Source: an uncultured Caulobacterales bacterium (GTDB taxonomy: Bacteria; Pseudomonadota; Alphaproteobacteria; Caulobacterales; Maricaulaceae). Taken from it: 64,000 nucleotides of DNA. Both the position numbers and the translations under genes were made by a program. This document shows positions 1-64,000 of the stretch, piece by piece. The notes under the pieces were generated by a model. That model was not told where the DNA came from, did not search any database, and was given only the letters and a program-made list of their open reading frames with translations. Location of the stretch: assembly GCA_937929915.1 (NCBI GenBank), contig CALFUN010000037.1, forward strand, positions 20,676 through 84,675. The letters run 5' to 3'. Each line of letters begins with the position of its first letter. Positions within the stretch are counted from its first letter, which is position 1.

Positions 1-2
1 CT

Positions 3-548
3 GAGAATTTTAAATCAGATTTTGATGCCTTTGAGTGGGATATAGACGAACTGGCTTTGGCGCGGTGGCAATGCGGGCAAACGGGTTATCCTTTTGTAGA
101 TGCAGGCATGAGAGAGCTGTGGCAAACAGGCTGGCAGCATAATCGTGTGCGCATGGTCTGTGCCAGTTTTTTGATTAAGCATTTGCTGCAAGATTGGCGT
201 ATGGGTGAGGCGTGGTATTGGGACACATTGCTCGAAGCTGACCCTGCGTCAAATGCCGCAAGCTGGCAATGGGTTGCAGGAAGCGGGGCGGATGCCTCAC
301 CTTATTTTCGTATTTTCAATCCTTTTAGTCAGGGTGAAAAATTCGATCCAGAGGGCGAATATGTGCGTAAATATGTGCCAGAACTCGCAAAACTGCCGAA
401 AAAATATATTCACCGCCCATGGGAGGCGCCCGCCAATATTTTGGAATATGCAGGCGTCACATTAGGCCAAACTTACCCTAAGCCCATTGTCGATCATAAA
501 ATGGCACGAGAGCGCGCGCTGGCGGCTTATAAGGCTACCAGAAATTAA
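3..548 (+). CDS. phrB: Deoxyribodipyrimidine photolyase (cryptochrome/photolyase family), 5'-partial
   Basis: Frame is open to the window start; FAD-binding motifs GQTGYPFVDAGMRELWQTGWQHNRVRM and WQWVAGSGADA-RIFNP. Confidence 0.93.
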   Translation, partial: ENFKSDFDAFEWDIDELALARWQCGQTGYPFVDAGMRELWQTGWQHNRVRMVCASFLIKHLLQDWRMGEAWYWDTLLEADPASNAASWQWVAGSGADASPYFRIFNPFSQGEKFDPEGEYVRKYVPELAKLPKKYIHRPWEAPANILEYAGVTLGQTYPKPIVDHKMARERALAAYKATRN

Positions 549-605
549 CAGTGTATAACTGTTTTGTGATTGGTAAATAGAAGGCGGCTGAAAGATTATA
601 TATCT

Positions 606-1289
606 ATGAAATATTTATCTGCAATTTTGACGATGGGTCTAGCCTCGCTATTGGTGACTGCGTGTTCACAAACCACGCCGCAGGCCGATATTGGCTATGA
701 AACAGGCCCGTCGGCGACTGTACAAAGTGTTGCGCAAAGGGCGTATGTTGATACGCGCTCTGATGGTTTATCCACGGCCATATTTGCGGGTGGTTGTTTT
801 TGGTGTACCGAATCTGATTTTGAGAAAATTCCCGGCGTTGTTGAAGCTATATCAGGCTATACGGGCGGGGGTGTTGATAATCCGAATTACAAACAAGTGA
901 GCTATACTGAAACAGGGCATTTTGAAGCGGTTAAAGTTATTTTCGATCCTGATAAGGTGAGTTACCGTGAACTGGTAGATCGTTTCTGGATGACGATTGA
1001 CCCAACCGATAATCGCGGCCAATTTTGTGATAAAGGCTCAAGTTACCGCTCGGCTGTATTTGCAACACCAGAGCAGCTAGCGCAGGCGCAAGCGTCTAAA
1101 TCTGAAGCTGTTAAAAATAAGCCCTTTTCGCAAGATTTTGTCACGCCCGTTTTGGCGGCTAAAACTTTTTATGACGCTGAAGATTATCATCAAGATTATT
1201 ATAAAACAAATAGCTTCCATTATAAAAGATACCGCAATGGATGCGGCCGAGATCGGCGCCTTGCGCAGCTTTGGGGAACAAAGCGGTAA
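606..1289 (+). CDS. msrA: Peptide-methionine (S)-S-oxide reductase with lipoprotein signal peptide
   Basis: FAGGCFWC active site, GHFEAV and AEDYHQDYY motifs; lipobox LVTAC; start placed at ATG 606. Confidence 0.93.
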   Translation: MKYLSAILTMGLASLLVTACSQTTPQADIGYETGPSATVQSVAQRAYVDTRSDGLSTAIFAGGCFWCTESDFEKIPGVVEAISGYTGGGVDNPNYKQVSYTETGHFEAVKVIFDPDKVSYRELVDRFWMTIDPTDNRGQFCDKGSSYRSAVFATPEQLAQAQASKSEAVKNKPFSQDFVTPVLAAKTFYDAEDYHQDYYKTNSFHYKRYRNGCGRDRRLAQLWGTKR

Positions 1290-1293
1290 ATCC

Positions 1294-2874
1294 TTATGGC
1301 CGAGCGGGCGGGTTATATCCGTAAGCTGCCCAAGTTTTCATTTTGCGCCGCTTGCCGCCGCCCAAATCAATCTCAATAGGTGCTAATGGCTCCAGGCGCT
1401 CAAAATCTTGTTGTAAATATGCAAGTATGTTTCCGGAATAATTAATTAATAATATTGGGTCTTGGCCTTGCTGAGTAAAAGGGTGAGTGAGCTCTGCATG
1501 ATGCTGGGGCGTTTGGGTTTTACGCCATATATATATGGGCGCCGTTTTCGGCAGGCCGTAATAATTGACATCATAAAACATAATTCTGTGGTCTAAAAGA
1601 ATAGAGTCAAAATTACGGCCTTCATGCCCTTGCGCAAATCGTGTTTCAATCGCTTGAACGGTTTGCGGCCAAGCGCGTAAGCGCTTAACAGAATTGGCAA
1701 TACCAAGACGGTTCACAAGGTGCGGCGAAAGAGACACAATCAATAGAAAACTACAAAACAGACTTTGCGCCAATAATCCACGATTTAACCAGTTTTTATA
1801 TTTCGGTATTTGCAAGGCTGCGGCCCCTAACAAAATCGCGGCACTTGGATAGGCGCTCACGGCCCAATTTGCATTGGCGCGCGATAGAAAAGCTTGCACA
1901 GAAATGATGATCAAAGGGGTGAGAGCAAAACAGGTTAAACATAATAATAAAGACGGTGTTGCCGTTTGTGTTGAGGCCGCTGCGCTAGATTGTATGGTTT
2001 GGGAATTGTGTGACATTATGCGCCATAATATTAGAAGTAATAGAATAAATGGCACAGGGCCAAAGACACCAAATTGATCTCTAAAAAACGCTAAAAATTC
2101 GAATGGATGAAAAAATGATGTCTTGCCATCAAGGCTTGTATTGGAAGCCGTATGGGTGATGGTGGCAAAATCATTTACGCTATTCCACCATATATTTGGC
2201 GCAAGGATAGCTGCGGCTAAAACCACTATGCTGATGCCTTTAAGGCCGAGTAAGGCTTTGCGCGTTGGACTATCAAAGATAATGGCTAGTATGAGCGGGG
2301 GGATGAAAAACATCATGGCATATTTTGACATCATGCCAAAGCCAAGGGCGAGGCCAAGAAGCGCAGCCAGTCGCCAAGTGGGGGTCAGCCGTAAAGAGAC
2401 CCACCCATATAGGCCCAAGGCCCAGAAAAATAGTAAGGGCACGTCCGTGCTGACAATCATTGAGGACACCCATATAGCAGGCATGAGAATATAAACCGCA
2501 CACGCCCAAAACCCCGCACGCGGGCTAAAGGCTTTTCGGCCTGCTAAAAAAATCAAATAGGCTGTAGCACTATGCAGGAGCGGCGAGCCTAATCTAACCG
2601 CCCATTCGGCATCACCGAAAAGGGCTGTTGTTGCGGCGATCATCCACGCGACCATAGGTGGTTTGGAGAAATACCCCCAATCCAAATCCTGCGCCCATGC
2701 CCAATATTGGGCTTCATCGCCATGTAAATTATAAGGCGAGAGCCATAATGTAACTAAGCGAATAGACAGCAGACCTAAGACAAGCCATAAGACGCGGTTA
2801 CGATATAAGATCGAATTTTGGACGCTGTGTGTCATGCTGTGTCTATGGCGCGAAGCGGCCATAAAATAAACCAA
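1294..2874 (-). CDS. Glycosyltransferase family 39 (ArnT/PMT-like, GT-C) membrane protein
   Basis: DEAQYWAWAQDLDWGYFSKPPM motif, many TM segments, SKY motif; exact start uncertain. Confidence 0.85.
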   Translation of the reverse strand: MVYFMAASRHRHSMTHSVQNSILYRNRVLWLVLGLLSIRLVTLWLSPYNLHGDEAQYWAWAQDLDWGYFSKPPMVAWMIAATTALFGDAEWAVRLGSPLLHSATAYLIFLAGRKAFSPRAGFWACAVYILMPAIWVSSMIVSTDVPLLFFWALGLYGWVSLRLTPTWRLAALLGLALGFGMMSKYAMMFFIPPLILAIIFDSPTRKALLGLKGISIVVLAAAILAPNIWWNSVNDFATITHTASNTSLDGKTSFFHPFEFLAFFRDQFGVFGPVPFILLLLILWRIMSHNSQTIQSSAAASTQTATPSLLLCLTCFALTPLIIISVQAFLSRANANWAVSAYPSAAILLGAAALQIPKYKNWLNRGLLAQSLFCSFLLIVSLSPHLVNRLGIANSVKRLRAWPQTVQAIETRFAQGHEGRNFDSILLDHRIMFYDVNYYGLPKTAPIYIWRKTQTPQHHAELTHPFTQQGQDPILLINYSGNILAYLQQDFERLEPLAPIEIDLGGGKRRKMKTWAAYGYNPPARP

Positions 2875-2923
2875 ATTCCCAAATCATAACGCTTTAGTTA
2901 GAAAATCACGCCAAGAAGGTTTT

Positions 2924-3739
2924 ATGGCACATGCGCTTATATTTGATTCTGGGGTTGGGGGATTATCCGTTGTCGAAGAAATTCGGCGAAGATGTCCGAA
3001 TCTGCGATTGTCCTATGTCGCGGATGATGCGTTTCGGCCTTATGGCGAAAAAGCGGAACTCGCCTTGCGAGCGCGTCTGCCGAGACTTTTATCTGAGCTA
3101 ACATATATGCTCGATCCTGATATTGTCGTGATGGCTTGTAATACCGCCTCGACGACAGCTTTGGCCGATATTCGTGCAGTTTTATCTATACCTGTTATCG
3201 GCGTTGTTCCTGCCATTAAACCTGCCGCGGCCCATTCACGCACAAAAACCATTGGTGTATTAGGCACGCCCGGGACAGTGAAACGGCAATATGTTGACCG
3301 CCTCATTCAAGACTTTGCCAGTGATTGCCACGTGATTTTGCAAGGCTCTGTCAACCTTGTCGACCAAGCAGAGGCGAAATTATCTGGAGAGCCTGTTAAT
3401 ATGGATGTGATTAAAGGCGAAATTAGCCCGATGTTTGCCAGCAAGCACGGTATGGACGTGGATGCCGTTGTTTTGGCCTGTACGCATTTTCCGCTTTTGC
3501 GTGATGAACTTAAGGCATGTGTTACACAGTCTGTAAAATGGATTGATAGCGGCGCAGCGATCGCAAAACGGGTTGAAACTCTATTGGCGCAAGTGCTGCC
3601 AAAGGGCGTCAGGCGGCTGCGTCCGCCGCGCGAAGATACGGTATTTTTAATTGGGCCAGACACACATGCCGCGCGTCAGCAGGCATTTATGCGATTTGGC
3701 TTTAAAACTGTGATTGGGCTTTTGCCAGATTCGCGCTAG
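2924..3739 (+). CDS. murI: Glutamate racemase
   Basis: DSGVGGLS, ACNTAS and LACTHFP catalytic motifs. Confidence 0.96.
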   Translation: MAHALIFDSGVGGLSVVEEIRRRCPNLRLSYVADDAFRPYGEKAELALRARLPRLLSELTYMLDPDIVVMACNTASTTALADIRAVLSIPVIGVVPAIKPAAAHSRTKTIGVLGTPGTVKRQYVDRLIQDFASDCHVILQGSVNLVDQAEAKLSGEPVNMDVIKGEISPMFASKHGMDVDAVVLACTHFPLLRDELKACVTQSVKWIDSGAAIAKRVETLLAQVLPKGVRRLRPPREDTVFLIGPDTHAARQQAFMRFGFKTVIGLLPDSR

Positions 3740-3751
3740 CAAAAGGCTGGG

Positions 3752-4357
3752 TTAATGCCCAAAAAAATGCTTATAAGCCATATAAAGTGCAATGAGCGCG
3801 CCAAAACTCACAATCGTGAAAACCGCGAAATGCTCTTTCATCCATTGCTCGGCTTGTTGACCCAAGAGCCGTACAATACCAGCAACTGCCAAATAGCGTA
3901 ATGTGCGCGAGAGCGTGCTGGCGGCAACAAATACGCCAAAACTAATAGGCACCGCCCCGCTCATAATTGTTATGACTTTATAAGGGAAAGGTGTAAACCC
4001 TGCGCCGAAAACCCATAAGCCACTATGTTTATTGACGCTATCTCGGAAAATCTCCATGCTGTCCGTTTTACCCAGCATATTGAGCAAAGGGCCTGCGATC
4101 GTCTCAAAGAACATTAAGCCAATAAAATATCCAAATATACCGCCGAGGACTGAAAATAAGCTCGACCAAAGTGCAAGACGCCACCATTTTTCAGGGCTAG
4201 CCTGCACCATAGGCATGAGCATGATGTCGACAGGAATAGGAAAAAAAGAGCTTTCCGCAAAGGACAGGCCGCATAGTAGCGGAAAAGCGCGCGGGTGCCG
4301 CGCAAGCGCTTTAGTATTTTCATACCAACGATCTAAAAATGCAAGACGGCCTTTCAT
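3752..4357 (-). CDS. YqaA/DedA (VTT domain) membrane protein
   Basis: SFAESSFFPIPVD and FTPFPYKVITI motifs typical of YqaA. Confidence 0.88.
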   Translation of the reverse strand: MKGRLAFLDRWYENTKALARHPRAFPLLCGLSFAESSFFPIPVDIMLMPMVQASPEKWWRLALWSSLFSVLGGIFGYFIGLMFFETIAGPLLNMLGKTDSMEIFRDSVNKHSGLWVFGAGFTPFPYKVITIMSGAVPISFGVFVAASTLSRTLRYLAVAGIVRLLGQQAEQWMKEHFAVFTIVSFGALIALYMAYKHFFGH

Positions 4358-4500
4358 GGCGTGGGCCTATCTGTAAATTATGCGAAAAACAAGATGATTA
4401 TGTGTGCAGATAATGGCCTTTAGCAGGACTTTCTAAGAGATTGGTGAAATCAACTATAGTCTTTTGAAACCTCCTGCTTTATAGAGCTGAAATCTTCGAT

Positions 4501-4584
4501 GCGGGTGTGGCGGAATTGGTAGACGCGCGGGATTCAAAATCCCGTTCCATTGGAGTGTCGGTTCGATTCCGACCACCCGTACCA
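4501..4584 (+). tRNA. tRNA-Leu (anticodon CAA), 84 nt, CCA encoded
   Basis: Acceptor stem GCGGGTG/CACCCGT, D-loop GGAATTGGTAGAC, anticodon arm CGGGA-TTCAAAA-TCCCG, variable arm, T-loop GTTCGATTC, 3' CCA. Confidence 0.97.
4527..4584 (+). repeat. att core (left): 3' 58 bp of tRNA-Leu
   Basis: Identical to 12520-12577; first mismatches at 4526/12519 and 4585/12578. Confidence 0.95.
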
Positions 4585-4747
4585 AAGAGTTGCAGTCTTG
4601 CGTTTGTTAATGTTATCAACAACTTAGCAGGTTAAGCGCTTTTTTCAATAAGATACTAAAATTTTCATCGAAAAACTTAAGTGCGGATTAAATGCAAAAG
4701 CTAACCTAAAACAATAATCGAGGGTAATTGTTTCAGTGGTTTGATAG

Positions 4748-5263
4748 CTAATTCGCAGTCAAAGTTACTGTTTCAGTCCCACCCGTGGCAACAGATACTT
4801 TTTTCATAAGCGTACCGCCTTCATTAAACACCTTTCCAATGTCCCAAGTCACTTTAGCTATGATGTAGTAATCTCCAGATGGTAGGTCTTTATACTCAAA
4901 CTCTCCATTTGCATTGCAAACCGTCTTCTTGACGGACTTATAGAAATCTGGTTCGTCTGGATTAAACTTCCACGCGCGGCGAGGGCCAAACAGATGACCG
5001 CTTGCTTCACTCCCATAGATGAAACGCATTCGTTCTGCCGCATAGGAACTATAGGGCAAAAGCTGAACTTCATAGCCAGCACAAGTTTTCACTGCACCAC
5101 CCTTAGTTCGCAAGAACGCTGAACCTTCTAGCGTTCCAGTTCCTGCACCATCAAACCAAGCAACATCCGTTTTAGAAAATTTAGACGATATTGGCACGTC
5201 AGTTGGTGGCACTGTTGCACATCCTGTCATCATCAATGCACCCACAATCATATATGCTTTCAT
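4748..5263 (-). CDS. Hypothetical lipoprotein (probable beta-sandwich, carboxypeptidase-regulatory-like)
   Basis: Signal peptide MKAYMIVGALMMTGC with lipobox Cys; GEFEYKDLPSGDYYI motif; start at ATG 5263 after GGAG. Confidence 0.7.
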   Translation of the reverse strand: MKAYMIVGALMMTGCATVPPTDVPISSKFSKTDVAWFDGAGTGTLEGSAFLRTKGGAVKTCAGYEVQLLPYSSYAAERMRFIYGSEASGHLFGPRRAWKFNPDEPDFYKSVKKTVCNANGEFEYKDLPSGDYYIIAKVTWDIGKVFNEGGTLMKKVSVATGGTETVTLTAN

Positions 5264-5356
5264 AAAACTCTCCTTGTTAAGCAATAATAAGAAGATTCTA
5301 CTCACAATATACTTATTAAGTATACACTAAAATGATATATATTCCATTTTTCTCGC

Positions 5357-5596
5357 ATGACCAAAACGCGTGTGACTCGAAAAGGAAATATCTGCGGGGC
5401 CAATGTCAAAGCCATCCGTAAGAAGATGGGCATGGCACAGGCTGACCTAGCCGCTGCCCTCTGCGTGGAACATGGGTATAATTTTGTTCAGAGCGATATT
5501 TCAGAAATTGAGCAAAACTATAGAGGCGTAAAAGACCATGAACTTAAAGCGCTGGCTGCTGTATTAGAGACTACAGCAGACGCTTTGCTTGCTTAA
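5357..5596 (+). CDS. XRE-family helix-turn-helix transcriptional regulator
   Basis: VKAIRKKMGMAQADLA...ISEIEQNYR...LKALAAVLET pattern; 79 aa. Confidence 0.85.
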   Translation: MTKTRVTRKGNICGANVKAIRKKMGMAQADLAAALCVEHGYNFVQSDISEIEQNYRGVKDHELKALAAVLETTADALLA

Positions 5597-5799
5597 CCCT
5601 TACGAAGGTACCCACCTATTTTTCTAAGAAAGGTATATAACGACCTAGGAGTGTCTGAAACTGGTTCTGTGACAGTTTCAGAAAAAAATACTATTTCAAA
5701 GTTTCAAAGAAATTTACCCCCGTTTCGCGTGGGAAAATCTAGTTGACTTCAATGCCTCACCTACTAAACCTTGAGCTGAGTGTTATATTGGGGACTATT

Positions 5800-6855
5800 A
5801 TGGCGGCGATGAAAAAAGAACGTGATATTCTTCTTCTCAAACTCAAGGCGCAAACAAGCCCCAAAAATATACCTGACAACTCCCCAATCCTGACGTTGAA
5901 CGAATTGATGGACATTTTGGAAACCGTCTACAAATCAGGTAAACACTACGCACTATTTAGCGCTAATGGATTTATGCCAACCCCCGGTAAAATGAACTTA
6001 AAAACAATAGGTGAGGTGGCGGGCGCACCTATAACGGATAATATAGTCTTTATATCTGACTTTTGGAGGAACGAAGGTAAAACGGAGTATCGGTTGCTGA
6101 TAAAACGTGGGAATCCAGACGCCGCCAATCCATCATTTACAAATATTGAAAAAAATACAACAAGAAGCGTCGCCCCCAGTGAGGGCGAAACCAACGGACA
6201 ATCGTCACATTTGGTTGTATCCTTAGATACCAGCCACAAAAGTATCGATGGATACAGAGCTGCTTTGGAGGTGATTGTCGGAATATCTAGAAGTTTAGTT
6301 ATGCCGTACATCAACGGTCTAATCTATGAGGCAACAAAACAAGACCCACGTTTCTCTTACCAAAAGCAGGTGAAAAATGAAAAGGTAGATATGACCTATA
6401 GGCCTTCTATCGGCCACTCTTCTAGTCCGTCAGGTTCCTTAGAGGCTGATCTAAAGAAGGGATATCTGTCTTCTGTCGAATTTATAGATAATAAGGTTAC
6501 TGGTGCGACTGGCCCCGATACTGACCCTGCCATTAAGCACGTTTCAAAACGGCTGCGTTTTCATTTAAAGCCCGTCGACAACCATGAAAGGGCTCAAGAA
6601 ATCATCCGAAAACTCAACAGGAAAGCTCGTGAACAAGAATTCGACTATATTCGCGTAAGTATGAAAGACAATGAGCAAGAGAAATATGTCTCCACCCGTT
6701 TCAAGACTGAGGAGGGGGATGCATTAGATAAACTCTATAGTAGAGCTGAGACTGTCAATGGTTTCTCACAAGACCTCAATTCATGCTATGATAAAGTTCA
6801 TGGAGAATTAGCCGAAGCTATGATGTTACTTATCAACTCCCCCCAGAAGTGGTAA
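5800..6855 (+). CDS. Hypothetical soluble protein, 351 aa (cargo gene A)
   Basis: Long ORF with GGGA upstream of ATG 5800; no recognised domain; stop lies 1 nt before the next ATG. Confidence 0.8.
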   Translation: MAAMKKERDILLLKLKAQTSPKNIPDNSPILTLNELMDILETVYKSGKHYALFSANGFMPTPGKMNLKTIGEVAGAPITDNIVFISDFWRNEGKTEYRLLIKRGNPDAANPSFTNIEKNTTRSVAPSEGETNGQSSHLVVSLDTSHKSIDGYRAALEVIVGISRSLVMPYINGLIYEATKQDPRFSYQKQVKNEKVDMTYRPSIGHSSSPSGSLEADLKKGYLSSVEFIDNKVTGATGPDTDPAIKHVSKRLRFHLKPVDNHERAQEIIRKLNRKAREQEFDYIRVSMKDNEQEKYVSTRFKTEEGDALDKLYSRAETVNGFSQDLNSCYDKVHGELAEAMMLLINSPQKW

Positions 6856-6856
6856 A

Positions 6857-7474
6857 ATGCTTTCTTGGATAAGATATCTGCTGCAACCGTTGGCGTATCT
6901 TAAGATACGCTATGGAGAAGGCACTAAGTCCAAACTGTTTTTGGATGTATTTGCACCATTAATTTTGACGGTAATTTTGTATCTTCTCAGTTTTTTAATT
7001 AACAAGGATCTGCCAGAAATAACCACAGAGATTATAGACGAAATTCTAAAATTTTTGACTTTTGCATTTCCCTTTTACGTAGCTTCATTGACTGCGGTAT
7101 CGACTTTCTCAAGCAAGTCTCTTGAAAAGGTTTTTGGCTCAAAGGAAAAAGATCAAGCGACTCTAAAAAGCTGGAGCAATGATAATCAAAGATGGGAAAA
7201 AGAACCCCTAACACGAAGGAAGTATACATCTTATATGTTTGGCTACCTATCAGTAGTGACTTTAATTTTAATATTCATCTTAGTTTTCGACAAATTTTTC
7301 AAAATTTCGAACTTTCAAACATTTTTACCTTCAGAAGTAATTCCTTGGATGATAAATACCGTGAACTTTTTGTTCTGGGCCGTTATTTTGAATATTGTTT
7401 TCGTTACCCTCATGGCGTTGAAGTTCTTAATTAGTAGTGTTGCCGAAGGTCACGAGAAGGACACTACCTCTTAG
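6857..7474 (+). CDS. Hypothetical 4-TM membrane protein, 205 aa (cargo gene B)
   Basis: Four hydrophobic segments with a polar loop ending LTRRKY; coupled to gene A (TAA-A-ATG). Confidence 0.8.
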   Translation: MLSWIRYLLQPLAYLKIRYGEGTKSKLFLDVFAPLILTVILYLLSFLINKDLPEITTEIIDEILKFLTFAFPFYVASLTAVSTFSSKSLEKVFGSKEKDQATLKSWSNDNQRWEKEPLTRRKYTSYMFGYLSVVTLILIFILVFDKFFKISNFQTFLPSEVIPWMINTVNFLFWAVILNIVFVTLMALKFLISSVAEGHEKDTTS

Positions 7475-7601
7475 TCTACTACCTACCTATTCGGGGCGAT
7501 GTTATTGATTGTATAATTTTTGTTTATGGTATTTTTTTTGTAAATTTTGGAGAGGAAAGAGCCGCAACAAGTGCGACTCCAAATTTAACTGAAGCTGTCA
7601 G

Positions 7602-7856
7602 TTAGTTCCTATACATATATGCTGGATACTGACTACGGTATTGCTGCCATACTAGTTTAGCTGCAGAAAACATAGCTTCCGACCTCAAGATAAAGTGTGA
7701 ATAAAGATAGTCCTCTAATTCTTCCCAGTTTCGAGCGTCGGGAAGATTAGGGTCAACTTTTGCACTGGCTGTGAAGTCACCTTGCCTTGAGTCGGTTATC
7801 CGTCGCTTTTGGATATACTCACGAAAGTCAATTAAGGGTTTATGTGATTTACTCAT
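7602..7856 (-). CDS. YozE/SAM-like small protein
   Basis: F-x-x-Y...D...GDF...DPNLP...EEL..YL...A..VW.QY pattern of the YozE_SAM_like family; ATGA overlap with upstream gene. Confidence 0.65.
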   Translation of the reverse strand: MSKSHKPLIDFREYIQKRRITDSRQGDFTASAKVDPNLPDARNWEELEDYLYSHFILRSEAMFSAAKLVWQQYRSQYPAYMYRN

Positions 7857-8323
7857 AGATAAACTCCTTTCTCAAAAGAGAAGTTAGGAATTTTGAACCT
7901 GAGCTTTTGCTTCCACTGGGGCTGTTTGTAAGTTCGAGTTTCAATGAGTTGCTCAATCAGCGACTGGCACTGTGACTGTGACCCGACATCTTGCGTTGGG
8001 CATTCGATTTTAAGCCATTCTTGGTAAACTTCCCAACCAGGTTTTTGGTCGAGCCAAGCCATTACATTAGCGATGGGATAATAGACCTTATTCTGCCGCC
8101 AAGTTCCTCTTGGTGTAGGTTTTGGCCCCTTGTCTCGAATATCCCAATTTGCAAGCGTTTGAAGGTGAACGCCAATGGCTCTTGAAAGCTGCAATCGTGA
8201 CACAACCTGCCATGGGAACGGTTTGGTAATTCCGTATAGCTCTTCAAGTCTGTCTAAAAAGTCCTTAGGTGCTAGGATCGCTTGAACGTGAGCCACAGTA
8301 TTTTTATGTTTTCTGGTAGTCAT
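7853..8323 (-). CDS. Xis/AlpA-like winged-HTH protein (candidate excisionase)
   Basis: SRLQLSRAIGVHLQTLANW...GPKP...KVYYPIANVMAWL resembles the MerR/Xis-type wHTH; GGAG RBS. Confidence 0.6.
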   Translation of the reverse strand: MTTRKHKNTVAHVQAILAPKDFLDRLEELYGITKPFPWQVVSRLQLSRAIGVHLQTLANWDIRDKGPKPTPRGTWRQNKVYYPIANVMAWLDQKPGWEVYQEWLKIECPTQDVGSQSQCQSLIEQLIETRTYKQPQWKQKLRFKIPNFSFEKGVYL

Positions 8324-8425
8324 ATTATATCTCCATATTTGATCCAGTGCTGTTTGTTGAGTTTAGTACAGTAGTAGCAAGCGTGCCCGCCCGCGTGGTA
8401 AGTCCACACGAACGGGTGCTTGAGT

Positions 8426-9559
8426 TTACCTGTTAAACTCTTCTCTAATCGCCTCAGACTCCGCCTGAGACCATTTTTCCTGATTTCTGATAATCCATAG
8501 CGAATGCCTAACGCCCTTCACCATACGTTGTCCTAGCGAGGACTTTCCCATTTGCTTGAGCGTATCGGTAACATTCCTAGTCTCACGAGAACGCGCACTT
8601 ACATTTGGACACATAGAAAGGTGCAAATCTATTTCAGCACTGCTCACAATGTCTTTGTGAAACGGCTGCAATCCCGACTCAATCAAATCTGTGAGCGCCG
8701 CACGAATAGGCGTGAAGCTCCGATGTATAAGATTGTCCTTAGCATCCGTCATGGGCGGCGCGGCGTTGGGATTAAAACCACTCAAGTCATGCTCGTGCAT
8801 GAGGTAGTGCATGAAGGCTGGACCTTCAGCCTCACTCGCGGCAAAGAGCGCATCGTAATATTCAGACGACTGCTTGGCAGCCTCTGAATGTACAACATGC
8901 CATCGGCGGTCATCTTCACTCAAATTGATACATTTTTTGAAGTTACTAAATGCAAGGAACGCTAGCGGCGTTTTTGCCTCAAACCTTGGAATACACTTCT
9001 CATTACACATGATGGTTGCCTCGCTAATAAGGGGCTTCATCATATTCTCAGTTTCCAAGTGTTTAGCGGCCATAAGCTCTTCAATGATGATGAGTTCCTT
9101 GTTCACGAACACAGAGTTGAACTCGCTTCGAAGGTGGCTTGTCTCGGCTATGCCTACATTCTGAGAGCCAAGCATGAACTTGAATAGGCTACCAAAGAAC
9201 GATTTCCCAATGCCCTGTCCGCCTGTCAGCAACAGAACGTGCTTTAATTTCAAGCTGGGGCGCTGGAACTTGCAAGCGAGATAGTTATACCAATGCCTAC
9301 GCTGTTCAGCGTCAACAATGACGAATTCGAAGTGCTTCGCGATGGTTGACCAATCGCCTTTTACAGGAACTACATCGCTACTCTTCCAAAGGTTCAGATA
9401 AACATCTTCGCCTTGGTGAATAAATTTTGCCCTACCAGCAAGATACGTTGTGCCTCTCACCTTACAAGAATACTGACATAGGTTGAAGTCTGTGGTAGGT
9501 TTTCTGAAAGCGTGACTCATGTGTTTCACGCCAAAGCTTTTGTCTGATAGTGCGGCCAT
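8426..9559 (-). CDS. SF3 (D5/NrS-1-like, DUF5906) helicase; probably the 3' half of a primase-helicase fusion
   Basis: Walker A GGQGIGKS, Walker B LIIIEE, NEK and FSNF motifs. Confidence 0.88.
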   Translation of the reverse strand: MAALSDKSFGVKHMSHAFRKPTTDFNLCQYSCKVRGTTYLAGRAKFIHQGEDVYLNLWKSSDVVPVKGDWSTIAKHFEFVIVDAEQRRHWYNYLACKFQRPSLKLKHVLLLTGGQGIGKSFFGSLFKFMLGSQNVGIAETSHLRSEFNSVFVNKELIIIEELMAAKHLETENMMKPLISEATIMCNEKCIPRFEAKTPLAFLAFSNFKKCINLSEDDRRWHVVHSEAAKQSSEYYDALFAASEAEGPAFMHYLMHEHDLSGFNPNAAPPMTDAKDNLIHRSFTPIRAALTDLIESGLQPFHKDIVSSAEIDLHLSMCPNVSARSRETRNVTDTLKQMGKSSLGQRMVKGVRHSLWIIRNQEKWSQAESEAIREEFNR

Positions 9560-9561
9560 GA

Positions 9562-10674
9562 TTACGCCCCCACTTCAAAATATTGATTTGTGGTTAAGCA
9601 ATAGACATACTGACTGATAACTTTTGCTAATTCAGACTGAATGAAGCCTAAACCAATAGGGGAAGTTAAACTTCCTGTTTGTCTGATAGGACAAGATTTA
9701 CAGCCTGAAAAAGCCAATGTGTCCGCAATATATTTGCATGTCGTTGGCCCCGAAGACTCAGACAAAGCATGAGTTATTTTGCGTTCGGTTTCGTCAAAGT
9801 CATAATCCGAGTATCCCTCTGATATTTGGTGACAAACCGCCCTCCCATCTTCGCAACGACTGGCAATCGTCAAGGTGTGATACCAAATCGGCTCCTCCAG
9901 CGTTTCGGAGTTATCAACGCTGTCTTTAACGAATGGACAGCCCTCATAGATAGGGTCAAATTTAGCGAGACCGTCCGAAGGCTTTTCGTTCTTTTTAGCT
10001 TTGAAATTTTGACGTGGTTTTGCCGCCTTTGTCTCTGGCTTTGGTATGAACTCGCACAATTCTGCAAAACTATATGTCTCATCAGACTGTCTGACAATTT
10101 CAACGAGCTTGGGAGTATCGCCTTTATTGTTGTAAGAGCCGGGCATCCGACCAACACGCGCAAGGTCTTGGCAGCTATCGTAAATGTAGCCGAGTTTCTT
10201 ACCTTCCGACTGAACTATGCTTGTAAAACCCTTTGTCAAAGCTTCGGCATTTTGCCGACTTTCATCATCCGTTATAGAGTAGCCGCCTTCTACAATATAA
10301 TATGCGTGAATGCCGCCCCCTGTCGCAACAATGTAGTTTGGTGGTGGGAGCATAGTGCCATCAAGAAAATCAATTAGTTCTTGAGTCGTTTTAGGGTTGT
10401 TTGGTTTCTTATCATTCCGACCATCCAAGTCTAAGAATACAGCAGATAGTTCGCTAACTTCTTTATTCGTCGCTCTTTGCGATGAAGATTTTGGTGTTTT
10501 GGTCGGGTTAATACTAAAGAAAACATTCTTGCCCGTTTGGGCTGTTGCTTCTTCGTACTGGCTTTGACGCTGATTGCGCTTGTACCAAGTCGTTTCTTTA
10601 TCTGGTAACGTCCAAGTATTCGTATAACCAGTAGTCTTTCCTGTATTCAATTTGTTCAAAAATTGAAGGCTCAT
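9562..10674 (-). CDS. RepB-like AEP primase with Cys-containing C-terminal domain
   Basis: FLDLD, TGGGIHAY and RMPGSYN motifs; AGGAGG RBS upstream. Confidence 0.85.
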   Translation of the reverse strand: MSLQFLNKLNTGKTTGYTNTWTLPDKETTWYKRNQRQSQYEEATAQTGKNVFFSINPTKTPKSSSQRATNKEVSELSAVFLDLDGRNDKKPNNPKTTQELIDFLDGTMLPPPNYIVATGGGIHAYYIVEGGYSITDDESRQNAEALTKGFTSIVQSEGKKLGYIYDSCQDLARVGRMPGSYNNKGDTPKLVEIVRQSDETYSFAELCEFIPKPETKAAKPRQNFKAKKNEKPSDGLAKFDPIYEGCPFVKDSVDNSETLEEPIWYHTLTIASRCEDGRAVCHQISEGYSDYDFDETERKITHALSESSGPTTCKYIADTLAFSGCKSCPIRQTGSLTSPIGLGFIQSELAKVISQYVYCLTTNQYFEVGA

Positions 10675-11233
10675 ATTGAGTCCTCCTGCTATTGCCTAGT
10701 TATGCTCTGGCTAGAGCGCATTCATCCTTCAGGCAGTTGGTTAACCTTCCACCCAGATCACCAGTCATGGAAAGCGATGCTAGCTTTCGATTCGGTGATT
10801 AATTTCCTCAAAGCCTTGTGAAAGACTGTCAGAATTTCTTTGATTTTGTGAGTTTCTGTGAGCGTGTGTTTTTTACTTTTTCTTATGTATGGAATAAGGC
10901 CATAAGGCTTAATACCAGTAACGAGAGTCTAACCGCATACTATTTCAAATCAAGAACTTTCTGCGTTGATAAAAATTTGTGCGTATGTCACGTCATCAAG
11001 TATTAGAAACAACTTCATGCCTGATTAGTTTTGAAACAAGTTTTGGGTAGCTTTCAAGCACGTCCTCTAAGAACATTTCGACAAGAGCTATACAACTCGC
11101 AACCTCCAATGCTTTTGCTTGAGAAAACTGAAAGCCCAAGACCTCAGAAAGGTGCCCCTGTATGTTTTGAGGGCTTTCGAGTAATCCACTCTGTCATTAT
11201 AGCATCCATCTTTTCGAGGTATTAAAAGTAACC

Positions 11234-12400
11234 CTATTCTGAATTTAAGCAAGCAACAGCATCTGCTTTATGTCCTGCTGATAAATGAGCATATCGCAAT
11301 GTCATCTCATATGAGCTGTGCCCAAGAAGCTCTCGAACGGTATTCAAGTCTATCCCTGCCATAGCTAGCCTTGATGCAAAGTGATGGCGCATATCGTGCC
11401 AGCGAAAATTTGAAATATTTGCTTCTTTGACTAAGCTTGCCCAAGCACTTTTAACGTCCTTAAATGGTTTGTTGTCATTCTTATGAAAAACATACTTTTG
11501 TGACTCAATGCCAGCGCCAAAGAGATTTTTGAAAGTTTCAAGCGCTTCGGTATTTAGAGGAATGTGTCTAAACTTACGTGATTTTGCATTCTCGGCGGTA
11601 ATAGAAACTTGTTTCAATTCAAAATCCACATGCTCCCACTTTAATGAGAACAGTTCGCCTCGTCTCATGCCAGTGTTCAATGATATAAGAACCATTGGCA
11701 TCAAATGATCTTTGAAAGGATAGTAGGACAGGTTTTTAGAGCTTATTACGCTCTCTCTTTCCTTTAAACTAAGCCTTAATCGCACTTCTTCGTCTGAAGT
11801 TAAGTACCGAACCCTCAAAGATTTAGCAGTCTTAATTTTCTTCATCTTTGCGATGGGGTTTGGGGAATGTATACCCCACTCGTCGGCTTTGGATAAAGCA
11901 GCTCTAAGATATGCAAAGCATTTATTGGCGGTATGAGGTGAATTCCCGTTAGCTATCTTCCTCAAACGCCACTTATCAACTGAAAGAGGTGTGATTTCCG
12001 TGAAACGAAATTTGGAAAAATGCCCGCATTCCGCAAGTAGTCGATTTCTTGTGTCTTTCGGATTCTTATGATTAACATCTACCCATGGAAAATAATGAAG
12101 CTTTAGGAATTCCTCGAATTTTTCAATTCGCGCGGCCTCTTGCTTTGGCTTTCGTGGGTCTTTGCCCGAATGGAAGTCAGAAAAGACCTTTAGAGCTTTT
12201 GTGTGAGCGTCTTTTACAGATAGCGATGGAAATACTCCTAGCCTAACCCTCGCTCCTCGTTTGTACTGGCAATAATAGGTTTTCTTTCCAGTTGGTTGAA
12301 CTCGAACTACCAATCCGACTAATTTTGTGTCGCGTAGCTCGTATGGCGTTTCTCTAGGCTTTGCTTTTTCGATTGTGTTGTTTGTTAGCCTGACTTGCAT
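11234..12400 (-). CDS. int: P4-type tyrosine integrase with N-terminal arm-binding domain
   Basis: Catalytic residues all present: GMRRGE, AKSRK, HDMRH, LGH, RY; N-terminal LVVRVQPTGKKTY arm-binding motif. Confidence 0.95.
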   Translation of the reverse strand: MQVRLTNNTIEKAKPRETPYELRDTKLVGLVVRVQPTGKKTYYCQYKRGARVRLGVFPSLSVKDAHTKALKVFSDFHSGKDPRKPKQEAARIEKFEEFLKLHYFPWVDVNHKNPKDTRNRLLAECGHFSKFRFTEITPLSVDKWRLRKIANGNSPHTANKCFAYLRAALSKADEWGIHSPNPIAKMKKIKTAKSLRVRYLTSDEEVRLRLSLKERESVISSKNLSYYPFKDHLMPMVLISLNTGMRRGELFSLKWEHVDFELKQVSITAENAKSRKFRHIPLNTEALETFKNLFGAGIESQKYVFHKNDNKPFKDVKSAWASLVKEANISNFRWHDMRHHFASRLAMAGIDLNTVRELLGHSSYEMTLRYAHLSAGHKADAVACLNSE

Positions 12401-12519
12401 TGTCGCATCCTTAAGTGCAACGTAAGTGCAAAACTTCTAGGAACAGGTAGTCAAAATGGTCAAACGAAACACGTTTCGTCGCCAAAACAGCCTGAAAACC
12501 GTAAGTTTATTAGGACGAA

Positions 12520-12577
12520 GCGGGATTCAAAATCCCGTTCCATTGGAGTGTCGGTTCGATTCCGACCACCCGTACCA
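12520..12577 (+). repeat. att core (right): displaced 3' fragment of tRNA-Leu
   Basis: 58-bp identity with 4527-4584; lacks the acceptor 5' strand and D arm, so it is not a functional tRNA. Confidence 0.95.
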
Positions 12578-12727
12578 TTAAATAATTTATATGAACATAA
12601 ATAGATAAGACGCCTTGTCTGTGATAGGGTGTGATGGTCAGATTATTTTGAAAAACAGGTAATGCCGCTGGCAATAAAGATGGGCTGCGGTCTTGACCGT
12701 TTCGGCGGAACTGACCACATAGTCTTT

Positions 12728-13414
12728 ATGGCTCAACTTGATTTACAAATTATTCCCGTCACGCCCTTTGCGCAAAATTGTAGCTTGCTTTACGATAAAG
12801 ACAGCCGCGAGGCTGTGCTGATTGATCCGGGCGGCGAGGCGGAGCGCTTGCAATCTGTTTTGAAAGACTTAGATGTGACGCTGAAGGAAATCTGGCTCAC
12901 ACACGGACATCTTGACCATGCAGGCGGAGCGCAAGAGCTGCGAGACACATTCGGCGTATCTGTGATTGGCCCGCATAAAGATGATCAGTTTTGGATGGAT
13001 GATATTGAATTGCATTGGGCCAATTATGGCCATGCAGGTATGGGCCGAAATGTTGTGCCTGACCGTTATCTGGAAGATGGAGATGTGCTGGAATTAGCAG
13101 GGGTTCATTTCACGGTCGCACATACGCCGGGCCATACACCCGGTCATGTTGTGATATATAATCAAAAGATGAAAATTGCATTTGTCGGTGATGTGTTGTT
13201 TCGCGGCTCCATTGGCCGCACAGATTTCCCAAAAAGTAAGCATCAGGATTTACTTAACTCGATCACACAAAAGCTCTGGCCATTAGGCGATGATATGCGC
13301 TTTATACCCGGACATGGCCCGATGAGTAGTTTTGGACAAGAGCGTAAAGATAATGCCTTTGTTGCCGATCATATTATTGGGACGGCAGGGCCAAATACTA
13401 CAGGTGTTGCGTAA
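12728..13414 (+). CDS. MBL-fold metallo-hydrolase (YcbL/GloC-like)
   Basis: THGHLDH, HTPGH, GDVLF and PGHG motifs; start placed at ATG 12728. Confidence 0.9.
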   Translation: MAQLDLQIIPVTPFAQNCSLLYDKDSREAVLIDPGGEAERLQSVLKDLDVTLKEIWLTHGHLDHAGGAQELRDTFGVSVIGPHKDDQFWMDDIELHWANYGHAGMGRNVVPDRYLEDGDVLELAGVHFTVAHTPGHTPGHVVIYNQKMKIAFVGDVLFRGSIGRTDFPKSKHQDLLNSITQKLWPLGDDMRFIPGHGPMSSFGQERKDNAFVADHIIGTAGPNTTGVA

Positions 13415-13425
13415 TGACGCTGTGT

Positions 13426-16400
13426 TTAATCTGTGTCTAAGGTAAGGCCATCTAAAGATATGCCTTGTTTTTCGAGTTGAGATTTAATTTGCGCATTACT
13501 GTCAAAGCTGCGCAGAATATTAAATAATTCTCCGACGACATTAATATTAAATTCGAAAGGTTGGCCGTTCAGAACTTTGGAGTTGGAGCCATGAAATATA
13601 GTGCCAAGCTCTACGTCTCCGTCCAATGCGCCGTTCACTTTAACCGATAATTCTTTATATTTAAATTCGCGCAATGTATCTCTCGCCAGCGAGCTATAAC
13701 GGGCCTGATCTTTTGTGCGAAGAATTTTAATGGCTTCTTCTTGCGTGTAACTGACGGGCGGGGCGGTCTCTACCGTTTGAGGTGTATAGCGGATAGTGCC
13801 GCCATCTTTGACAATAATATATCCGTTATCAACGCGCACATTGACGCCTGAAATAACGATAGGAAACTCACCTTGAACCTGTCCTGTTGCATCAATACGG
13901 TCATTGCCCATGCTTTCCATAAATTCACCAAGTTCTACATCGGCAAGGCGCATGACGAGGCGATTTTCTTCAGCGCCATATTGCCAAGTAAACGGGTCAA
14001 GAGAGAAAAACCCAGCTCCTATAGGCCATTTGGCAGAATGGATTTTTACCCCGCCATTAACAAGCTCAAAGTCAATAACACCGTCTTGCAGCGGTAGGCC
14101 AGGGTCAAAGCTTGCCACCGTAATACGTTGCCGCCCGCGAGATACAAGCGGCAATACAGAATCCATAGTCAGTTCCATATTCATACCAGTCAAAGGCCCA
14201 GGAGCTGTCCCCAAATTCATGTCAATAATCTTGGCTATGCCAGAGCTTTTCAGAGCTTGGCCGCGGGTAAATTCAAGATGAATTTTCGCCGAAGCGAGGC
14301 CTTCAACTTGTGCAATTTTCCCCCGTAAGGCCGAGATTAAATTTTGTGGTTGCAGGCCATTTGGCGTAAATTCCAAGGCGTCAATATCTACATCGGCATA
14401 GCCTGAGCCGTCGCGAATATTATATGACATGGTAATGGGCGTATTGTCTGCTTGCGGCAAGCGGGCTTTAGCGGTTCCCATAAATGTTCCGCCTGCCACA
14501 TTTAGGCGGCCTGTAATCGGGAGGGCAGGTAGGGTGTTACCCGTGAGTTTTACGCGCCCGCCGCTATGTTCAATATCATAATTATCCGCTTGGCCATGTA
14601 GATGCAGCTGCATAGCTTTTGCATTCACAAGCTGTGTTTGAATGTCGGCTGATGGGGTTTTTAAATCAAAAACGGGCGTTTGATCTGTGATGAGTGACGC
14701 CTGTAATGTGCCGTCTGGCATTGTAATTATAGTATCAGGGCCGGGTAAATCATCGCTGGTGATAAGGGTTTGGGTGAAGTCTATGTCCCAATTTTGTTTG
14801 AGCAACTGTGCCGCATTGCCACCGCGCTCTAACTGCCCTTTGGCGCTGAGTGAATTGGTGGTGATATTTAAGTGTGCAGGATTAGTTTTGCGCTGAAGGG
14901 TGACGCTTACATCGGACAGTTTTGCATTGGCACGGCTTTTATTCTCAGACCCGATAAGCTCAAATAAAGCCGCATTGGGTATTATGTTGGCGGTCAGGTT
15001 ATGCGCTGTCCACTCTGTATTTGTATCTAATTTATCAATGCGCAACTGTGTTGCAGCTCTCGGGCGGTAGCCAAGGGTCATATGGCCATTTTGGTTCAAA
15101 TTGAGCGCCATGTCCCCCGCAATTTTCAACCCCTCGACATAGCCGCCCGGTAAAACACCATCATAATCTACAGACCCAGCCAACGCGACTTTACGGGCAT
15201 TTATATCCATACCATCATAGTGCATGTCCACAGATAGCGGCGCGAGCCGTACGGGCCGTCCATCAATTCCGTAGCCTGTCCATGGTGTTTGTGTGTTTAT
15301 CTGCGCGCTAAACCTATCAACACCGTCAATTTGCACCCCATTTATGGAGCGGGCTTTAAAACTTACATCGGTTAAGCTTAGATTTGCGGGCGCCGTGAAA
15401 GCCGCATCTAAAATAGCTGTTATGTGCTGTGTGCGGCGATTAAAATAATAAGCGGGCGCGGCGATATGCGGTGTTAGGGTAAGGTCTGTTTGGGCTGACT
15501 TTATCTGTGCGGGCGCGCTGAATTGTAATTTAAAACCCGCATCATCCCTGTCTAATGACCCGCGTGCATGGATGTCGCTACCCGTTAAGAGGCTATTTAA
15601 AGCTTGGCGAAGTTCAGGGACGAAATTTTGGGCAATCGGAGTTTTGATGAGGGGTACATAAAAGGATAAGGAGTTTGCCAGATCGTCACTCCGTATAGGG
15701 TCAGGGATGCGCGCATTATTTAAATTTGCTATCCATGTGCCTTTTAAATCAAAAAACGGCTCTGTTTTTTGGATATGCCCGTTCCAATCTATTTGGCTAT
15801 TATCTGTATAGGCTTGAGCGGTTTGTAACCTATCCAGGCGGACGTTTAATTGCCCTTGAAAACTCTGCTTATCTATGTCGGGTGTCCCGTCTATGCGCAG
15901 ACTCACGTTTTTGGCGTCTATTGCGGGATGCGATATATCGGATAGGTTCAAATGGCTGTTAAGCTTGGGAACTGCTCCGCGCATATCGATATTAAATTCT
16001 CCGCCGCCCGTGAGATTTAATTCATTATAACGTAGCTGCGTTGGGGCAAGTGAGAGCGTGGCGGTGAAAGATTTAGGCGTATCAAGATGTATATCGCCGC
16101 TAAGGCGGGCTTTGCCATATGGGCTTTGAATAAGAAATACACCTTTTTTTACAATTACGCCATTTTCAGGCAGAATGCCGTCTGAAGGTGCATTATTTTG
16201 GCGCTGCGGAAGCCAGTCATTGATGATTTTACCTGTTTTATCTATGGTAATATCCACACGGGGCTGCGTGATGATAGCGGATTGTATTTGGCCCTTTAGC
16301 GCGCCGCGCCAATCATAAACTGCCTCAATATGCTTTGCGGTAAAGAAGGTTTGTCCGTCATAAGACAGGCTGACATTGTCTAAAACGGCGCGCGTTTTTG

Positions 16401-16626
16401 ATAGGCTGTCAATATCAAGTTCGGCCTTTATGCCGTTATCGGCGAGCTTATGAATGGCGAGAGTCTCAAGCAAGCTATCTTTATTTGACCAAATGACTGC
16501 GCTGATAATAGTGAGAATGAGGATAAATCCGCAGAGAGTCCAAAGTCCCCAAACCCACCATGGACGTTTTCGGCGCGGCCTTTGAGACTGTTTTGGCAGT
16601 GTGGCTATGTGTGTTATCTCTGCCAT
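13426..16626 (-). CDS. YdbH-family intermembrane bridge protein
   Basis: N-terminal TM anchor, long beta-rich body, C-terminal motifs G-LP-I, GG-I-Y and F-Y-L...N. Confidence 0.75.
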   Translation of the reverse strand: MAEITHIATLPKQSQRPRRKRPWWVWGLWTLCGFILILTIISAVIWSNKDSLLETLAIHKLADNGIKAELDIDSLSKTRAVLDNVSLSYDGQTFFTAKHIEAVYDWRGALKGQIQSAIITQPRVDITIDKTGKIINDWLPQRQNNAPSDGILPENGVIVKKGVFLIQSPYGKARLSGDIHLDTPKSFTATLSLAPTQLRYNELNLTGGGEFNIDMRGAVPKLNSHLNLSDISHPAIDAKNVSLRIDGTPDIDKQSFQGQLNVRLDRLQTAQAYTDNSQIDWNGHIQKTEPFFDLKGTWIANLNNARIPDPIRSDDLANSLSFYVPLIKTPIAQNFVPELRQALNSLLTGSDIHARGSLDRDDAGFKLQFSAPAQIKSAQTDLTLTPHIAAPAYYFNRRTQHITAILDAAFTAPANLSLTDVSFKARSINGVQIDGVDRFSAQINTQTPWTGYGIDGRPVRLAPLSVDMHYDGMDINARKVALAGSVDYDGVLPGGYVEGLKIAGDMALNLNQNGHMTLGYRPRAATQLRIDKLDTNTEWTAHNLTANIIPNAALFELIGSENKSRANAKLSDVSVTLQRKTNPAHLNITTNSLSAKGQLERGGNAAQLLKQNWDIDFTQTLITSDDLPGPDTIITMPDGTLQASLITDQTPVFDLKTPSADIQTQLVNAKAMQLHLHGQADNYDIEHSGGRVKLTGNTLPALPITGRLNVAGGTFMGTAKARLPQADNTPITMSYNIRDGSGYADVDIDALEFTPNGLQPQNLISALRGKIAQVEGLASAKIHLEFTRGQALKSSGIAKIIDMNLGTAPGPLTGMNMELTMDSVLPLVSRGRQRITVASFDPGLPLQDGVIDFELVNGGVKIHSAKWPIGAGFFSLDPFTWQYGAEENRLVMRLADVELGEFMESMGNDRIDATGQVQGEFPIVISGVNVRVDNGYIIVKDGGTIRYTPQTVETAPPVSYTQEEAIKILRTKDQARYSSLARDTLREFKYKELSVKVNGALDGDVELGTIFHGSNSKVLNGQPFEFNINVVGELFNILRSFDSNAQIKSQLEKQGISLDGLTLDTD

Positions 16627-16826
16627 TTACGGTTGGAGGGCCTTATATTTTTTGATAGTCATTTGACTTTATAACGTTGCTCTACGCTTTAATGTGTAAA
16701 CGCACCATAATTTTTCGTAATTTTACTTTCAGGTAAATTTCGTTAACTATTATGTAGGGTAAGGCGCTTAATATCTATGATTAGGTTGAGTGATATTATA
16801 TAAATATGTGGAAAAATTGAGGCTTC

Positions 16827-18251
16827 ATGACCAGTTTCCTATCTGAAATGAAAAAAGCCCTATGGGTGAGATTTGACGCGTTCAAAACCTATTCTCATAC
16901 AGTGATCCCGCATCGCAATCGGTATGGATTTTTAATCATTGGCGGTGTGAGTGCCATCATCGCAATATCATTTCTGCGCGGCGACCCGCCAGCTCAAGCT
17001 GCTACGCCCGAAGCTATTGTGGAGGCTGTGCCTAAAATGGACTTAACGCGCTACGATATGGCACTGGCGCCAGAATTTGCGGTATCTAATACCCGAACAG
17101 AGACAATTACGCTCAAATCGGGGGATAATCTTGGCCCGCTTTTACAAAAATCAGGACTGTCAGGACAAGAGGCTTACCGAGTCACACAAGCTTTTGCCAG
17201 TGTCTTTAAGCCCAGAAATATGCGTGTGGGCCATGCATTTGAATTACATTTTATTGGCGATACATTAGAGCATTTGACATTCAAGCCCAATGTTGAAACG
17301 ACGGTTTTTGTCAAGCGCGAGGGCGAAGATTACACAGCGCGGCAAATCGCAGCTGAATTTCGCTATGAAACACTCTCGGTAGCGGCCAATATTGAAAATT
17401 CACTTTACGTAGATGCAACCAAGCTTGGCGCGCCAGATAAGGTCGTGGCGCAATTTGCTAATATCTATGAATATTCTGTCGATTTTCAGCGCGATATACA
17501 GCCAGGCGATCAGTTTGAGATTTTCTTCGAAGTCGCGCGCAATCGGAAAGGCGAGATTATTAAGGCAGGGGATCTGCTTTACACAAGTTTTAGCCCGCGC
17601 GGCAAGCAATCTGAATATTGGTTGTTTGCAGATTCTAAAGGGCGCGAGAATTTCTATGATGCCAAAGGTAAAACGGCCAAGCGTAAATTACGTGCTACGC
17701 CTATTAACGGCGCGCGCCTGTCTTCATCTTATGGCCGGCGTAAACATCCCATTTTAGGGTACCGTAAACTTCATGCAGGTGTTGATTTTGCCGCGCCGCG
17801 CGGCACGCCTATTTTGGCGGCAGGCTCAGGCACTGTGGAGCGAGCAAATCGTTATGGAAGCTACGGTAATTATGTACGGATTCGCCACACAGATGGCTAT
17901 AAGACAGCCTATGCGCATATGAGTAAATTTGCCCGCGGCGTGAAATCTGGCAGCTATGTGAAACAAGACCAAGTGATCGGTTATGTTGGTACAACGGGAC
18001 GCTCCACGGGGCCGCATTTGCATTATGAAGTTCATCATCATGGCAAGAAAATTAACCCGCGCCGCCTCTCACAGCTCTCTGGTAAGCCGATTGCAAAGGC
18101 GGATTTAGAAAGCTTTAAAAAACGCCGTGCGCAAATTAATAAATTACGCGCTGCATCTGAGGTTATTAAAAAAGATACGATCGAGCTTAAAGCTGAAAAT
18201 ACAGCCTATCAGGAAAAGGCACCTACATCGTCGACTGCATCTGCAAATTAA
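16827..18251 (+). CDS. M23 family metallopeptidase (MepM-like)
   Basis: HAGVDFAAPRGTPI, YAHM and STGPHLHYEV motifs; N-terminal TM segment. Confidence 0.93.
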   Translation: MTSFLSEMKKALWVRFDAFKTYSHTVIPHRNRYGFLIIGGVSAIIAISFLRGDPPAQAATPEAIVEAVPKMDLTRYDMALAPEFAVSNTRTETITLKSGDNLGPLLQKSGLSGQEAYRVTQAFASVFKPRNMRVGHAFELHFIGDTLEHLTFKPNVETTVFVKREGEDYTARQIAAEFRYETLSVAANIENSLYVDATKLGAPDKVVAQFANIYEYSVDFQRDIQPGDQFEIFFEVARNRKGEIIKAGDLLYTSFSPRGKQSEYWLFADSKGRENFYDAKGKTAKRKLRATPINGARLSSSYGRRKHPILGYRKLHAGVDFAAPRGTPILAAGSGTVERANRYGSYGNYVRIRHTDGYKTAYAHMSKFARGVKSGSYVKQDQVIGYVGTTGRSTGPHLHYEVHHHGKKINPRRLSQLSGKPIAKADLESFKKRRAQINKLRAASEVIKKDTIELKAENTAYQEKAPTSSTASAN

Positions 18252-18350
18252 CGCTTTAATTAATTATATAGCTTAAAGAGGCGAGAAACTTGCGCCTCGC
18301 TGTGCTTTGCGTTAGTTTAAATAAATAATAAGACGATAATGGTGATGGTC

Positions 18351-19091
18351 ATGAAAAATTTAATTAACTTCTTTTTCTCATTTGATAAATTAATGAAAGA
18401 AAAACTTGTCCTGCCTTTCTTTTGGCTGGCCGTTATTGCATTGGGATTGTTTTTCTTTGAAACCGCCCTTGATGCAATATCTTTAGGGCCGTTGGCGGCC
18501 ATCGTGAATTTCTTTGAATTCTTTGTGACAATTTTACTTGCATTAGTTATTGTACGCCTCATGTGCGAGCTGGCTGTCGCTGTCTTTCGGATTAATGATA
18601 ACCTGTCTCCAGATGGCGGGAAGTCTGAAACTGCCAATATTGACCCAATGGCGGAAGCGCGCAAAGTCGCCGAAGCTGCGGCGGTTCGTGCGCGGGAAGT
18701 CACAAAAACAGCGGGCGAAAAAACGCAAGCTGCGACAAAATCAGCGCGCGAGTCGATGAATACTACATCCGCCAAAGCTTCGCAGGTTACGAAACCTGCT
18801 GCGAATGATGTGAAGGTGCCGCCGTCTCGCAAAACGGCGCCCAAAAACCCAGCAGCGAAACCTGCAAAGTCTGTGCCGGTTAAAAAACCTGCCCCTAAAC
18901 CTGCCGCTAAGTCAGCTTCAAAGACGGCATCTACAACCCGTGCGGCATCAAAATCCAAAGCTAAAACAACGGCAGCGACCACGAGCAAGAAACGCGGGCC
19001 AAAGCCTGGTGTGAAAGTTAAACGCGACGCGCAGGGGCGGCTTTTGAAAAAAGACGGGACTTTACGCTCTAAACCTGGCCCAAAGACATAA
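18351..19091 (+). CDS. DUF4282 membrane protein with long Lys/Ala/Pro/Thr-rich tail
   Basis: FFSFD...RLMCELAVAVFRINDNL pattern followed by ~150 aa of low-complexity basic sequence. Confidence 0.7.
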   Translation: MKNLINFFFSFDKLMKEKLVLPFFWLAVIALGLFFFETALDAISLGPLAAIVNFFEFFVTILLALVIVRLMCELAVAVFRINDNLSPDGGKSETANIDPMAEARKVAEAAAVRAREVTKTAGEKTQAATKSARESMNTTSAKASQVTKPAANDVKVPPSRKTAPKNPAAKPAKSVPVKKPAPKPAAKSASKTASTTRAASKSKAKTTAATTSKKRGPKPGVKVKRDAQGRLLKKDGTLRSKPGPKT

Positions 19092-19132
19092 GCTTAAATT
19101 TAAACGCCATGCCGTATTTTTAAGGCATATAT

Positions 19133-19160
19133 AAACCTCGGCATTGAACCGAGGTTTTTT
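19133..19160. terminator. Intrinsic terminator between convergent genes
   Basis: AAACCTCGG-CATTGAA-CCGAGGTTT followed by TTT. Confidence 0.75.
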
Positions 19161-19196
19161 ATTGATAGAATGATAGGATTCAGTTTTGCGTTGCGT

Positions 19197-19853
19197 TTAT
19201 TGCGCCGCTTCGGTTGTTTCCGCATCATCGATTATGTCATTTACTTTAGCGGTTGATTTTTGTCGTGCGGGGGCTTTGCGGCGGCGCTTTGGTGTCTCTT
19301 GGGTGACTGCGTCATCTGCCGCCGCGCTGTTAGGATCAACAAGCTCTAATGCAGCAGGTTCAGAGGCTTCAGCCTGTTTCGCGTCAGAATTTGAAGTTTC
19401 GGCCACTGGATCATCAGGTTTTTGACTGTCATTTTTTGCAGCGCTTTGATTTTCACGATCTTCAGACTCGCGGCGTTGACGACCACGTGTGTTTTTATTG
19501 TTACGACGCGTGCGATTTTCGCTGCGATTTTCATCTTCAGTCTCGCCAGCCTCATTACGCGCGGCTTGCCGTGCAGCCTCGGCTTCTTCGCGTGCAGCTT
19601 GCGCGGCTTGTTTAGCCGCCTCTTGAATATTAACAAGCCGCAGATAATGCTCGGCATGTTGACGGTAATTTTCTGCCTTCACGCGGCTGCCTGATGTTTT
19701 TGCATCGCGTGCTAAGGTCGTATATTTTTCATAAATTGTCGCCGCAGTCCCGCGTACTTTTACGTCAGGGCCATTACTATCTAAAGACCTGTTATTATTG
19801 TGGTTGTTATTATTATTTTTATGATTGCGATTTCGTCCGCGTTGACGTTTCAT
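19197..19853 (-). CDS. DUF4167 domain protein
   Basis: DSNGPDVKVRGTA..IYEKY..LARDA...G.RV.AENY.QHAEHY motif. Confidence 0.9.
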   Translation of the reverse strand: MKRQRGRNRNHKNNNNNHNNNRSLDSNGPDVKVRGTAATIYEKYTTLARDAKTSGSRVKAENYRQHAEHYLRLVNIQEAAKQAAQAAREEAEAARQAARNEAGETEDENRSENRTRRNNKNTRGRQRRESEDRENQSAAKNDSQKPDDPVAETSNSDAKQAEASEPAALELVDPNSAAADDAVTQETPKRRRKAPARQKSTAKVNDIIDDAETTEAAQ

Positions 19854-20019
19854 TTGCTTGTCCTTTGATTAGGCCAAACGAAGCTATCCCAGCCAAGGCT
19901 GCGGGTTTTATCATGTTTGGCTTTAGCAGGAGGCTGTCACAACAGCGCTTCATATCTGCTATATTGTGGTAGCAAACGCAGATATATTCGCAAGCCTTTT
20001 TTTTATAAAATGTTACGGT

Positions 20020-20919
20020 TTACGACTTTGTGATAATTTCGTTAAAAGCACATAGAACGCGGTCATGACCACTAATGTCTTTATGGCTTTGAACATCGAC
20101 GAAACCTGCATTTTCTAATAATGCACCTACGGTTATTTTCTGATCAAAGCCAATTTCAAACCCAATCCACCCGCCCGGTTTAAGCCATGTTTGAGCCGTG
20201 TTTAAAATCTGGCGATAAGCCTCTAGCCCGTCTGGGCCGCCTTGCAGCGCAATATGCGGGTCATAATCTTTCACCTCGCTTTGCAAATTTTCCATGGCAG
20301 CCGATGTTATATAAGGCGGGTTGGAGATAATCATATCAAATTGCATATTGGCGTGCAAAGGGGCAAACCAATGCCCGCAGAGCCAATCCGCGCGGCGGCT
20401 TACATTTAACGTTTTGGCATTGTCTCGGGCTATATCCAAAGCCGCTTGACTTATATCCACACCTATACCAACGGCATCAGGACGCTCGGCCAGCAATGTA
20501 ATCAATATTGCGCCTGAGCCTGTACCAAGGTCAAGAATATTGGGCGCTTGGCGAGCCTTAAGATTAGCTAGGGCGTGGGTGATGAGAATTTCTGTATCTG
20601 CGCGCGGTGAGAGAACATTTTGGCTTATAGAAAATCGCCGTCCGTAAAATTCGCGCCATCCTAAAATATGGTCAACAGGCTCTCCAGATAAGCGCCGCTG
20701 TGCATAATCTGAAATTTTCTGGCAAATATCGGATGGGAGCGGGTAGGCCTCTTGCAAGATTAACTCGGCTGCGTCCAACCCCGCCGCGCTCATGACAAGC
20801 TCTAAGGCATCATTGTCTGGGAACGCGATATTTGCAGCGCGAAATTGCTCGGTTAAAACTCGTTTGATCGCCCGTGCTGTAAGACCACTATAAGGATGAG
20901 AGCGTTCGGCGTTATACAT
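20020..20919 (-). CDS. prmC: Release factor glutamine methyltransferase
   Basis: RRLSGEPV..ILG, DLGTGSG, SNPPY and GGPDGL motifs. Confidence 0.94.
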   Translation of the reverse strand: MYNAERSHPYSGLTARAIKRVLTEQFRAANIAFPDNDALELVMSAAGLDAAELILQEAYPLPSDICQKISDYAQRRLSGEPVDHILGWREFYGRRFSISQNVLSPRADTEILITHALANLKARQAPNILDLGTGSGAILITLLAERPDAVGIGVDISQAALDIARDNAKTLNVSRRADWLCGHWFAPLHANMQFDMIISNPPYITSAAMENLQSEVKDYDPHIALQGGPDGLEAYRQILNTAQTWLKPGGWIGFEIGFDQKITVGALLENAGFVDVQSHKDISGHDRVLCAFNEIITKS

Positions 20920-21685
20920 TATTTTTATGGGCTAATATACTGGATAATGCGGCCTCTATCTGCATTAAATCGTTTGGTCTGGATAGGCTATGGTCTGCGC
21001 CTGTAACTTTGATGAAATGCACATCCCCGCAGCCCTTTTGGATATTCAAGACGCCCAATAGTTTTGCGGCATAGGCGGTGGGAACAACAGAATCCTCGCT
21101 GCCAGATAATATATGTAGAGGGCAAGACAGATGAATAGGCGCATCTAAAATTTGCCGTGCGCGGCCATCATCTATCAAGGCTTTGGAATAGGCATAAGGC
21201 TCGTCATAACCTGATGGTTCATAGACAATCCCGTCATCCTCGAGCGCTTTAATCTGGGCTTGTGTCCAATTTGCCACGGTGAGCTTTTCTGTAAAATCAG
21301 GCGCGGGGTTGATTAAAACCATACCCGCTATGCGGGCTGGTGTCTCCATGGCTGCAAGGAGCGCCGCCCAGCCGCCCATAGATGAGCCAATTAAAATGAC
21401 ATCTTCATCTGCGCACAATGCCGTCATTATAGTTAAGACATCTTCTGCCCATTGGCTGATTGTGCCTTCTGTAAACTCGCCGCTGCTCTGGCCGTGGCCG
21501 AAATAATCAAAGCGGATAAATGCCTGCCCGCGCTGCTGTGCCCATGCGTGCAAATGCACAGCTTTGCTGCCGTCCATGTCTGATTTAAGGCCGCCGCACC
21601 ATATGATAACAGGGCCAGTGCCTATTGACCGTTTATAGGCTAATTTATGGCCACCTTGCGCTGGTAAATATTCTATAGTTTCCAT
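20912..21685 (-). CDS. Alpha/beta hydrolase
   Basis: GSSMGG nucleophile elbow; RFDYFGHG, D..VP and DH motifs. Confidence 0.88.
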   Translation of the reverse strand: METIEYLPAQGGHKLAYKRSIGTGPVIIWCGGLKSDMDGSKAVHLHAWAQQRGQAFIRFDYFGHGQSSGEFTEGTISQWAEDVLTIMTALCADEDVILIGSSMGGWAALLAAMETPARIAGMVLINPAPDFTEKLTVANWTQAQIKALEDDGIVYEPSGYDEPYAYSKALIDDGRARQILDAPIHLSCPLHILSGSEDSVVPTAYAAKLLGVLNIQKGCGDVHFIKVTGADHSLSRPNDLMQIEAALSSILAHKNNV

Positions 21686-21725
21686 GAGGTCTTGTTATGC
21701 GGGGCGGCCATGTTAAGCAAGCGCC

Positions 21726-22835
21726 ATGAATGTTTTGCAGATATTACCCGCGCTCGAAACGGGCGGTGTGGAACGCACAGCGGTTGAAATGACCGAAGCT
21801 CTTATAGCCGAGGGACATGGTGCGCATGTACTGTCAGGGGGCGGGCGTTTGGCGGCTGATATAGAGGCACTGGGCGGGGTTAATCATTTTGCCAATATTG
21901 GGTCAAAAAATATTCTATCCGTGCCGTGGCGTATTGCAGGCATCAGGCGGATTATTTCGCAGTATGATATAGATATTGTCCATGCCAGATCGCGCGCGCC
22001 CGCTTGGCCTGCTATGTTTGCCGCGCGCGCGGAAAATATAGCTTTTGTGACAACTTATCACGGTATTTATAATGCCAAATCTCGCGTGAAACGATTTTAT
22101 AATTCTGTGATGGCCAAGGGGGATTGCGTCATTGCCAATTCGGAATTTACAAAAGCGCATATTTTAAAAGAACATGATATTGAGGCCGCGAAAATTACGG
22201 TTATTCCGCGCGGTGTGGATATGGGACGGTTTGACCCTGCGCAAATATCGACAGCAGATATTGTTCAATTACGGCAAAATTGGCGAGCCGGTGCGGGCAA
22301 GATAGTTGTGCTTTTGCCTGCGCGGCTCACAGGATGGAAAGGGCAGCGCGTTGCGATTGCGGCAATGGCGGCTTTGCCAGAATCTTATCATTTAGTGTGC
22401 CTTGGTGATGCGCAGGGCCGTACAGATTATGTCAATGAGTTAAAATCACAAATCGAGTTTCATGCGCTTGAAAATAGGGTCATATTGGCAGGACATTTTG
22501 CAGATATGCCGCTGGCCTATGCCGCCAGTGACATTGTGATTTGTCCGTCAACAGACCCAGAAGCTTTTGGCCGTACCGCCGCTGAAGCGCAAGCTATGGG
22601 CAAGCCTGTGATTGCGAGTGCGCATGGCGGTGCGCTAGAAACGGTTATTGATGGCCGCACAGGCTGGCTTGTCCCGTCTGCCAATGTCCCAGCCTTAACG
22701 GAGGCGATATTGCAAACGGATCAAGGTTTACCAGATGCCGGAGATGTCGCGCGCGCTCGTATTTTAGAGAGATTTTCCAAAACAAGCCTACAAAAAGCAA
22801 CATTGCGACTATATGAACATGTAAAGCAGCCGTAA
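21726..22835 (+). CDS. Glycosyltransferase family 4
   Basis: GGVER, HARSRAPAW and EAFGRTAAEAQAMG motifs. Confidence 0.9.
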   Translation: MNVLQILPALETGGVERTAVEMTEALIAEGHGAHVLSGGGRLAADIEALGGVNHFANIGSKNILSVPWRIAGIRRIISQYDIDIVHARSRAPAWPAMFAARAENIAFVTTYHGIYNAKSRVKRFYNSVMAKGDCVIANSEFTKAHILKEHDIEAAKITVIPRGVDMGRFDPAQISTADIVQLRQNWRAGAGKIVVLLPARLTGWKGQRVAIAAMAALPESYHLVCLGDAQGRTDYVNELKSQIEFHALENRVILAGHFADMPLAYAASDIVICPSTDPEAFGRTAAEAQAMGKPVIASAHGGALETVIDGRTGWLVPSANVPALTEAILQTDQGLPDAGDVARARILERFSKTSLQKATLRLYEHVKQP

Positions 22836-22931
22836 AAATGCATAATCCTGTCGATTAGTCTTGAAACGGCGGCAATTTATGCGCATATTTGCTGTCACTC
22901 ACCGTGAGCCAGTATTTTTGGAGATTCGAAT

Positions 22932-23471
22932 ATCGCTAGACGACCATTGTCCGCCCAACCCGTCAAAAAACCTAAGGGCCCGCGAATTAATCGCGATATT
23001 ACAAATCCAAATATTTTATTAATTCTTGAGACAGGCGAGAAAATGGGTGTTGTGCCTTTGGCCGAAGGCTTGGCTGCGGCCAGCCGTGCAGGTCTTGATC
23101 TTGTCGAAGTTGCGCCAGGCGAAACGCCTGTTTGCAAAGTGCTTGATTATGGTAAGATGCGCTTTGAAACACAAAAGAAGAAAGCGGCAAACCGTAAAAA
23201 TCAACGCACGCAATCTCTTAAAGAGATTAAAATGCGGCCCAATATTGATACGCATGATTATGGCGTAAAAACCAAAGCTATGACGAAATTCTTTGACCGT
23301 GGCGATAAGGTGAAAGTCACAGTGCGGTTCAGAGGACGTGAAATGGCGCATATGGATCGCGGCATGACGTTACTCCAGCGTGTTAAAGAAGATTTTGAAG
23401 GTATTGCCAAAGTTGAATTTGAGCCAAAGACAGAGGGCCGCATGATGACAATGGTTCTTGCACCGAAATAG
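22932..23471 (+). CDS. infC: Translation initiation factor IF-3 (probable ATC start)
   Basis: DLVEV...[10 protein letters not shown] and [13 protein letters not shown] motifs; GGAG 8 nt before in-frame ATC at 22932; no in-frame ATG at the N-terminus. Confidence 0.93.
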
Positions 23472-23541
23472 CGTAAGTTTTTCTGTCATCAAAAATTTAC
23501 AAGACTAAAATCATGTGCCCAATGAGCACGTATTTTTCACT

Positions 23542-25005
23542 TTATAGGTCAGTTTGAGTGTGATCGCTTTGCGCGTTATCGCCGCGCATCATGATGATTG
23601 AAAATTCTGTACCTTGGCCAGGCTTACTACGCACATAAAGTCCGCCGCGATGGCGTTTGACGATATGTTTGACAATCGCAAGACCAAGGCCAGTGCCTTT
23701 TTCGCCTGATGATAAATCCCCAGCAATGCGATAGAAGCGCTCGCCAATACGCGGAATATGCTCTCGGGCAAAGCCTGGGCCGCTATCGGAAATGGTGAGC
23801 CGCAAACATGGCAAGGGTGATGGCGGCGCGGTAATAATATGGCGTTGATAGGCATCTGCATCAAGCGCTGTATCTGCAAAGGCGCGTGTATCATGCCAGT
23901 CATCAAGGGATTTTAAAGTCACATATACGGTGCTGTTCATAGGGGAAATCTTCACAGCATTGCTAAGGATATTTAGACACATTTGTACGGCTTCATCCTG
24001 CTTTCCATTGAATTTTGTGTTGCCTGCCTTGTTGTCATAGTCAATTTTAACGCAGCGTTTTTCGCTCATGGGGGTCACAGAATCGATCGCGGCTAACATG
24101 GCGGTGTCTAAATCACCCGCTCCTGTCGGTATAATATGCGCGACTTGCTCAATTTGCCGTAAAGACAATAAGTCGCTAATCAAGCGCTGCATCCTTTCGG
24201 CTTGACCATACATAATATTAAGGAATTTTTCGCGTGCGATTGGGTCGTCTTTTGCGTGAGTTTGCAATGTCTCTATATAGCCCATCAAAGATGCAATCGG
24301 TGTTTTTAGCTCATGGCTGGCATTTGCGAGAAAATCAGCCCGTAATTTCTGATTGAGTTGCATATCTGTAACATCGTCAAAAATCACTAAGGTCAAAGAT
24401 TGGGAACTACCATTTTCAAGAGATTGCGCTTGGGAAAATAATAAACGGATATACCGCTTAGACGGCGTTTCGATTTTTGTTAAAAATGGGTCGGGTGTAT
24501 AGCCCGCGAGCGCTTGAGACAGATGCGTTATTAATTTTGGGTCACGTATATAATGTATGAGCGGGCGGTTGGTGTTTTCGACCCCGATAAGCTTTTGGGC
24601 GAGAGGGTTGGTATGGCTGATACGATTGCGCTTATCGAGTAAAACCGCCGCGATTGGCATGAGGTCAACCATTTGCGACGCAGACACATATAGATCATTT
24701 TGGTTATTTATATACAGGCTTTGCGTTTGCTCTATATGTGCGGCCTTTGCCTTTTTTACGGTACGGTAAATCAGTGCAAGAGCGAAAAAAATGCCTAAAA
24801 TAGGCCCGCTCACGCGTATATCGGCCTGTGTGACCAAAGATAAAATCAATAACGCGCTAAGGCCAAGGCAAGTGAGGACGAATATATCGTCCTGGCTATT
24901 GCTAGAGCTGTGGTTCTTGTTTTGGGCCGGTGAGTTATATTTGGAAGGAGAGCTTGAAAAAGGCAGGCGGTCTTGCGCGTTTACATCTTGCCGTGTGGGG
25001 CGCAT
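23542..25005 (-). CDS. PhoR-like sensor histidine kinase (PAS + HisKA + HATPase)
   Basis: DFLANASHELKTP, RIGERFYR and GTGLGLAIVKH motifs. Confidence 0.85.
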   Translation of the reverse strand: MRPTRQDVNAQDRLPFSSSPSKYNSPAQNKNHSSSNSQDDIFVLTCLGLSALLILSLVTQADIRVSGPILGIFFALALIYRTVKKAKAAHIEQTQSLYINNQNDLYVSASQMVDLMPIAAVLLDKRNRISHTNPLAQKLIGVENTNRPLIHYIRDPKLITHLSQALAGYTPDPFLTKIETPSKRYIRLLFSQAQSLENGSSQSLTLVIFDDVTDMQLNQKLRADFLANASHELKTPIASLMGYIETLQTHAKDDPIAREKFLNIMYGQAERMQRLISDLLSLRQIEQVAHIIPTGAGDLDTAMLAAIDSVTPMSEKRCVKIDYDNKAGNTKFNGKQDEAVQMCLNILSNAVKISPMNSTVYVTLKSLDDWHDTRAFADTALDADAYQRHIITAPPSPLPCLRLTISDSGPGFAREHIPRIGERFYRIAGDLSSGEKGTGLGLAIVKHIVKRHRGGLYVRSKPGQGTEFSIIMMRGDNAQSDHTQTDL

Positions 25006-25267
25006 AATGTGCCTTTGATCGATGTGCCAACCTATTTATTAAGGGGCGGTGAATAGCAATGATGACTTAAAACGGGAATGTGCCAAGAAAATCAAGTCAA
25101 GAATACCAAAACTTGCGAAATTGCAACTATTTTTCTTTTAGATTTGAGCTTATGACATGTCATGAGGAATATTTATTATTGTTTTTCAATAAATATTCAT
25201 TGACTTTCACTATGTAAAAGGTAAGTAAGTGCCTAAGTAAGTGCCTAAGGAAGTGGGAGAGAGGACC

Positions 25268-26761
25268 ATGCAAATTACAGGCGTATATAAAAGAACGATA
25301 AGTCTGAGTGCGGCGCTGTGTTTAAGTGCGTGCGCGGGCATACCTGTGATTGGAAATTCGCCGCTAGCGCCAAAGCCTGCGCTTGTAGAGCCAGCTCGTG
25401 ATCTGCAAATCACATCAGGCTGGTCAGGCTTGGCGCCTGAAGACTTGCCAGATACAGATTGGGTCGCCAGTTTTGATGACCCTGTGCTTGTCTCGCTTGT
25501 CAATGAGGCTTTAATTGAGAACCGAAATATTAAAGCGGCCTATGCCAGGTTGGATGCGGCCGCTTCGCGACTGAAAATTTCGAAAGCAGATAGAAAACCG
25601 ATCTTAAATGGCAGCGCGCAAGTTGCGCGCAACCAACGTGGTAATGATATTTTCCCTAGTTCGAATAATATTAATTTAAACACGAATATTTCATGGGAAT
25701 GGGATTTATGGGGCCGCGTACGCGACCGTGTCGCGACAAGCCAGCTCGATATTGAAGCCAATAAGGCAGATCTAGCTGGGGCAAACCTATCCGTTGCAGG
25801 GCAAGTGTCACAAAATTGGTTTGATCTTATTGAGGCGCGTCTTTTGCGCGAACTCTCTGACCGCGAAGTTGTGACGCGAGAGCGCTCATTGCGCTTAACC
25901 CAAAGACGTTATGAGGGCGGAGTTGCGGAATCATCGGATGTGCGTTTGGCCAGTTCAACCTTAGCCAATGCGAAAGCAACACGTGCGCAGCGCGAACAAA
26001 CATTCGCCAATATATCGCGCGGTCTGGAAGTCTTGCTCTCACGCTATCCTGCGCAAGAATTAGAGGCGACCACGGATTTGCCGACTTTACCTGAATTGGG
26101 CGGGGCTGCTAATCCTCAATATGTTTTAACCAAACGCCCTGATTTGCTGGCTGCAGAAGCTCGCTTGCGCTCTCAAGGCTTGCAAATTGATGAGGCGCGA
26201 CGAGCTTTACGGCCAAGTCTAACATTTCAAGCCAATCCAGGTCTGCTTGGGACAAGTATAGCCAATACATTTGACCCGAACGCCTTTGCGGCCACGATTG
26301 CTGCTAACCTAACACGCCCGCTTTATCAAGGCGGACGGCTAAAAGCGAATGTGACGCAGCAACGCGCGATTTTACAGCAGCAAGCTGAAGATTACGCCAA
26401 TACGGCTTTGACCGCATTTTTAGAGGTGGAAAATGCTCTGGATGCAGAAAGATTGTTACTCGAGCAAGAAACAGCGCTTCGCCAAGCGTTAGATGATTCG
26501 CGCAAAGCCGAAGAACGTTTGGAATTGCGTTATTCAGAAGGTTTGGCTACAATTCTGCAGCTACTGGATGCGCAATCACGTAGTTTGACTGCCGAAGGTC
26601 AATTAATAGCCGCGCGTAAAGGGCGGTTGTCAAATCGTGTTCAGCTCCATGTTGCGCTGGGCGGCGGGCGATTTGGAGATTTGGATAACTTCCCGCGCGA
26701 CGTTTTAAGTTCTGATAATAAGACTATGCCTTCAAATCTTTCTAACTCATTGGCGCAATGA
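25268..26761 (+). CDS. RND efflux outer-membrane factor (NodT/OprM-like lipoprotein)
   Basis: Lipobox LSAC; SWEWDLWG, RPDLLAAE and P.YQGG motifs; GAGGA RBS. Confidence 0.9.
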   Translation: MQITGVYKRTISLSAALCLSACAGIPVIGNSPLAPKPALVEPARDLQITSGWSGLAPEDLPDTDWVASFDDPVLVSLVNEALIENRNIKAAYARLDAAASRLKISKADRKPILNGSAQVARNQRGNDIFPSSNNINLNTNISWEWDLWGRVRDRVATSQLDIEANKADLAGANLSVAGQVSQNWFDLIEARLLRELSDREVVTRERSLRLTQRRYEGGVAESSDVRLASSTLANAKATRAQREQTFANISRGLEVLLSRYPAQELEATTDLPTLPELGGAANPQYVLTKRPDLLAAEARLRSQGLQIDEARRALRPSLTFQANPGLLGTSIANTFDPNAFAATIAANLTRPLYQGGRLKANVTQQRAILQQQAEDYANTALTAFLEVENALDAERLLLEQETALRQALDDSRKAEERLELRYSEGLATILQLLDAQSRSLTAEGQLIAARKGRLSNRVQLHVALGGGRFGDLDNFPRDVLSSDNKTMPSNLSNSLAQ

Positions 26762-26782
26762 CGCTGTAAATAGATTAATGAT

Positions 26783-28264
26783 ATGCAAAACGCCAATACA
26801 CATAAACCTGTAAACACCGATCCATCGGATAAGAGTGATATTTTTAAGACAGTTGCAATGATATTGCTCCCGCTTCTGATTATTATCGGATTTATAGCGG
26901 CGACCATTATCACCATCAAAGCTAATAAGAAGCCTAAAGAGCGTCAGCGTACATTTAATACATTGGCTGTTTTAGCAGATTACGCCGTGCGTGATAATGT
27001 GCAGCTCTCTATTAGCACGCAAGGCGAGGCGCGGCCGCAAACGGAAATAGATTTCGTGCCGCAAGTTGGCGGGAAAATTGTCTATGTGTCGCCTAATTTT
27101 ATTGAAGGCGGGATTTTCAAAAAGGGCGAAGTTCTGATACGCCTTGAAGATGCGGATTATCAAGTTGCTGTTATTCGCGCCGAAGCCAATGTTGCACAGG
27201 CCCAGCAAGCCCTCGTCAGGGAAGTCGCGGAAGGTGATATTGCGCGTCAGGATTATGCGGAACTGGGCGGCGGGAATGCTTCGTCATTGGCACTGCGTGA
27301 ACCACAACGCAAACAAGCTGAAGCGAGCTTGCAGGCGAGTATGGCAGAGCTTGAAGGCGCGAAATTGCAATTAACTCGGACAGAAATCCGCGCGCCATTT
27401 TCAGGACGTGTGCGAACAAAAAATTCTGATTTAGGACAATTTGTTGGGCCAGGGTTTCAGCTTGGCCGCATATTCTCGACTGATATTGTTGAGGTTAGGT
27501 TGCCTTTAACCGATGATAATCTGTCGAAAATTAACTTGCCAATCGCTTATGTTGCTCCGTCCAGACAGACTGCGCCGCGTGTCAGTTTAAGCGCCATTAT
27601 TGCAGGCCAAGAGCAGGTTTGGGAAGGGCGCATCATGCGCACGGATCCTGTTTATGACACACAGACCCGCGCTTTATTTGCGATTGCAGAAGTTTTTGAC
27701 CCTTACGGTAAAGGTGTGTCCAATAATGGTGTCCCGTTAGCGCCGGGGCTTTTTGTTGATGCGCGGCTGGAGGGCAAAACATTTGACAATGTCGTAATAT
27801 TACCTCGCGACGGGCTGCGTCCTGAAAATGAAGTTTATGTTGTGGATGATAAAGGCAAGGTTGATGTGCGCAAGGCCGAGGTTCTTGATACGGATGCAAG
27901 CCGCGCTGTTCTGCGCTCAGGCGTAGAGGCAGGGGAATTAATTGTTTTATCGCCTTTATCGAAAAACCGTATTTCAATCCCGCTTAAAGCGCTGGATATT
28001 AATAATCCTGAGACAGTCCTTGTGGATCCGCCGAAACCAGATTGGCAAAAAGCGCTTGAGGCAAAGGATAAAGCGGCTGATAAACCTCAAAAGAAAAAAC
28101 GTCGTTGGGGTAAGAAACCCCAAAAAGGCGATGAAAAAGCGCCTAAAAAACCTTTGAAAAAATCGGATAACCCGTCTGAAGAAAAAGATGATACCACAAC
28201 AGATCCATCAGAGGCGCGCGCGGTGAATAAAACGGATGACGCACCGCAGGGAGATCAGAAGTGA
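26783..28264 (+). CDS. RND efflux periplasmic adaptor subunit
   Basis: PQVGGKI and RTEIRAPFSG motifs; charged C-terminal tail. Confidence 0.9.
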   Translation: MQNANTHKPVNTDPSDKSDIFKTVAMILLPLLIIIGFIAATIITIKANKKPKERQRTFNTLAVLADYAVRDNVQLSISTQGEARPQTEIDFVPQVGGKIVYVSPNFIEGGIFKKGEVLIRLEDADYQVAVIRAEANVAQAQQALVREVAEGDIARQDYAELGGGNASSLALREPQRKQAEASLQASMAELEGAKLQLTRTEIRAPFSGRVRTKNSDLGQFVGPGFQLGRIFSTDIVEVRLPLTDDNLSKINLPIAYVAPSRQTAPRVSLSAIIAGQEQVWEGRIMRTDPVYDTQTRALFAIAEVFDPYGKGVSNNGVPLAPGLFVDARLEGKTFDNVVILPRDGLRPENEVYVVDDKGKVDVRKAEVLDTDASRAVLRSGVEAGELIVLSPLSKNRISIPLKALDINNPETVLVDPPKPDWQKALEAKDKAADKPQKKKRRWGKKPQKGDEKAPKKPLKKSDNPSEEKDDTTTDPSEARAVNKTDDAPQGDQK

Positions 28265-31200
28265 AACATTTGATCGCTTGGTTTGTTAAAAACCCCGTTG
28301 CCGCAAATCTTATAATGCTCATCATGCTCTGTGCGGGCATTTTGGGTTATAAAGGCTTGGAGCGTGAATTTATCCCGCAAACCACATTTAACGGCATTAC
28401 AATTTCTATGGCGTGGCCAGGGGCTAGCCCGCGCGATGTAGCGGAACAGCTTTTGACGCGCGCCGAAGAGGCTGTCGATGGTCTTGACGGTATTGATTAC
28501 ATCGAATCTACAGCGAGTGAAGGCAGCGGAACAATCAATGTCATCACGAAAGTCAATGTAGATTATGATAAAATTTTAGACGAAGTTAAATCTCGCATTG
28601 ATGGTATCCAAAATTTACCGCCAGATTCGTTTCGACCACAAATTACGCGTCAAGAGTTGCGGCCCGATATTATGTATCTGGCGCTTTATGGGGATGTTGA
28701 TCGTTTAACCTTGCAACGCGCGGCCAACGATTTGCGCTTTGAAATTACGAAACTGCCCGGATTGCAGCTCACGAATCAAATTTCAAAACAGCCAGAGCAA
28801 GTGACCATTGAAGTCTCTGAAGATAATCTACGCCGTTACGGACTAACATTTAATGAGGTCTCGCGCGCGATTGCGGGAACCTCTGTTAATTTATCAGCAG
28901 GTAGCGTTGAAACGGCGGGCGGTAATTTACAATTACGCGCCCGAAATTTGGCGAATAGCAAAGCAGATTTTGAAAAAATTATTATCCGCCAATCCGCAAA
29001 TGGCGGCGTTGTACGCGTCTCAGACATTGCCACAGTTATTGATGGTTTTGATGATGCAAAATTTAACGCAACCTATAAAGGCCAACCCTCCGCCGTTTTC
29101 CAAGTCCTAAGTACGGATGAAATGAATATCTCGAAATCGGGCAAGGCTATTCGGAAATTCGAAAAAGACATTAACGACAAACTTCCGCCTGATTTGAAAT
29201 TTGACATCTGGTTTGACGGATCGACAATGTTTGATAGCCGTATGTCGTTAATTGGCAGCAATGCGTTATCGGGCATGGTGCTTGTGTTGATTACCCTGAT
29301 GCTATTTTTACGGCCGAAAGTCGCTTTTTGGGTAACGATTGGTATTGGCGCAGCATTTGCGGGCTCGCTGGCGATTGCGGGCGCGATCGGTATTTCATTG
29401 AATATGATTTCGCTTTTTGCCTTTTTACTGGTGATCGGGATCGTTGTTGATGATGCGATTGTGGTCGGAGAAAGTGTTTATTTTCACACAGAAAATGGAG
29501 TCTTAGGCGAAAAAGCGGCCATTGCGGGTGCCAATATGGTGGTTAAACCTGTATTTTTTGCGGTCATCACGACAATTATGATGTTCATTCCGTTCTTGTT
29601 ACTGTCAGGATCATTTGGGGCGCTTTTTGGCCAAATTAGCTTGGTAGTCATTGCTGTTCTGACGTTCTCTTTAATTGAAGCTTTCTTTATTCTGCCAGCC
29701 CATTTGCGTCACCTTAAACCGATTGATGAAAATAAAACCAATAGATTGATGCGATTTCAAAGAGGCTTGGCGGATGGTCTTGTGCGCTTTGCGAAAACAG
29801 TGTTTAGGCCATTTGTCGCGAAGGTTATTAAGTTTCGCTATATCACGCTCGCGACCTTTATTGGTTTAATGATTATGGCCATATCATTGCTTCAAGCTGG
29901 TATTGCCCCGCGTTCATTCTTTCCCGAAGTGGAAGGTGATATGATTCAAGTGACGATACGGTTTCCTGAAGGCACAACATATGAGCGCCGAGAACAAGCC
30001 CGCGCCCAATTAGATACTGGTATCGCTACGTTAAATGCCAATGCTTCTGCGGATTTCGGCATTGCATCTGATGTGGATTTAATTTCTAATCCCGGCACCG
30101 CAACAGATGCCCGTCAGGTGCAAGGGTTCTTGGGTTTAACCCTCGTGGAAAATAGAAATAATGCGTCAACAAAAGCGATTACCGAAAAGCTTGAGCAATA
30201 TGTTGGCCCCGTTCCTGATGCTTTTCGCGTCACATATGGCTTCACGCAAGGGGGCGGTGAGAATAGCGGGAGATTATTTTACGGCGTAAGTTCAGCCGAT
30301 GAAATCGCGCTTCGGGCCGCTGTGTTGGAGCTAAAAGAAGAAATAGAAACATATAATGGCGTGACGAATGCTTGGGATAGCCTTGAAAGCTCGGCCCGTG
30401 AAATTCGCTTTAATATGAAACCTGGCGCGGAAACACTTGGCATTACATTAAGCGATGTCACGACACAGGTGCGCCAAGCCTTTTTTGGACTTGAAGTTCA
30501 GCGCTTACCGCGAAATGGCGAAGATGTGCGTGTCATGGTACGCTACCCAACACAAGACCGCGAGAGTATCGACTCGCTTGAAACTTTACGTATTCGCGGA
30601 GCTAATGGCGTAGAAGTGCCGCTCTTTTCTGTAGCAGATGTTGAATTTGCTCCGGGTGTGGGCCGCATACAGCGCCGCGACAGAAAGCAGGTAAATTATA
30701 CAGGTGCGCGCGTCAGAGGCACGCCGCAAGCTTTGGCAGAAGTGAGAAAAGATTTAGATGAAAATTTCTTTCCGCAATGGGAATTACGGCACCCTGCTGT
30801 ATCGCGTTTGAGCGTGGGGGATGATGAGGCGGAAACTACGTTTATCAGTGAAATTTTACTATCCTTATTTGTGATTGTATTCATGATGTATGTCTTGCTG
30901 GCGGTTGCTTTTAAATCCTATGCACTGCCTTTATTAATTATGGTGGCCATTCCTTTTGCCTTTATTGGTATGATATTTGGGAATTTAGTCACAGGCGTAC
31001 CGTTCGGGATTTTCAGTATCTTTGGATTCTTCGCCGCATCGGGTGTTGCTGTTAATGATAATCTAGTTTTGATAGATTATGTGAACCGATTACGCGATAA
31101 AGGTGTTGGAGCCTATCAAGCCATGCTGGATGCGTGTGTTGCACGTTTCCGCCCCATTTTGCTAACATCTGTGACAACATTTGTTGGGATTATGCCTATC

Positions 31201-31503
31201 TTGTTTGAAACTTCGGCTCAGGCGGAATTTCTTAAGCCCATGGTTGTCGCGCTGGCATTTGGTGTGTTATTTGACTTCTTCCTGACGCTTATTCTTGTAC
31301 CAGCGCTTTACGGGATTGGCGTGGATATTACGCGTATCTTCCGCACGATTATATCAGGCGGCGTAAGGCAGCCAAAACTCGGCAGCTCATATGATCCTGA
31401 AATGGCTTTGGCGCTAGAGGGTATGGAGGCGGAAGACATTATTGGAGAGGTGCAGGCGGATGGCTGGAGCGGCACCACAGTTACGCAGCAGCCTGCAGAA
31501 TAA
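28261..31503 (+). CDS. RND efflux permease (AcrB/AcrD/AcrF family)
   Basis: GIVVDDAIVVGE and RFRPILLTSVTT motifs; 1080 aa; GTGA overlap with the adaptor gene. Confidence 0.93.
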   Translation: MKHLIAWFVKNPVAANLIMLIMLCAGILGYKGLEREFIPQTTFNGITISMAWPGASPRDVAEQLLTRAEEAVDGLDGIDYIESTASEGSGTINVITKVNVDYDKILDEVKSRIDGIQNLPPDSFRPQITRQELRPDIMYLALYGDVDRLTLQRAANDLRFEITKLPGLQLTNQISKQPEQVTIEVSEDNLRRYGLTFNEVSRAIAGTSVNLSAGSVETAGGNLQLRARNLANSKADFEKIIIRQSANGGVVRVSDIATVIDGFDDAKFNATYKGQPSAVFQVLSTDEMNISKSGKAIRKFEKDINDKLPPDLKFDIWFDGSTMFDSRMSLIGSNALSGMVLVLITLMLFLRPKVAFWVTIGIGAAFAGSLAIAGAIGISLNMISLFAFLLVIGIVVDDAIVVGESVYFHTENGVLGEKAAIAGANMVVKPVFFAVITTIMMFIPFLLLSGSFGALFGQISLVVIAVLTFSLIEAFFILPAHLRHLKPIDENKTNRLMRFQRGLADGLVRFAKTVFRPFVAKVIKFRYITLATFIGLMIMAISLLQAGIAPRSFFPEVEGDMIQVTIRFPEGTTYERREQARAQLDTGIATLNANASADFGIASDVDLISNPGTATDARQVQGFLGLTLVENRNNASTKAITEKLEQYVGPVPDAFRVTYGFTQGGGENSGRLFYGVSSADEIALRAAVLELKEEIETYNGVTNAWDSLESSAREIRFNMKPGAETLGITLSDVTTQVRQAFFGLEVQRLPRNGEDVRVMVRYPTQDRESIDSLETLRIRGANGVEVPLFSVADVEFAPGVGRIQRRDRKQVNYTGARVRGTPQALAEVRKDLDENFFPQWELRHPAVSRLSVGDDEAETTFISEILLSLFVIVFMMYVLLAVAFKSYALPLLIMVAIPFAFIGMIFGNLVTGVPFGIFSIFGFFAASGVAVNDNLVLIDYVNRLRDKGVGAYQAMLDACVARFRPILLTSVTTFVGIMPILFETSAQAEFLKPMVVALAFGVLFDFFLTLILVPALYGIGVDITRIFRTIISGGVRQPKLGSSYDPEMALALEGMEAEDIIGEVQADGWSGTTVTQQPAE

Positions 31504-31570
31504 ATTCTGTCAACATTAAAAATAAACTGTATAAAGAGTAAAATTCAAAAAAAATCAAATGGAGAATAAA

Positions 31571-33661
31571 ATGGGTTTGAAACATTTATTGGGGGCAAGT
31601 GTTCTTGCGATTGGACTAAGTTTAAGCGCATGTGGCGGCGGTGAAGGTGCCGTGAATGACGCAAGAAGCGCGGCAAGCACAGTTAAGGCGGCTGTCAGCG
31701 TGAAGCCGACATTAGGCTCATTCGGGGTTGAACTGGCCAATATTGATGAGAGCGTCAAGCCAGGTGATAATTTCTTTAAATACGTCAATGGGACATGGAT
31801 TAAAAATACAGAAATCCCAGAAGACCGTTCACGTTATGGCGGTTTTGGCATTTTGCGAGATTTATCCGAAGATCGCGTCAAAGAAATCATTGAAGAGACG
31901 GCTGCGAAAAATGCCCCTAATGGCACGGATGAGCAAAAAATTGGGGATTTCTATGCTTCGTTTATGGATACAGACGCCATTGAAGCGGCGGGCATGGACG
32001 TTATCAAAGAGGATTTGGCACATATTCGCAGCGTAACCTCTCATGATGACGTTGCCGTGCGTATGTCTGATCCAGCCCTTGGTATCCGCTCACCAGTCGC
32101 GCCTTTTGTAGCGATTGATGCAAAAGATATTGAAAATTACATTGTATATTTAACTCAAGCTGGGTTGGGTATGCCAAATCGGAGTTATTATCTGGATGAA
32201 GGCGAAAAGCCTGATGAGCAGCGCGCCGCTTATGTCACATTCATGACCGCTATGCTGGACGCTGCGGGTGTTGATAATGCCGCAGAGCGCGCGAGTGCTG
32301 TTATGGCCTTTGAAACAAAAATCGCAAATGTGCATTGGACGCCAACGCAGCGCCGTGACCGCGACAAAACATATAATAAGAAAACTCTAAGTGAGATTAA
32401 ATCAATGGCTGGTGGTTTCCCTTGGGAGACTATGTTGAAAACATCTGGGCTTGAAGGGCAGACAACATTTATTGTCCGCGAAACAGATGCCATTGAAGGC
32501 ACAGCAAAAATCTTTGCTGAGGCAGATGTGGATGTTCTTAAAGACTATATGACGATTAGCTATGTTAGCGGTAAATCGGCTTACTTGCCTAAAGCCGTTG
32601 ATGAGGCCAGTTTTGAGTTTTACGGGAAAACTTTACGCGGTACGCCTGTACAGCGTGAACGCTGGAAACGCGCTGTTGGCCAGATTGATGGTACAATGGG
32701 CGAAGTTGTCGGAAAAGTTTACGTGAAAGAGTATTTCCCTGAAAGCTCTAAGGCACAAATGCTTGACCTTATCGAAAACCTACGCTCTGCGTTTAAAGAG
32801 GGTATCGATAATCTCGAATGGATGGGCGATGAAACAAAAGAGCAAGCACAATATAAGCTCGCAAAGTTTAATCCGAAAATTGGTTATCCTGATGTCTGGA
32901 CAGATTATTCTGATCTAAAAGTTGATAAAAATGACTTAATCGGGACGGTAAAATCTGCTTCAGTTTGGGGTTGGAAAGATAATATCAGCAAACTTGGCGG
33001 GCCGATTGACCGCGATGAGTGGGGTATGAATCCACAAACTGTCAATGCTTATTATAACCCAAGCTTGAACGAAATTGTTTTCCCTGCGGCTATCTTACAA
33101 GCGCCATTTTTTGACCCCGCAGCTGATGCGGCTGTGAATTATGGCGGGATTGGCGCTGTGATTGGTCATGAAATGGGTCATGGTTTTGACGATCAAGGCC
33201 GTAAAACGGATGGCGATGGTGAGCAGCGCGATTGGTGGACGCCCGCTGATGGGGATGCGTTTAAAACCCGTGCTGATGCGCTTGTCGCACAATATGACGC
33301 ATTTGAGCCTTTGGAAGGTGTGAAAGTTAATGGCCGATTGACATTGGGCGAAAATATTGGCGATCTGACAGGGATCACAATGGCGTATAACGCTTATAAA
33401 AACTCCCTTAACGGCAAAGAAGCGCCTATCATTGATGGCCTAACGGGCGATCAGCGTTTCTTCTTATCTTATGCACAAATCTGGCAAGTTAAGAGCCGCG
33501 ACGAAGCTCTGCGCAACCAAGTGAAAACGGATCCGCATAGCCCTGGTGAATATCGCGCCAATGGTATCGTGCGCAACTTTGATCCATGGTATGAAGCGTT
33601 TAATGTGCAGCCAGGTGATGCGCTATATTTAGCTCCAGAAAAACGGGTCAAAATCTGGTAA
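31571..33661 (+). CDS. M13 (neprilysin/PepO) zinc metallopeptidase, lipoprotein
   Basis: VNAYY, GHEMGHGFDDQG, GENIGD and DPHSP motifs; lipobox LSAC. Confidence 0.94.
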   Translation: MGLKHLLGASVLAIGLSLSACGGGEGAVNDARSAASTVKAAVSVKPTLGSFGVELANIDESVKPGDNFFKYVNGTWIKNTEIPEDRSRYGGFGILRDLSEDRVKEIIEETAAKNAPNGTDEQKIGDFYASFMDTDAIEAAGMDVIKEDLAHIRSVTSHDDVAVRMSDPALGIRSPVAPFVAIDAKDIENYIVYLTQAGLGMPNRSYYLDEGEKPDEQRAAYVTFMTAMLDAAGVDNAAERASAVMAFETKIANVHWTPTQRRDRDKTYNKKTLSEIKSMAGGFPWETMLKTSGLEGQTTFIVRETDAIEGTAKIFAEADVDVLKDYMTISYVSGKSAYLPKAVDEASFEFYGKTLRGTPVQRERWKRAVGQIDGTMGEVVGKVYVKEYFPESSKAQMLDLIENLRSAFKEGIDNLEWMGDETKEQAQYKLAKFNPKIGYPDVWTDYSDLKVDKNDLIGTVKSASVWGWKDNISKLGGPIDRDEWGMNPQTVNAYYNPSLNEIVFPAAILQAPFFDPAADAAVNYGGIGAVIGHEMGHGFDDQGRKTDGDGEQRDWWTPADGDAFKTRADALVAQYDAFEPLEGVKVNGRLTLGENIGDLTGITMAYNAYKNSLNGKEAPIIDGLTGDQRFFLSYAQIWQVKSRDEALRNQVKTDPHSPGEYRANGIVRNFDPWYEAFNVQPGDALYLAPEKRVKIW

Positions 33662-33684
33662 ATACAGCAGATGATATATGACAG

Positions 33685-33711
33685 AAAGCCCCGCTCAATG
33701 CGGGGTTTTTT
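33685..33711 (+). terminator. Intrinsic terminator
   Basis: AAAGCCCCGC-TCAAT-GCGGGGTTT followed by TTT. Confidence 0.8.
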
Positions 33712-33734
33712 ATGATGTGATATGACTTAAAACC

Positions 33735-34484
33735 CTAAGAGTTTAACTTAGCGGAGGTTGGGTTCACCGCCCTTTGCGGTTTTTGTTTCGGCGTAAGCGC
33801 TTCTTTGAATATCGTGAATAAGATATAATAGCCTGCCAAAATAACGCCTTTAACCGTGCCAGATATTTTCGATGTACCAATGCGTTTTCGGTAACGTACA
33901 ACTGTTTCCCCGCAGCGCAATTTTTGCTTAAGGGCGCGGGCTTGCATTTCAACTGTCCAGCCAAAAGTGGGCGCGTGCATATTTAATTGTTCTAGGCTCT
34001 CACGACGAATAGCGCGAAAGGGGCCAAGATCCGTAAATTTGCTTCTCCAAAATATCTTCATTAAAAAGCACGCCAGTGAGTTTCCAAACATTTGCTGCGG
34101 GGTGAGGGAGCCTTTCTCAATCGTTTTATTTATGCGCGAGCCAATCATCATATCTTTTTCGCCGGCAATAATAGGTGCGAGCATCTCCGTCATGTCTTCG
34201 GGATAATCAGAGGCATCTCCGTCAAGAAATACAAGAATATCGCACGCGCCAGCGGCCTGAATGCCCGCAAGACAGGCGCGGCCATATCCCGCGTCTTTCA
34301 CATAAACAATCTTTGCGCCAAGCGCTTGAGCGGCCTTGGCGGTTCCGTCTGTCGAGCCATTATCCGCGACAATAATCTGCGCGATATAATCAGGAATTTC
34401 ATTGATGACTTTGGGAATGGCTTTGACTTCGTTTCGCGCAGGAATCACAACTTTAATAACGGGATTGGCTATGGGATTAAGCAT
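33735..34484 (-). CDS. Glycosyltransferase family 2 (polyprenol-phosphate sugar synthase-like)
   Basis: VIPARNE, DNGSTD, FLDGD, DLGPFRAI and GWTVEMQ motifs. Confidence 0.88.
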   Translation of the reverse strand: MLNPIANPVIKVVIPARNEVKAIPKVINEIPDYIAQIIVADNGSTDGTAKAAQALGAKIVYVKDAGYGRACLAGIQAAGACDILVFLDGDASDYPEDMTEMLAPIIAGEKDMMIGSRINKTIEKGSLTPQQMFGNSLACFLMKIFWRSKFTDLGPFRAIRRESLEQLNMHAPTFGWTVEMQARALKQKLRCGETVVRYRKRIGTSKISGTVKGVILAGYYILFTIFKEALTPKQKPQRAVNPTSAKLNS

Positions 34485-35964
34485 GATGATCTCCCTTCTC
34501 TAGGCGAAGATGCTGTAATTGCCCGAGGCAATATTCACCGAGTAATATGGCCATAGGTACGCCAAATTGTAGCGGAACAAGCCATGATTGGTAAATCTCA
34601 TAGCGGCCTTGCTCGCCCAGCGCAAAACGAACGTAATAAAGCGGTACAAGCACGCATAGCATGGCGACGCCATAATAAGGTATGAACGGTATAAACATAA
34701 TCACCCAAATTACATACCACGGATAGCCCGTTGGGGATAAGAACAAGAGCGTGAGCGTAACGACCATCATCGCGCGCGGTATTATGTTTATATCCCTATT
34801 TTGCAGCTGGCTTGCGTGAGGTTTTAATAAATGGCCAAACCCAAACCAAAGGCTCATCCCAGTTAAAATTGCCGCTATAGCAAGGCGTAGAAAACGGCTC
34901 GGGTCAGATATGATACCTTGTAGTAAATTCGAGATAGCCGGGAACAGAAAGCTGCTTCTTTGCCAGTTTTGAGAATAAGCTGATAGACCGCTGCTTGGCC
35001 GTAATTCAGAAATCATGGGCCAGAATAAGACCAAGGATAATAGTGCAACACAGAGAGCGGCGCTTACATATATGCGCGGCCGCCTGACCCAATCCCGATA
35101 TAAAATTGGGGCAAGGATAAGCGGCCAGACCTTCACAGCCGCCGCGCCAGCCAGCGCGATAGCTGCCAGATAAGGTCTGCGTTTAATCAAGATAAGTGTT
35201 GCAATCATAAATGGCGGCAAAACCACATCCATATGGGCAACATTAAACGCCGAATAAATCAAAAGCGGATTGAACGCGTATAGCAAGACCCAAAGCGAGG
35301 CGCGCCCGTAAAGTGTTAGGGCTTTGACTAATAAAAACATCGTCACCGCTTCGAGACTTAAAAAGACAAGCCGTAATCCATTAATATCAAAAGGCTTGAT
35401 CATGGCCGCTAGCGCAAAAGCGGCTTGTGCGCTGGGCGGATAAATTGTTGTAAGGTCAGGATTATTGATGCGTTGTAAAAGACTGTAACCCTCATCTGAG
35501 AGCTTTAATAATCTTTCTCCGTCATCGGCTGTTATGATTTTTTGCCCGTCTATGTCTCTATTATCTGCAAGTTGGTCGAGAACTTCCGTTGGGCTATATT
35601 TATAAGGGCTGACGCGCTGGGTGATGCTCACGCCGTCCCATAAATAACGGTTCCAATCATCTTCATAAATTGGGATAGAGCCAAAATACATAGCGCGAAA
35701 CCCAAGGCTTAACCCAATTAAGCCCCACATCCATATACGCCAAGACCTATCTTGATTGATGACATTGGGCTGCGTCCAGCGTTTTAAGCCAAATATTAAG
35801 CCAAGCCAGATGAAATTGGCGAGCATTAAGGTCGCTGTAAAAGCGATATAAGGATGGTCAGCCGTGGTTGTGCCCAGCGGGAAGCTAAAAGAGAGATGCC
35901 GAATAAAAAAGAGAGCCGCCCCGATAAGGACAGCTCCGATAAGACATATGAATTGAGGCTTCAT
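34477..35964 (-). CDS. Multi-pass GT-C type (GT87/DUF2029-like) membrane glycosyltransferase
   Basis: EDDWNRYLWDG, TIYPP, NP and H.D motifs, K..P, PWY; overlaps the GT2 start. Confidence 0.7.
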   Translation of the reverse strand: MKPQFICLIGAVLIGAALFFIRHLSFSFPLGTTTADHPYIAFTATLMLANFIWLGLIFGLKRWTQPNVINQDRSWRIWMWGLIGLSLGFRAMYFGSIPIYEDDWNRYLWDGVSITQRVSPYKYSPTEVLDQLADNRDIDGQKIITADDGERLLKLSDEGYSLLQRINNPDLTTIYPPSAQAAFALAAMIKPFDINGLRLVFLSLEAVTMFLLVKALTLYGRASLWVLLYAFNPLLIYSAFNVAHMDVVLPPFMIATLILIKRRPYLAAIALAGAAAVKVWPLILAPILYRDWVRRPRIYVSAALCVALLSLVLFWPMISELRPSSGLSAYSQNWQRSSFLFPAISNLLQGIISDPSRFLRLAIAAILTGMSLWFGFGHLLKPHASQLQNRDINIIPRAMMVVTLTLLFLSPTGYPWYVIWVIMFIPFIPYYGVAMLCVLVPLYYVRFALGEQGRYEIYQSWLVPLQFGVPMAILLGEYCLGQLQHLRLEKGDHHA

Positions 35965-36003
35965 ATTTTAAATATTGAAATCCTACTGTCTTTTGAAACC
36001 GCT

Positions 36004-36735
36004 TTAAGTTCCTGGAAGACTACCGCTTGTTAGCAAGCAAGTTCCGTTGGGCTGCGCGGTCGTCCCAGCTGGGCAATTTAGCGGTAGGGCCGGCGCAGCA
36101 GCGTTTGTACCAGATGTACCAGAGCCGTGAGACTGTTGTGACGGCACTTTTGCGCCATTATGGCTTGAACCATAAGCTTTATCTTTGGCGTCTATGACGG
36201 TGTTGGTGCCAGATCCATAAGCTTTGTCTTTAACTGCGCCCTCTGTGCCAGAGCCGTGAGTTGCACCTTTGACCTTTTCAGTCCCAGAGCCATAAGCTTT
36301 GTCTTTGACTTTATCCGCACCTTTTGTGCCAGACCCGTAAGCCTTATCCTTGACTTTTTTTGCGCCTTCTGTGCCAGAGCCGTGGGCGGCGTCTTTAGTT
36401 TTTTTCTTGGCAGTTTCAGTGCCAGAGCCATAAGCTTTATCTGCCGCATCTTTCGTTTTATCTTGCGCAGCTTCTTTTGTTCCAGAACCATATTGCGCTT
36501 CTTGTCGGGCAATTTTTTTCTCTAATTCTTCTCTTTTGCTCCAAGCCTCTTGTTGCTTTTTTAAGGCGCGTTTATTAGCGCTTTGCGGTGCTGGCGCTGC
36601 GGCGCGAGGTTGAGAGGCTGGGGCTGCACTACGATTGCCGCCATTGCCGCTGCCATATTGGGCAAGAGCTGGAGTTGCGCTTAAAAGCACAGCTGACGCG
36701 GATAAGATGAGAGCTGATTTAAGATTTAACATCAT
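36004..36735 (-). CDS. Secreted low-complexity protein with ten (Y/H)GS(G/S) repeats and a C-terminal Cys pair
   Basis: Signal peptide ending PALA-Q; repeats such as KDKAYGSGT; C-terminal CPAGTTAQPNGTC. Confidence 0.8.
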   Translation of the reverse strand: MMLNLKSALILSASAVLLSATPALAQYGSGNGGNRSAAPASQPRAAAPAPQSANKRALKKQQEAWSKREELEKKIARQEAQYGSGTKEAAQDKTKDAADKAYGSGTETAKKKTKDAAHGSGTEGAKKVKDKAYGSGTKGADKVKDKAYGSGTEKVKGATHGSGTEGAVKDKAYGSGTNTVIDAKDKAYGSSHNGAKVPSQQSHGSGTSGTNAAAPALPLNCPAGTTAQPNGTCLLTSGSLPGT

Positions 36736-36905
36736 GTTTTAGTCCGTAATAGTAGAAAGAGATTGCGATTATACGTGGCCTGACCATATCAAAGAATTCC
36801 CATGCCGTATGTTAATTTTCGTCAAAATAACTGCACAATTTTGTGATATGATGGGTGTTATAGGGTAAAATATAGCGAGTAATTCATGCAATGAATGCGC
36901 GTGCC

Positions 36906-38036
36906 TTACTGTTTTGAGGTGGTTAGAATAGCCTCTAACATGGCTTTGGCTCGCTTTGTACGGCTGTGTTCACAGGCCGCAATCTGCGAATAGCGCCGTC
37001 TTAATTTTCCGGGCATATCTTTAAGCGGGCCTTGTCCCCAACGTTCTGCAGTACCGTAGAGCGCGCTTATTGCTCCAGCCGCGCCTTTGACCGGGATAAA
37101 GCCTGCCGTAACAGGATGGCCATGGGTGGCGTAATGACGTTTATAACCCTCTAACCCCGCGCCCATATCTATGCGCTTATAACCCAAATCCGCCGCAGCA
37201 TCTATAAGGCCTTCAAGGAGCTGTATGCCGGGGGCGTAATTTTGAAATTGATGATCATAGGCCACAATCCAGCTATGGAATACAATGCCGTCAGATAGGC
37301 CTAAATCTACTGCAGCGAGGTGATCGCCAAAATAAAGTGCGTGCATATCACAGCGTAAACCGTCTTCGCTCGCTTGTTCCCACAACCCGCGGATTAAGGC
37401 CATGGCCCAATCGGCAGAGAGGACATTATATTTGCCTGTATCGCTGAATTTTTTAATCTTCCACCTTATCAGTTGCTCAAATGTGTCTTGATTATCGGAT
37501 TGGAATACAAAGCGCCGCGGGCCTATATCCTTTTCGGCTTTGCGAATGCGCCGCCGCGTAGACTTCATATGCCGCCGGTAACTATCGTCACGGCTCTCGC
37601 GCCAATCTTGGGCGCTGGTACCTATATTGAGCGCGGCTGTATCTTGGTAATCAAGTCTGTATTTTTCAGGGATATTGCCGCTCGAAATGACGGCGCTAAA
37701 ATGATAGGCATCAATGCCCGTGCCCGCTAATATATCTATAAGGTCAAGCTGTGTATCTACGGCCTGAATAATGCCATGAAAATCACTAAAGGGCGCGCCA
37801 GCAGGCCGGGTGGTTTTTCGGCCTTGTACGCTTAAAAAACCAATATTTTTTCCATCTTCATAGGCACACACCACACGCAAATCAGAGACAAGTTCATTTA
37901 AGCGGCGAATGTAACTCGGGTGAAAATATGGGCTGATTAAGGCCGAGTTTTCAGCGCGCATAGCCTCCCATGCCGTCCAGTCTTGCGCTGTTAGCGCATT
38001 GACGGTTTTGATGATATTTTGTCGAATAGGGCTCAA
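36906..38036 (-). CDS. GNAT-family acyltransferase (CelD/BcsL-like, Acetyltransf_6)
   Basis: PYFHP, YD..F..YAPG..LL and D.GAG.E.YK motifs. Confidence 0.8.
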   Translation of the reverse strand: MSPIRQNIIKTVNALTAQDWTAWEAMRAENSALISPYFHPSYIRRLNELVSDLRVVCAYEDGKNIGFLSVQGRKTTRPAGAPFSDFHGIIQAVDTQLDLIDILAGTGIDAYHFSAVISSGNIPEKYRLDYQDTAALNIGTSAQDWRESRDDSYRRHMKSTRRRIRKAEKDIGPRRFVFQSDNQDTFEQLIRWKIKKFSDTGKYNVLSADWAMALIRGLWEQASEDGLRCDMHALYFGDHLAAVDLGLSDGIVFHSWIVAYDHQFQNYAPGIQLLEGLIDAAADLGYKRIDMGAGLEGYKRHYATHGHPVTAGFIPVKGAAGAISALYGTAERWGQGPLKDMPGKLRRRYSQIAACEHSRTKRAKAMLEAILTTSKQ

Positions 38037-38137
38037 AAATACTCCAAATTATAATAGGTTACGCTTATATGCCTATACCGTAAAGATCATGGGTTACATC
38101 CTTAACAGTAAAGGTATTGTTTAAATATTTTATTGAT

Positions 38138-38836
38138 TTATCGACAGGATTTTACAGGCCCCATATCGACGTGAAAATGATCGGCATGGGCGGTATTATA
38201 ATCAGGTGAGAGCGTTACATTAAAGACTTTACAAGCGATTTTGCGGCTACGGCGTAAAAACCGCCTTTCATCTGTCTCGCCGTTCCAGCCAGATTTAACA
38301 GTAATAATGCGTCCATTGCCAAGTTCAAACCCAGCAATATCCCAAGCATTGGCAAAGGCATGTTCACTCCACTGCCCAGAGCCATTTCCGACTTGGCGGC
38401 GGCAGGCATAAGTTCCAAAATGGATAATCGTTGTGACGGGGCTGCCAAATTCATCTATCGCGATTTGATTGATTTCGCGCATCCATAGATGGCTGGCAAT
38501 AGATAAAGGGCATTGCATATCGACTTCATCTGGCGCGAGTTTTATGCTCATGCTTTGGCTAACATGGCGAGCAATATCCCAGCCGCATGTCTTATTCGGG
38601 CGGTGCGGGTCTGCGGGACGGCTTTGCAAAGTGCTGATCTGACTTGCCATATTCATGCAGGTTTTTGACGGAGATAAGGAGAGGCGTAATAATTGCGTTT
38701 TCGTGGCCATACCTAATGGCGCATCTGGATTGAGCGCGCGCCACGGCAAATGTTGCTGCGGTACGAATTTGTTAATGCCATAGCCAATAGCTAGCAAAAG
38801 TCCGAAAAAAACGGCAAGTTTTAATAGGCGAGCCAT
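38138..38836 (-). CDS. Extensin-like C-terminal domain protein (M15-type fold)
   Basis: GTYACR, SEHAFANAWD and HADHFHVD motifs. Confidence 0.87.
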   Translation of the reverse strand: MARLLKLAVFFGLLLAIGYGINKFVPQQHLPWRALNPDAPLGMATKTQLLRLSLSPSKTCMNMASQISTLQSRPADPHRPNKTCGWDIARHVSQSMSIKLAPDEVDMQCPLSIASHLWMREINQIAIDEFGSPVTTIIHFGTYACRRQVGNGSGQWSEHAFANAWDIAGFELGNGRIITVKSGWNGETDERRFLRRSRKIACKVFNVTLSPDYNTAHADHFHVDMGPVKSCR

Positions 38837-38851
38837 AACATCTTATGGCAA

Positions 38852-39646
38852 TTATGATGACACCATGCAAATGACTTGAACGATGCGGCGGTCACGGCGT
38901 AGCATATCAGCTTTTGCTGCATAGGCGGATAACTTTAAAGGCTCTGGGGCGATATCTTGCGGTTCAATATGGCGGCGCAAATGTTTGGGGGCAACGGTGT
39001 AAATTCGTCCTCGGCGCGGGCTTTCTGCCGTGACAACGCCGATAATTTCGCCGTCTTTATCCAAGGCAGGCCCGCCTGATAAGCCGCCTAAAGAGCCAAA
39101 TATACCATTTGTGCGGCCAATTTCTGACCACGCCAAAACAGATTCGTCGGATCTATAGCGCCCGCGAACAACCATACGGTTGCGGCCGAGTAGCTTACCA
39201 ATGGCTTCGCCAGGAAGGCCTTGCGGGAAGCCGAAAAAATACCCCGCCTCTCCAATTTGGCGTTGCGTGTGTAGATCATTGGGAAGCGGAGGGCGCGTCC
39301 AATCCGATGTTAAAATCGCCAGATCCGCCTCTTGCGAAATGGTTGCGTTAACGCGCAAGATTTTCATTTTCCCGATTTTAATACCAATGTCTGAACACCC
39401 ATCGACGACATGGCGCGCTGTCATCCAGCGGCCTGTCTGACTAATCGCAAAAGCGGTGCCGACGCTTGAAACAGGCACATCAATATTGACAAGGACTTGG
39501 TTGTCTCGCGGGCTTTCACTGGGCAACATTATACCGAGTTCTGGCGTGGAAATTGGCGGGGCGACATCTTCGTCTCCGAGGTTTGCGCCCCATAACATCG
39601 CTAGTAAAACTGCAAGATATATGAGCCAGTCAGGAAAATACTTCAC
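38852..39646 (-). CDS. Trypsin-like (S1) serine protease
   Basis: TARHVV, DLAIL and GLSGGP catalytic triad motifs. Confidence 0.85.
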   Translation of the reverse strand: MKYFPDWLIYLAVLLAMLWGANLGDEDVAPPISTPELGIMLPSESPRDNQVLVNIDVPVSSVGTAFAISQTGRWMTARHVVDGCSDIGIKIGKMKILRVNATISQEADLAILTSDWTRPPLPNDLHTQRQIGEAGYFFGFPQGLPGEAIGKLLGRNRMVVRGRYRSDESVLAWSEIGRTNGIFGSLGGLSGGPALDKDGEIIGVVTAESPRRGRIYTVAPKHLRRHIEPQDIAPEPLKLSAYAAKADMLRRDRRIVQVICMVSS

Positions 39647-39658
39647 CAGAGCTTACCT

Positions 39659-40072
39659 CTAACCCGCAATGGCGAATGCCAGAATAATAGAGCCAGACAC
39701 TTTAAACGCCGCTAATACTAAGGCGGGCGCAGTTTGGTTTTTGACAATGCGGTCTGGCATGCCTTTAAAAATCGCATCTGTGAGGCGAAATAGAAAGAGC
39801 TGCAGGAACAATGAAAAGCTCCCCCACACAGCCACATCAAATAATGAAAATTTATTGATTAAACAGGCCGCGAGCGGCAAAGCTAAGCCAATGATCAGGG
39901 CGGAAAAATGAATGGCGGCAGCCATATTCCCATTTTGTATCAACTCTAACTCATTATGTGGTGTGAGTTTAACATAGATCACAAGGCCCATAATATAGAT
40001 GATTGTAATGGTTAAAAGATAGAAAATTAAATAGGGAAATCCTGAGGCGAGGCTTTCAAGGGCAGGGGTCAT
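39659..40072 (-). CDS. DUF350 membrane protein
   Basis: KLTPHNE.ELI..GN.AAA pattern, four TM segments. Confidence 0.88.
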   Translation of the reverse strand: MTPALESLASGFPYLIFYLLTITIIYIMGLVIYVKLTPHNELELIQNGNMAAAIHFSALIIGLALPLAACLINKFSLFDVAVWGSFSLFLQLFLFRLTDAIFKGMPDRIVKNQTAPALVLAAFKVSGSIILAFAIAG

Positions 40073-40249
40073 ATGTTTTTCTTTTTTAATGAATGGCAAA
40101 CCTATTGTCTGCGTCCCACATATCGCATCTTGTTATGCATGCGTAAGCTGGGCTTGTGAATCAAGTGAAAAATTCGCTTTTGAGCCGATTAAATGTATTA
40201 GATTTCGCCTGCGCCATATTTACGAAAGTGTATTTGTTGCATGCGTAAT

Positions 40250-41437
40250 TTATGACTGCGTTTTGCTCTCTGCCCGAATAAGGCTGGCGCGTTTTTTCTC
40301 GGATTCTGATTTAAGTTGACCGCAGGCTGCGAGAATATCGCGTCCGCGCGGCGTTCGAATTGGGCTGGCATAGCCAGCCGCATTGACAATATCTGCAAAT
40401 GTCTCAATCGTATCCCAATCCGAGCATTCATAATCTGTCCCAGGCCAAGGGTTAAATGGGATAAGGTTCACTTTCGCGGGAATACCTTTGAGCAGCTTAA
40501 TGAGCTGTTTGGCGTGCCAAGGTTGATCGTTGAGCCCTTTTAGCATGACATATTCAAATGTAATACGCCGTGAATTATTGAGCCCCGGATAGTTACGGCA
40601 AGCCTCCATCAATTCTTTTAGAGGGTATTTTTTATTAATCGGCATGATCTCGCTACGCAGTTCATCATTTGCGGCATGCAGAGAAATTGCGAGCATCGCA
40701 TGTGTACGCTCTCCCATCGGCCCGATTTCAGGGACAACGCCGCTGGTTGATACTGTGATACGGCGGCGACCAATGCCAAGCCCTTCAGGATCGCAAATAA
40801 CGTCCAGCGCCTCGCCAACATTCTCTGTATTATAAAGTGGCTCGCCCATGCCCATAAAAACAATATTGGTGAGCTTGCGGTTATCTTGTGTTGTCGGCCA
40901 TTCACCAAGATCATCACGGGCGATGATGACCTGTAACACGATTTCGGCAGGGGTGAGGTTGCGCACAAGGCGCTGTGTACCTGTATGACAAAATTTACAC
41001 GTCAAAGTACAGCCGACTTGGGAGGAGACACAAAGCGCGCCTGTTTTAGAGACATCGGGAATGAAAACACTTTCGACTTCAATGCCGGGAGCCATACGAA
41101 TGAGATATTTCCGCGTGCCATCCGAACTTATCAGGCGTTCAACAATTTCAGGACGCGCCAGAGAAAAATGCCGCTCAAGCTTGGCGCGTAGCCCTTTGGC
41201 AATATTTGTCATCTGACCCCATTCAGTGACGCCGTAATTATAAATCCAATGGAAGATCTGCTTTGTGCGCATACGGATTTTCTTCGGTTCTATCCCAAGC
41301 TCCGGCCCAAGCGTTTCAAGATGGGCGGCAATCTCTTTGCGGCCCAAACCTACAAGGCGAATACGCATATCTTGCACGGCGGCTTTGGGCGCGTTTTGCA
41401 AGCTTGTCTCTACATTGGATATAAGGGTTGTGCTCAT
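40250..41437 (-). CDS. rlmN: 23S rRNA/tRNA m2A methyltransferase (radical SAM)
   Basis: [24 protein letters not shown] and [11 protein letters not shown] motifs; start codon uncertain (ORF open to 41548). Confidence 0.95.
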
Positions 41438-41551
41438 CGCCGCGCGCATAGCATGCGGTGCGGGCGATGGGAAGAGGCGGGGCTGTAGTACAAACATCAA
41501 AAAACCCTCCATAATCATGAAGGGTTTTGTGATTTTCATATGCGGCAAGCT

Positions 41552-42076
41552 TTACATTAAACGCTTACGGCTTGTGGGGTTTGGTCCAATCGCTTTTTGT
41601 GATGAGCCGCGGCGGCGTGAGGGTTGATAGGCCACTTGGCTATGCGGGACGCAATAAGGCTCTTCTGGATCTGTTTTGCGGCCACAAAAGCGAAAATCTG
41701 ATTTCCCAGGGTCACCAATCGGCCATTTACACATATGATCTGTAATTGTCAGGATTGTGGCAAATTCGCCATTTGCCATAGGTTTCGCGTCAAGCGGCGG
41801 CGGGGCAGGCGGCGCGGCGGCGGCGACAATACGCGGGGTACGCGGAGCAGAAGGCGCGCGCGTGGTTTTTATCTGCGGTTTCGTTGATTTCGCCGTCGTG
41901 ACGGTTTTGCGCTTCGGATTAGACGGCTTTGCGCGGCCTGATAGGCCCAGACGGTGAACCTTACCAATCACAGCATTGCGCGTCACGCCGCCGAGTTGTT
42001 TCGCGATTTGAGACGCTGATAAGCCATCTGCCCATAATTTCGTCAATGTCGCAACGCGATCATCTGTCCAAGCCAT
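41552..42076 (-). CDS. gcrA: GcrA cell-cycle regulator
   Basis: MAWTDDRVATL.KLW.DGLSASQIA..LGGVTRNAVIGKVHRLGL; CKWPIGDP...FC...YC..H. Confidence 0.96.
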   Translation of the reverse strand: MAWTDDRVATLTKLWADGLSASQIAKQLGGVTRNAVIGKVHRLGLSGRAKPSNPKRKTVTTAKSTKPQIKTTRAPSAPRTPRIVAAAAPPAPPPLDAKPMANGEFATILTITDHMCKWPIGDPGKSDFRFCGRKTDPEEPYCVPHSQVAYQPSRRRGSSQKAIGPNPTSRKRLM

Positions 42077-42299
42077 AGATTTACTCTCTAATTTTCGAGA
42101 TTAGGCCTGCAAACGCAAGCACTATATATTGATTTTGGATGAACTCCCCTAGCTCACCTGACACAATATAAGGTAATGAAACTGTCGCAAACCACAAGAT
42201 GTTTGACTATCCTATCCACAGGTAATCTACATATTGTGTGATATTTTTTTACAGACGTCGTGATTTAGAAGTGATAGGGCGGCGCAAAGAGGATAATTT

Positions 42300-43133
42300 A
42301 TGTCAAGGACTGCCAAGACGCCATCTACGCTAGCCCAGCCAGCTGTTTTACCCGCGCAGGCGCGTAAATTCGGGCGCGTTAACTGGATGGGGCTGCGCAC
42401 TTTATATATGAAAGAAGTGCGGCGCTTTATTCGCGTTGGCCCGCAGACTTTACTTGCACCCATCATTTCAAACTTACTTTATATGGCCGTATTTGTTTTG
42501 GCCTTTGCCGAGCTGCGCCCTGACCCAAAAGCCTTTATGGCTTTCTTAGCGCCGGGACTTGTGATGTTAGGTATTTTAAATAATGCGGCCTCCAATAGCT
42601 CGTCTTCGATTATGACAAGTAAAGTCATTGGCTATATTTCAGATGTGTTGATGACGCCCTTATCCTCGCTGGAATTAGCACTTGGCTGGATTGGCGGAGC
42701 GGTCACGCGCGGGGTGCTTGTAGCGATAGCTACGGCCATTGCGCTCTCAATATTTACGCCCATGATGCCGATGCATATTTGGGCGATTGTGTTCTTTGGC
42801 CTCTCGGCAGCAGTCATGCTGGCGATGATTGGTGTGGTATCCGGCATATGGGCGGAGAAATTTGATCATCTGGCAGTGGTCAATCAATTTATCATTTTAC
42901 CGCTCTCATTTTTATCGGGGACATTTTATTCGGTACGGGTGCTGCCTGATTTTCTGCAAACACTGATCCAGTTTAATCCATTATTCTACTTGATTGATGG
43001 CTTCCGATATGGATTTTTGGGGACAGCTGATTCAAATATTTTGATAGGTGTTGTGTTTATTACCGTAATCAATATTATTTTATTTTCTATCGTCATGTTG
43101 GTGCTTCGCGCAGGCTGGCGGCTTAAGTCCTAA
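42300..43133 (+). CDS. ABC-2 type transporter permease (YadH-like)
   Basis: KEVRRF, FLAPGL, PLSFLSGTFY and NPLFYLIDGFR motifs. Confidence 0.88.
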   Translation: MSRTAKTPSTLAQPAVLPAQARKFGRVNWMGLRTLYMKEVRRFIRVGPQTLLAPIISNLLYMAVFVLAFAELRPDPKAFMAFLAPGLVMLGILNNAASNSSSSIMTSKVIGYISDVLMTPLSSLELALGWIGGAVTRGVLVAIATAIALSIFTPMMPMHIWAIVFFGLSAAVMLAMIGVVSGIWAEKFDHLAVVNQFIILPLSFLSGTFYSVRVLPDFLQTLIQFNPLFYLIDGFRYGFLGTADSNILIGVVFITVINIILFSIVMLVLRAGWRLKS

Positions 43134-43147
43134 AAGGAAACGGCATT

Positions 43148-44347
43148 ATGGCCAAAGGCGACCATCTTTACGATTGTTACAATCCTCCTAAAGTTTCATT
43201 TGAGCGCGGCGAAGGCGCTTATCTTTACACCAAAGATAATGATAAATATTTAGATTTCATAGCTGGCATTTCTGTCACAGCCTTCGGACACGCCCATCCC
43301 GAGCTTGTTCAGACGGTCAAAGATCAATCTGAAAAATTATGGCATTTATCCAATTTGTTCCGCGTGGACGGGCAACATGAGCTTGCGGGTAAATATTGCA
43401 AGGCTTTACCATGGGCCGATAAAGTCTTTTTCACCAATTCAGGCGCTGAGGCCGTTGAATGCGCAATGAAAACCGCGCGGCGTTATCAATTTGGCGAAGG
43501 CCGCCCGCAGCGTATTGATATTCTGACCTTTAGCGGCGCTTTTCATGGTCGGACAAATGCTGCGATTAACGCTACGGGAAATCCGAAATATCTTGAAGGT
43601 TTTGGGCCAGCTTTGCCTGGATATATCAACCTGCCATTTGGCGATCACGACGCATTAGAGGCGGCTATTAGCGACACAACAGCGGCGATTATGGTTGAGC
43701 CTGTGCAAGGCGAAGGCGGTTTGCGGCCGCTGCCACCTGAATGTTTACGCGGTCTGCGTGAGCTTTGCGATAAAAATGATCTTGTCCTTATATATGACGA
43801 AGTTCAATGCGGGGCGAGCCGTACGGGTAAGCTATTTGCGCATGAATGGGCGGGCGAGAGCGCCTATCCTGACATTATCGCAGCGGCTAAGGGGATTGGC
43901 GGCGGGTTCCCATTGGGGGCGTGTATTGCCTCTGGCGAAGTTGCCAAACATATGGTGCCAGGAACGCACGGCACTACATATGGCGGTAATCCGCTGGCGA
44001 TGGCTGTTGGTAATAAAGCCTTTGACATAATGAGCGATGAGGCATTTTTGGATCATGTTGTGCAAATTTCCAATGTGCTTAAGCAACAATTTGAGAGCCT
44101 CAAAGATGAGTTTCCAGATATAGTTGAAGATGTGCGCGGCAAAGGCTTGCTTTGCGGCATGAAGCTTAAGAAAAAAAATGTCGATGTGCGTTTGGCTTTA
44201 TTTGATAAAGGCCTCTTGGTGGGGACAGCTGGTGATAATGTCCTGCGTATGGCACCGCCGCTTATCATTACGGCCGATCACATACGCGAAGCTGTCGGTA
44301 AACTGCGCGAGGTATTTACGCAGGCTCGTCAATGGGATGATGTTTAA
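43148..44347 (+). CDS. argD: Acetylornithine aminotransferase
   Basis: NSGAEA, FHGRT, EPVQGEGG, DEVQ and AAKG motifs; adjacent to argF. Confidence 0.93.
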   Translation: MAKGDHLYDCYNPPKVSFERGEGAYLYTKDNDKYLDFIAGISVTAFGHAHPELVQTVKDQSEKLWHLSNLFRVDGQHELAGKYCKALPWADKVFFTNSGAEAVECAMKTARRYQFGEGRPQRIDILTFSGAFHGRTNAAINATGNPKYLEGFGPALPGYINLPFGDHDALEAAISDTTAAIMVEPVQGEGGLRPLPPECLRGLRELCDKNDLVLIYDEVQCGASRTGKLFAHEWAGESAYPDIIAAAKGIGGGFPLGACIASGEVAKHMVPGTHGTTYGGNPLAMAVGNKAFDIMSDEAFLDHVVQISNVLKQQFESLKDEFPDIVEDVRGKGLLCGMKLKKKNVDVRLALFDKGLLVGTAGDNVLRMAPPLIITADHIREAVGKLREVFTQARQWDDV

Positions 44348-44451
44348 ATTTGTCACGATGATGACGTTTAAATAGGCAATAGGCATTAAACCTAATATGA
44401 TTTTACAGCGCATGTGAAATTCGCTAATAGCGCGTTTTGCATGAGCCTCAT

Positions 44452-45375
44452 ATGCCGAAACATTTTCTTTCCCTTGCCGATATAGATGCAAGTGAATTGC
44501 GTATCATTTTAGATGAAGCTCGCCGCATCAAATCAGCGCGTGTTGGCCGGCCAAAAGGCCATGTTGATAAAGATGCGCCGTTTTCGGGCGAAACACTTGC
44601 GTTGATTTTTGAAAAATCTTCAACCCGCACGCGCTTTAGTTTTGATATGGCCATGCGGCAATTAGGCGGTAGCGCGATAACAGCCACACATTCGGACATG
44701 CAACTTGGGCGCGGGGAAAGCGTGGAAGACACAGCTAAAGTTCTCTCACGCTTTGTTGACGGCATTATGCTGCGGGCCAATCGCCACGAGACACTCACAA
44801 CGCTTGCGCGGCATTCGGCGGTACCCGTCATAAACGGCCTGACGGATTATAATCACCCATGTCAGATTATGGCAGATTTGCAGACCCTCGAAGAACGCGG
44901 CGGAGATTTATCCGATATGACCTTAACGTGGGTTGGGGACGGTAATAATGTTGCGGTCAGTTTCATCAATGGAGCCGCAAAACTTGGCTATAAGCTACGG
45001 ATGTCTACGCCGCCAGATTATGCTGTGCAGGGCCAAGTGATTGAGGTGGCGCGCAGCGAAGGCGCAAAGATTGACCTTATCACCGACCCGCTTACAGCCT
45101 GCGAAAATACAGATGTTGTGATCGCAGATACATTTGTATCGATGGGCCATGAAGACGCCGATAAACGCCTATCTGATTTTACGGGGTACCAAGTGAATGA
45201 GGCGGTGATGAAGGCTGCGGCTAAAGGCGCAATATTTTTGCATTGTCTGCCCGCCCATCGTGGCCAAGAGGTCAGCGCCGCCGTCATTGATGGCCCGCAA
45301 AGCGCGGTCTTTGATGAAGCCGAAAATCGTCTCCATGCACAAAAGGCCATTATTCGGTGGTGCTTTAAAGTTTAA
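44452..45375 (+). CDS. argF: Ornithine carbamoyltransferase
   Basis: STRTR, HPCQ and FLHCLP motifs. Confidence 0.96.
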
Positions 45376-45464
45376 ATAAGGTGTAAATAGTTCGCTTTAT
45401 ATCCTTGTTTCATACATTGGGCGAACCCATATCCTGCTCTCAATCGAAACCAATAGGATTTGCC

Positions 45465-46559
45465 ATGACTAACCCAATGTTTAAGCCTTTTAATTGTAAA
45501 GGCTTGTCCCTGCCAAATCGTATTGTCATGGCACCTATGACACGTAGTCAATCCCCAGGCGGTATTCCAACGCAGGCCGTGGCGGATTATTATGCGCGGC
45601 GTGCGAGCGCGGATGTTGGCCTTATCATTACAGAAGGTACAACAATTAACCGCGGCGGGGCCAGTAATGATCCGAATATTCCAGAATTTTACGGTGAGAA
45701 ACCGCTCGCGGGTTGGAAAGCTGTCGCAGATAAAGTCCATGCTGTAGGCGGTAAAATCGCACCGCAAATCTGGCATATGGGATTGATGCGCAAGGCAGGG
45801 ACAGGGGCGTATCCTGATGCGACCTCCGATAGCCCGTCTGGTATTACGCATAAAGGCAAGCTTGTGACTTATGTGCCGAGCGAGGCGGATATTGCTGATA
45901 TGGTCATGGCCTATGCGGATGCGGCGGGACAGGCGGCGAGACTTGGATTTGATACGGTCGAATTACACGGCGCGCATGGCTATCTTATAGATCAGTTTTT
46001 TTGGGATGCGATGAATATTCGCGAAGATAGATTTGGTGGTGATTTAGTTGGGCGCGCGAATTTTGCGGCGGATATTATCCGTGAATGTAAAAAACAAATG
46101 CCTGATGATATGCCGCTTATTTTACGGTTTTCGCAATGGAAACAACAAGATTACACGGTGCGTTTGGCGGATACACCGCAGAAACTCGAAGACTTTTTGC
46201 GTGTTTTTGTCGATGCAGGAATTGATATATTGCATTGCTCGCAACGCAGATTTTGGGAAACGGAATTTGACGGCTCGGATTTGAATTTAGCGGGCTGGGC
46301 GAAAAAGCTAACCGGACTGCCGACAATTTCTGTTGGATCTGTCGGTTTGTCAGGTGATTTCATTGGCAGCTTTGGCGGAGAGACGAGTAAAACTGTCCCG
46401 TTAGAACAGCTCTATGAACGTATGGAGCGCGGCGAATTTGACCTTATCGGCATTGGACGCGCGATCTTGCAAGACCCAAATTGGGCTGCCAAAGTCAAAG
46501 CAGACCGTATGGATGAGTTGGAGACATTCACGCCAGCCGCTTTGGAAAGTTTGAGCTAA
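45465..46559 (+). CDS. NADH:flavin oxidoreductase (old yellow enzyme family)
   Basis: NRIVMAPMTR, ELHGAHGYL and DRFGG motifs. Confidence 0.92.
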   Translation: MTNPMFKPFNCKGLSLPNRIVMAPMTRSQSPGGIPTQAVADYYARRASADVGLIITEGTTINRGGASNDPNIPEFYGEKPLAGWKAVADKVHAVGGKIAPQIWHMGLMRKAGTGAYPDATSDSPSGITHKGKLVTYVPSEADIADMVMAYADAAGQAARLGFDTVELHGAHGYLIDQFFWDAMNIREDRFGGDLVGRANFAADIIRECKKQMPDDMPLILRFSQWKQQDYTVRLADTPQKLEDFLRVFVDAGIDILHCSQRRFWETEFDGSDLNLAGWAKKLTGLPTISVGSVGLSGDFIGSFGGETSKTVPLEQLYERMERGEFDLIGIGRAILQDPNWAAKVKADRMDELETFTPAALESLS

Positions 46560-46980
46560 GGCCGCCAAAATTGCAAATAACGGATGAGCGCCTTGCGCTT
46601 GCCCGATAAACTCATGCTGAATGATAGGATCTACGCACAGTTGATCATAATTGTATACATTCGCCGGCTTCCTTTGTTCTTCATCACATGGCTATTAAGC
46701 GGGACTGCAAATATTTTTGCATAAAAGCACTTCAAAAGAGATCATTTTGCTTAAAAAATGTTCTTTTGCATGATGTTTTGCGTAGCAATGAGGCAACACT
46801 TCAGAATTGAATGCCATTTTGTGAAAAAAGTGCTTGAATTCCAAATTTGTTTTGACAATGTAAACCTCGTTACTTTTAGGTAATAAAGCTAAATAACAAG
46901 CCAATTAATGAACGTAAGTTTGTTGATTTTTGAACGGATGACGGGCCAATTATAGGTTACCGGCCAGTTAAGGGAAATTT

Positions 46981-49900
46981 ATGAAACATAGAACTAATTT
47001 AAAAACCTATTTGAAGTCGTCTTGTGGTGTGCTTACACTTGCGCTTATGGGATCTGTCATGGCCACATCGGCCCAAGCTCAAGACTCCAGCGAAGAGACT
47101 GATGAGATCATCGTAACAGGATCGCGTATTGCGACTGATGCAGCTCTGACAGCGCCAAGCCCTGTGCAATCTCTGACAATCGATGATTTTAGAAATTCTG
47201 GTGATATTGATATTGCTACTTCTTTGCGCAATATTCCTGCCTTGCAAGGTTCAGATCCAGCATCGCTTGCTTCTGCGCAGGGATTAGTTGCGACAGGCGC
47301 GAGTACTCTTGATTTACGCGGCCTTGGATCAAATAGAACTTTGGTGCTTCAAGATGGTCGACGTCACGTTCCAGGAATCGGAGGCACGGCCATTGTTGAT
47401 ATCAGTGCAATTCCGCAAGCCTTGATTAAACGTACAGAAGTTTTGACAGGCGGCGCGTCGTCTGTTTATGGCGCGGATGCTGTCTCTGGCGTTGTGAACT
47501 TTATCACTCGTACAGGCCGAGATTTCGATGGTATCGAATATCGCTTCCAAGGCGGCATTAGTGATGAAGGTGATGCTGAGGACTTTTTTGGTTCGATAGC
47601 AACTGGTGGTACTTTTGGCGATGATAGAGGGAGCGCTGTGTTTGCCGCAGAAATTGCGCATTCTACTAGCATTGTAAATGGTGACCGTCCGAACTTTGCA
47701 GGGTCTGGTTTTTCTAGCTTGAACAATAGTAACGCGTTTCTAAATGGTATTTTGGGGCTTGCTCCTAATTCTGAACAGGCATTTGTTCCAAATCGTACAC
47801 TCCCAGTCTCCAGTGCAGGTTCAACTATTGCAGTTGACCCTACGCCATTTGCTTTTCCATTTGGTGCTTTGGGCTCATTTGTTAATAACTTTACGCCAGG
47901 CGTAGATGTCGTTCCAACAATTCCTGGGACGGACATTCCAGTGCTACAAATCATCGACCCTGTCACAGGTAACGTAAGAGCCTTTAATCCTGGTATTTCG
48001 ACAGGAAGTTTTAATGCGATAGGCGGCGATGGTATTCCTGTGGGTAATGTTGCTCCAGATTTAACGCTTATACCTGAGATTACAAGATTTGTGACAAGTG
48101 CCGCGGTGGATTATGAACTGCATGAAAATGTTACATTTTTTGCAGAAGGTAAACTCACTTTCACTGAAGCTGAATCTATTGCTGGTATCCCTTTTTCAGA
48201 TGATATTCCAATCGCACTTGATAACCCATTTTTGCCTGCGGAAATTCAAGCGCAAATTCCAATTCTTGATGCGTTAATTCCAGATACATCGCCAAGTATC
48301 TTTGTTGCTCGGGATAATTTAGGTTCAGAGGTCGGGGCTGGTAACAGAACAGAACGTTCAACTATCCGTGCCGCTGCTGGTTTCCGCGGGGAAATCCCAG
48401 GTTTGGGTTTTGATTATGAAGCCTCATATACATATGGCCGAACAGATATTGATAGCAATAATGTAAGGTCTCGGCTTAATGATCGGTATTTTACAGCGAT
48501 TGATGCAGTTGCTCTAACAGCTGCGGATCTTGATGGAACAAACCCTAATGTCGCTTTTGGCGCAGGTGGAGTTGGAACGCTTAACGCTATTCGCGCCGGC
48601 CAAGATCTCGTGATCGATGCCGGTTCTGCTCAAGTAGGTGATATTGTTTGTAGATCTGAATTGACAGGTTTACCGGCTCCAGCAGCGCTTTTTGTTGGTG
48701 GCCCGCCATTATTTGCTAATGGCACAACGATTAACGGCACTGATGTGAGCAGTGCTACGCGGCCTGTCACTTTCCAAATCGGTGACGGTACATGTGCGCC
48801 AGTTAATATTTTAGGGACAAATTCTATTCAAGGTGCAGGCGCAGACTTTGCATTTGTTGATCTTGAAAATGATACGATTATTACACAAGAACAAGTTCTT
48901 CTTACGGTGTCAGGTGATTCATCTGAGTTCTTCGAGTTACCAGCTGGGCCTATCGGTTTTGCGGCAGGGTTTGAATATCGTGAAGATACGTCACAATTTA
49001 CGCCGAACGCTTTCTTCTCTATTGAAGGTCTTGTTGTCGAAAATAATTCAGTTCCTATATTTGCATCTCCAACAGACGGTCAAGGGATTGAAGTTTATGA
49101 AGGTTTTGGTGAAATCAAAGTGCCACTCCTTAAAGATCTCCCATTCGCGAAATATCTAGAAGTTTCGGCTGCTGGTCGTATCTCTGATTACAATACGATT
49201 GGTAATACAGAAACTTATTCTGTTGGTGGTATATATCAGCCAAAAGATTGGTTCACACTTCGGGGTACTTATGCACGGGCCATTCGTGCGCCTAATATCG
49301 GTGAGTTATTTGCCCCTCAAGCGGCAGCATTTATCGGTGTTGATGCCGACCCATGTGATGATGGGAATATCAATAATGGTAGCTCAAACCGTGTCGCAAA
49401 TTGCGCCTTATTCGTGCCGCCTAACTTTAATTCTGCCGATGAGTTAACAGCTTTTGTTACGGGTACAACGGGTGGTAATCCTAATTTGATTGAAGAAACA
49501 TCTGACAGTTTCACTATTGGCGGCGTATTCCAGCCAAGTGGTATTTTAAATGGATGGCTTGATAACCTTGTCGTTGTTGCTGATTATTATGATATTGAAA
49601 TTACAGATGCGGTTGGGTCTTTAACAGGTCAAGCAATCGCTTCGGCTTGTGTGGATTTGCCAAGTATCAACAATCAGTTCTGTGACAGTGTTCAGCGGGC
49701 TTCGATTGCTGATGGCGGTGAAATTACAGGCTTCCAGTCAGGTAATATCAACCTTGCCGAACTCCGTGCTAGAGGTGTGGATTTTGATATAAGGTATAAC
49801 TTTGATTTGCCATCTTATAATGGAAATGATCTTGGTTCGATACAAACATCTCTTGTTGGGACACGGTTCATTGAAAGGTTCACAGAAAGTGACCCCGTTA

Positions 49901-50355
49901 TCGCGGAAACGATTGCTTCGGAACCTGATCCGTTACAGCAAGAGCTTTTGACAACAGACCAAGCAACCGTTAGCGATCTTTTGGGCGTTATTGGAATTCC
50001 AGAATGGATTTTCAATTTTGGTGTGAATTGGGAATACGGTAAGTGGAATGTCGGCGGAACAGTCAGATTTGAAGACTCAACGTCACAATTTACGAATGCG
50101 GCTCTAACCGATGTCGAAATTGTGGGTGGTCAGGTTGTTGTATCTGACAATGAGGGCCTGGCAGACCCATCGCAGCTTTTCACAGGGAGCAGTGCTGAGT
50201 TAGACCTCAACGTGAACTATGAATTCTCTGAAAAATTGGGACTTTATGGTGGGATCAGTAATGTAACCGACAGAGAGCCATTCTTAGGATCCTTATCTCG
50301 GCCTGTTGGCCCGCGCGGACGGTTCTTCTTTATGGGCGTTCGAGGACAGTTCTAA
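46981..50355 (+). CDS. TonB-dependent receptor, 1124 aa
   Basis: Signal peptide, TonB box EIIVTGSRI, plug motifs LRGLG..RTLVL.DGRR and SVYGADAVSGVVN, C-terminal Phe. Confidence 0.95.
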   Translation: MKHRTNLKTYLKSSCGVLTLALMGSVMATSAQAQDSSEETDEIIVTGSRIATDAALTAPSPVQSLTIDDFRNSGDIDIATSLRNIPALQGSDPASLASAQGLVATGASTLDLRGLGSNRTLVLQDGRRHVPGIGGTAIVDISAIPQALIKRTEVLTGGASSVYGADAVSGVVNFITRTGRDFDGIEYRFQGGISDEGDAEDFFGSIATGGTFGDDRGSAVFAAEIAHSTSIVNGDRPNFAGSGFSSLNNSNAFLNGILGLAPNSEQAFVPNRTLPVSSAGSTIAVDPTPFAFPFGALGSFVNNFTPGVDVVPTIPGTDIPVLQIIDPVTGNVRAFNPGISTGSFNAIGGDGIPVGNVAPDLTLIPEITRFVTSAAVDYELHENVTFFAEGKLTFTEAESIAGIPFSDDIPIALDNPFLPAEIQAQIPILDALIPDTSPSIFVARDNLGSEVGAGNRTERSTIRAAAGFRGEIPGLGFDYEASYTYGRTDIDSNNVRSRLNDRYFTAIDAVALTAADLDGTNPNVAFGAGGVGTLNAIRAGQDLVIDAGSAQVGDIVCRSELTGLPAPAALFVGGPPLFANGTTINGTDVSSATRPVTFQIGDGTCAPVNILGTNSIQGAGADFAFVDLENDTIITQEQVLLTVSGDSSEFFELPAGPIGFAAGFEYREDTSQFTPNAFFSIEGLVVENNSVPIFASPTDGQGIEVYEGFGEIKVPLLKDLPFAKYLEVSAAGRISDYNTIGNTETYSVGGIYQPKDWFTLRGTYARAIRAPNIGELFAPQAAAFIGVDADPCDDGNINNGSSNRVANCALFVPPNFNSADELTAFVTGTTGGNPNLIEETSDSFTIGGVFQPSGILNGWLDNLVVVADYYDIEITDAVGSLTGQAIASACVDLPSINNQFCDSVQRASIADGGEITGFQSGNINLAELRARGVDFDIRYNFDLPSYNGNDLGSIQTSLVGTRFIERFTESDPVIAETIASEPDPLQQELLTTDQATVSDLLGVIGIPEWIFNFGVNWEYGKWNVGGTVRFEDSTSQFTNAALTDVEIVGGQVVVSDNEGLADPSQLFTGSSAELDLNVNYEFSEKLGLYGGISNVTDREPFLGSLSRPVGPRGRFFFMGVRGQF

Positions 50356-50384
50356 ACGAGTAACACAACATAAAATAAAATTCG

Positions 50385-50410
50385 GCACCCGGTTCATCCG
50401 GGTGTTTTTT
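50385..50410 (+). terminator. Intrinsic terminator
   Basis: GCACCCGG-TTCAT-CCGGGTGT followed by TTTTT. Confidence 0.8.
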
Positions 50411-50505
50411 GTCTTGATGACATGAACTGTAATTTCGATTACCTGTTATCATATTATTCATTAAAACCAGACCCACAGCTTTCGAGCATCTTTGGTAGAT
50501 GTGAG

Positions 50506-51108
50506 TTATTCGGTGATCAAGCGCTTGCTAGATAAAACATCAATTTTTGCAGGTGTATAGAATTGCATATGGGATAATTCAGTGATGAGTATATCAAACG
50601 CATTGCTGGTGGCTACGATCACATTGTCCAATCCGAGGACTTGACCATTTTCGATTTTACGATTGACTAAATTCGCAGCTTTTGTATCCAATGTAATCAA
50701 ATAGCTTTTAGCTTTTCTATGAACTTGCCTGACCATCATACCTTCTAGGTCAGCTTGTTTATATCGTTCTCGTAGGCTTGTTTTTGCTGATAAAATTATG
50801 GGGCCAAACTTTCGGCTATAAGCTACAAAATCAAATTCTACATTCGGGACAAATGAGAGCATAGCTTCGACATATAACGGGCGAATATTTGATCTATATA
50901 GTAATGTTGCGAGTAATCCCTCAAAGACTTTACCATTAAGGGAGGATGGCAAGCCATCAGGGTATCTATCTCATAAAGTGCGGATAAACTCTGAAGGCGT
51001 ATGGTAGTTTAAGCGTAAAATATCAGAGAAATATGTATCAAAAGCTTCTTTAACTTTTGGCCCAGATATTAGATTTTTATTTGCTAACATGTCTGATGTT
51101 AACATCAT
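50506..51108 (-). pseudogene. Type II restriction endonuclease (PD-(D/E)XK) interrupted by an in-frame TGA at 50971-50973
   Basis: Frame runs from ATG 51108 (ATGA overlap with the MTase stop) to TAA 50506 with a single stop at codon 46; motifs NGKVFE, FD and SAKTSLRERYKQ. Confidence 0.8.
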
Positions 51109-52058
51109 GACTTATTATAATCAGATTTATTGTTGAGGTAGTCTATTATGTTTTTTGCAGTCGCTTGCACGGCAGGAACAGCCACAGAGTTTCCTAATTG
51201 TTTCATAGCTTGTGTTTCGGAAACAGGAAAAATAAAATCATCTGGCAGTCCCATCATTTTTTTACCTTCTTTTGAGGTTAGCCGTATGATGTCTCCATTC
51301 ACAGAATAACAATCCCAGTTTCGTCTATCCAAGATACCAGAGCCGCGTCCTCCAACGCGTAAAGTGTATCCTATGGCTTTGTTGCAGGGTTTTCCAAATA
51401 TATCTGACATTGTTTGCTTTAAAGGTATAGGGTCGGGGAATTTGAAATTGCTATCTTGTGTCTTTTCCCCCTTAAAGCCTACCATAAAAATTCTAGGTCG
51501 ATGCTGAGGTAAGCCATGATCCGATGCTTTCACCATTTTATAATGAAAAGAGTAATTAAGGCCTTCTAATAATTTACGGACTGTATCAAATGTTTTGCCA
51601 TCATCATGGTTTTTGATATGCCTAACATTTTCTAAGAAAAAAGCGGGAGGCTGTTTATGCTTAAGAATGTCAATAATATCAAAAAATAGATTGCCTCTAT
51701 TGTCTTTTGAATCGTGAAACCCCTTTTTAAACCCTGCTTGAGAAAATGGCTGACATGGAAATCCTGCACATAATATGTCAAATTCAGGCACATCAGATAG
51801 ATTAAGATCTTTAATGTCGCCGATGAATCTGTTTTCATGAAAGAGTTGAGGCGATATTTTAGAGTGATTAGCGATGTATGTTTTGCGGGCGTAAGGATTT
51901 ATTTCTGAGGCAAACACACATTGGGCGCCCAGATTATGTAAAGCCAAATGAAACCCACCAATACCTGCAAATAAATCGATGAATTTATAACGCGGTTTTG
52001 CATCTTGCTGCGAAGGCGTAAATTGATTTTGCCAGTGATGATTCACGGATGCTCCCAC
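51105..52058 (-). CDS. C5 DNA cytosine methyltransferase (type II RM)
   Basis: FIDLFAGIGG, GFPCQPFS, ENV, PQHRPR and QLGNSV motifs; GTG start with GGAG RBS. Confidence 0.95.
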   Translation of the reverse strand: MGASVNHHWQNQFTPSQQDAKPRYKFIDLFAGIGGFHLALHNLGAQCVFASEINPYARKTYIANHSKISPQLFHENRFIGDIKDLNLSDVPEFDILCAGFPCQPFSQAGFKKGFHDSKDNRGNLFFDIIDILKHKQPPAFFLENVRHIKNHDDGKTFDTVRKLLEGLNYSFHYKMVKASDHGLPQHRPRIFMVGFKGEKTQDSNFKFPDPIPLKQTMSDIFGKPCNKAIGYTLRVGGRGSGILDRRNWDCYSVNGDIIRLTSKEGKKMMGLPDDFIFPVSETQAMKQLGNSVAVPAVQATAKNIIDYLNNKSDYNKS

Positions 52059-52180
52059 GGATTCTCCAAGGTTTCTACGCCTTCATCTCATGAATATGTA
52101 ACAAGCTTCAAGTGATTATTGAAGTCTCTTTCATAAAGCCATGCTTATAAGAATAGCTTAAAACCAAGAACACTTACTTC

Positions 52181-54601
52181 CTAAAATCCGCCATCGGCCT
52201 CAGGTAAGAATATTTCGCGTTTACCGCCAGAGCCGCTTGGGCCGATCATGCCTTCGCCTTCCATACGCTCTATAAGGTCGGCAGCGCGGTTATAGCCAAT
52301 AGATAATTTGCGCTGAATATAGGATGTACTGGCTTTGCGGTCGCGTGCAACAATTTCTACGGCTTGATCAAACAGAGAGTTCCCACCGCTCCCGCTCGGT
52401 TTTCCTGAATCCGCGGAAGGTTCTTCGCGCTCTGTGGTGATGTCCTCAAGATAGCTTGGCGCGCCTTGGGCTTTGACGAATTTCGCTATGCGCTCGACTT
52501 CGCCGTCTGATACAAATGGCCCGTGATAACGACGCGGGCGGCCTGTGCCCATAAAGAGCATGTCGCCATTGCCAAGGAGTTGCTCACCGCCTTGTTCGCC
52601 CAAAATTGTGCGGCTATCGATTTTAGACCCAACACGGAAGGAAATACGCGTTGGGAAATTGGCTTTAATCGTTCCTGTAATCACATCAACAGATGGACGC
52701 TGTGTGGCCATAATCATGTGAATGCCAGCGGCCCGAGCCATTTGCGCAAGGCGCTGCACGCTGCCTTCAATATCTTTCTTCGCAACCATCATAAGGTCTG
52801 CCATTTCATCGATAATTACGACGATATAGGGCATGGCTTCAAATTCTAACTCTTCGGTTTCATATTCAGGCTCGCCGCTTTCCTTATTGTAACCTGTCAT
52901 CACCGTACGGGAGAGCGTTTCACCTGTGGCTTTGAACTCGGCGACTTTCTCATTAAAACCTGCCATATTCCGCACGCCAATTTTTGCCATTTTACGGTAG
53001 CGATCTTCCATCTCGCGCACAGTCCATTTCAGGGCCACAACCGCTTTTTTCGGCTCTGTCACCACAGGGGCGAGCAAATGCGGGGCTCCGTCATAGACGG
53101 ATAGCTCAAGCATTTTGGGATCAATCATGATAAATTTACACTTCTCTGGCGGCAATTTATACATCAATGATAAGATCATGGAATTGACGGCTACGGATTT
53201 ACCAGATCCTGTTGTACCCGCGACGAGCAAATGCGGCATTTTTGATAAATCTGTAACAAAAGGCGAGCCGCCAATATCCTCGCCCATAATAAGCGGCAAG
53301 GCTGCATCAGAATTTTGGAAGGCATCAGAGGCGAGCATATCACGTAGCCAAACAGTTTCGCGGCGATGATTTGGCATCTCAATCCCCATGGCATTACGGC
53401 CTGGCACAACAGCAATCCGCGCCGATTGCGCCGTCATGTTTCGGGCAATGTCATCGGAGAGATTAATGACGCGCTGGGATTTGACGCCTGCTGCGGGTTC
53501 AAATTCAAATAAGGTGACAACGGGGCCAGGGCGGACATCACCCATTTCGCCTTCAATCCCGTAATCTCCTAATACGCGGTGAAGATTTTCCGAAGCCCGG
53601 CGCAATGCGCCTTCATCGCGAATGGTTGAGCGCGGCGGCGGCATTTTGAGCAAATCAAGGCCTGGTAAGACAAAATCTGTTTCGCCCGAAAAATCAAATT
53701 CAGGGGCTTTGGGTTTGGCTTTACGGCGGGCGCGCGGTTTGGCGGCGGGCTCGGCTTTTAAGTCTTGCATGGTCGTGGGTTTAACGGGGGCCGGCGTAGG
53801 TGTTATGGCCGCTTGCGGTGTATCAGGCACACCACGATAGATCATATCTGCCGCGCCCTCTGGGTTGATTTCAGCCTCATAGCCTTTACGGAATAGGCGC
53901 ATAATAAATCCTGCGGCGCGGTCAATGCCAATACGAATATACGCCCAAACCAAACCTGCAGCATCTGCAATATCTACAAGGTCGCGGCGAACGATACGTA
54001 AGTAACGGGCCAAAGCATATGCGGCTATAGCAAAGCTTAACAGCGCAATGATAGCGCCAGATAAAGGTATGTTGAAATTATCCAAAATAGCTTTGGCGTT
54101 AAGATGAAATATATCTCCAATCCAGCCGCCAAGCCCTGCTGCCATAGGCCAGCTTTGCGGAATCGGAAAGGCGGATAAGGTGGCCGTTCCAAAAATGACA
54201 ACGGCTATGCCAAGGACAATACGCTGCGCCCGGTCAAAGCGGCTGCCTTTAGGTTTTGGGCGTAAAATACGCTTGGTACCAGATATGATGAAAAGTCCTG
54301 CAACGATTAGCGCGCCCCAGCCTAGAACCTGCATTAAAATATTTGAAATTTTGGCACCGTTAGGGCCGAGTAAATTTGATACAGAACCCAAGCCTGCCGT
54401 ATCGCCTGTACTGTCAAACGGGTTATAACTTAAGATACAGAGCGTGATAGCCAAACCAAATCCGATCATGGCTAATGCGATAACTGCGCGTTTAAAGGCG
54501 CCGCCCTGTTGTGCTTGCAGCTCTTCCATCATGGCGTGAATATCTTCAGGCGCATAATTCATATGGGAGGCATTCGCGGTAGCAGAGGGCGGAGGTGTCA
54601 T
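52181..54601 (-). CDS. ftsK: DNA translocase FtsK (N-terminal TM domain, RecA-like motor, gamma domain)
   Basis: PHLLVAGTTGSGKS, IDEMADLM, ATQRPSVDVITG and STSYIQRKLSIGYNRAA motifs. Confidence 0.96.
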   Translation of the reverse strand: MTPPPSATANASHMNYAPEDIHAMMEELQAQQGGAFKRAVIALAMIGFGLAITLCILSYNPFDSTGDTAGLGSVSNLLGPNGAKISNILMQVLGWGALIVAGLFIISGTKRILRPKPKGSRFDRAQRIVLGIAVVIFGTATLSAFPIPQSWPMAAGLGGWIGDIFHLNAKAILDNFNIPLSGAIIALLSFAIAAYALARYLRIVRRDLVDIADAAGLVWAYIRIGIDRAAGFIMRLFRKGYEAEINPEGAADMIYRGVPDTPQAAITPTPAPVKPTTMQDLKAEPAAKPRARRKAKPKAPEFDFSGETDFVLPGLDLLKMPPPRSTIRDEGALRRASENLHRVLGDYGIEGEMGDVRPGPVVTLFEFEPAAGVKSQRVINLSDDIARNMTAQSARIAVVPGRNAMGIEMPNHRRETVWLRDMLASDAFQNSDAALPLIMGEDIGGSPFVTDLSKMPHLLVAGTTGSGKSVAVNSMILSLMYKLPPEKCKFIMIDPKMLELSVYDGAPHLLAPVVTEPKKAVVALKWTVREMEDRYRKMAKIGVRNMAGFNEKVAEFKATGETLSRTVMTGYNKESGEPEYETEELEFEAMPYIVVIIDEMADLMMVAKKDIEGSVQRLAQMARAAGIHMIMATQRPSVDVITGTIKANFPTRISFRVGSKIDSRTILGEQGGEQLLGNGDMLFMGTGRPRRYHGPFVSDGEVERIAKFVKAQGAPSYLEDITTEREEPSADSGKPSGSGGNSLFDQAVEIVARDRKASTSYIQRKLSIGYNRAADLIERMEGEGMIGPSGSGGKREIFLPEADGGF

Positions 54602-54734
54602 AAAAGTCCTTCAAATTATATGACCTAAGTGTGAAGGAAAGGCGTAAATGCTGGGTTAATAGAGCTTTTAAATATAGATAAAATACAACAATTAGGGGGT
54701 TTTCGTAATGTTCGAAATAACATAAGATGGGTGT

Positions 54735-55916
54735 GTGAAAACGAACTTTGATATTCTCCTTATTGGTGCAGGCCTTGTCGGTCTGTCTGCTGCGGTCGCT
54801 TGTGCGCAATCGGGTGTATCGGTGGCTGTGATAGACCGCCGCACGCAAGATGATATGCCCGAAGATTACCGCGCCTCTGCAATCGCAGCGAGCAGCCTGC
54901 GCATGTTAGAGCGATTAGGCGTGCGTTTGGGCGCTAAGGCTGAACCGATTTTAGACATGATGGCCTATGAAGCTTCGCAAGCTGCGCCGTGGAAAATTCA
55001 TTTCGATGAAGCTGATAAATTAGGCGTCATGATTGAAAATAAATATTTGCGGCAGGCTTTATGGGCCGCTTTTGAGGGCCTTGATAATACGCTTATGATT
55101 GCGCCTGCGCAAATTACACAGCATAGCCATGATGCAAATGGCGTTGAGCTACATTTGGCCGGGCAGGACGCTCCGTTGCGCGCAAAACTCCTTATCGCGG
55201 CAGATGGCCGAAACTCTTATATACGCAGAGCGGCAGGCATAAATGTACAAAGTACAGATTATACTCAACGCGCGCTCATTACGATTATCAAGCATAGTTT
55301 GCCCCATAAAGGTTTGGCTTTACAACGCTTTATGCGCGGCGGCCCGCTGGCTGTACTGCCTTTACCGGGCAATCGTAGCCAGATTGTCTGGTCAGATAAA
55401 ACGGCGGCTGTGACAGCTTTAGAGCAATTTAGCGAAGCTGACTTTTGTGATATTTTAACGGATCGTATGGGTGATTATCTTGGAACTGTAGCCCTAGAGA
55501 CACCGCGTCAATCCTATCCGCTAATTTTGCAAGTCGCAGATAGGTTTTCCGCCCCGCGCTTGGCGCTTATTGGCGATGCGGCACATGTGATACATCCGCT
55601 TGCGGGCCAAGGTCTGAATTTAGGACTACGTGATGTCGCAGCGCTTGCTGAAGGTATTGATCTGGCGCAGAAACGCGGATTGGATATAGGAGTTGCAGGC
55701 TTGATTGATTATAATATTTGGCGTAATATCGACGTGCGCCTCATGGGCGCAGTGACGCATAGCTTAAATAAAGCGTTTGGCGTTAAAAACCCTGTATTTG
55801 GTCATATGAGACGGCTAGCTCTCAAGACTATAAACGAAATGTCGCCAGTAAAAGAGTTATTTATGCAAGATGCGGCTGGTGAGTTAGGAGAGTTACCTAA
55901 AATTATGCACATCTAA
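54735..55916 (+). CDS. UbiH/UbiF/VisC-family FAD-dependent monooxygenase
   Basis: GAGLVG, ADGRNS and GDAAHVIHPLAGQGLNLG motifs. Confidence 0.9.
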   Translation: MKTNFDILLIGAGLVGLSAAVACAQSGVSVAVIDRRTQDDMPEDYRASAIAASSLRMLERLGVRLGAKAEPILDMMAYEASQAAPWKIHFDEADKLGVMIENKYLRQALWAAFEGLDNTLMIAPAQITQHSHDANGVELHLAGQDAPLRAKLLIAADGRNSYIRRAAGINVQSTDYTQRALITIIKHSLPHKGLALQRFMRGGPLAVLPLPGNRSQIVWSDKTAAVTALEQFSEADFCDILTDRMGDYLGTVALETPRQSYPLILQVADRFSAPRLALIGDAAHVIHPLAGQGLNLGLRDVAALAEGIDLAQKRGLDIGVAGLIDYNIWRNIDVRLMGAVTHSLNKAFGVKNPVFGHMRRLALKTINEMSPVKELFMQDAAGELGELPKIMHI

Positions 55917-56004
55917 TTGAACTTTTGTGTGTTTTTATCTGTTTCCAAGCGATAAAAAAACGTTCAGATAGTGTTCAGGTAAATTTGCTTAAAATAGCAA
56001 TCAA

Positions 56005-56100
56005 TCTTACCGTGGGGGGTAAGACATAGATCGGTGCTGGACATTGCGCCCCGTTTCAGTACCGTAGCCCTGCCATCTTCGGATGGTAGGGCGTTTTTTT
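56005..56100 (+). ncRNA. Candidate three-hairpin small RNA ending in a UUCG-capped intrinsic terminator
   Basis: Stems at 56005-56024, 56032-56064 and 56067-56092 followed by T7; no family recognised. Confidence 0.45.
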
Positions 56101-56172
56101 AGCATAAGCTATTGTTTTAACAGGTTTTAAGGCGATAGCTTTTTAATCTAGTTTAATCCTACATTGACTTGT

Positions 56173-57264
56173 TCATTGCGCGGTTTTCATGTGGATAGTC
56201 TGCGCGCGATGGGCAAAATCAGAAAAAAGCGCGGCATCCGTACCTGTCATAAAAATTTGTGTGCCAAGGTCGAGGAGTTCTTCGGCCAAAGCCGCGCGGC
56301 GCGCCGAATCTAGATGCGCGGCCACTTCGTCGAGCAATAATATGGGCTGCATATGCGACTGCGCGCGCGCATGGGCTAGGATAAGCCCAATCAATAAGGC
56401 TTTTTGCTCGCCCGTTGAACATTGTGCGGCGGGCATGGCTTTGGCTGCGTGCGTCACAGAGAGTTCCATGCGGTGCGGGCCAATCAACGTACGGCCAGCG
56501 CGCATATCTGTTATTCGGGTCGCCGCAAGTTGCTCGCGAAAGGCAAATTCTACGTCTTCAAAATTTTGCAGTTCTGCGAAAAGCGTTTCAATATGGCCTT
56601 CAAGTTTTAAGATAGATTTAGGGAAAATAGAATCACGTGCATTAATCGCGTCTTGTAAGCGGGTCACGGTTTCAATTCTCGCGCGGGTGATATTTGTCCC
56701 TTGTATGGCAAGGTCGGCTTCAAGGGCTTCATACCAGCCAGCGTCTTGGATACCATCAGAGAGTAGCCTATTGCGTTCCGCACGGGCTTTTTCATAGCGC
56801 AAACTCGCAATGCCATGTTGCGGGTTATGGGTTAAAGCGAAACGATCAAGGAATTTACGCCGATCCCCTGCTGGCCCTGTAAAGAGGCGGTCTTGGGCAG
56901 GGGTAAGCCACATGATCGCGAGTAAGTGTGCGAGTTGCGGTCCTGTTGCAGTTTTCCCGTCAATTTTTACGGTGCGCCGCCGTGGATGTTCGGGGACTTG
57001 CCCGATAGATATGCGCTCGCCGCTATCTAAAATAGCATTAATCCCCCAAGCGGGTGCGCGTGTCTCTTTGTCCATGCGCGCCAGACTATCCATAGATGCA
57101 CGGCGTAACCCGCGGCCAGGCGAGAGCAGAGAGATAGCTTCTAAAAGATTAGTTTTTCCGACGCCATTTGGGCCATATATAACGACAGGGCCATTTTTAA
57201 GCGGTATATCAAGCCCTGCATATGAGCGAAAATCAACAAGACGGAGTGATGTTAGAAAAGCCAT
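56173..57264 (-). CDS. recF: DNA replication/repair protein RecF
   Basis: GPNGVGKTNLLEA, STGEQKALL and LLLDEV motifs. Confidence 0.95.
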   Translation of the reverse strand: MAFLTSLRLVDFRSYAGLDIPLKNGPVVIYGPNGVGKTNLLEAISLLSPGRGLRRASMDSLARMDKETRAPAWGINAILDSGERISIGQVPEHPRRRTVKIDGKTATGPQLAHLLAIMWLTPAQDRLFTGPAGDRRKFLDRFALTHNPQHGIASLRYEKARAERNRLLSDGIQDAGWYEALEADLAIQGTNITRARIETVTRLQDAINARDSIFPKSILKLEGHIETLFAELQNFEDVEFAFREQLAATRITDMRAGRTLIGPHRMELSVTHAAKAMPAAQCSTGEQKALLIGLILAHARAQSHMQPILLLDEVAAHLDSARRAALAEELLDLGTQIFMTGTDAALFSDFAHRAQTIHMKTAQ

Positions 57265-57291
57265 ATGGAAAGATGCAGGCGGCTTTGCATA

Positions 57292-58395
57292 TTAAACCCT
57301 GAGCGGCATAAGAACGAAAAGTGAGTTCTCGTCTTCACTATCCTTGACCAAAGCAGGGCTGGCTGGACTATCAAGCCAGAAAGTCGCGTCGCGTCCTTCG
57401 ATTTGATTGGTGACATCGAGTAAATATTTTGCGTTAAAGCCAATTTCGAGCGAATCTGCACTGTAATCCACGCGCAAATCTTCATGGGCGTTACCGCTTT
57501 CAGGGTTATTGACGCTTAGAGCCAGGCTATCCGTTGATAAAGCCATTTTGATGCTTCGAGATTTCTCAGCAGAAATTGTAGCCACGCGGTCAACGGCATC
57601 GGCGAAGACTTTATTGTCGATAGTGAGTTCTTTCTCATTACCTTTTGGAATGACGCGCTCATAATCTGGGAATGTGCCATCAATGAGTTTTGAAGTCAGG
57701 ACAGCCGACCCGACCGTGAAGCGAATTTTGGCGTCTGATAAGCTCAAGGTTACATCTGCGTCCATCCCATCAATGAGGCGGCGAATTTCCGCGACAGTTT
57801 TGCGCGGGATAATAATGCCTGGCAACCCGTCTGCACCTGCAGGTAATTCGCTTTCTGCCAATGCAAGGCGATGTCCATCTGTCGCAACGCAGCGCAGCAC
57901 ATTATTATGGGCGTGCATATAAATGCCGTTTAAATAATAGCGGGTTTCCTCAGTAGAAATAGCAAAGCGTGTTTTATCGATCAGGCGGCGCAAGGCAGGG
58001 GCAGGCATAGAGAAATTATGCGTAAAGCCATCTGCCGTCATTTTCGGAAAATCTCCAGATGGTAATAATGGTAATGTAAAGTGCGAACGGCCAGCATCGA
58101 CATCCAAACGTTCTTCGGCATTAATTTGCAAGACAACTTGTGAGCCATCGGGCAATTTGCGGGCAATATCATACAGAGTATGCGCAGGCGCCGTGACTTG
58201 CCCGGGCGCGCTTATCTCTGCGCTTGTATCTTCGGACACTTCGATGTCGAGGTCTGTGGCAACAAATGTTAAGACATTATCCTGCGCGGTTAACAGCACA
58301 TTTGACAATATCGGAATTGTATTTCTACGCTCAACAACATTTTGAACATGCCCAAGGGCTTTGAGCAATGCACTACGTTCTATCGAAAGTCTCAT
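57292..58395 (-). CDS. dnaN: DNA polymerase III beta sliding clamp
   Basis: RNTIPILSNV, ATDGHRL, LIDGTFPDY and VLMPLR motifs. Confidence 0.97.
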   Translation of the reverse strand: MRLSIERSALLKALGHVQNVVERRNTIPILSNVLLTAQDNVLTFVATDLDIEVSEDTSAEISAPGQVTAPAHTLYDIARKLPDGSQVVLQINAEERLDVDAGRSHFTLPLLPSGDFPKMTADGFTHNFSMPAPALRRLIDKTRFAISTEETRYYLNGIYMHAHNNVLRCVATDGHRLALAESELPAGADGLPGIIIPRKTVAEIRRLIDGMDADVTLSLSDAKIRFTVGSAVLTSKLIDGTFPDYERVIPKGNEKELTIDNKVFADAVDRVATISAEKSRSIKMALSTDSLALSVNNPESGNAHEDLRVDYSADSLEIGFNAKYLLDVTNQIEGRDATFWLDSPASPALVKDSEDENSLFVLMPLRV

Positions 58396-58548
58396 CTGTT
58401 CGGCCTGTGTAATTATGAGCGCGCATCTATGGGCGGGCCCGTTCTAAATATTTGCTAAACCATAACCAAATTGCCCGTTTTGCCAAGTCTTTAGGCTGTG
58501 ATTTTTGAAGAAATTTATCACGGCGCGCGGCGTTTTTAGGACATGGCT

Positions 58549-60132
58549 TTAGGCTTTGAGTATATCCTCGACAGCTTCGATTTGGGCGTTAAAAGTTGCG
58601 TCTTGCGCGCGTAGCTCATCAATGCGCTTGACCGCATGCATAACCGTTGTGTGGTCACGTCCGCCAAAGCGGCGTCCAATGTCGGGCAAAGACCGCTTGG
58701 TCATTTTTTTGCACAGATACATAGCCACTTGGCGCGGACGTGCAATCACGCGCGCACGACGTTTGGACACCATATCCGTTAGAGTGACTTTAAACACGTC
58801 ACACACGGCGCGCTGGATGCGGTCAACGGTGAGGCGTTGACCCGTCATGTAGCGCGAATCCGATAGAGTTTCTTGCACGGTTTCTAGTGAAATGGGCGTG
58901 CCTAGAAACTCACTTTGTGCCACGATTTGATTAAAGGCACCTTCAAGATCGCGCGGCGTAGCGTTCATACGGGCTGCCAGATGGTCGCGAGCATTTTGCG
59001 GAATAGCCAGACTTGCATTGCCAGTCATGCGGCGACGGGCAATGAGGCGGTCTAAAATTCGCAAACGTAATTCATAATCGGCAGGGCCAATTTTACAGAC
59101 AAGCCCGCTTGATAGATAGGATTTTAGCCGTTCAGAGGCTTTATCAATTTTATCAGGATGACGATCCGCTGCGATGATGATTTGGCGACCTGAATCGACA
59201 AGGCTAATGAGTGTGTGCAAGAACTCTTCTTGGCTACCAGGTTTATCGGTAATAAAATGGGCATCATCAATAATCAGAAGATCGACATCGCGCAGGCTCG
59301 TTTTAAACGCATTAATCGCCTCGCGGCCCGACCCGCGTACAGAGGCGACAAAGGCTGAGACAAAATTTTCGGCGCTCATAAATTTAACGCGGTGTTCTGG
59401 TGTGTTGACTTGTAGCATATTTTCAATCGCATAGAGTAGATGCGTTTTACCCATGCCATTGGCGCCGTGCAGAACTATCGGGTTAAATTGCACGGGCTTT
59501 GCACTGGCCACTTGGCGCGCGACAGCGACAGCAAGCTCATTTGAAGGGCCGACAACAAAATTATCAAATGTTAGCCGCGCGCGTTGCCGATCATTGGCAT
59601 GCAAGGGGGCATCTTGTTTTGCATCTGCGTTCGCGGCGCTCATATTTGGGCGTGAATGATGCGATGATGGGTTATGTGCAGGTGAGTTAACCGCGACTAT
59701 ATTGGCCCCGCGTGTCTCTGTTGCCAGTTTGTAGTTTTGATGGGGCGTTGATTTTTGGGCTGTTCCATGTGCGGAGCTTACAAGTATAGACACATTGCGA
59801 GGCGGGTCGACACGGTCATATTTTTTCCACAGACGACGCAAAGTATCCGCATATTGATTTTCTATTTTTGACGCGATGAATTTTGATGGCGCGCCGAGTG
59901 TGACAGTATTGGCATCGGCATGCATGATGCGCAAACGAGCTGTCCAAGAGCGGTGGACATTTGGCCCGAGCGCATAGGATAAATCGGTTTTCACCTGCTT
60001 CCACGTATTATGGGCGCTGTGCAAAGGCGGCTCTCCTGTGTAAAGGTCTGGAGCTTTAGTGTGTGTCTGTTCTTGTGTCCCCGCGTGAACGGCTAGTGTG
60101 TTGCCCATACGCGTCTTAGTCATGTTAGCCAT
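58549..60132 (-). CDS. dnaA: Chromosomal replication initiator DnaA
   Basis: FDNFVVG.SN, G.GKTHLL, RDLEGA and RDHTTV.HA motifs; exact start among several Met uncertain. Confidence 0.96.
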   Translation of the reverse strand: MANMTKTRMGNTLAVHAGTQEQTHTKAPDLYTGEPPLHSAHNTWKQVKTDLSYALGPNVHRSWTARLRIMHADANTVTLGAPSKFIASKIENQYADTLRRLWKKYDRVDPPRNVSILVSSAHGTAQKSTPHQNYKLATETRGANIVAVNSPAHNPSSHHSRPNMSAANADAKQDAPLHANDRQRARLTFDNFVVGPSNELAVAVARQVASAKPVQFNPIVLHGANGMGKTHLLYAIENMLQVNTPEHRVKFMSAENFVSAFVASVRGSGREAINAFKTSLRDVDLLIIDDAHFITDKPGSQEEFLHTLISLVDSGRQIIIAADRHPDKIDKASERLKSYLSSGLVCKIGPADYELRLRILDRLIARRRMTGNASLAIPQNARDHLAARMNATPRDLEGAFNQIVAQSEFLGTPISLETVQETLSDSRYMTGQRLTVDRIQRAVCDVFKVTLTDMVSKRRARVIARPRQVAMYLCKKMTKRSLPDIGRRFGGRDHTTVMHAVKRIDELRAQDATFNAQIEAVEDILKA

Positions 60133-60569
60133 TTAATTCGTCACCCATAATTACCCATAGGGTTAGCCAAGGCTAATCCTATGAATTAACAATATTATTT
60201 GCTGGATACAGCCACCAAGAAATTATGGCCGCTATGTCCCCCCAGTCGTAATATATACGTAAAGAATGTAGCGATAGCAGGCTTGCTATCTCTTATTCTT
60301 TGCCAAGAATGCTAAGTCGCATGTGGCGTTACAGCTTCTTTAAACAGACTCTTTTCAAGCACGTCAATGTGGAAATTTTCATGAATCTGCTGTATTAAAA
60401 CTTGACTCAAAAAAAAGCTAAGAATCTAGCAGACTTAGCTATGAAAAAAAGAATCATATTTTTTAACTTTTTTTTAAGTCAAATACATGCGCTGTTTCGG
60501 CGAAGCTTATTGTGATTTTTATCAATATATTATCATGTAAAATATGAGGTGAAATCGGAATTTTTGGCA

Positions 60570-60600
60570 TAAAAAAACTGAGGCTCTCGCCTCAGTATTT
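60570..60600 (-). terminator. Intrinsic terminator downstream of rpsT
   Basis: ACTGAGGC stem with 4-nt loop, followed by a T run on the minus strand. Confidence 0.75.
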
Positions 60601-60629
60601 TAAAAACAAACATGTATCGTTTATGCGCG

Positions 60630-60893
60630 TTAAGCGATAGCCTTTACGCGTTTATTCAAGCGCGAGATTTTACGGCTTGCTGTGTTCTTGTGATACACGC
60701 CTTTTGAGACAGCGCGCATAATTGCGGGCTCGGCGAGTTTGAGTGCGTCATTGGCAGCAGCCTTATCGCCCGCTGTGATCGCATCTTCAACTTTGCGCAA
60801 AGTCGAGCGCACCATAGAGCGGCGTGTTTTGTTCACGGCTGTCTTACGGGCCATTTTACGTACGTTTTTCTTGGCTGATGAAGTATTCGCCAT
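60630..60893 (-). CDS. rpsT: 30S ribosomal protein S20
   Basis: MANTSSAKK...[16 protein letters not shown]. Confidence 0.96.
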
Positions 60894-61003
60894 ATTATCC
60901 TCAGAGTATTGCCCTGCATCTGGCAGGAGATTCAAATTTCAAGCGCCGCCTATAGACGTAGCACGGGGCTACGTCAACAGGCATAGATGCCAAATTCTAC
61001 GTG

Positions 61004-61780
61004 TTATTTATTCTTGAAATGTGGTTTACGTTTTTCCGTAAACGCACTCATGCCTTCTTTTTGGTCATGGGTGCTAAACATGGAATGAAATAAACGGCGT
61101 TCAAATTGAATACCTTGTGTGAGCGTGGTGTCAAAAGATGTATTGATCGTTTCTTTGGTCATCATCGCGATAGGCTGGCTTTGCGCGGCGATTTTATGGG
61201 CGGCCTCTTTGGCGGTAGACATTAAATCGTCTAAGGGTACAACGCGCGAGACAAGCCCAGAGCGCTCGGCTTCCTCGGCCAGCATCATACGGCCCGTCAG
61301 GCACATATCCATGGCTTTGGCCTTGCCTACGGCTTTGGTGAGGCGCTGCGTACCGCCCATACCCGGCATGACGCCAAGTGTGATTTCAGGTTGGCCAAAC
61401 TTTGCAGTCTCTGCCGCAATGATAAAGTCACACATCATGGCAATCTCGCAGCCCCCGCCGAGTGCATAGCCTGATACTGCGGCGATAATCGGTTTACGAA
61501 AGCGTTCAATGGCGCAATGCTTATTCCCAAAATCATCATGTTTGTAATTATAAAGATATGTCGTGTCTTGCATTTCTTTGATGTCAGCCCCCGCCGCGAA
61601 AGCTTTGTCAGAGCCTGTGACGATGACACAGCCAATATTGTCATCTTTTTCGAGCTTGGTTAAAGCATCAGCGACTTCGCCCATCATCTTATTATTCAGC
61701 GCATTAAGCGCTTTGGGGCGGTCAAGTTGAATGATGGCCACACCGCCATCTGTCGTGATTTCTATATTGTCGTAAGGCAT
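61004..61780 (-). CDS. Enoyl-CoA hydratase (crotonase family)
   Basis: [15 protein letters not shown] and FGQPE motifs. Confidence 0.92.
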
Positions 61781-61825
61781 TCTGGCCTCCTTTATTATCT
61801 TTAGGCGGCCCTTTAGCTTTAGTTT

Positions 61826-62677
61826 TTAGTGCTGACAAGCCCCACAGAAAAACGTGCTGCGCCCGCCTTGCGTAATGCGCTGCACAGGGGCGGCACAATC
61901 GGGGCAGGGATTGTTCTCTTGGCCGTAAACCCGAAACCTGTGTTGAAAATAGCCCAAATCGCCATCTGTGTTCGCAAAGTCGCGCAAGGATGAGCCGCCT
62001 GCCTCTATAGCTTCGGCCAAAATATCTTTAATATGGCGAACCAGAATGTCTGTCTCGTTCTGCTTTAATTTGCCAGCGGCGCGCTGCGGGTTGATGCGGG
62101 CGCGGTGCAAAGCTTCGCAGACATATATATTGCCAAGGCCCGCCACAATGCGTTGATCGAGCAATGCGGTTTTAATTTGGCTCTTTTTATCTTTGAGACG
62201 TGCGCGCAGTTCTGGTGCGTTAAATTGATTGGAGAGCGGCTCAGGCCCGATATGATCAAGGCGGTAGGTTTCACCAGGCGCGACAAGTTCCATGAACCCA
62301 AAGCGCCGTGTGTCATTATATGTAATACGCGCGCCGTCTTGGCCGTGTTGATCTTGCATCTCAAAAACTACATGGTCATGTTTGGCCGTGCCGCCCGTTT
62401 CGCGTTGATAGCGGCCTTGTGGTTTGTCATTGATTGTAAAGCGTCCCGACATGCCCAGATGCATGAACAGCCTATCGCCTGACGACAGCTCGGCTTGTAG
62501 AAATTTTGCTCGCCGAGACAGCCGCGTTAGGGTTTGGCCCTCAAGGCGCTGCTTGAATTTCGGATCAAAGGGAAAGCGTAAATTTGTACGGTTTAAGGTA
62601 ACGCGGCCAAAGACTTGCCCCTCCATCACGGGGGCAAGGCCGCGCTTGACGGTTTCAACCTCAGGAAGCTCTGGCAC
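61826..62677 (-). CDS. mutM: Formamidopyrimidine-DNA glycosylase
   Basis: MPELPEVET, HLGMSG, GLGNIY and C-terminal C..C...C..CQ zinc finger. Confidence 0.96.
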   Translation of the reverse strand: MPELPEVETVKRGLAPVMEGQVFGRVTLNRTNLRFPFDPKFKQRLEGQTLTRLSRRAKFLQAELSSGDRLFMHLGMSGRFTINDKPQGRYQRETGGTAKHDHVVFEMQDQHGQDGARITYNDTRRFGFMELVAPGETYRLDHIGPEPLSNQFNAPELRARLKDKKSQIKTALLDQRIVAGLGNIYVCEALHRARINPQRAAGKLKQNETDILVRHIKDILAEAIEAGGSSLRDFANTDGDLGYFQHRFRVYGQENNPCPDCAAPVQRITQGGRSTFFCGACQH

Positions 62678-62683
62678 GTGACT

Positions 62684-63391
62684 TTATTTTGCAGGGCCAG
62701 TGGATACAGCCACCATGGCGGCGCGCAAAGTTCTCTCGCCGAGCGTAAAGCCTGTTTGCATAACAGTTGCAACATTGCCTTTATCTTCATCAGAAGGGAC
62801 TTGCGCAACGGCTTGGTGAACATTCGGGTCAAATTTTGACCCAACACCTGGCACGGTCTTAACGCCGTGGCGTGATAAGGTCAGAATAAGATCTTTTTCT
62901 GTTAGCTCAATCCCGTCGACAAGGTTTTTTGCGTTCTCGCCAAGGTCTTCTTTATTTGTCCCCGCCAAAGTCATGAGAGCACGCGATAAATTGTCATGCA
63001 CGGATAAGACATCAAGGGCAAAGCGTTCAATCCCAAATATCCGCGCGGCGTTGACTTCGCGCTCGGCGCGTTTCTTGACGTTTTCAGCATCTGCCATAGC
63101 GCGCAGAGCTTGGTCTTTGAGCGCCGCTAATTCAGCCTGCACTTCTTCTGTGCGTTTCACGGCCTGTTGCAGCGGGGTTAGCGTTTCAGCGTCTTCTGCA
63201 CCAGCTTCACCCGCGTCTTTTCCAGCCGTGTCTTTTTCGGCAGCCTCTTTAGCGGCGCGGTCTGCCATGCCTGCTTTTTCAGCATCAATCGCGGCTTGCA
63301 GCGCATCCAGTTCTGCATCGCTAGGCATCCCGTCACCCGAAGGCGTAGAGGCATCCATGAAAGGGGTATCTGATGTTTTCTTACCAACCAT
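62684..63391 (-). CDS. grpE: Nucleotide exchange factor GrpE
   Basis: RAMADAEN, FDPNVHQAV and G..L.ERTLRAAMV motifs. Confidence 0.94.
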   Translation of the reverse strand: MVGKKTSDTPFMDASTPSGDGMPSDAELDALQAAIDAEKAGMADRAAKEAAEKDTAGKDAGEAGAEDAETLTPLQQAVKRTEEVQAELAALKDQALRAMADAENVKKRAEREVNAARIFGIERFALDVLSVHDNLSRALMTLAGTNKEDLGENAKNLVDGIELTEKDLILTLSRHGVKTVPGVGSKFDPNVHQAVAQVPSDEDKGNVATVMQTGFTLGERTLRAAMVAVSTGPAK

Positions 63392-63414
63392 TGTGACAAT
63401 CCTTATGTCGTATC

Positions 63415-64000
63415 TTATTTTCGTTCAGAGCCGAGCCAGCGCCCGACCAGTTGCGCGGTGTAATCCACCATCGGTATCACCCGCGCGTAATTAAGTCGTG
63501 TTGGGCCAATGACCCCTAATGCGCCCAATATGTTTTGGTCTTGGTCGCGATAGGGCGCTATCACAACACTGGAGCCTGACAAGGAAAATAATGGATTTTC
63601 TGTGCCAATAAATATTTTTACGCCGTCCGCTGTTTCTGTTCTATCCAAAAGTGCGATGAGGTCTTCTTTGCGCTCTAGATCGTCAAACAACATCCGTATG
63701 CGCTCCAAATCGGTTTGCGCTTCCAAATTGTCAAGGAGGTGTCCTTGCCCGCGGACGATTAAAGAGCGTTTTTCTGATGTTTTTTGCAGTGACTCTTTAC
63801 CTTTGGCCTCGCCGGCCCATTCTGCAAGGCCCGCTTTTATCAAATTCTGTGCGGCTGCATCAATTTCCGCTTGGCCTTTGGCGATTTCATCTAAAATCTC
63901 CAGACGAGCTTCGGATAAGCGGCGACCCTTTAGGCGCGCGGACAGAAAATTCCCTGCCCGCTCTAATGAAGCAGGCAGCAAGCCTTCGGGGCGCGGCATG
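63415..64000 (-). CDS. hrcA: Heat-inducible transcription repressor HrcA, 5'-partial
   Basis: VKIFIG.EN...SVVIAPY...GALGVIGPTRLNYARVIPMV. Confidence 0.94.
   Translation of the reverse strand, partial: MPRPEGLLPASLERAGNFLSARLKGRRLSEARLEILDEIAKGQAEIDAAAQNLIKAGLAEWAGEAKGKESLQKTSEKRSLIVRGQGHLLDNLEAQTDLERIRMLFDDLERKEDLIALLDRTETADGVKIFIGTENPLFSLSGSSVVIAPYRDQDQNILGALGVIGPTRLNYARVIPMVDYTAQLVGRWLGSERK

What the first reader, a model, noticed from the sequence alone, without database searches (positions are those of the whole stretch)
4501..12577. Minimal ~8 kb satellite-like element in tRNA-Leu with no packaging or capsid genes
Seen: a perfect 58-bp att duplication starting in the anticodon stem, an integrase with all catalytic residues, primase, SF3 helicase, an Xis-like gene and cargo. 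No terminase, capsid, relaxase or T4SS gene is visible. The integrase sits by the displaced tRNA fragment, and the Xis-like gene follows rather than precedes the primase. Established: P4, PICI and PICMI satellites share int/alpA/primase cores and carry defence hotspots. Inference: a helper-dependent satellite of a marine-type alphaproteobacterium that may not fit named families.
Basis: partly seen in the sequence, partly recalled or inferred. Interest (0 to 1): 0.75.

Follow-up and report, generated by a model that had tools for sequence, protein, structure and literature searches.

The report
Small mobile island in tRNA-Leu gene
This is an intact 8-kb mobile island inserted in a tRNA-Leu gene of a marine Litorimonas/Hellea-like bacterium; it can cut itself out and copy itself, carries candidate anti-phage genes but no vehicle of its own, and belongs to the known class of minimal marine satellite-like elements, so whether it depends on a helper phage is still untested.

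Summary
tRNA-Leu(CAA) lies at 4501-4584, and a perfect 58-bp repeat (4527-4584 / 12520-12577) brackets a 7,993-bp unit. The unit encodes a P4-type tyrosine integrase, an AEP primase-polymerase, a DUF5906 SF3 helicase, a 156-aa winged-helix protein, an XRE regulator, the two-gene defence candidate PDC-M53 and a lipoprotein. No capsid, terminase, relaxase or T4SS gene was detected.

It belongs to a rare family (about 11 primase clusters among 5.8 billion) found in macroalgal and marine metagenomes. Members share the same core. They differ in integrase and tRNA target (Leu, Ser, Phe) and in cargo at two hotspots (PDC-M53, methyltransferase plus DndB-like, GmrSD-like). Core genes are under purifying selection. 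Two non-coding stretches are more conserved than synonymous sites.

The island is polymorphic in nature. In one run it has the depth of its flanks (140 vs 143-150). In another it has about half (52-58 vs 94-105), with the change exactly at the repeats. Related species lack it.

Helper-phage dependence is not shown: there are no hits in viral contigs and no excess copy number. Its architecture matches PICMI, VEIME and tycheposon elements, but it fails strict PICMI, P4 and PICI definitions. I file it as a new member of a known kind, of moderate interest.

The parts
4501..4584 (+). Intact tRNA-Leu(CAA). Its 3' 58 nt (4527-4584) form the left att repeat (attL core).
   Evidence: ARAGORN; Rfam tRNA at 59.7 bits; repeat.
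4748..5263 (-). tRNA-proximal accessory gene for a lipoprotein (signal peptide plus lipobox ...LMMTGC). It has homologues in temperate Pseudomonas phages. Its function is unknown; surface or superinfection exclusion is a guess.
   Evidence: phrog_14789 at 4e-40; tblastn to 18 phage records at about 33% identity; 73% identical copy in L083. The ORF runs to 5305 from a GTG start; the likely ATG start is at 5263.
5357..5596 (+). XRE-family HTH regulator. It is conserved in six of the seven related loci screened with it (no match in L086 or L089), is always divergent from the tRNA-proximal gene, and lies upstream of the hotspot-2 cargo. It is a candidate element repressor or cargo controller.
   Evidence: HTH_3 at 9.6e-07; PADLOC control-protein/capH-like hits; 61-89% identical in L081, L083, L085, L088.
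5800..6855 (+). PDC-M53A, the soluble component of a two-gene candidate anti-phage system (hotspot-2 cargo).
   Evidence: PADLOC PDLC04696 at 5.3e-29; phrog_16499 at 1e-13. Only 8 clusters in the protein search. The AlphaFold model has pLDDT 67 and no fold match.
6857..7474 (+). PDC-M53B, a membrane protein with four hydrophobic helices and the presumed effector partner of M53A.
   Evidence: PADLOC PDLC04699 at 3.9e-20; phrog_8257 at 1e-19; Kyte-Doolittle segments.
7602..7856 (-). Small 84-aa protein, last gene of the replication operon. This position varies between family members (YozE_SAM-like in L081, about 124 aa in others).
   Evidence: phrog_8600 at 7.7e-10; 41% identity to the L081 gene and 67% to the L089 gene; Pfam YozE_SAM_like on the L081 homologue.
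7853..8323 (-). p156, a winged-helix DNA-binding protein with family-specific N- and C-terminal extensions. It is the most conserved protein of the family. It is a candidate excision directionality factor or activator; a packaging or origin-binding role is not excluded.
   Evidence: phrog_66 (excisionase/regulator) at 2.8e-4. Best PDB sequence hits are the lambda gpNu1 DNA-binding domain at E 0.006-0.02. Foldseek top hits are TerS N-domain, gpNu1 and RdfS excisionase at E about 0.1. BFVD hits are generic MerR/Xis/AlpA/PrtN proteins. It has 16 clusters, all within this family, and is 74% identical in L086 where the primase is 56%.
8324..8425 (-). Conserved intergenic region with a 13-bp G+C-rich hairpin (CCCGTTCGTGTGG-ACTTA-CCACGCGGGCGGG on the sense strand) followed by the invariant CTACTACT. 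It is a candidate RNA structure, origin or recognition site.
   Evidence: 78-90% identical even in L086 and L089, where synonymous sites are about 40% identical. The hairpin is kept in 7 of 7 members through G-U/G-C changes.
8426..9559 (-). SF3 (D5/VapE-like) replicative helicase.
   Evidence: DUF5906 at 4.9e-15; phrog_1156 at 3e-28; Walker A GGQGIGKS 113-120, Walker B IIIEE 157-161. Homologous to the C-terminal halves of phage primase-helicase fusions.
9562..10674 (-). Archaeo-eukaryotic-type primase-polymerase with a Cys-rich C-terminal domain. Here it is a separate gene, whereas most relatives are fused to the helicase.
   Evidence: phrog_25314 at 1e-22 and phrog_2478 at 4e-22; motifs D82xD84, H123, R176-PGS-N. 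There are 7,550 representatives at E<1e-3, mostly the N-termini of 750-1,050-aa proteins, but only 11 close clusters.
10675..10982 (-). Conserved promoter plus a leader of about 250 nt upstream of the replication operon. The candidate -35 is at 10953-10948 and the -10 at 10931-10926. It is a candidate regulatory leader and/or origin.
   Evidence: 86-90% identical to L081, L083, L085 and L088, where third codon positions are 53-77% identical. The TTCTTG...TA.A.TC motif is invariant in all 7 members. No Rfam match.
10983..11233 (-). Hotspot 1 (integrase-primase junction), empty here. In L083 it holds three genes and in L085 a YaaC-like gene. It contains a strong sigma-70-like match (11225-11196).
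   Evidence: Homology to relatives stops at 10982; gene maps; promoter scan scoring 10 of 12.
11234..12400 (-). P4-type tyrosine integrase (arm-binding, SAM-like and catalytic domains), transcribed inward from the right att repeat.
   Evidence: Pfam and PHROG hits; catalytic residues.
12520..12577 (+). Displaced 3' tRNA-Leu fragment, the right att repeat (attR core), 84 nt upstream of the MBL-fold hydrolase gene.
   Evidence: The depth step in run X2 falls at this repeat.

Best explanation
The block 4585-12577 is a functional, recently mobile integrative and self-replicating island with a 7,993-bp unit. It belongs to a small family restricted to Litorimonas/Hellea-like Maricaulales.

Shown:
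- It is bounded by a perfect duplication of the 3' 58 nt of tRNA-Leu(CAA).
- It encodes a complete tyrosine integrase and a two-gene replicase (AEP primase-polymerase plus SF3 helicase).
- Its core is conserved under purifying selection in relatives that use other integrases and other tRNA genes.
- It is present in only part of a natural population.

Inferred mechanism:
1. An unknown signal relieves repression, possibly exerted by the XRE regulator.
2. The conserved promoter upstream of the primase then drives the primase-helicase-p156-p84 operon.
3. Integrase, helped by the winged-helix protein p156 acting as directionality factor or activator, recombines the two 58-bp repeats. This releases an 8-kb circle and restores the tRNA.
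4. The replicase amplifies the circle from an origin in one of the two conserved non-coding stretches.
5. Because the element has no capsid, terminase or conjugation gene, it leaves the cell in someone else's vehicle. By analogy with PICMI and VEIME, the most likely route is as concatemers in the capsids of a helper phage.
6. The cargo next to the tRNA (PDC-M53A/B, lipoprotein) pays the host by protecting it from other phages.

My confidence that it is a mobile integrative replicative element is about 0.85. My confidence that transfer is helper-phage dependent, which is the stated figure, is about 0.45.
For: Boundaries and integrase. Replicase.

Family with the same gene order but different integrases and targets: tRNA-Leu (window, L081/L087), tRNA-Ser with a 26-nt repeat (L083), tRNA-Phe with a 7,574-bp period (L085), and other integrases in L086, L088 and L125.

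Purifying selection: identity at codon positions 1/2/3 is, for example, 85/91/53%. Non-coding regions are more conserved than synonymous sites.

Population polymorphism: in X2 the island is at 52-58x against flanks at 94-105x on both sides, with contigs breaking at the repeats. In X1 the figures are 140x against 143-150x. The X2 right-flank contig starts 30 nt inside the tRNA fragment and runs unbranched at full depth, as expected for an empty site.

The element is absent from the nine related species that keep ArnT-MurI-VTT-tRNA-Leu(CAA).

Defence-type cargo sits at the same hotspot in three members: PDC-M53, type II methyltransferase plus DndB/DpdB-like, and GmrSD_N.

The primase family is frequent in phages (303 of 50,697 records) and rare in plasmids (4 of 72,556).

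Precedent: PICMI (int, AlpA and a DUF5906 primase, no capsid genes, concatemer packaging, defence hotspot next to the target gene; PMC10803314) and VEIMEs in marine Alphaproteobacteria (PMC9618062).
Against: There is no direct evidence of excision. Only assembled contigs were available, and the 58-bp repeat is longer than the assembler's word, so attP and attB junctions cannot be seen. The depth difference could reflect two strains rather than ongoing excision.

The element shows no copy-number excess over the chromosome in either run.

IMG/VR viral contigs hold no relative of the primase and neither conserved non-coding motif. All runs that hold the core are bulk marine or algal metagenomes, not viromes.

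No terminase-like, pac or cos feature was identified. The resemblance of p156 to lambda gpNu1 is weak and confined to the shared winged helix. No helper phage is known for this host group.

Cargo-carrying tycheposons with the same architecture were not found in phage particles (10.1101/2020.12.28.424599).
Confidence: 0.45

Rival explanations
1. It is a tycheposon-like cargo shuttle. It uses the same integrase-plus-replicase chassis, but it is not a phage parasite. It excises and replicates under stress and spreads as a monomeric circle in extracellular vesicles, by transformation or by occasional generalized transduction. The defence genes are simply beneficial cargo.
For: The architecture is the one described for cargo-carrying tycheposons: a tRNA site with a partial tRNA at the far end, an integration module of about 1 kb, a replication module of 2-4 kb, and cargo. 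Those elements were enriched in vesicles and not found in phage fractions (10.1101/2020.12.28.424599). Marine Alphaproteobacteria release integrase-plus-primase elements in both vesicles and virus-like particles (PMC11876622). No packaging gene or viral-contig relative was found here.
Against: The cargo is anti-phage rather than metabolic, as in P4, PICI and PICMI hotspots. The replicase family is phage-biased. IMG/VR would not be expected to list satellites that lack viral hallmark genes, so that negative result is weak. Membership of the tycheposon integrase clade was not tested.
Confidence: 0.3
2. It is an integrative mobilizable element. After excision it is transferred by the conjugation machinery of a co-resident ICE or plasmid through an unrecognized oriT, and the primase-helicase serves establishment in the recipient.
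For: The element is small, integrates at a tRNA and has no vehicle of its own. The conserved hairpin-containing non-coding region could in principle be an oriT.
Against: No relaxase, coupling protein or Mob-like gene appears in any of the roughly ten family members examined. The primase family is almost absent from plasmids. The window holds no conjugative element close by (not annotated in depth).
Confidence: 0.08
3. It is an immobile remnant: the leftover integrase and replication end of a degraded prophage or larger island, now fixed and kept only for its defence cargo.
For: One relative (L081/L087) has a decayed right repeat, which shows that copies can become stranded. No excision junction could be observed.
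Against: The 58-bp repeats are perfect and all ORFs are intact. Third-codon positions diverge far more than first and second positions. The same compact core recurs with at least five different integrases and three tRNA targets, and never with structural genes. The element is absent from part of the same population and from related species.
Confidence: 0.05

Closest known systems
PICMI (phage-inducible chromosomal minimalist islands, Vibrionaceae; PMC10803314)
   Same: It is 6-8 kb with no capsid or packaging genes. It has a tyrosine integrase and a DUF5906-type replication protein plus a small winged-helix regulator. The integrase sits at the distal direct repeat, and an anti-phage cargo hotspot sits between the replication genes and the target gene. 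The non-coding regions are large and conserved.
   Different: The host is an alphaproteobacterium, not a Vibrio. The target is a tRNA gene, not the 3' end of fis. The repeat is 58 bp rather than 17 bp. The winged-helix protein is 156 aa, follows the replicase rather than preceding it, and does not reach Pfam AlpA or HTH_17. The replicase is split into an AEP primase-polymerase and a helicase. There is an extra XRE regulator and no int-overlapping gene. Helper dependence has not been shown.
VEIMEs (virion-encapsidated integrative mobile elements of marine bacteria; PMC9618062)
   Same: They are small marine integrative elements, many in Alphaproteobacteria. They carry tyrosine integrases, primase/helicases, AlpA or excisionase-like genes and restriction or abortive-infection-type cargo, and no capsid genes.
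   Different: VEIMEs are defined operationally by being read as concatemers from purified virions, and no such evidence exists here. The hosts sampled were open-ocean plankton (Pelagibacter and others), not algae-associated Maricaulales. No sequence comparison with VEIME genes could be made.
Tycheposons (Prochlorococcus and other marine microbes; 10.1101/2020.12.28.424599)
   Same: They integrate in tRNA genes and leave a partial tRNA at the far end. They have a modular integration module, a replication module and cargo. Tandem or neighbouring elements occur at the same tRNA, as in L081. Integrases and cargo are exchanged between otherwise similar elements.
   Different: The host phylum is different. 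The cargo here is defence-type rather than nutrient acquisition. Membership of the tycheposon integrase clade was not tested.
P4-like satellites and Gram-negative PICIs
   Same: All share a P4-type integrase with an Arm-DNA-bind_3 domain at a tRNA gene, a primase-helicase replication module, an AlpA/Vis-type winged-helix regulator, and defence hotspots.
   Different: This element has no Psu, Sid, Delta or Epsilon (P4). It has no capsid-morphogenesis, Rpp or TerS genes (PICI, cfPICI). It is about 8 kb rather than 10-15 kb.

Membership tests
PICMI (SatelliteFinder model of PMC10803314) | Integrase (PF00589, PF00239 or PF07508) | tested here: met
   PF00589 at 2.5e-33.
PICMI (SatelliteFinder model of PMC10803314) | Primase with DUF3987 (PF13148) or DUF5906 (PF19263) | tested here: met
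   PF19263 at 4.9e-15 on the helicase gene 8426-9559.
PICMI (SatelliteFinder model of PMC10803314) | AlpA (PF05930 or PF12728) | tested here: not met
   Neither family is listed for p156 or four homologues even at E up to 10. Only phrog_66 at 2.8e-4 and weak fold similarity to excisionase/gpNu1 winged helices were found.
PICMI (SatelliteFinder model of PMC10803314) | Integration next to fis; Vibrionaceae host | tested here: not met
   The element is integrated in tRNA-Leu(CAA). Its flanks are a VTT-domain gene with MurI on one side and an MBL hydrolase on the other. The host is Litorimonas/Hellea-like.
PICMI (biological definition) | Induced by, and packaged as a concatemer by, a helper phage | not testable with these tools
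   Only assembled contigs of bulk metagenomes are available. No RNA runs were found.
P4-like satellite | Psu, Sid, Delta and Epsilon together with an alpha primase-helicase | tested here: not met
   No Pfam or PHROG hit to any of these among all ORFs of 60 aa or more. The replicase is AEP plus SF3, split into two genes.
PICI / cfPICI | Packaging or capsid genes (terS, rpp, ppi, cpm; or capsid, portal and head-tail adaptors) | tested here: not met
   No such hits were found. The gpNu1-like signal of p156 is limited to the winged helix at E 0.006-0.1, and there is no full-length TerS match in BFVD.
VEIME | Recovered as concatemeric DNA from purified virions | not testable with these tools
   No virome or long-read data hold the element.
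VEIME | Small integrative element with an integrase and a replication gene, and no major capsid gene | tested here: met
Tycheposon | Tyrosine recombinase at a tRNA gene with a partial tRNA at the distal end, a replication module and cargo | tested here: met
Tycheposon | Integrase and hallmark genes belong to the tycheposon-specific clades | not tested
Integrative mobilizable element | Relaxase and/or a recognizable oriT | tested here: not met
   There is no relaxase or Mob hit. An oriT cannot be excluded by sequence alone.

The most novel reading that the evidence does not exclude
p156 is not only an excision factor. It is a minimal, Nu1-like packaging-specificity protein. Its winged helix binds the invariant hairpin/CTACTACT region just upstream of its own gene, and its very conserved C-terminal 60 residues recruit a helper phage's large terminase. 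The island would then carry its own pac system in about 600 bp and redirect packaging without any recognizable terminase gene. That would be a new solution among minimal satellites, and the first satellite-helper system in Maricaulales.
Probability: 0.1. Interest if true: 0.65.

Novelty: new member of a known kind. Interest (0 to 1): 0.4.

Why it matters
If it is confirmed as active, this would be a compact, well-delimited example of the minimal integrase-plus-replicase islands that appear to move defence genes among marine bacteria. It lives in algae-associated Maricaulales, a host group where no satellite or helper phage has been described.

The family is a clean natural experiment in modularity. 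One 3.1-kb replication core is combined with at least five integrases, three tRNA targets and two cargo slots that hold different defence candidates. It therefore offers a shortlist of untested anti-phage genes (PDC-M53A/B, the lipoprotein, and the slot-1 genes of L083 and L085).

It also offers two strongly constrained non-coding elements whose role (origin, regulatory leader or packaging site) could be tested directly. It does not overturn anything, because the class is already known.

Tried and rejected
1. Viral origin or helper clue. The primase profile and two conserved non-coding motifs were scanned against IMG/VR and gave no hits.

2. GTDB representative genomes. No relative of the primase was found. 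One JGI metagenome scan gave only 3 loci.

3. Terminase reading of p156. The best PDB sequence hits are lambda gpNu1, but the profile search weakens them to E 0.03-0.06. Foldseek ranks an excisionase equally. BFVD returns only generic MerR/Xis/AlpA proteins. I rejected this as specific evidence for TerS.

4. Mechanism of PDC-M53A. The AlphaFold model is mediocre (pLDDT 67) and has no fold or PDB sequence match. The only literature mention is incidental.

5. Known RNA families in the island. None was found besides the tRNA. Covariation in the 300-nt leader is uninformative because the sequences are too similar.

6. Direct detection of attP and attB. This was impossible because all runs are kept as k=31-based contigs and the repeat is 58 bp. 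The 7,993-nt contig in X1 equals exactly one period, but it is what an assembly-graph cycle would give, so I did not count it as a circular molecule.

7. Expression. No RNA runs were found.

8. Empty site in relatives through the right flank. The MBL-YdbH pair is never next to tRNA-Leu in 80 relatives. The left flank had to be used instead.

9. Degraded-prophage reading. I rejected it on the grounds of purifying selection and the recurrent compact core.

Full report
OBSERVATION. ARAGORN finds a single tRNA in the window, tRNA-Leu(CAA), at 4501-4584 on the + strand. A 58-bp stretch at 4527-4584 recurs without a mismatch at 12520-12577. These are the only two matches at up to 3 mismatches, and none is expected by chance. 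The block begins at tRNA position 27, the 5' side of the anticodon stem, and runs through the encoded CCA. This is the classic footprint of integration by a tyrosine recombinase whose crossover lies in the anticodon loop. The unit, meaning the island plus one repeat, is 7,993 bp. G+C falls from about 47-49% in the flanks to 38-43% over much of the island.

GENE CONTENT. Reading from the tRNA, the island holds the following.
- A lipoprotein (4748-5263, -; phrog_14789 at 4e-40).
- An XRE HTH regulator (5357-5596, +; HTH_3 at 1e-6).
- PDC-M53A (5800-6855, +; PADLOC 5e-29).
- PDC-M53B (6857-7474, +; PADLOC 4e-20; four hydrophobic helices).
- An operon on the minus strand that ends with p84 (7602-7856; phrog_8600) and p156 (7853-8323). 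Upstream of these come a DUF5906 SF3 helicase (8426-9559; Walker A and B present) and a 370-aa primase (9562-10674).
- A 559-bp non-coding gap.
- A P4-type integrase (11234-12400, -; Arm-DNA-bind_3 plus Phage_integrase; R, K, HxxR, H and Y all present).
These assignments rest. The primase has no Pfam hit. It matches PHROG primase/polymerase families (1e-22) and shows the AEP motifs DxD, sxH and RxPGSxN. It is homologous over its full length to the N-terminal halves of thousands of 750-1,050-aa primase-helicase fusions (7,550 representatives at E<1e-3; phage examples). The replicase is therefore an ordinary phage-type prim-pol/SF3 enzyme split into two genes. No ORF of 60 aa or more hits a capsid, portal, terminase, tail, relaxase or T4SS family.

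THE 'XIS-LIKE' GENE. p156 gives only a weak PHROG hit to excisionase/regulator (2.8e-4) and no Pfam AlpA or HTH_17 hit, even at E up to 10. Its best sequence matches in the PDB are the DNA-binding domain of the lambda small terminase gpNu1 (E 0.006-0.02, about 30% identity over 55-76 residues). A family profile makes these weaker, not stronger. The AlphaFold model (pLDDT 76) has Foldseek top hits to a TerS N-domain, to gpNu1 and to the RdfS excisionase of a Mesorhizobium ICE, all at E about 0.1. Against predicted viral structures it finds generic MerR, excisionase, AlpA and PrtN winged helices and no full-length terminase. I conclude that p156 is a MerR/Xis/Nu1-superfamily winged helix with family-specific N- and C-terminal extensions. 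Its role as directionality factor or activator is an inference. It is the best-conserved protein of the family, at 74% identity in L086 where primase and helicase are 56-58%.

HOST AND SITE. The MBL-hydrolase flank places the window in the Litorimonas/Hellea/Algimonas group of Maricaulales. The left-flank synteny ArnT-MurI-VTT protein-tRNA-Leu(CAA) is kept in nine related species. None of them has this element or a second copy of the tRNA 3' end within about 9 kb. The right flank (MBL-YdbH) is never next to tRNA-Leu in 80 relatives. In the closest MAG the two flanks lie on different contigs, and both continue for more than 9 kb into unrelated DNA. The island therefore sits exactly at a synteny breakpoint, which I report but cannot explain.

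POPULATION EVIDENCE FOR MOBILITY. Two runs of one marine metagenome study hold the island at 97-100% of its words. In X1 the island contig has the depth of the chromosome (140 vs 143-150). In X2 the island contigs are at 52 and 58, whereas 4.5 kb of left flank and 7.5 kb of right flank are at 94-105, and the contigs break at the repeats. The X2 right-flank contig starts 30 nt inside the tRNA fragment and continues unbranched at full depth. The genomes without the island therefore still have a tRNA-Leu 3' end directly upstream of position 12578, which is what an empty attB looks like. About 45% of that population thus lacks the island in a near-identical background (3 differences in 3.8 kb of flank). 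It does not prove ongoing excision. Junction reads cannot be recovered from k=31 contigs across a 58-bp repeat.

A FAMILY.
- Rarity. The primase has only 11 clusters among 5.8 billion and p156 has 16. All come from marine or algal metagenomes.
- Shared gene order. Contigs carrying them show the order int | pri-hel-p156-small gene | HTH(opposite strand) | variable tRNA-proximal gene | tRNA.
- Integrases and targets differ. L081/L087 use tRNA-Leu(CAA) with a 76%-identical integrase and a decayed right repeat. L083 uses tRNA-Ser(GGA) with a 26-nt repeat in a 10.35-kb element. L085 uses tRNA-Phe(GAA) with a 7,574-bp period. L086, L088 and L125 have other integrases.
- Layout. In each member whose right att repeat could be located, the integrase lies next to the displaced tRNA fragment, so that feature is a family trait. 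It is also the PICMI polarity: target gene, hotspot, prim, alpA, int, repeat.
- Core. Nucleotide homology to the window spans 7850-10982.
- Two cargo slots. Slot 1 lies between the integrase and the leader. It is empty here, holds three genes in L083 and holds a YaaC-like gene in L085. Slot 2 lies downstream of the XRE gene. It holds PDC-M53 here, a type II methyltransferase plus a DndB/DpdB-like protein in L083, and a GmrSD_N protein in L127.

SELECTION AND NON-CODING CONSERVATION. Between the window and relatives, identity at codon positions 1/2/3 is 85/91/53% for the primase against L083, and the pattern is similar for the helicase and p156. This is clear purifying selection and argues against a decaying remnant. 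Two non-coding stretches are more conserved than synonymous sites.
- The first is the 308 nt upstream of the primase (10675-10982). It is 86-90% identical in five members. It contains a -35/-10-like pair (10953-10948 and 10931-10926, minus strand) that is invariant in all seven, followed by a leader of about 250 nt.
- The second is the 102-nt helicase-p156 spacer (8324-8425). It is 78-90% identical even in the most divergent members. It contains a 13-bp G+C-rich hairpin kept in 7 of 7 through G-U/G-C changes on the sense strand, and an invariant CTACTACT.
Neither matches an Rfam family or any viral contig. They are the obvious candidates for the origin, a regulatory leader or a recognition site.

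HOW IT MOST LIKELY WORKS. The following are shown: an intact integration module, an intact replicase, a conserved promoter and leader, precise boundaries, and presence/absence polymorphism. The following are inferred:
1. The replication operon is derepressed.
2. Integrase plus p156 excise the element across the 58-bp repeats.
3. The prim-pol and helicase replicate the circle.
4. The element exits in a borrowed vehicle.
5. The host gains protection from PDC-M53 and perhaps from the lipoprotein.
The vehicle is the open question. For a helper phage speak three points: the anti-phage cargo at a target-proximal hotspot, as in P4, PICI and PICMI; the phage bias of the replicase family (303 phage records against 4 plasmid records); and the precedents of PICMI and of VEIMEs in marine Alphaproteobacteria. 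Against it speak four points: no viral-contig relatives, no copy-number excess, no packaging determinant, and the finding that cargo-carrying tycheposons of the same build are enriched in vesicles rather than capsids. I put helper dependence at about 0.45, a vesicle or other non-capsid route at about 0.3, conjugative mobilization at about 0.08, and an immobile remnant at about 0.05.

COMPARISON AND NOVELTY. It works like a PICMI, VEIME or tycheposon. It is not a PICMI by that family's own model, because the AlpA Pfam hit and the fis site are not met. It is not a P4-like satellite, PICI, cfPICI or PLE, because their defining genes are absent. VEIME membership is operational and cannot be tested here. 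Membership of the tycheposon clade was not tested. At sequence level the family is new and rare. At the level of kind it is a new member of a known class. Interest is moderate. It is a tidy, probably active element with testable non-coding elements and untested defence cargo in an unexplored host group, but a specialist would not be surprised by it.

Noticed in passing
L081:8338-9875 (same in L087): Between the VTT/MurI flank and the full tRNA-Leu(CAA) lies a 1,451-bp unit. It holds only a 409-aa integrase-like gene and is bracketed by a 40-nt direct repeat of the 5' half of the tRNA (positions 1-40, 98% identical). This looks like a mini-element integrated on the 5' side of the same tRNA, in tandem with the family element. 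L103 shows a 15-nt anticodon-stem match 1.4 kb upstream of its tRNA-Leu, which may be similar.
   Followed up: partly
window 4393-4500 and 12578-12727: The island sits exactly at a synteny breakpoint. In the closest relative MAG, the left flank (L091, collinear to window 1-4393) and the right flank (L001, collinear from 12728) lie on different contigs that each run on for more than 9 kb into unrelated DNA. In Litorimonas sp. RW-G-Af-16 the two flanks are about 285 kb apart. In L001 a tRNA-Val(GAC) lies 88 nt upstream of the MBL gene, almost the same spacing as the tRNA-Leu fragment here (84 nt).
   Followed up: partly
window 8324-8425: A 13-bp G+C-rich hairpin plus an invariant CTACTACT lies between the helicase and p156. 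It is conserved in all seven family members, and all stem changes are G-U/G-C switches on the sense strand. This points to an RNA or single-strand structure rather than a duplex-DNA site.
   Followed up: partly
window 8305-8345 (alignment A5 columns 105-108 / 138-141): A 4-bp helix (CUGG/CCAG) would enclose the ribosome-binding site and start codon of p156. Its outer pair switches C-G to G-C in 3 of 7 sequences, although one side lies in codon 4 (Arg/Thr). This may be translational control, but the evidence is thin.
   Followed up: no
window 10675-10982: The promoter and leader upstream of the primase are 86-90% identical between members whose synonymous sites are only 53-57% identical. In L086 and L089 the leader is replaced by a shorter, unrelated one, while the -35/-10-like motif is kept.
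   Followed up: partly
window 4574-12566 in run X1: The Logan contig covering the island in X1 is exactly 7,993 nt, one repeat period, with no overlap. An assembly-graph cycle through the 58-bp repeat would give this, so it is not evidence for a circular molecule.
   Followed up: no
window 8386-8415 in run X2: In X2 the island is split into two contigs with slightly different depths (52.3 on the cargo side, 58.3 on the replication and integrase side). Runs X3 and X4 of the same study hold a roughly 93%-identical replication core with a different integrase and no PDC-M53 (contig L126). Several family members therefore coexist in one habitat.
   Followed up: partly
L127:3343-4506 and L083:6739-9398: Hotspot 2 of other family members carries a GmrSD_N (type IV restriction-like) gene, or a type II methyltransferase plus a 573-aa DndB/DpdB-like protein downstream of the XRE gene. 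The slot-1 genes of L083 (197 aa, a 128-aa DUF4325 protein, 162 aa) and of L085 (YaaC-like) have no PADLOC match and are candidates for new defence functions.
   Followed up: partly

Follow-up and report, generated by a model that had tools for sequence, protein, structure and literature searches.

The window analysed here, by which we mean the whole 64,000-nucleotide stretch of DNA from an uncultured Caulobacterales bacterium, carries a tightly packed pair of genes, A and B, whose positions are collected with those of their neighbours in Table 1. Both the ORF listing and the sequence confirm what the initial annotation had described, namely genes for a 351-aa and a 205-aa protein with only a single nucleotide (base 6856) between the stop of A and the ATG of B, and the two are probably co-transcribed and translationally coupled. 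The ORF listing also allows a longer, TTG-initiated reading of gene A from 5743; we take ATG 5800 as the start because seven homologues align from it (MAAMKKERD...) and a Shine-Dalgarno-like GGGG lies 6 nt upstream. On comparison with the 82%-identical homologous pair at locus L028, which gives pN/pS values of 0.10/0.87 for A and 0.18/0.86 for B, both are real genes under strong purifying selection. The pair was also described as AT-rich, which is true to a modest degree (39.9% GC, and 35.4% for B alone, where the remainder of the island has 42.8% and that of the window 47.0%), and as opposed to the replication module, which is equally true, since it runs on the plus strand and converges on the minus-strand genes at 7602-10674. 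No intrinsic terminator was detected 3' of gene B, and the window sequence was found in marine metagenome DNA runs only.

Table 1. Features of the A-B locus and of the element that carries it, in window coordinates
Feature	Position	Strand	Remarks
attL	4527-4584	+	3' 58 nt of tRNA-Leu(CAA), gene 4501-4584; tRNA called by ARAGORN and Rfam
HTH_3 (Cro/CI-type) regulator	5357-5596	+	Pfam HTH_3 9.6e-07; element backbone
Inverted repeat TCTGAAACTG-N9-CAGTTTCAGA	5654-5682		Perfect, 10 nt; operator or boundary role possible
Promoter-like element TTGACT-N15-TAAACC	5743-5769	+	About 30 nt 5' of GGGG and ATG 5800
Gene A	5800-6855	+	ATG 5800, TAA 6853-6855; 351 aa, predicted soluble; PDC-M53A family
Gene B	6857-7474	+	ATG 6857; 205 aa, predicted inner-membrane, 4 TM; PDC-M53B family
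Backbone module	7602-10674	-	PHROG DNA primase and primase/polymerase families; converges on the pair
84-aa protein	7602-7856	-	Backbone module
156-aa DNA-binding-like protein	7853-8323	-	Backbone module
DUF5906/D5-type helicase	8426-9559	-	Pfam DUF5906 4.9e-15
Prim-pol	9562-10674	-	Backbone module
Tyrosine integrase	11234-12400	-	Pfam Phage_integrase 2.5e-33, Arm-DNA-bind_3 8e-14
attR	12520-12577	+	Second copy of the perfect 58-nt direct repeat

Upstream of the pair, it is important to separate what belongs to the genes from what belongs to their carrier. The promoter-like element is kept, as TTGAC(T/A)-N15-TAAAC(C/T), in the window, at L028 and at L003 (a pair of 65% identity), where the upstream genes differ, and nothing else upstream moves with the cassette; it went uncalled in a generic sigma-70 scan, and its promoter activity is putative. 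The inverted repeat folds into a hairpin of -14.8 kcal/mol (z -2.84) and is accompanied by TTTCAAAG repeats, so that the operator-like upstream region noted in the initial annotation does exist, but both features are part of the element backbone and not of the cassette. Both are kept in sister elements without the pair, the inverted repeat recurring in L040 and L041 at another place and with 81-88% identity, and both are missing 5' of homologous pairs at other loci. We accordingly rejected the inverted repeat as an operator of the cassette. The HTH_3 gene, whose homologues occur in sister elements without the pair and are absent beside homologous pairs elsewhere, was likewise rejected as a third component, because it is not conserved with A and B.

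The carrier is an 8-kb element (approximately 4585-12577) with a perfect 58-bp repeat, derived from the 3' end of tRNA-Leu, at its two boundaries, and the A-B cassette is a swappable cargo of this tRNA-Leu-integrated primase/helicase element. The backbone module shares 87% nucleotide identity with L040 and L041 and 71% with L042, a sister element that holds in the same slot an EcoRI-like methylase and a GmrSD_N/HNH restriction enzyme, while in other sister elements the slot is filled by genes without an assigned function; a viral-contig scan for sister elements found nothing. These closely related small elements differ only in the content of the cargo slot, and thus amount to a natural comparison. 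The 'satellite cargo slot' of the initial annotation is a variable slot in an integrative element, as proposed; satellite status is unproven, with no packaging, capsid-remodelling or helper-interference gene recognised in the element by Pfam or PHROG. The closest likeness is to the PICMI and P4-like hotspots (PMC10803314), which are similarly small, combine an integrase with a DUF5906-type primase/helicase and have a variable slot flanked by the replication module on one side and the distal att site on the other. Of the defining PICMI features, the element has the integrase and a DUF5906/DUF3987 primase (2.5e-33 and 4.9e-15), and its 156-aa and 84-aa proteins gave no Pfam match to the AlpA regulator (PF05930/PF12728) and one weak PHROG excisionase/regulator match (2.8e-4). 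It also differs in its site, PICMI integrating next to fis by definition (PMC10803314) and this element at tRNA-Leu, without Fis, and it has neither a packaging gene nor a known helper phage.

What, then, can be said of the two proteins themselves? Protein A lacks any stretch of 19 residues with the hydrophobicity that a transmembrane segment requires, and the initial annotation was right that it has no recognisable domain: Pfam and NCBIfam gave no match, and a Pfam scan of 108 relatives returned one chance-level match and nothing else. The family is nevertheless large, with 689 cluster representatives at E<=1e-3, and well marked by conserved polar residues (R8, R122, E130, H137, E157 and D240), of which H137 is present in 108/108 and E157 in 106/108 of the sampled relatives; the most variable part is the N-terminal stretch of about 80 residues, and in many relatives the match begins only at about residue 75. 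With this invariant R/E/H/E/D set, A could be an enzyme and effector and not a sensor. Protein B has the four TM helices and the basic LTRRKY loop that had been described for it, with hydropathy peaks at approximately 27-49, 60-84, 123-145 and 164-190 and a 38-aa loop that contains ten K/R and ends in LTRRK-Y. Charge counts and the positive-inside rule predict an N-in/C-in topology, placing both the amphipathic, basic N-terminus and the basic loop in the cytoplasm. Across 27 distinct pairs, B keeps as invariant residues FY-A-L-A in TM2, RR where the loop meets TM3 and GY within TM3, and its helices conserve residues that are polar or small (S/T, G, N, P). Neither Pfam nor NCBIfam matches B, and the PHROG matches of both proteins are all of 'unknown function'. 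The structural comparison that the initial annotation had proposed was run with Foldseek, and matched no solved structure: AF2 models from shallow alignments are mediocre (pLDDT 65-67; the B model is helical, at pLDDT 65) and found nothing in the PDB at E<=1e-3 by Foldseek, PDB sequence searches with shallow and deep profiles found nothing either, and the structure matches in BFVD are uncharacterised phage proteins only.

It is with the PADLOC models, also suggested by the initial annotation, that a name emerges. Protein A matches PDLC04696 (PDC-M53A) at 4.4e-29, residues 81-346 aligning with profile positions 54-319 of 320, and is matched by four further PDC-M53A models, while B matches PDLC04699 (PDC-M53B) at 3.9e-20, residues 6-193 on positions 4-182 of 188. 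These are nearly full-length matches to both proteins, and the genes are adjacent, on the same strand and in the A-then-B order of PDC-M53. Since PDC-M53A also matches 108/108 of the sampled A relatives, and the partner genes in other loci match PDC-M53B, we regard membership of PDC-M53 as virtually certain, the window pair being a divergent member (4e-29/4e-20, against up to 1e-94 in others). The system is therefore not undescribed, as had been supposed, and can be matched to a named one, even if the name is that of a candidate family. PDC-M53 is a two-gene phage defence candidate predicted by guilt-by-embedding (Payne et al. 2024, bioRxiv 10.1101/2024.01.29.577857), PDC systems being curated candidates recognised within BREX, DISARM or type I RM loci, and it is listed among 145 untested candidates; the window pair differs in being carried by a small tRNA-Leu integrative element. 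A literature search found no published functional test of PDC-M53, and one other paper just lists it. Other PDC candidates have failed on testing (PDC-M63) or have had a success rate of about 50%. The pair is thus a catalogued candidate and not a new discovery, and a good target for experiments.

How faithfully the two genes travel together is best seen from B. Scanning genomes with close relatives of A gave no matches, and the deep alignment of A was too divergent to supply a scanning pattern; when B by itself served as the query, 21 genomes were recovered, from Gamma- and Alphaproteobacteria and cyanobacteria. Every one of the 21 carries A on the strand of B and just 5' of it; the spacing ranges from -80 to +21 nt, some relatives having ATGA overlaps at the junction, and B was present in every A-based context examined. 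The identities of A and B co-vary across 27 distinct pairs (Mantel r=0.887, a value reached by 0/2000 permutations), and no third gene is conserved next to the pairs. The cassette hence moves as a self-contained unit in which A and then B are strictly co-inherited, and this co-occurrence of homologues, on which the initial annotation had staked its reading, is joined by the expected co-localisation with defence genes. A Marinobacter pair has a type I RM system (R, S, M, M) on one side and on the other an MkoA-like helicase, a Paracoccus pair adjoins a type I RM system (R-M-S), and other loci contain matches to PsyrT, RmrA, DpdF, GajB, BrxH and DRT along with integrases and prophage genes. Salmonella phage F1055 and an E. 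coli prophage carry their pair between the Q antiterminator and the holin, whereas the one at L003 stands between housekeeping genes with no defence or mobile-element neighbour visible.

Because of these PDC-M53 matches, the co-inheritance, the RM, defence and moron-slot surroundings and the RM cassette in the same slot of L042, we think it rather likely that the pair defends against phage, and the reading that we prefer, of a PDC-M53 member most likely serving phage exclusion, we would put at a probability of roughly 0.55. As to the two-gene defence system first proposed, the candidate cassette, its soluble and membrane partners and the cargo hotspot are all there, while defence itself is what we infer from them. 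The nearest known analogue appears to be lambda RexAB, in which a soluble protein is likewise encoded first and a four-TM inner-membrane protein second, in one operon, and which is also found on a mobile element near a Cro/CI-type regulator. A and B are larger than their counterparts (351 aa against 279 aa for RexA; 205 aa, with the 38-aa cytoplasmic loop, against 144 aa for RexB), and homology is rejected at profile level, at hhalign probabilities of 1.3% or less. For A and RexA the values were 0.5% with the 108-sequence A profile and 0.2% against a 4-sequence RexA profile, and RexA was found by neither PDB sequence search nor Foldseek of A, although with a moderate AF2 model and a shallow RexA profile a very remote fold relationship would escape such comparisons. 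For B and RexB the probability was 0.1-1.3%, and the motif TRR-x6-[YF]GY, in which the two resemble each other locally where the loop meets TM3, is without statistical support. A validated relative of this design exists in RexABpp of Pseudomonas putida prophage P1 (PP_5643/PP_5644), where both genes are needed and the activated membrane protein damages the membrane (PMC12894663). That our pair is identical with this system seems unlikely, since PDC-M53A does not show the link to RexA that HHpred gives for PP_5643 at 98% (PMC12894663); the termini of PP_5643/5644, read from primers and compared without the full sequences, matched no family member.

By this logic, and tentatively, A would be the sensor and B the effector. 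The soluble A might detect an infection cue in the cytoplasm and then act on the cytoplasmic face of B, where the conserved basic N-terminus and RR loop are predicted to be within its reach; B would oligomerise or open in the inner membrane and collapse its integrity or potential, and phage growth would stop by abortive-infection exclusion, as in lambda RexAB. As no homology to RexA/RexB, Kiwa or any solved structure was detected, the mechanism is drawn from architecture.

The direction of signalling could also be reversed, and Kiwa, the analogue named in the initial annotation, shows that a four-TM sensor with a soluble effector exists. Under such a scheme, which we consider unlikely, B would sense attachment, DNA entry or envelope perturbation, and A would be an effector enzyme or nucleic-acid binder activated or released by B. 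The polar set of A is typical of an active or ligand site and, together with its variable N-terminus, would suit this, and Kiwa too combines a four-TM protein with a soluble one of about 300-350 aa. Its gene order is opposite, however, with membrane KwaA first and KwaB (DUF4868) after it; no PADLOC KwaA/KwaB model matched A or B at E<=1, and DUF4868, DUF4747 and DUF6731, which had been suggested for checking, matched neither A, B nor anything in the Pfam scan of 108 relatives. Kiwa identity is rejected on the Kwa models and the reversed order, and even as an analogue Kiwa is weaker than lambda RexAB, which has the same gene order and a four-TM second protein. Nor did the Pfam, PDB and Foldseek searches recognise a nuclease, NADase or other effector fold in A, and the conserved polar and small residues in the helices of B suit a pore as well as a sensor.

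Two further explanations dispense with immunity to a greater or lesser degree, and to both we give little credence. The pair might be an addiction or stabilisation module, in which A neutralises a toxic membrane protein B, or the roles are exchanged, and which stabilises its carrier elements and islands, defence being absent or incidental. Tight coupling, through 1-nt spacing or ATGA overlaps, is what one would expect of it, as are a small and hydrophobic second gene and carriage on integrative elements, prophages and islands; yet for a type I/II TA pair the two proteins are large, neither matches a TA family in PADLOC, Pfam or NCBIfam, and the repeated siting beside RM systems and in defence slots speaks against it. 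It is in any case only a partial rival, as the same module may work both as TA and by abortive infection. Slightly less probable still is a role in the life cycle of a phage or satellite, through lysis timing, DNA-injection exclusion at the envelope or helper interference on behalf of the element. The lambdoid prophage pair would be transcribed with the late/lysis operon, PHROG families match both proteins, the BFVD matches are phage proteins, and the window pair lives in a satellite-like element. Against this, the cassette has its own conserved promoter-like element and is also found, away from any phage genes, by chromosomal type I RM systems and between housekeeping genes. The interval between Q and holin is moreover a classic moron slot, the contents of which usually serve the lysogen.

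We return, then, to phage exclusion by a PDC-M53 member. In its boldest form, which we think improbable, PDC-M53 would be a working immune system with parts unrelated to any characterised one, A founding a new fold, enzyme or sensor, around its invariant Arg/Glu/His/Glu/Asp set, and B coupling A to the envelope, where infection would be perceived directly or to which it would be signalled, independently of Rex, Kiwa and Zorya. If the pair protects, the database entry PDC-M53 would become a validated system, one built of two domain-less proteins that extends over about 690 sequence clusters in Proteobacteria, cyanobacteria and their phages. It would be an independent, non-homologous case of the design that joins a soluble partner to a four-TM effector, beside lambda RexAB and RexABpp. 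Sister elements that differ only in whether their slot holds this pair, an RM cassette or other genes also favour such slots as places in which to look for defence genes in marine bacteria.

PADLOC places genes A and B, which the initial annotation had put forward as a candidate undescribed anti-phage system, in the two-gene phage defence candidate family PDC-M53. A matches PDC-M53A nearly full length (best model, 4.4e-29), B matches PDC-M53B (3.9e-20), and neither matches any other PADLOC defence model at E<=1. The PDC set comprises 145 candidates, single-gene (S) and multi-gene (M), chosen because examples sit inside BREX, DISARM or type I RM loci; they entered PADLOC as candidates, untested (bioRxiv 10.1101/2024.01.29.577857). 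Beyond that source we found just a listing in one Salmonella survey, PDC-M53 was absent from the papers we found that assayed other PDC candidates, and for one E. coli genome RefSeq lists the two proteins as 'hypothetical'. Judged by its PADLOC matches, the literature and its RefSeq status, the pair belongs to a candidate family that has been catalogued but not characterised, and so 'undescribed' was wrong; the broader description, a two-gene, membrane-linked candidate defence cassette in a cargo hotspot, was right in kind, given the PDC-M53 match and the variable slot described below.

The observation of a soluble protein coupled to a four-TM protein is confirmed by the gene calls, by the single base between the A stop and the B ATG and by four hydrophobic segments in B (about 27-49, 60-84, 123-145 and 164-190); no hydrophobic segment was found in A, and neither protein has a Pfam or NCBIfam match. 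We take the ATG at 5800, rather than the upstream TTG at 5743, as the A start because it is the point from which seven homologues align and is preceded, 6 nt upstream, by a GGGG motif. In B, the positive-inside rule predicts that the basic, amphipathic N-terminus (5 K/R), the 38-residue loop (10 K/R, with LTRRK at its end) and the C-terminus are all cytoplasmic. Both are, on sequence grounds, real genes under purifying selection (pN/pS relative to the 82%-identical homologue: A, 0.10/0.87; B, 0.18/0.86). The pair is indeed somewhat AT-rich: its GC content is 39.9%, that of the remaining island 42.8% and that of the flanks 47.0%.

Coordinates of the gene pair, its host element and the corresponding cargo of sister elements (window coordinates unless a sister element is named)
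Feature	Coordinates	Strand	Remarks
Direct repeat copy 1	4527-4584		tRNA-Leu(CAA) 3' end
Lipoprotein-like gene	4748-5305	-	185-aa ORF; inside island, adjoins attL
HTH_3 regulator	5357-5596		element gene
Gene A	ATG 5800 to TAA 6853-6855	+	351 aa
Gene B	ATG 6857 to 7474	+	205 aa
Small protein	7602-7856		element gene
Small protein	7853-8323		element gene
DUF5906 helicase	8426-9559		element gene
Prim-pol	9562-10674		element gene
Tyrosine integrase	11234-12400		element gene
Direct repeat copy 2	12520-12577		tRNA-Leu(CAA) 3' end
Methylase + restriction enzyme	L042 3663-5335		position of pair in window
Apparently secreted ORF, 274 or 311 aa	L040 7235-8059; L041 10374-11309		adjoins HTH gene, replaces pair

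The host element, of 8 kb, is flanked by a perfect 58-nt direct repeat identical to the tRNA-Leu(CAA) 3' end. Its overall layout is like that of small satellites such as PICMIs, in which the interval from the primase to the distal att is a defence hotspot (PMC10803314); unlike PICMIs, it inserts at a tRNA rather than at fis and is without an AlpA Pfam match, which is why we term it satellite-like and not a satellite. Nothing in the element was recognisable as a packaging or capsid gene. The lipoprotein-like ORF has a lipobox-like MMTGC after an internal Met, matches PHROG phrog_14789 (unknown function) at 4e-40 and has no PADLOC match; it is possibly the second cargo gene of the element, perhaps one for a surface-exclusion lipoprotein.

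Three sister elements were reached via the helicase. L040 and L041 align with window 10982-7850 at 87% nucleotide identity, and L042 with 10560-7560 at 71%, the match extending 42 nt past the 84-aa gene. In the slot, and in the same convergent orientation as in the window, L042 carries an EcoRI-like adenine methylase, truncated where the contig stops, and then a GmrSD_N/HNH restriction enzyme (PADLOC REase_II, 4e-80), which directly supports the positional argument for the cargo slot. L040 and L041 have the HTH gene and neither the 84-aa gene nor the pair; their cargo ORFs have no Pfam or PADLOC match, and that of L040 has a signal-peptide-like N-terminus. To judge from these different contents, the slot is variable and able to hold a bona fide defence cassette. 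A 47-nt segment at window 5652-5698 contains a perfect inverted repeat, TCTGAAACTG-N9-CAGTTTCAGA (hairpin z -2.84), and is 81-88% conserved in L040 8062-8108 and L041 11311-11358, where it comes after the unknown cargo ORF, close to att; in the window it is instead flanked by the HTH gene and the pair. Its candidate roles are operator, boundary or recombination site.

Co-occurrence of homologues is borne out. A search with B only (TM2 motif, one genome per species) found 21 loci in Gammaproteobacteria (Marinobacter, Pantoea, Serratia, Erwinia, Cedecea, Xenorhabdus, Rhodanobacter, Marinobacterium and Gynuella), Alphaproteobacteria (Paracoccus, Ponticoccus and Hyphomicrobiales) and cyanobacteria, and an A homologue lies directly upstream on the same strand in all 21, with gaps of -80 to +21 nt (contig ends cut two loci). 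Likewise, all contexts identified from A contain B; they comprise Salmonella phage F1055, an E. coli prophage and relatives from metagenomes with identities of 82%, 65%, 54%, 41% and 22%. Over 27 distinct pairs, the pairwise identities of A track those of B (r=0.887; 0/2000 permutations as high), and no third gene recurs within 2 kb across unrelated contexts. About 55 nt upstream of the A ATG lies a promoter-like TTGAC(T/A)-N15-TAAAC(C/T); it is retained by the cassettes whose proteins are 82% and 65% identical, even though their upstream genes differ. We rejected the HTH gene and the inverted repeat of 10 nt (5654-5682) as cassette parts, since neither is conserved with the pair and both turn up in sister elements without it.

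A profile of eight close A relatives reaches 689 cluster representatives (clusters at 50% identity) at E<=1e-3, with 50 at E<=1e-30. All 108 sampled A-family members match PDC-M53A and none has a credible Pfam domain. Conserved polar positions are R8, D/N105, R122, E130, S135, H137 (108/108), E157 (106/108), and D240, the first ~80 residues being the most variable part. Across the 27 distinct pairs, B keeps P34, the TM2 residues F73, Y74, L78 and A80, R121, G129 (TM3), and T184 and L191 (TM4) invariant, with R120 and Y130 (TM3) each in 26.

Co-localisation with defence genes was also found. In Marinobacter the cassette has a type I RM system (R, S and two M genes) on one side and an MkoA-like helicase/nuclease on the other, and in Paracoccus it adjoins a type I RM system, R-M-S. 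At 14 other loci, the 117 proteins encoded nearby include matches to PsyrT, RmrA, DpdF, GajB, BrxH, DRT and two PDC-S candidates, as well as four integrases, MobA and phage genes of lambdoid and Mu-like type. One 65%-identical copy, on a 5-kb contig that carries neither mobile nor defence genes, is flanked by ispG and a gene for an acyl-CoA dehydrogenase. In phage F1055 and E. coli E7476 the cassette lies between a Q-type antiterminator and a holin, and it occurs in 1 of 5,426 complete E. coli genomes.

The initial ~81 nt of the gene annotated as F1055_0051 (L001 4680-4760 / L006 12001-12062) are 80-92% identical in 928 other E. coli genomes, the remainder of the pair matches just one, and RefSeq places the start of the E. 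coli gene 62 nt further on. This stretch resembles conserved backbone of the prophage, downstream of the antiterminator, and would mark a widely shared insertion point with rare cargo. An F1055-type A protein is also encoded, with no gene listed, at OX345605.1 427-1176 and OX345170.1 22427-23176, Salmonella enterica sequences of 21.5 and 43.5 kb filed as non-mobilizable plasmids, which may be phage-plasmids or prophage contigs.

What, then, might the cassette do? We put the probability that it is anti-phage at all at about 0.6. An addiction module or a phage life-cycle role is less likely, because the cassette is found beside chromosomal RM systems and outside phages. Within the anti-phage reading, we lean tentatively, and at well under even odds, towards Rex-type abortive infection, in which soluble A would be the infection sensor and four-TM B the permeabilising component. 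The analogy is favoured because the layout, a soluble protein and then a 4-TM protein, probably translationally coupled, with conserved basic surfaces predicted to face the cytoplasm, is that of lambda RexA/RexB and of the validated RexABpp of a Pseudomonas putida prophage, where both genes are needed, the soluble protein binds DNA, and its overproduction causes membrane damage dependent on the 4-TM partner (PMC12894663). The main rival is a Kiwa-like direction, B sensing at the envelope and A acting, for which the invariant Arg/Glu/His/Glu/Asp set in A speaks.

The Rex-type reading is one of analogy, as profile comparison found no homology to RexA/RexB: the 108-sequence A profile gave probabilities of 0.5% against lambda RexA and 0.2% against a four-sequence RexA profile, and B profiles gave 0.1-1.3% against RexB. 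Foldseek with the available models matched no solved structure, RexA and Kiwa included; the models were just moderately confident, so a remote fold relationship may exist. PDC-M53 and PP_5643/5644 (RexABpp) are probably different families, because HHpred links PP_5643 to RexA at 98% (PMC12894663) and PDC-M53A has no comparable link. The PP_5643/5644 termini, as given by published primers, match none of the family members compared. B residues 118-135 and lambda RexB residues 69-85 are locally alike at the cytoplasmic loop/TM3 border (TRR-x6-FGYLSVV and TRR-x6-YGYMTSVV); RR is not conserved among RexB relatives, and profile comparison (probability <=1.3%) does not support homology.

New here are the findings that A and B, in that order, are strictly co-inherited across phyla and have diverged together, the promoter-like element that the cassette carries, the predicted B topology with conserved residues in both proteins, the RM cassette in place of PDC-M53 in a sister element, and the explicit negative tests against Rex and Kiwa. 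The pair is, in short, not a surprise; it is a target with good support, on which a straightforward experiment could be run.
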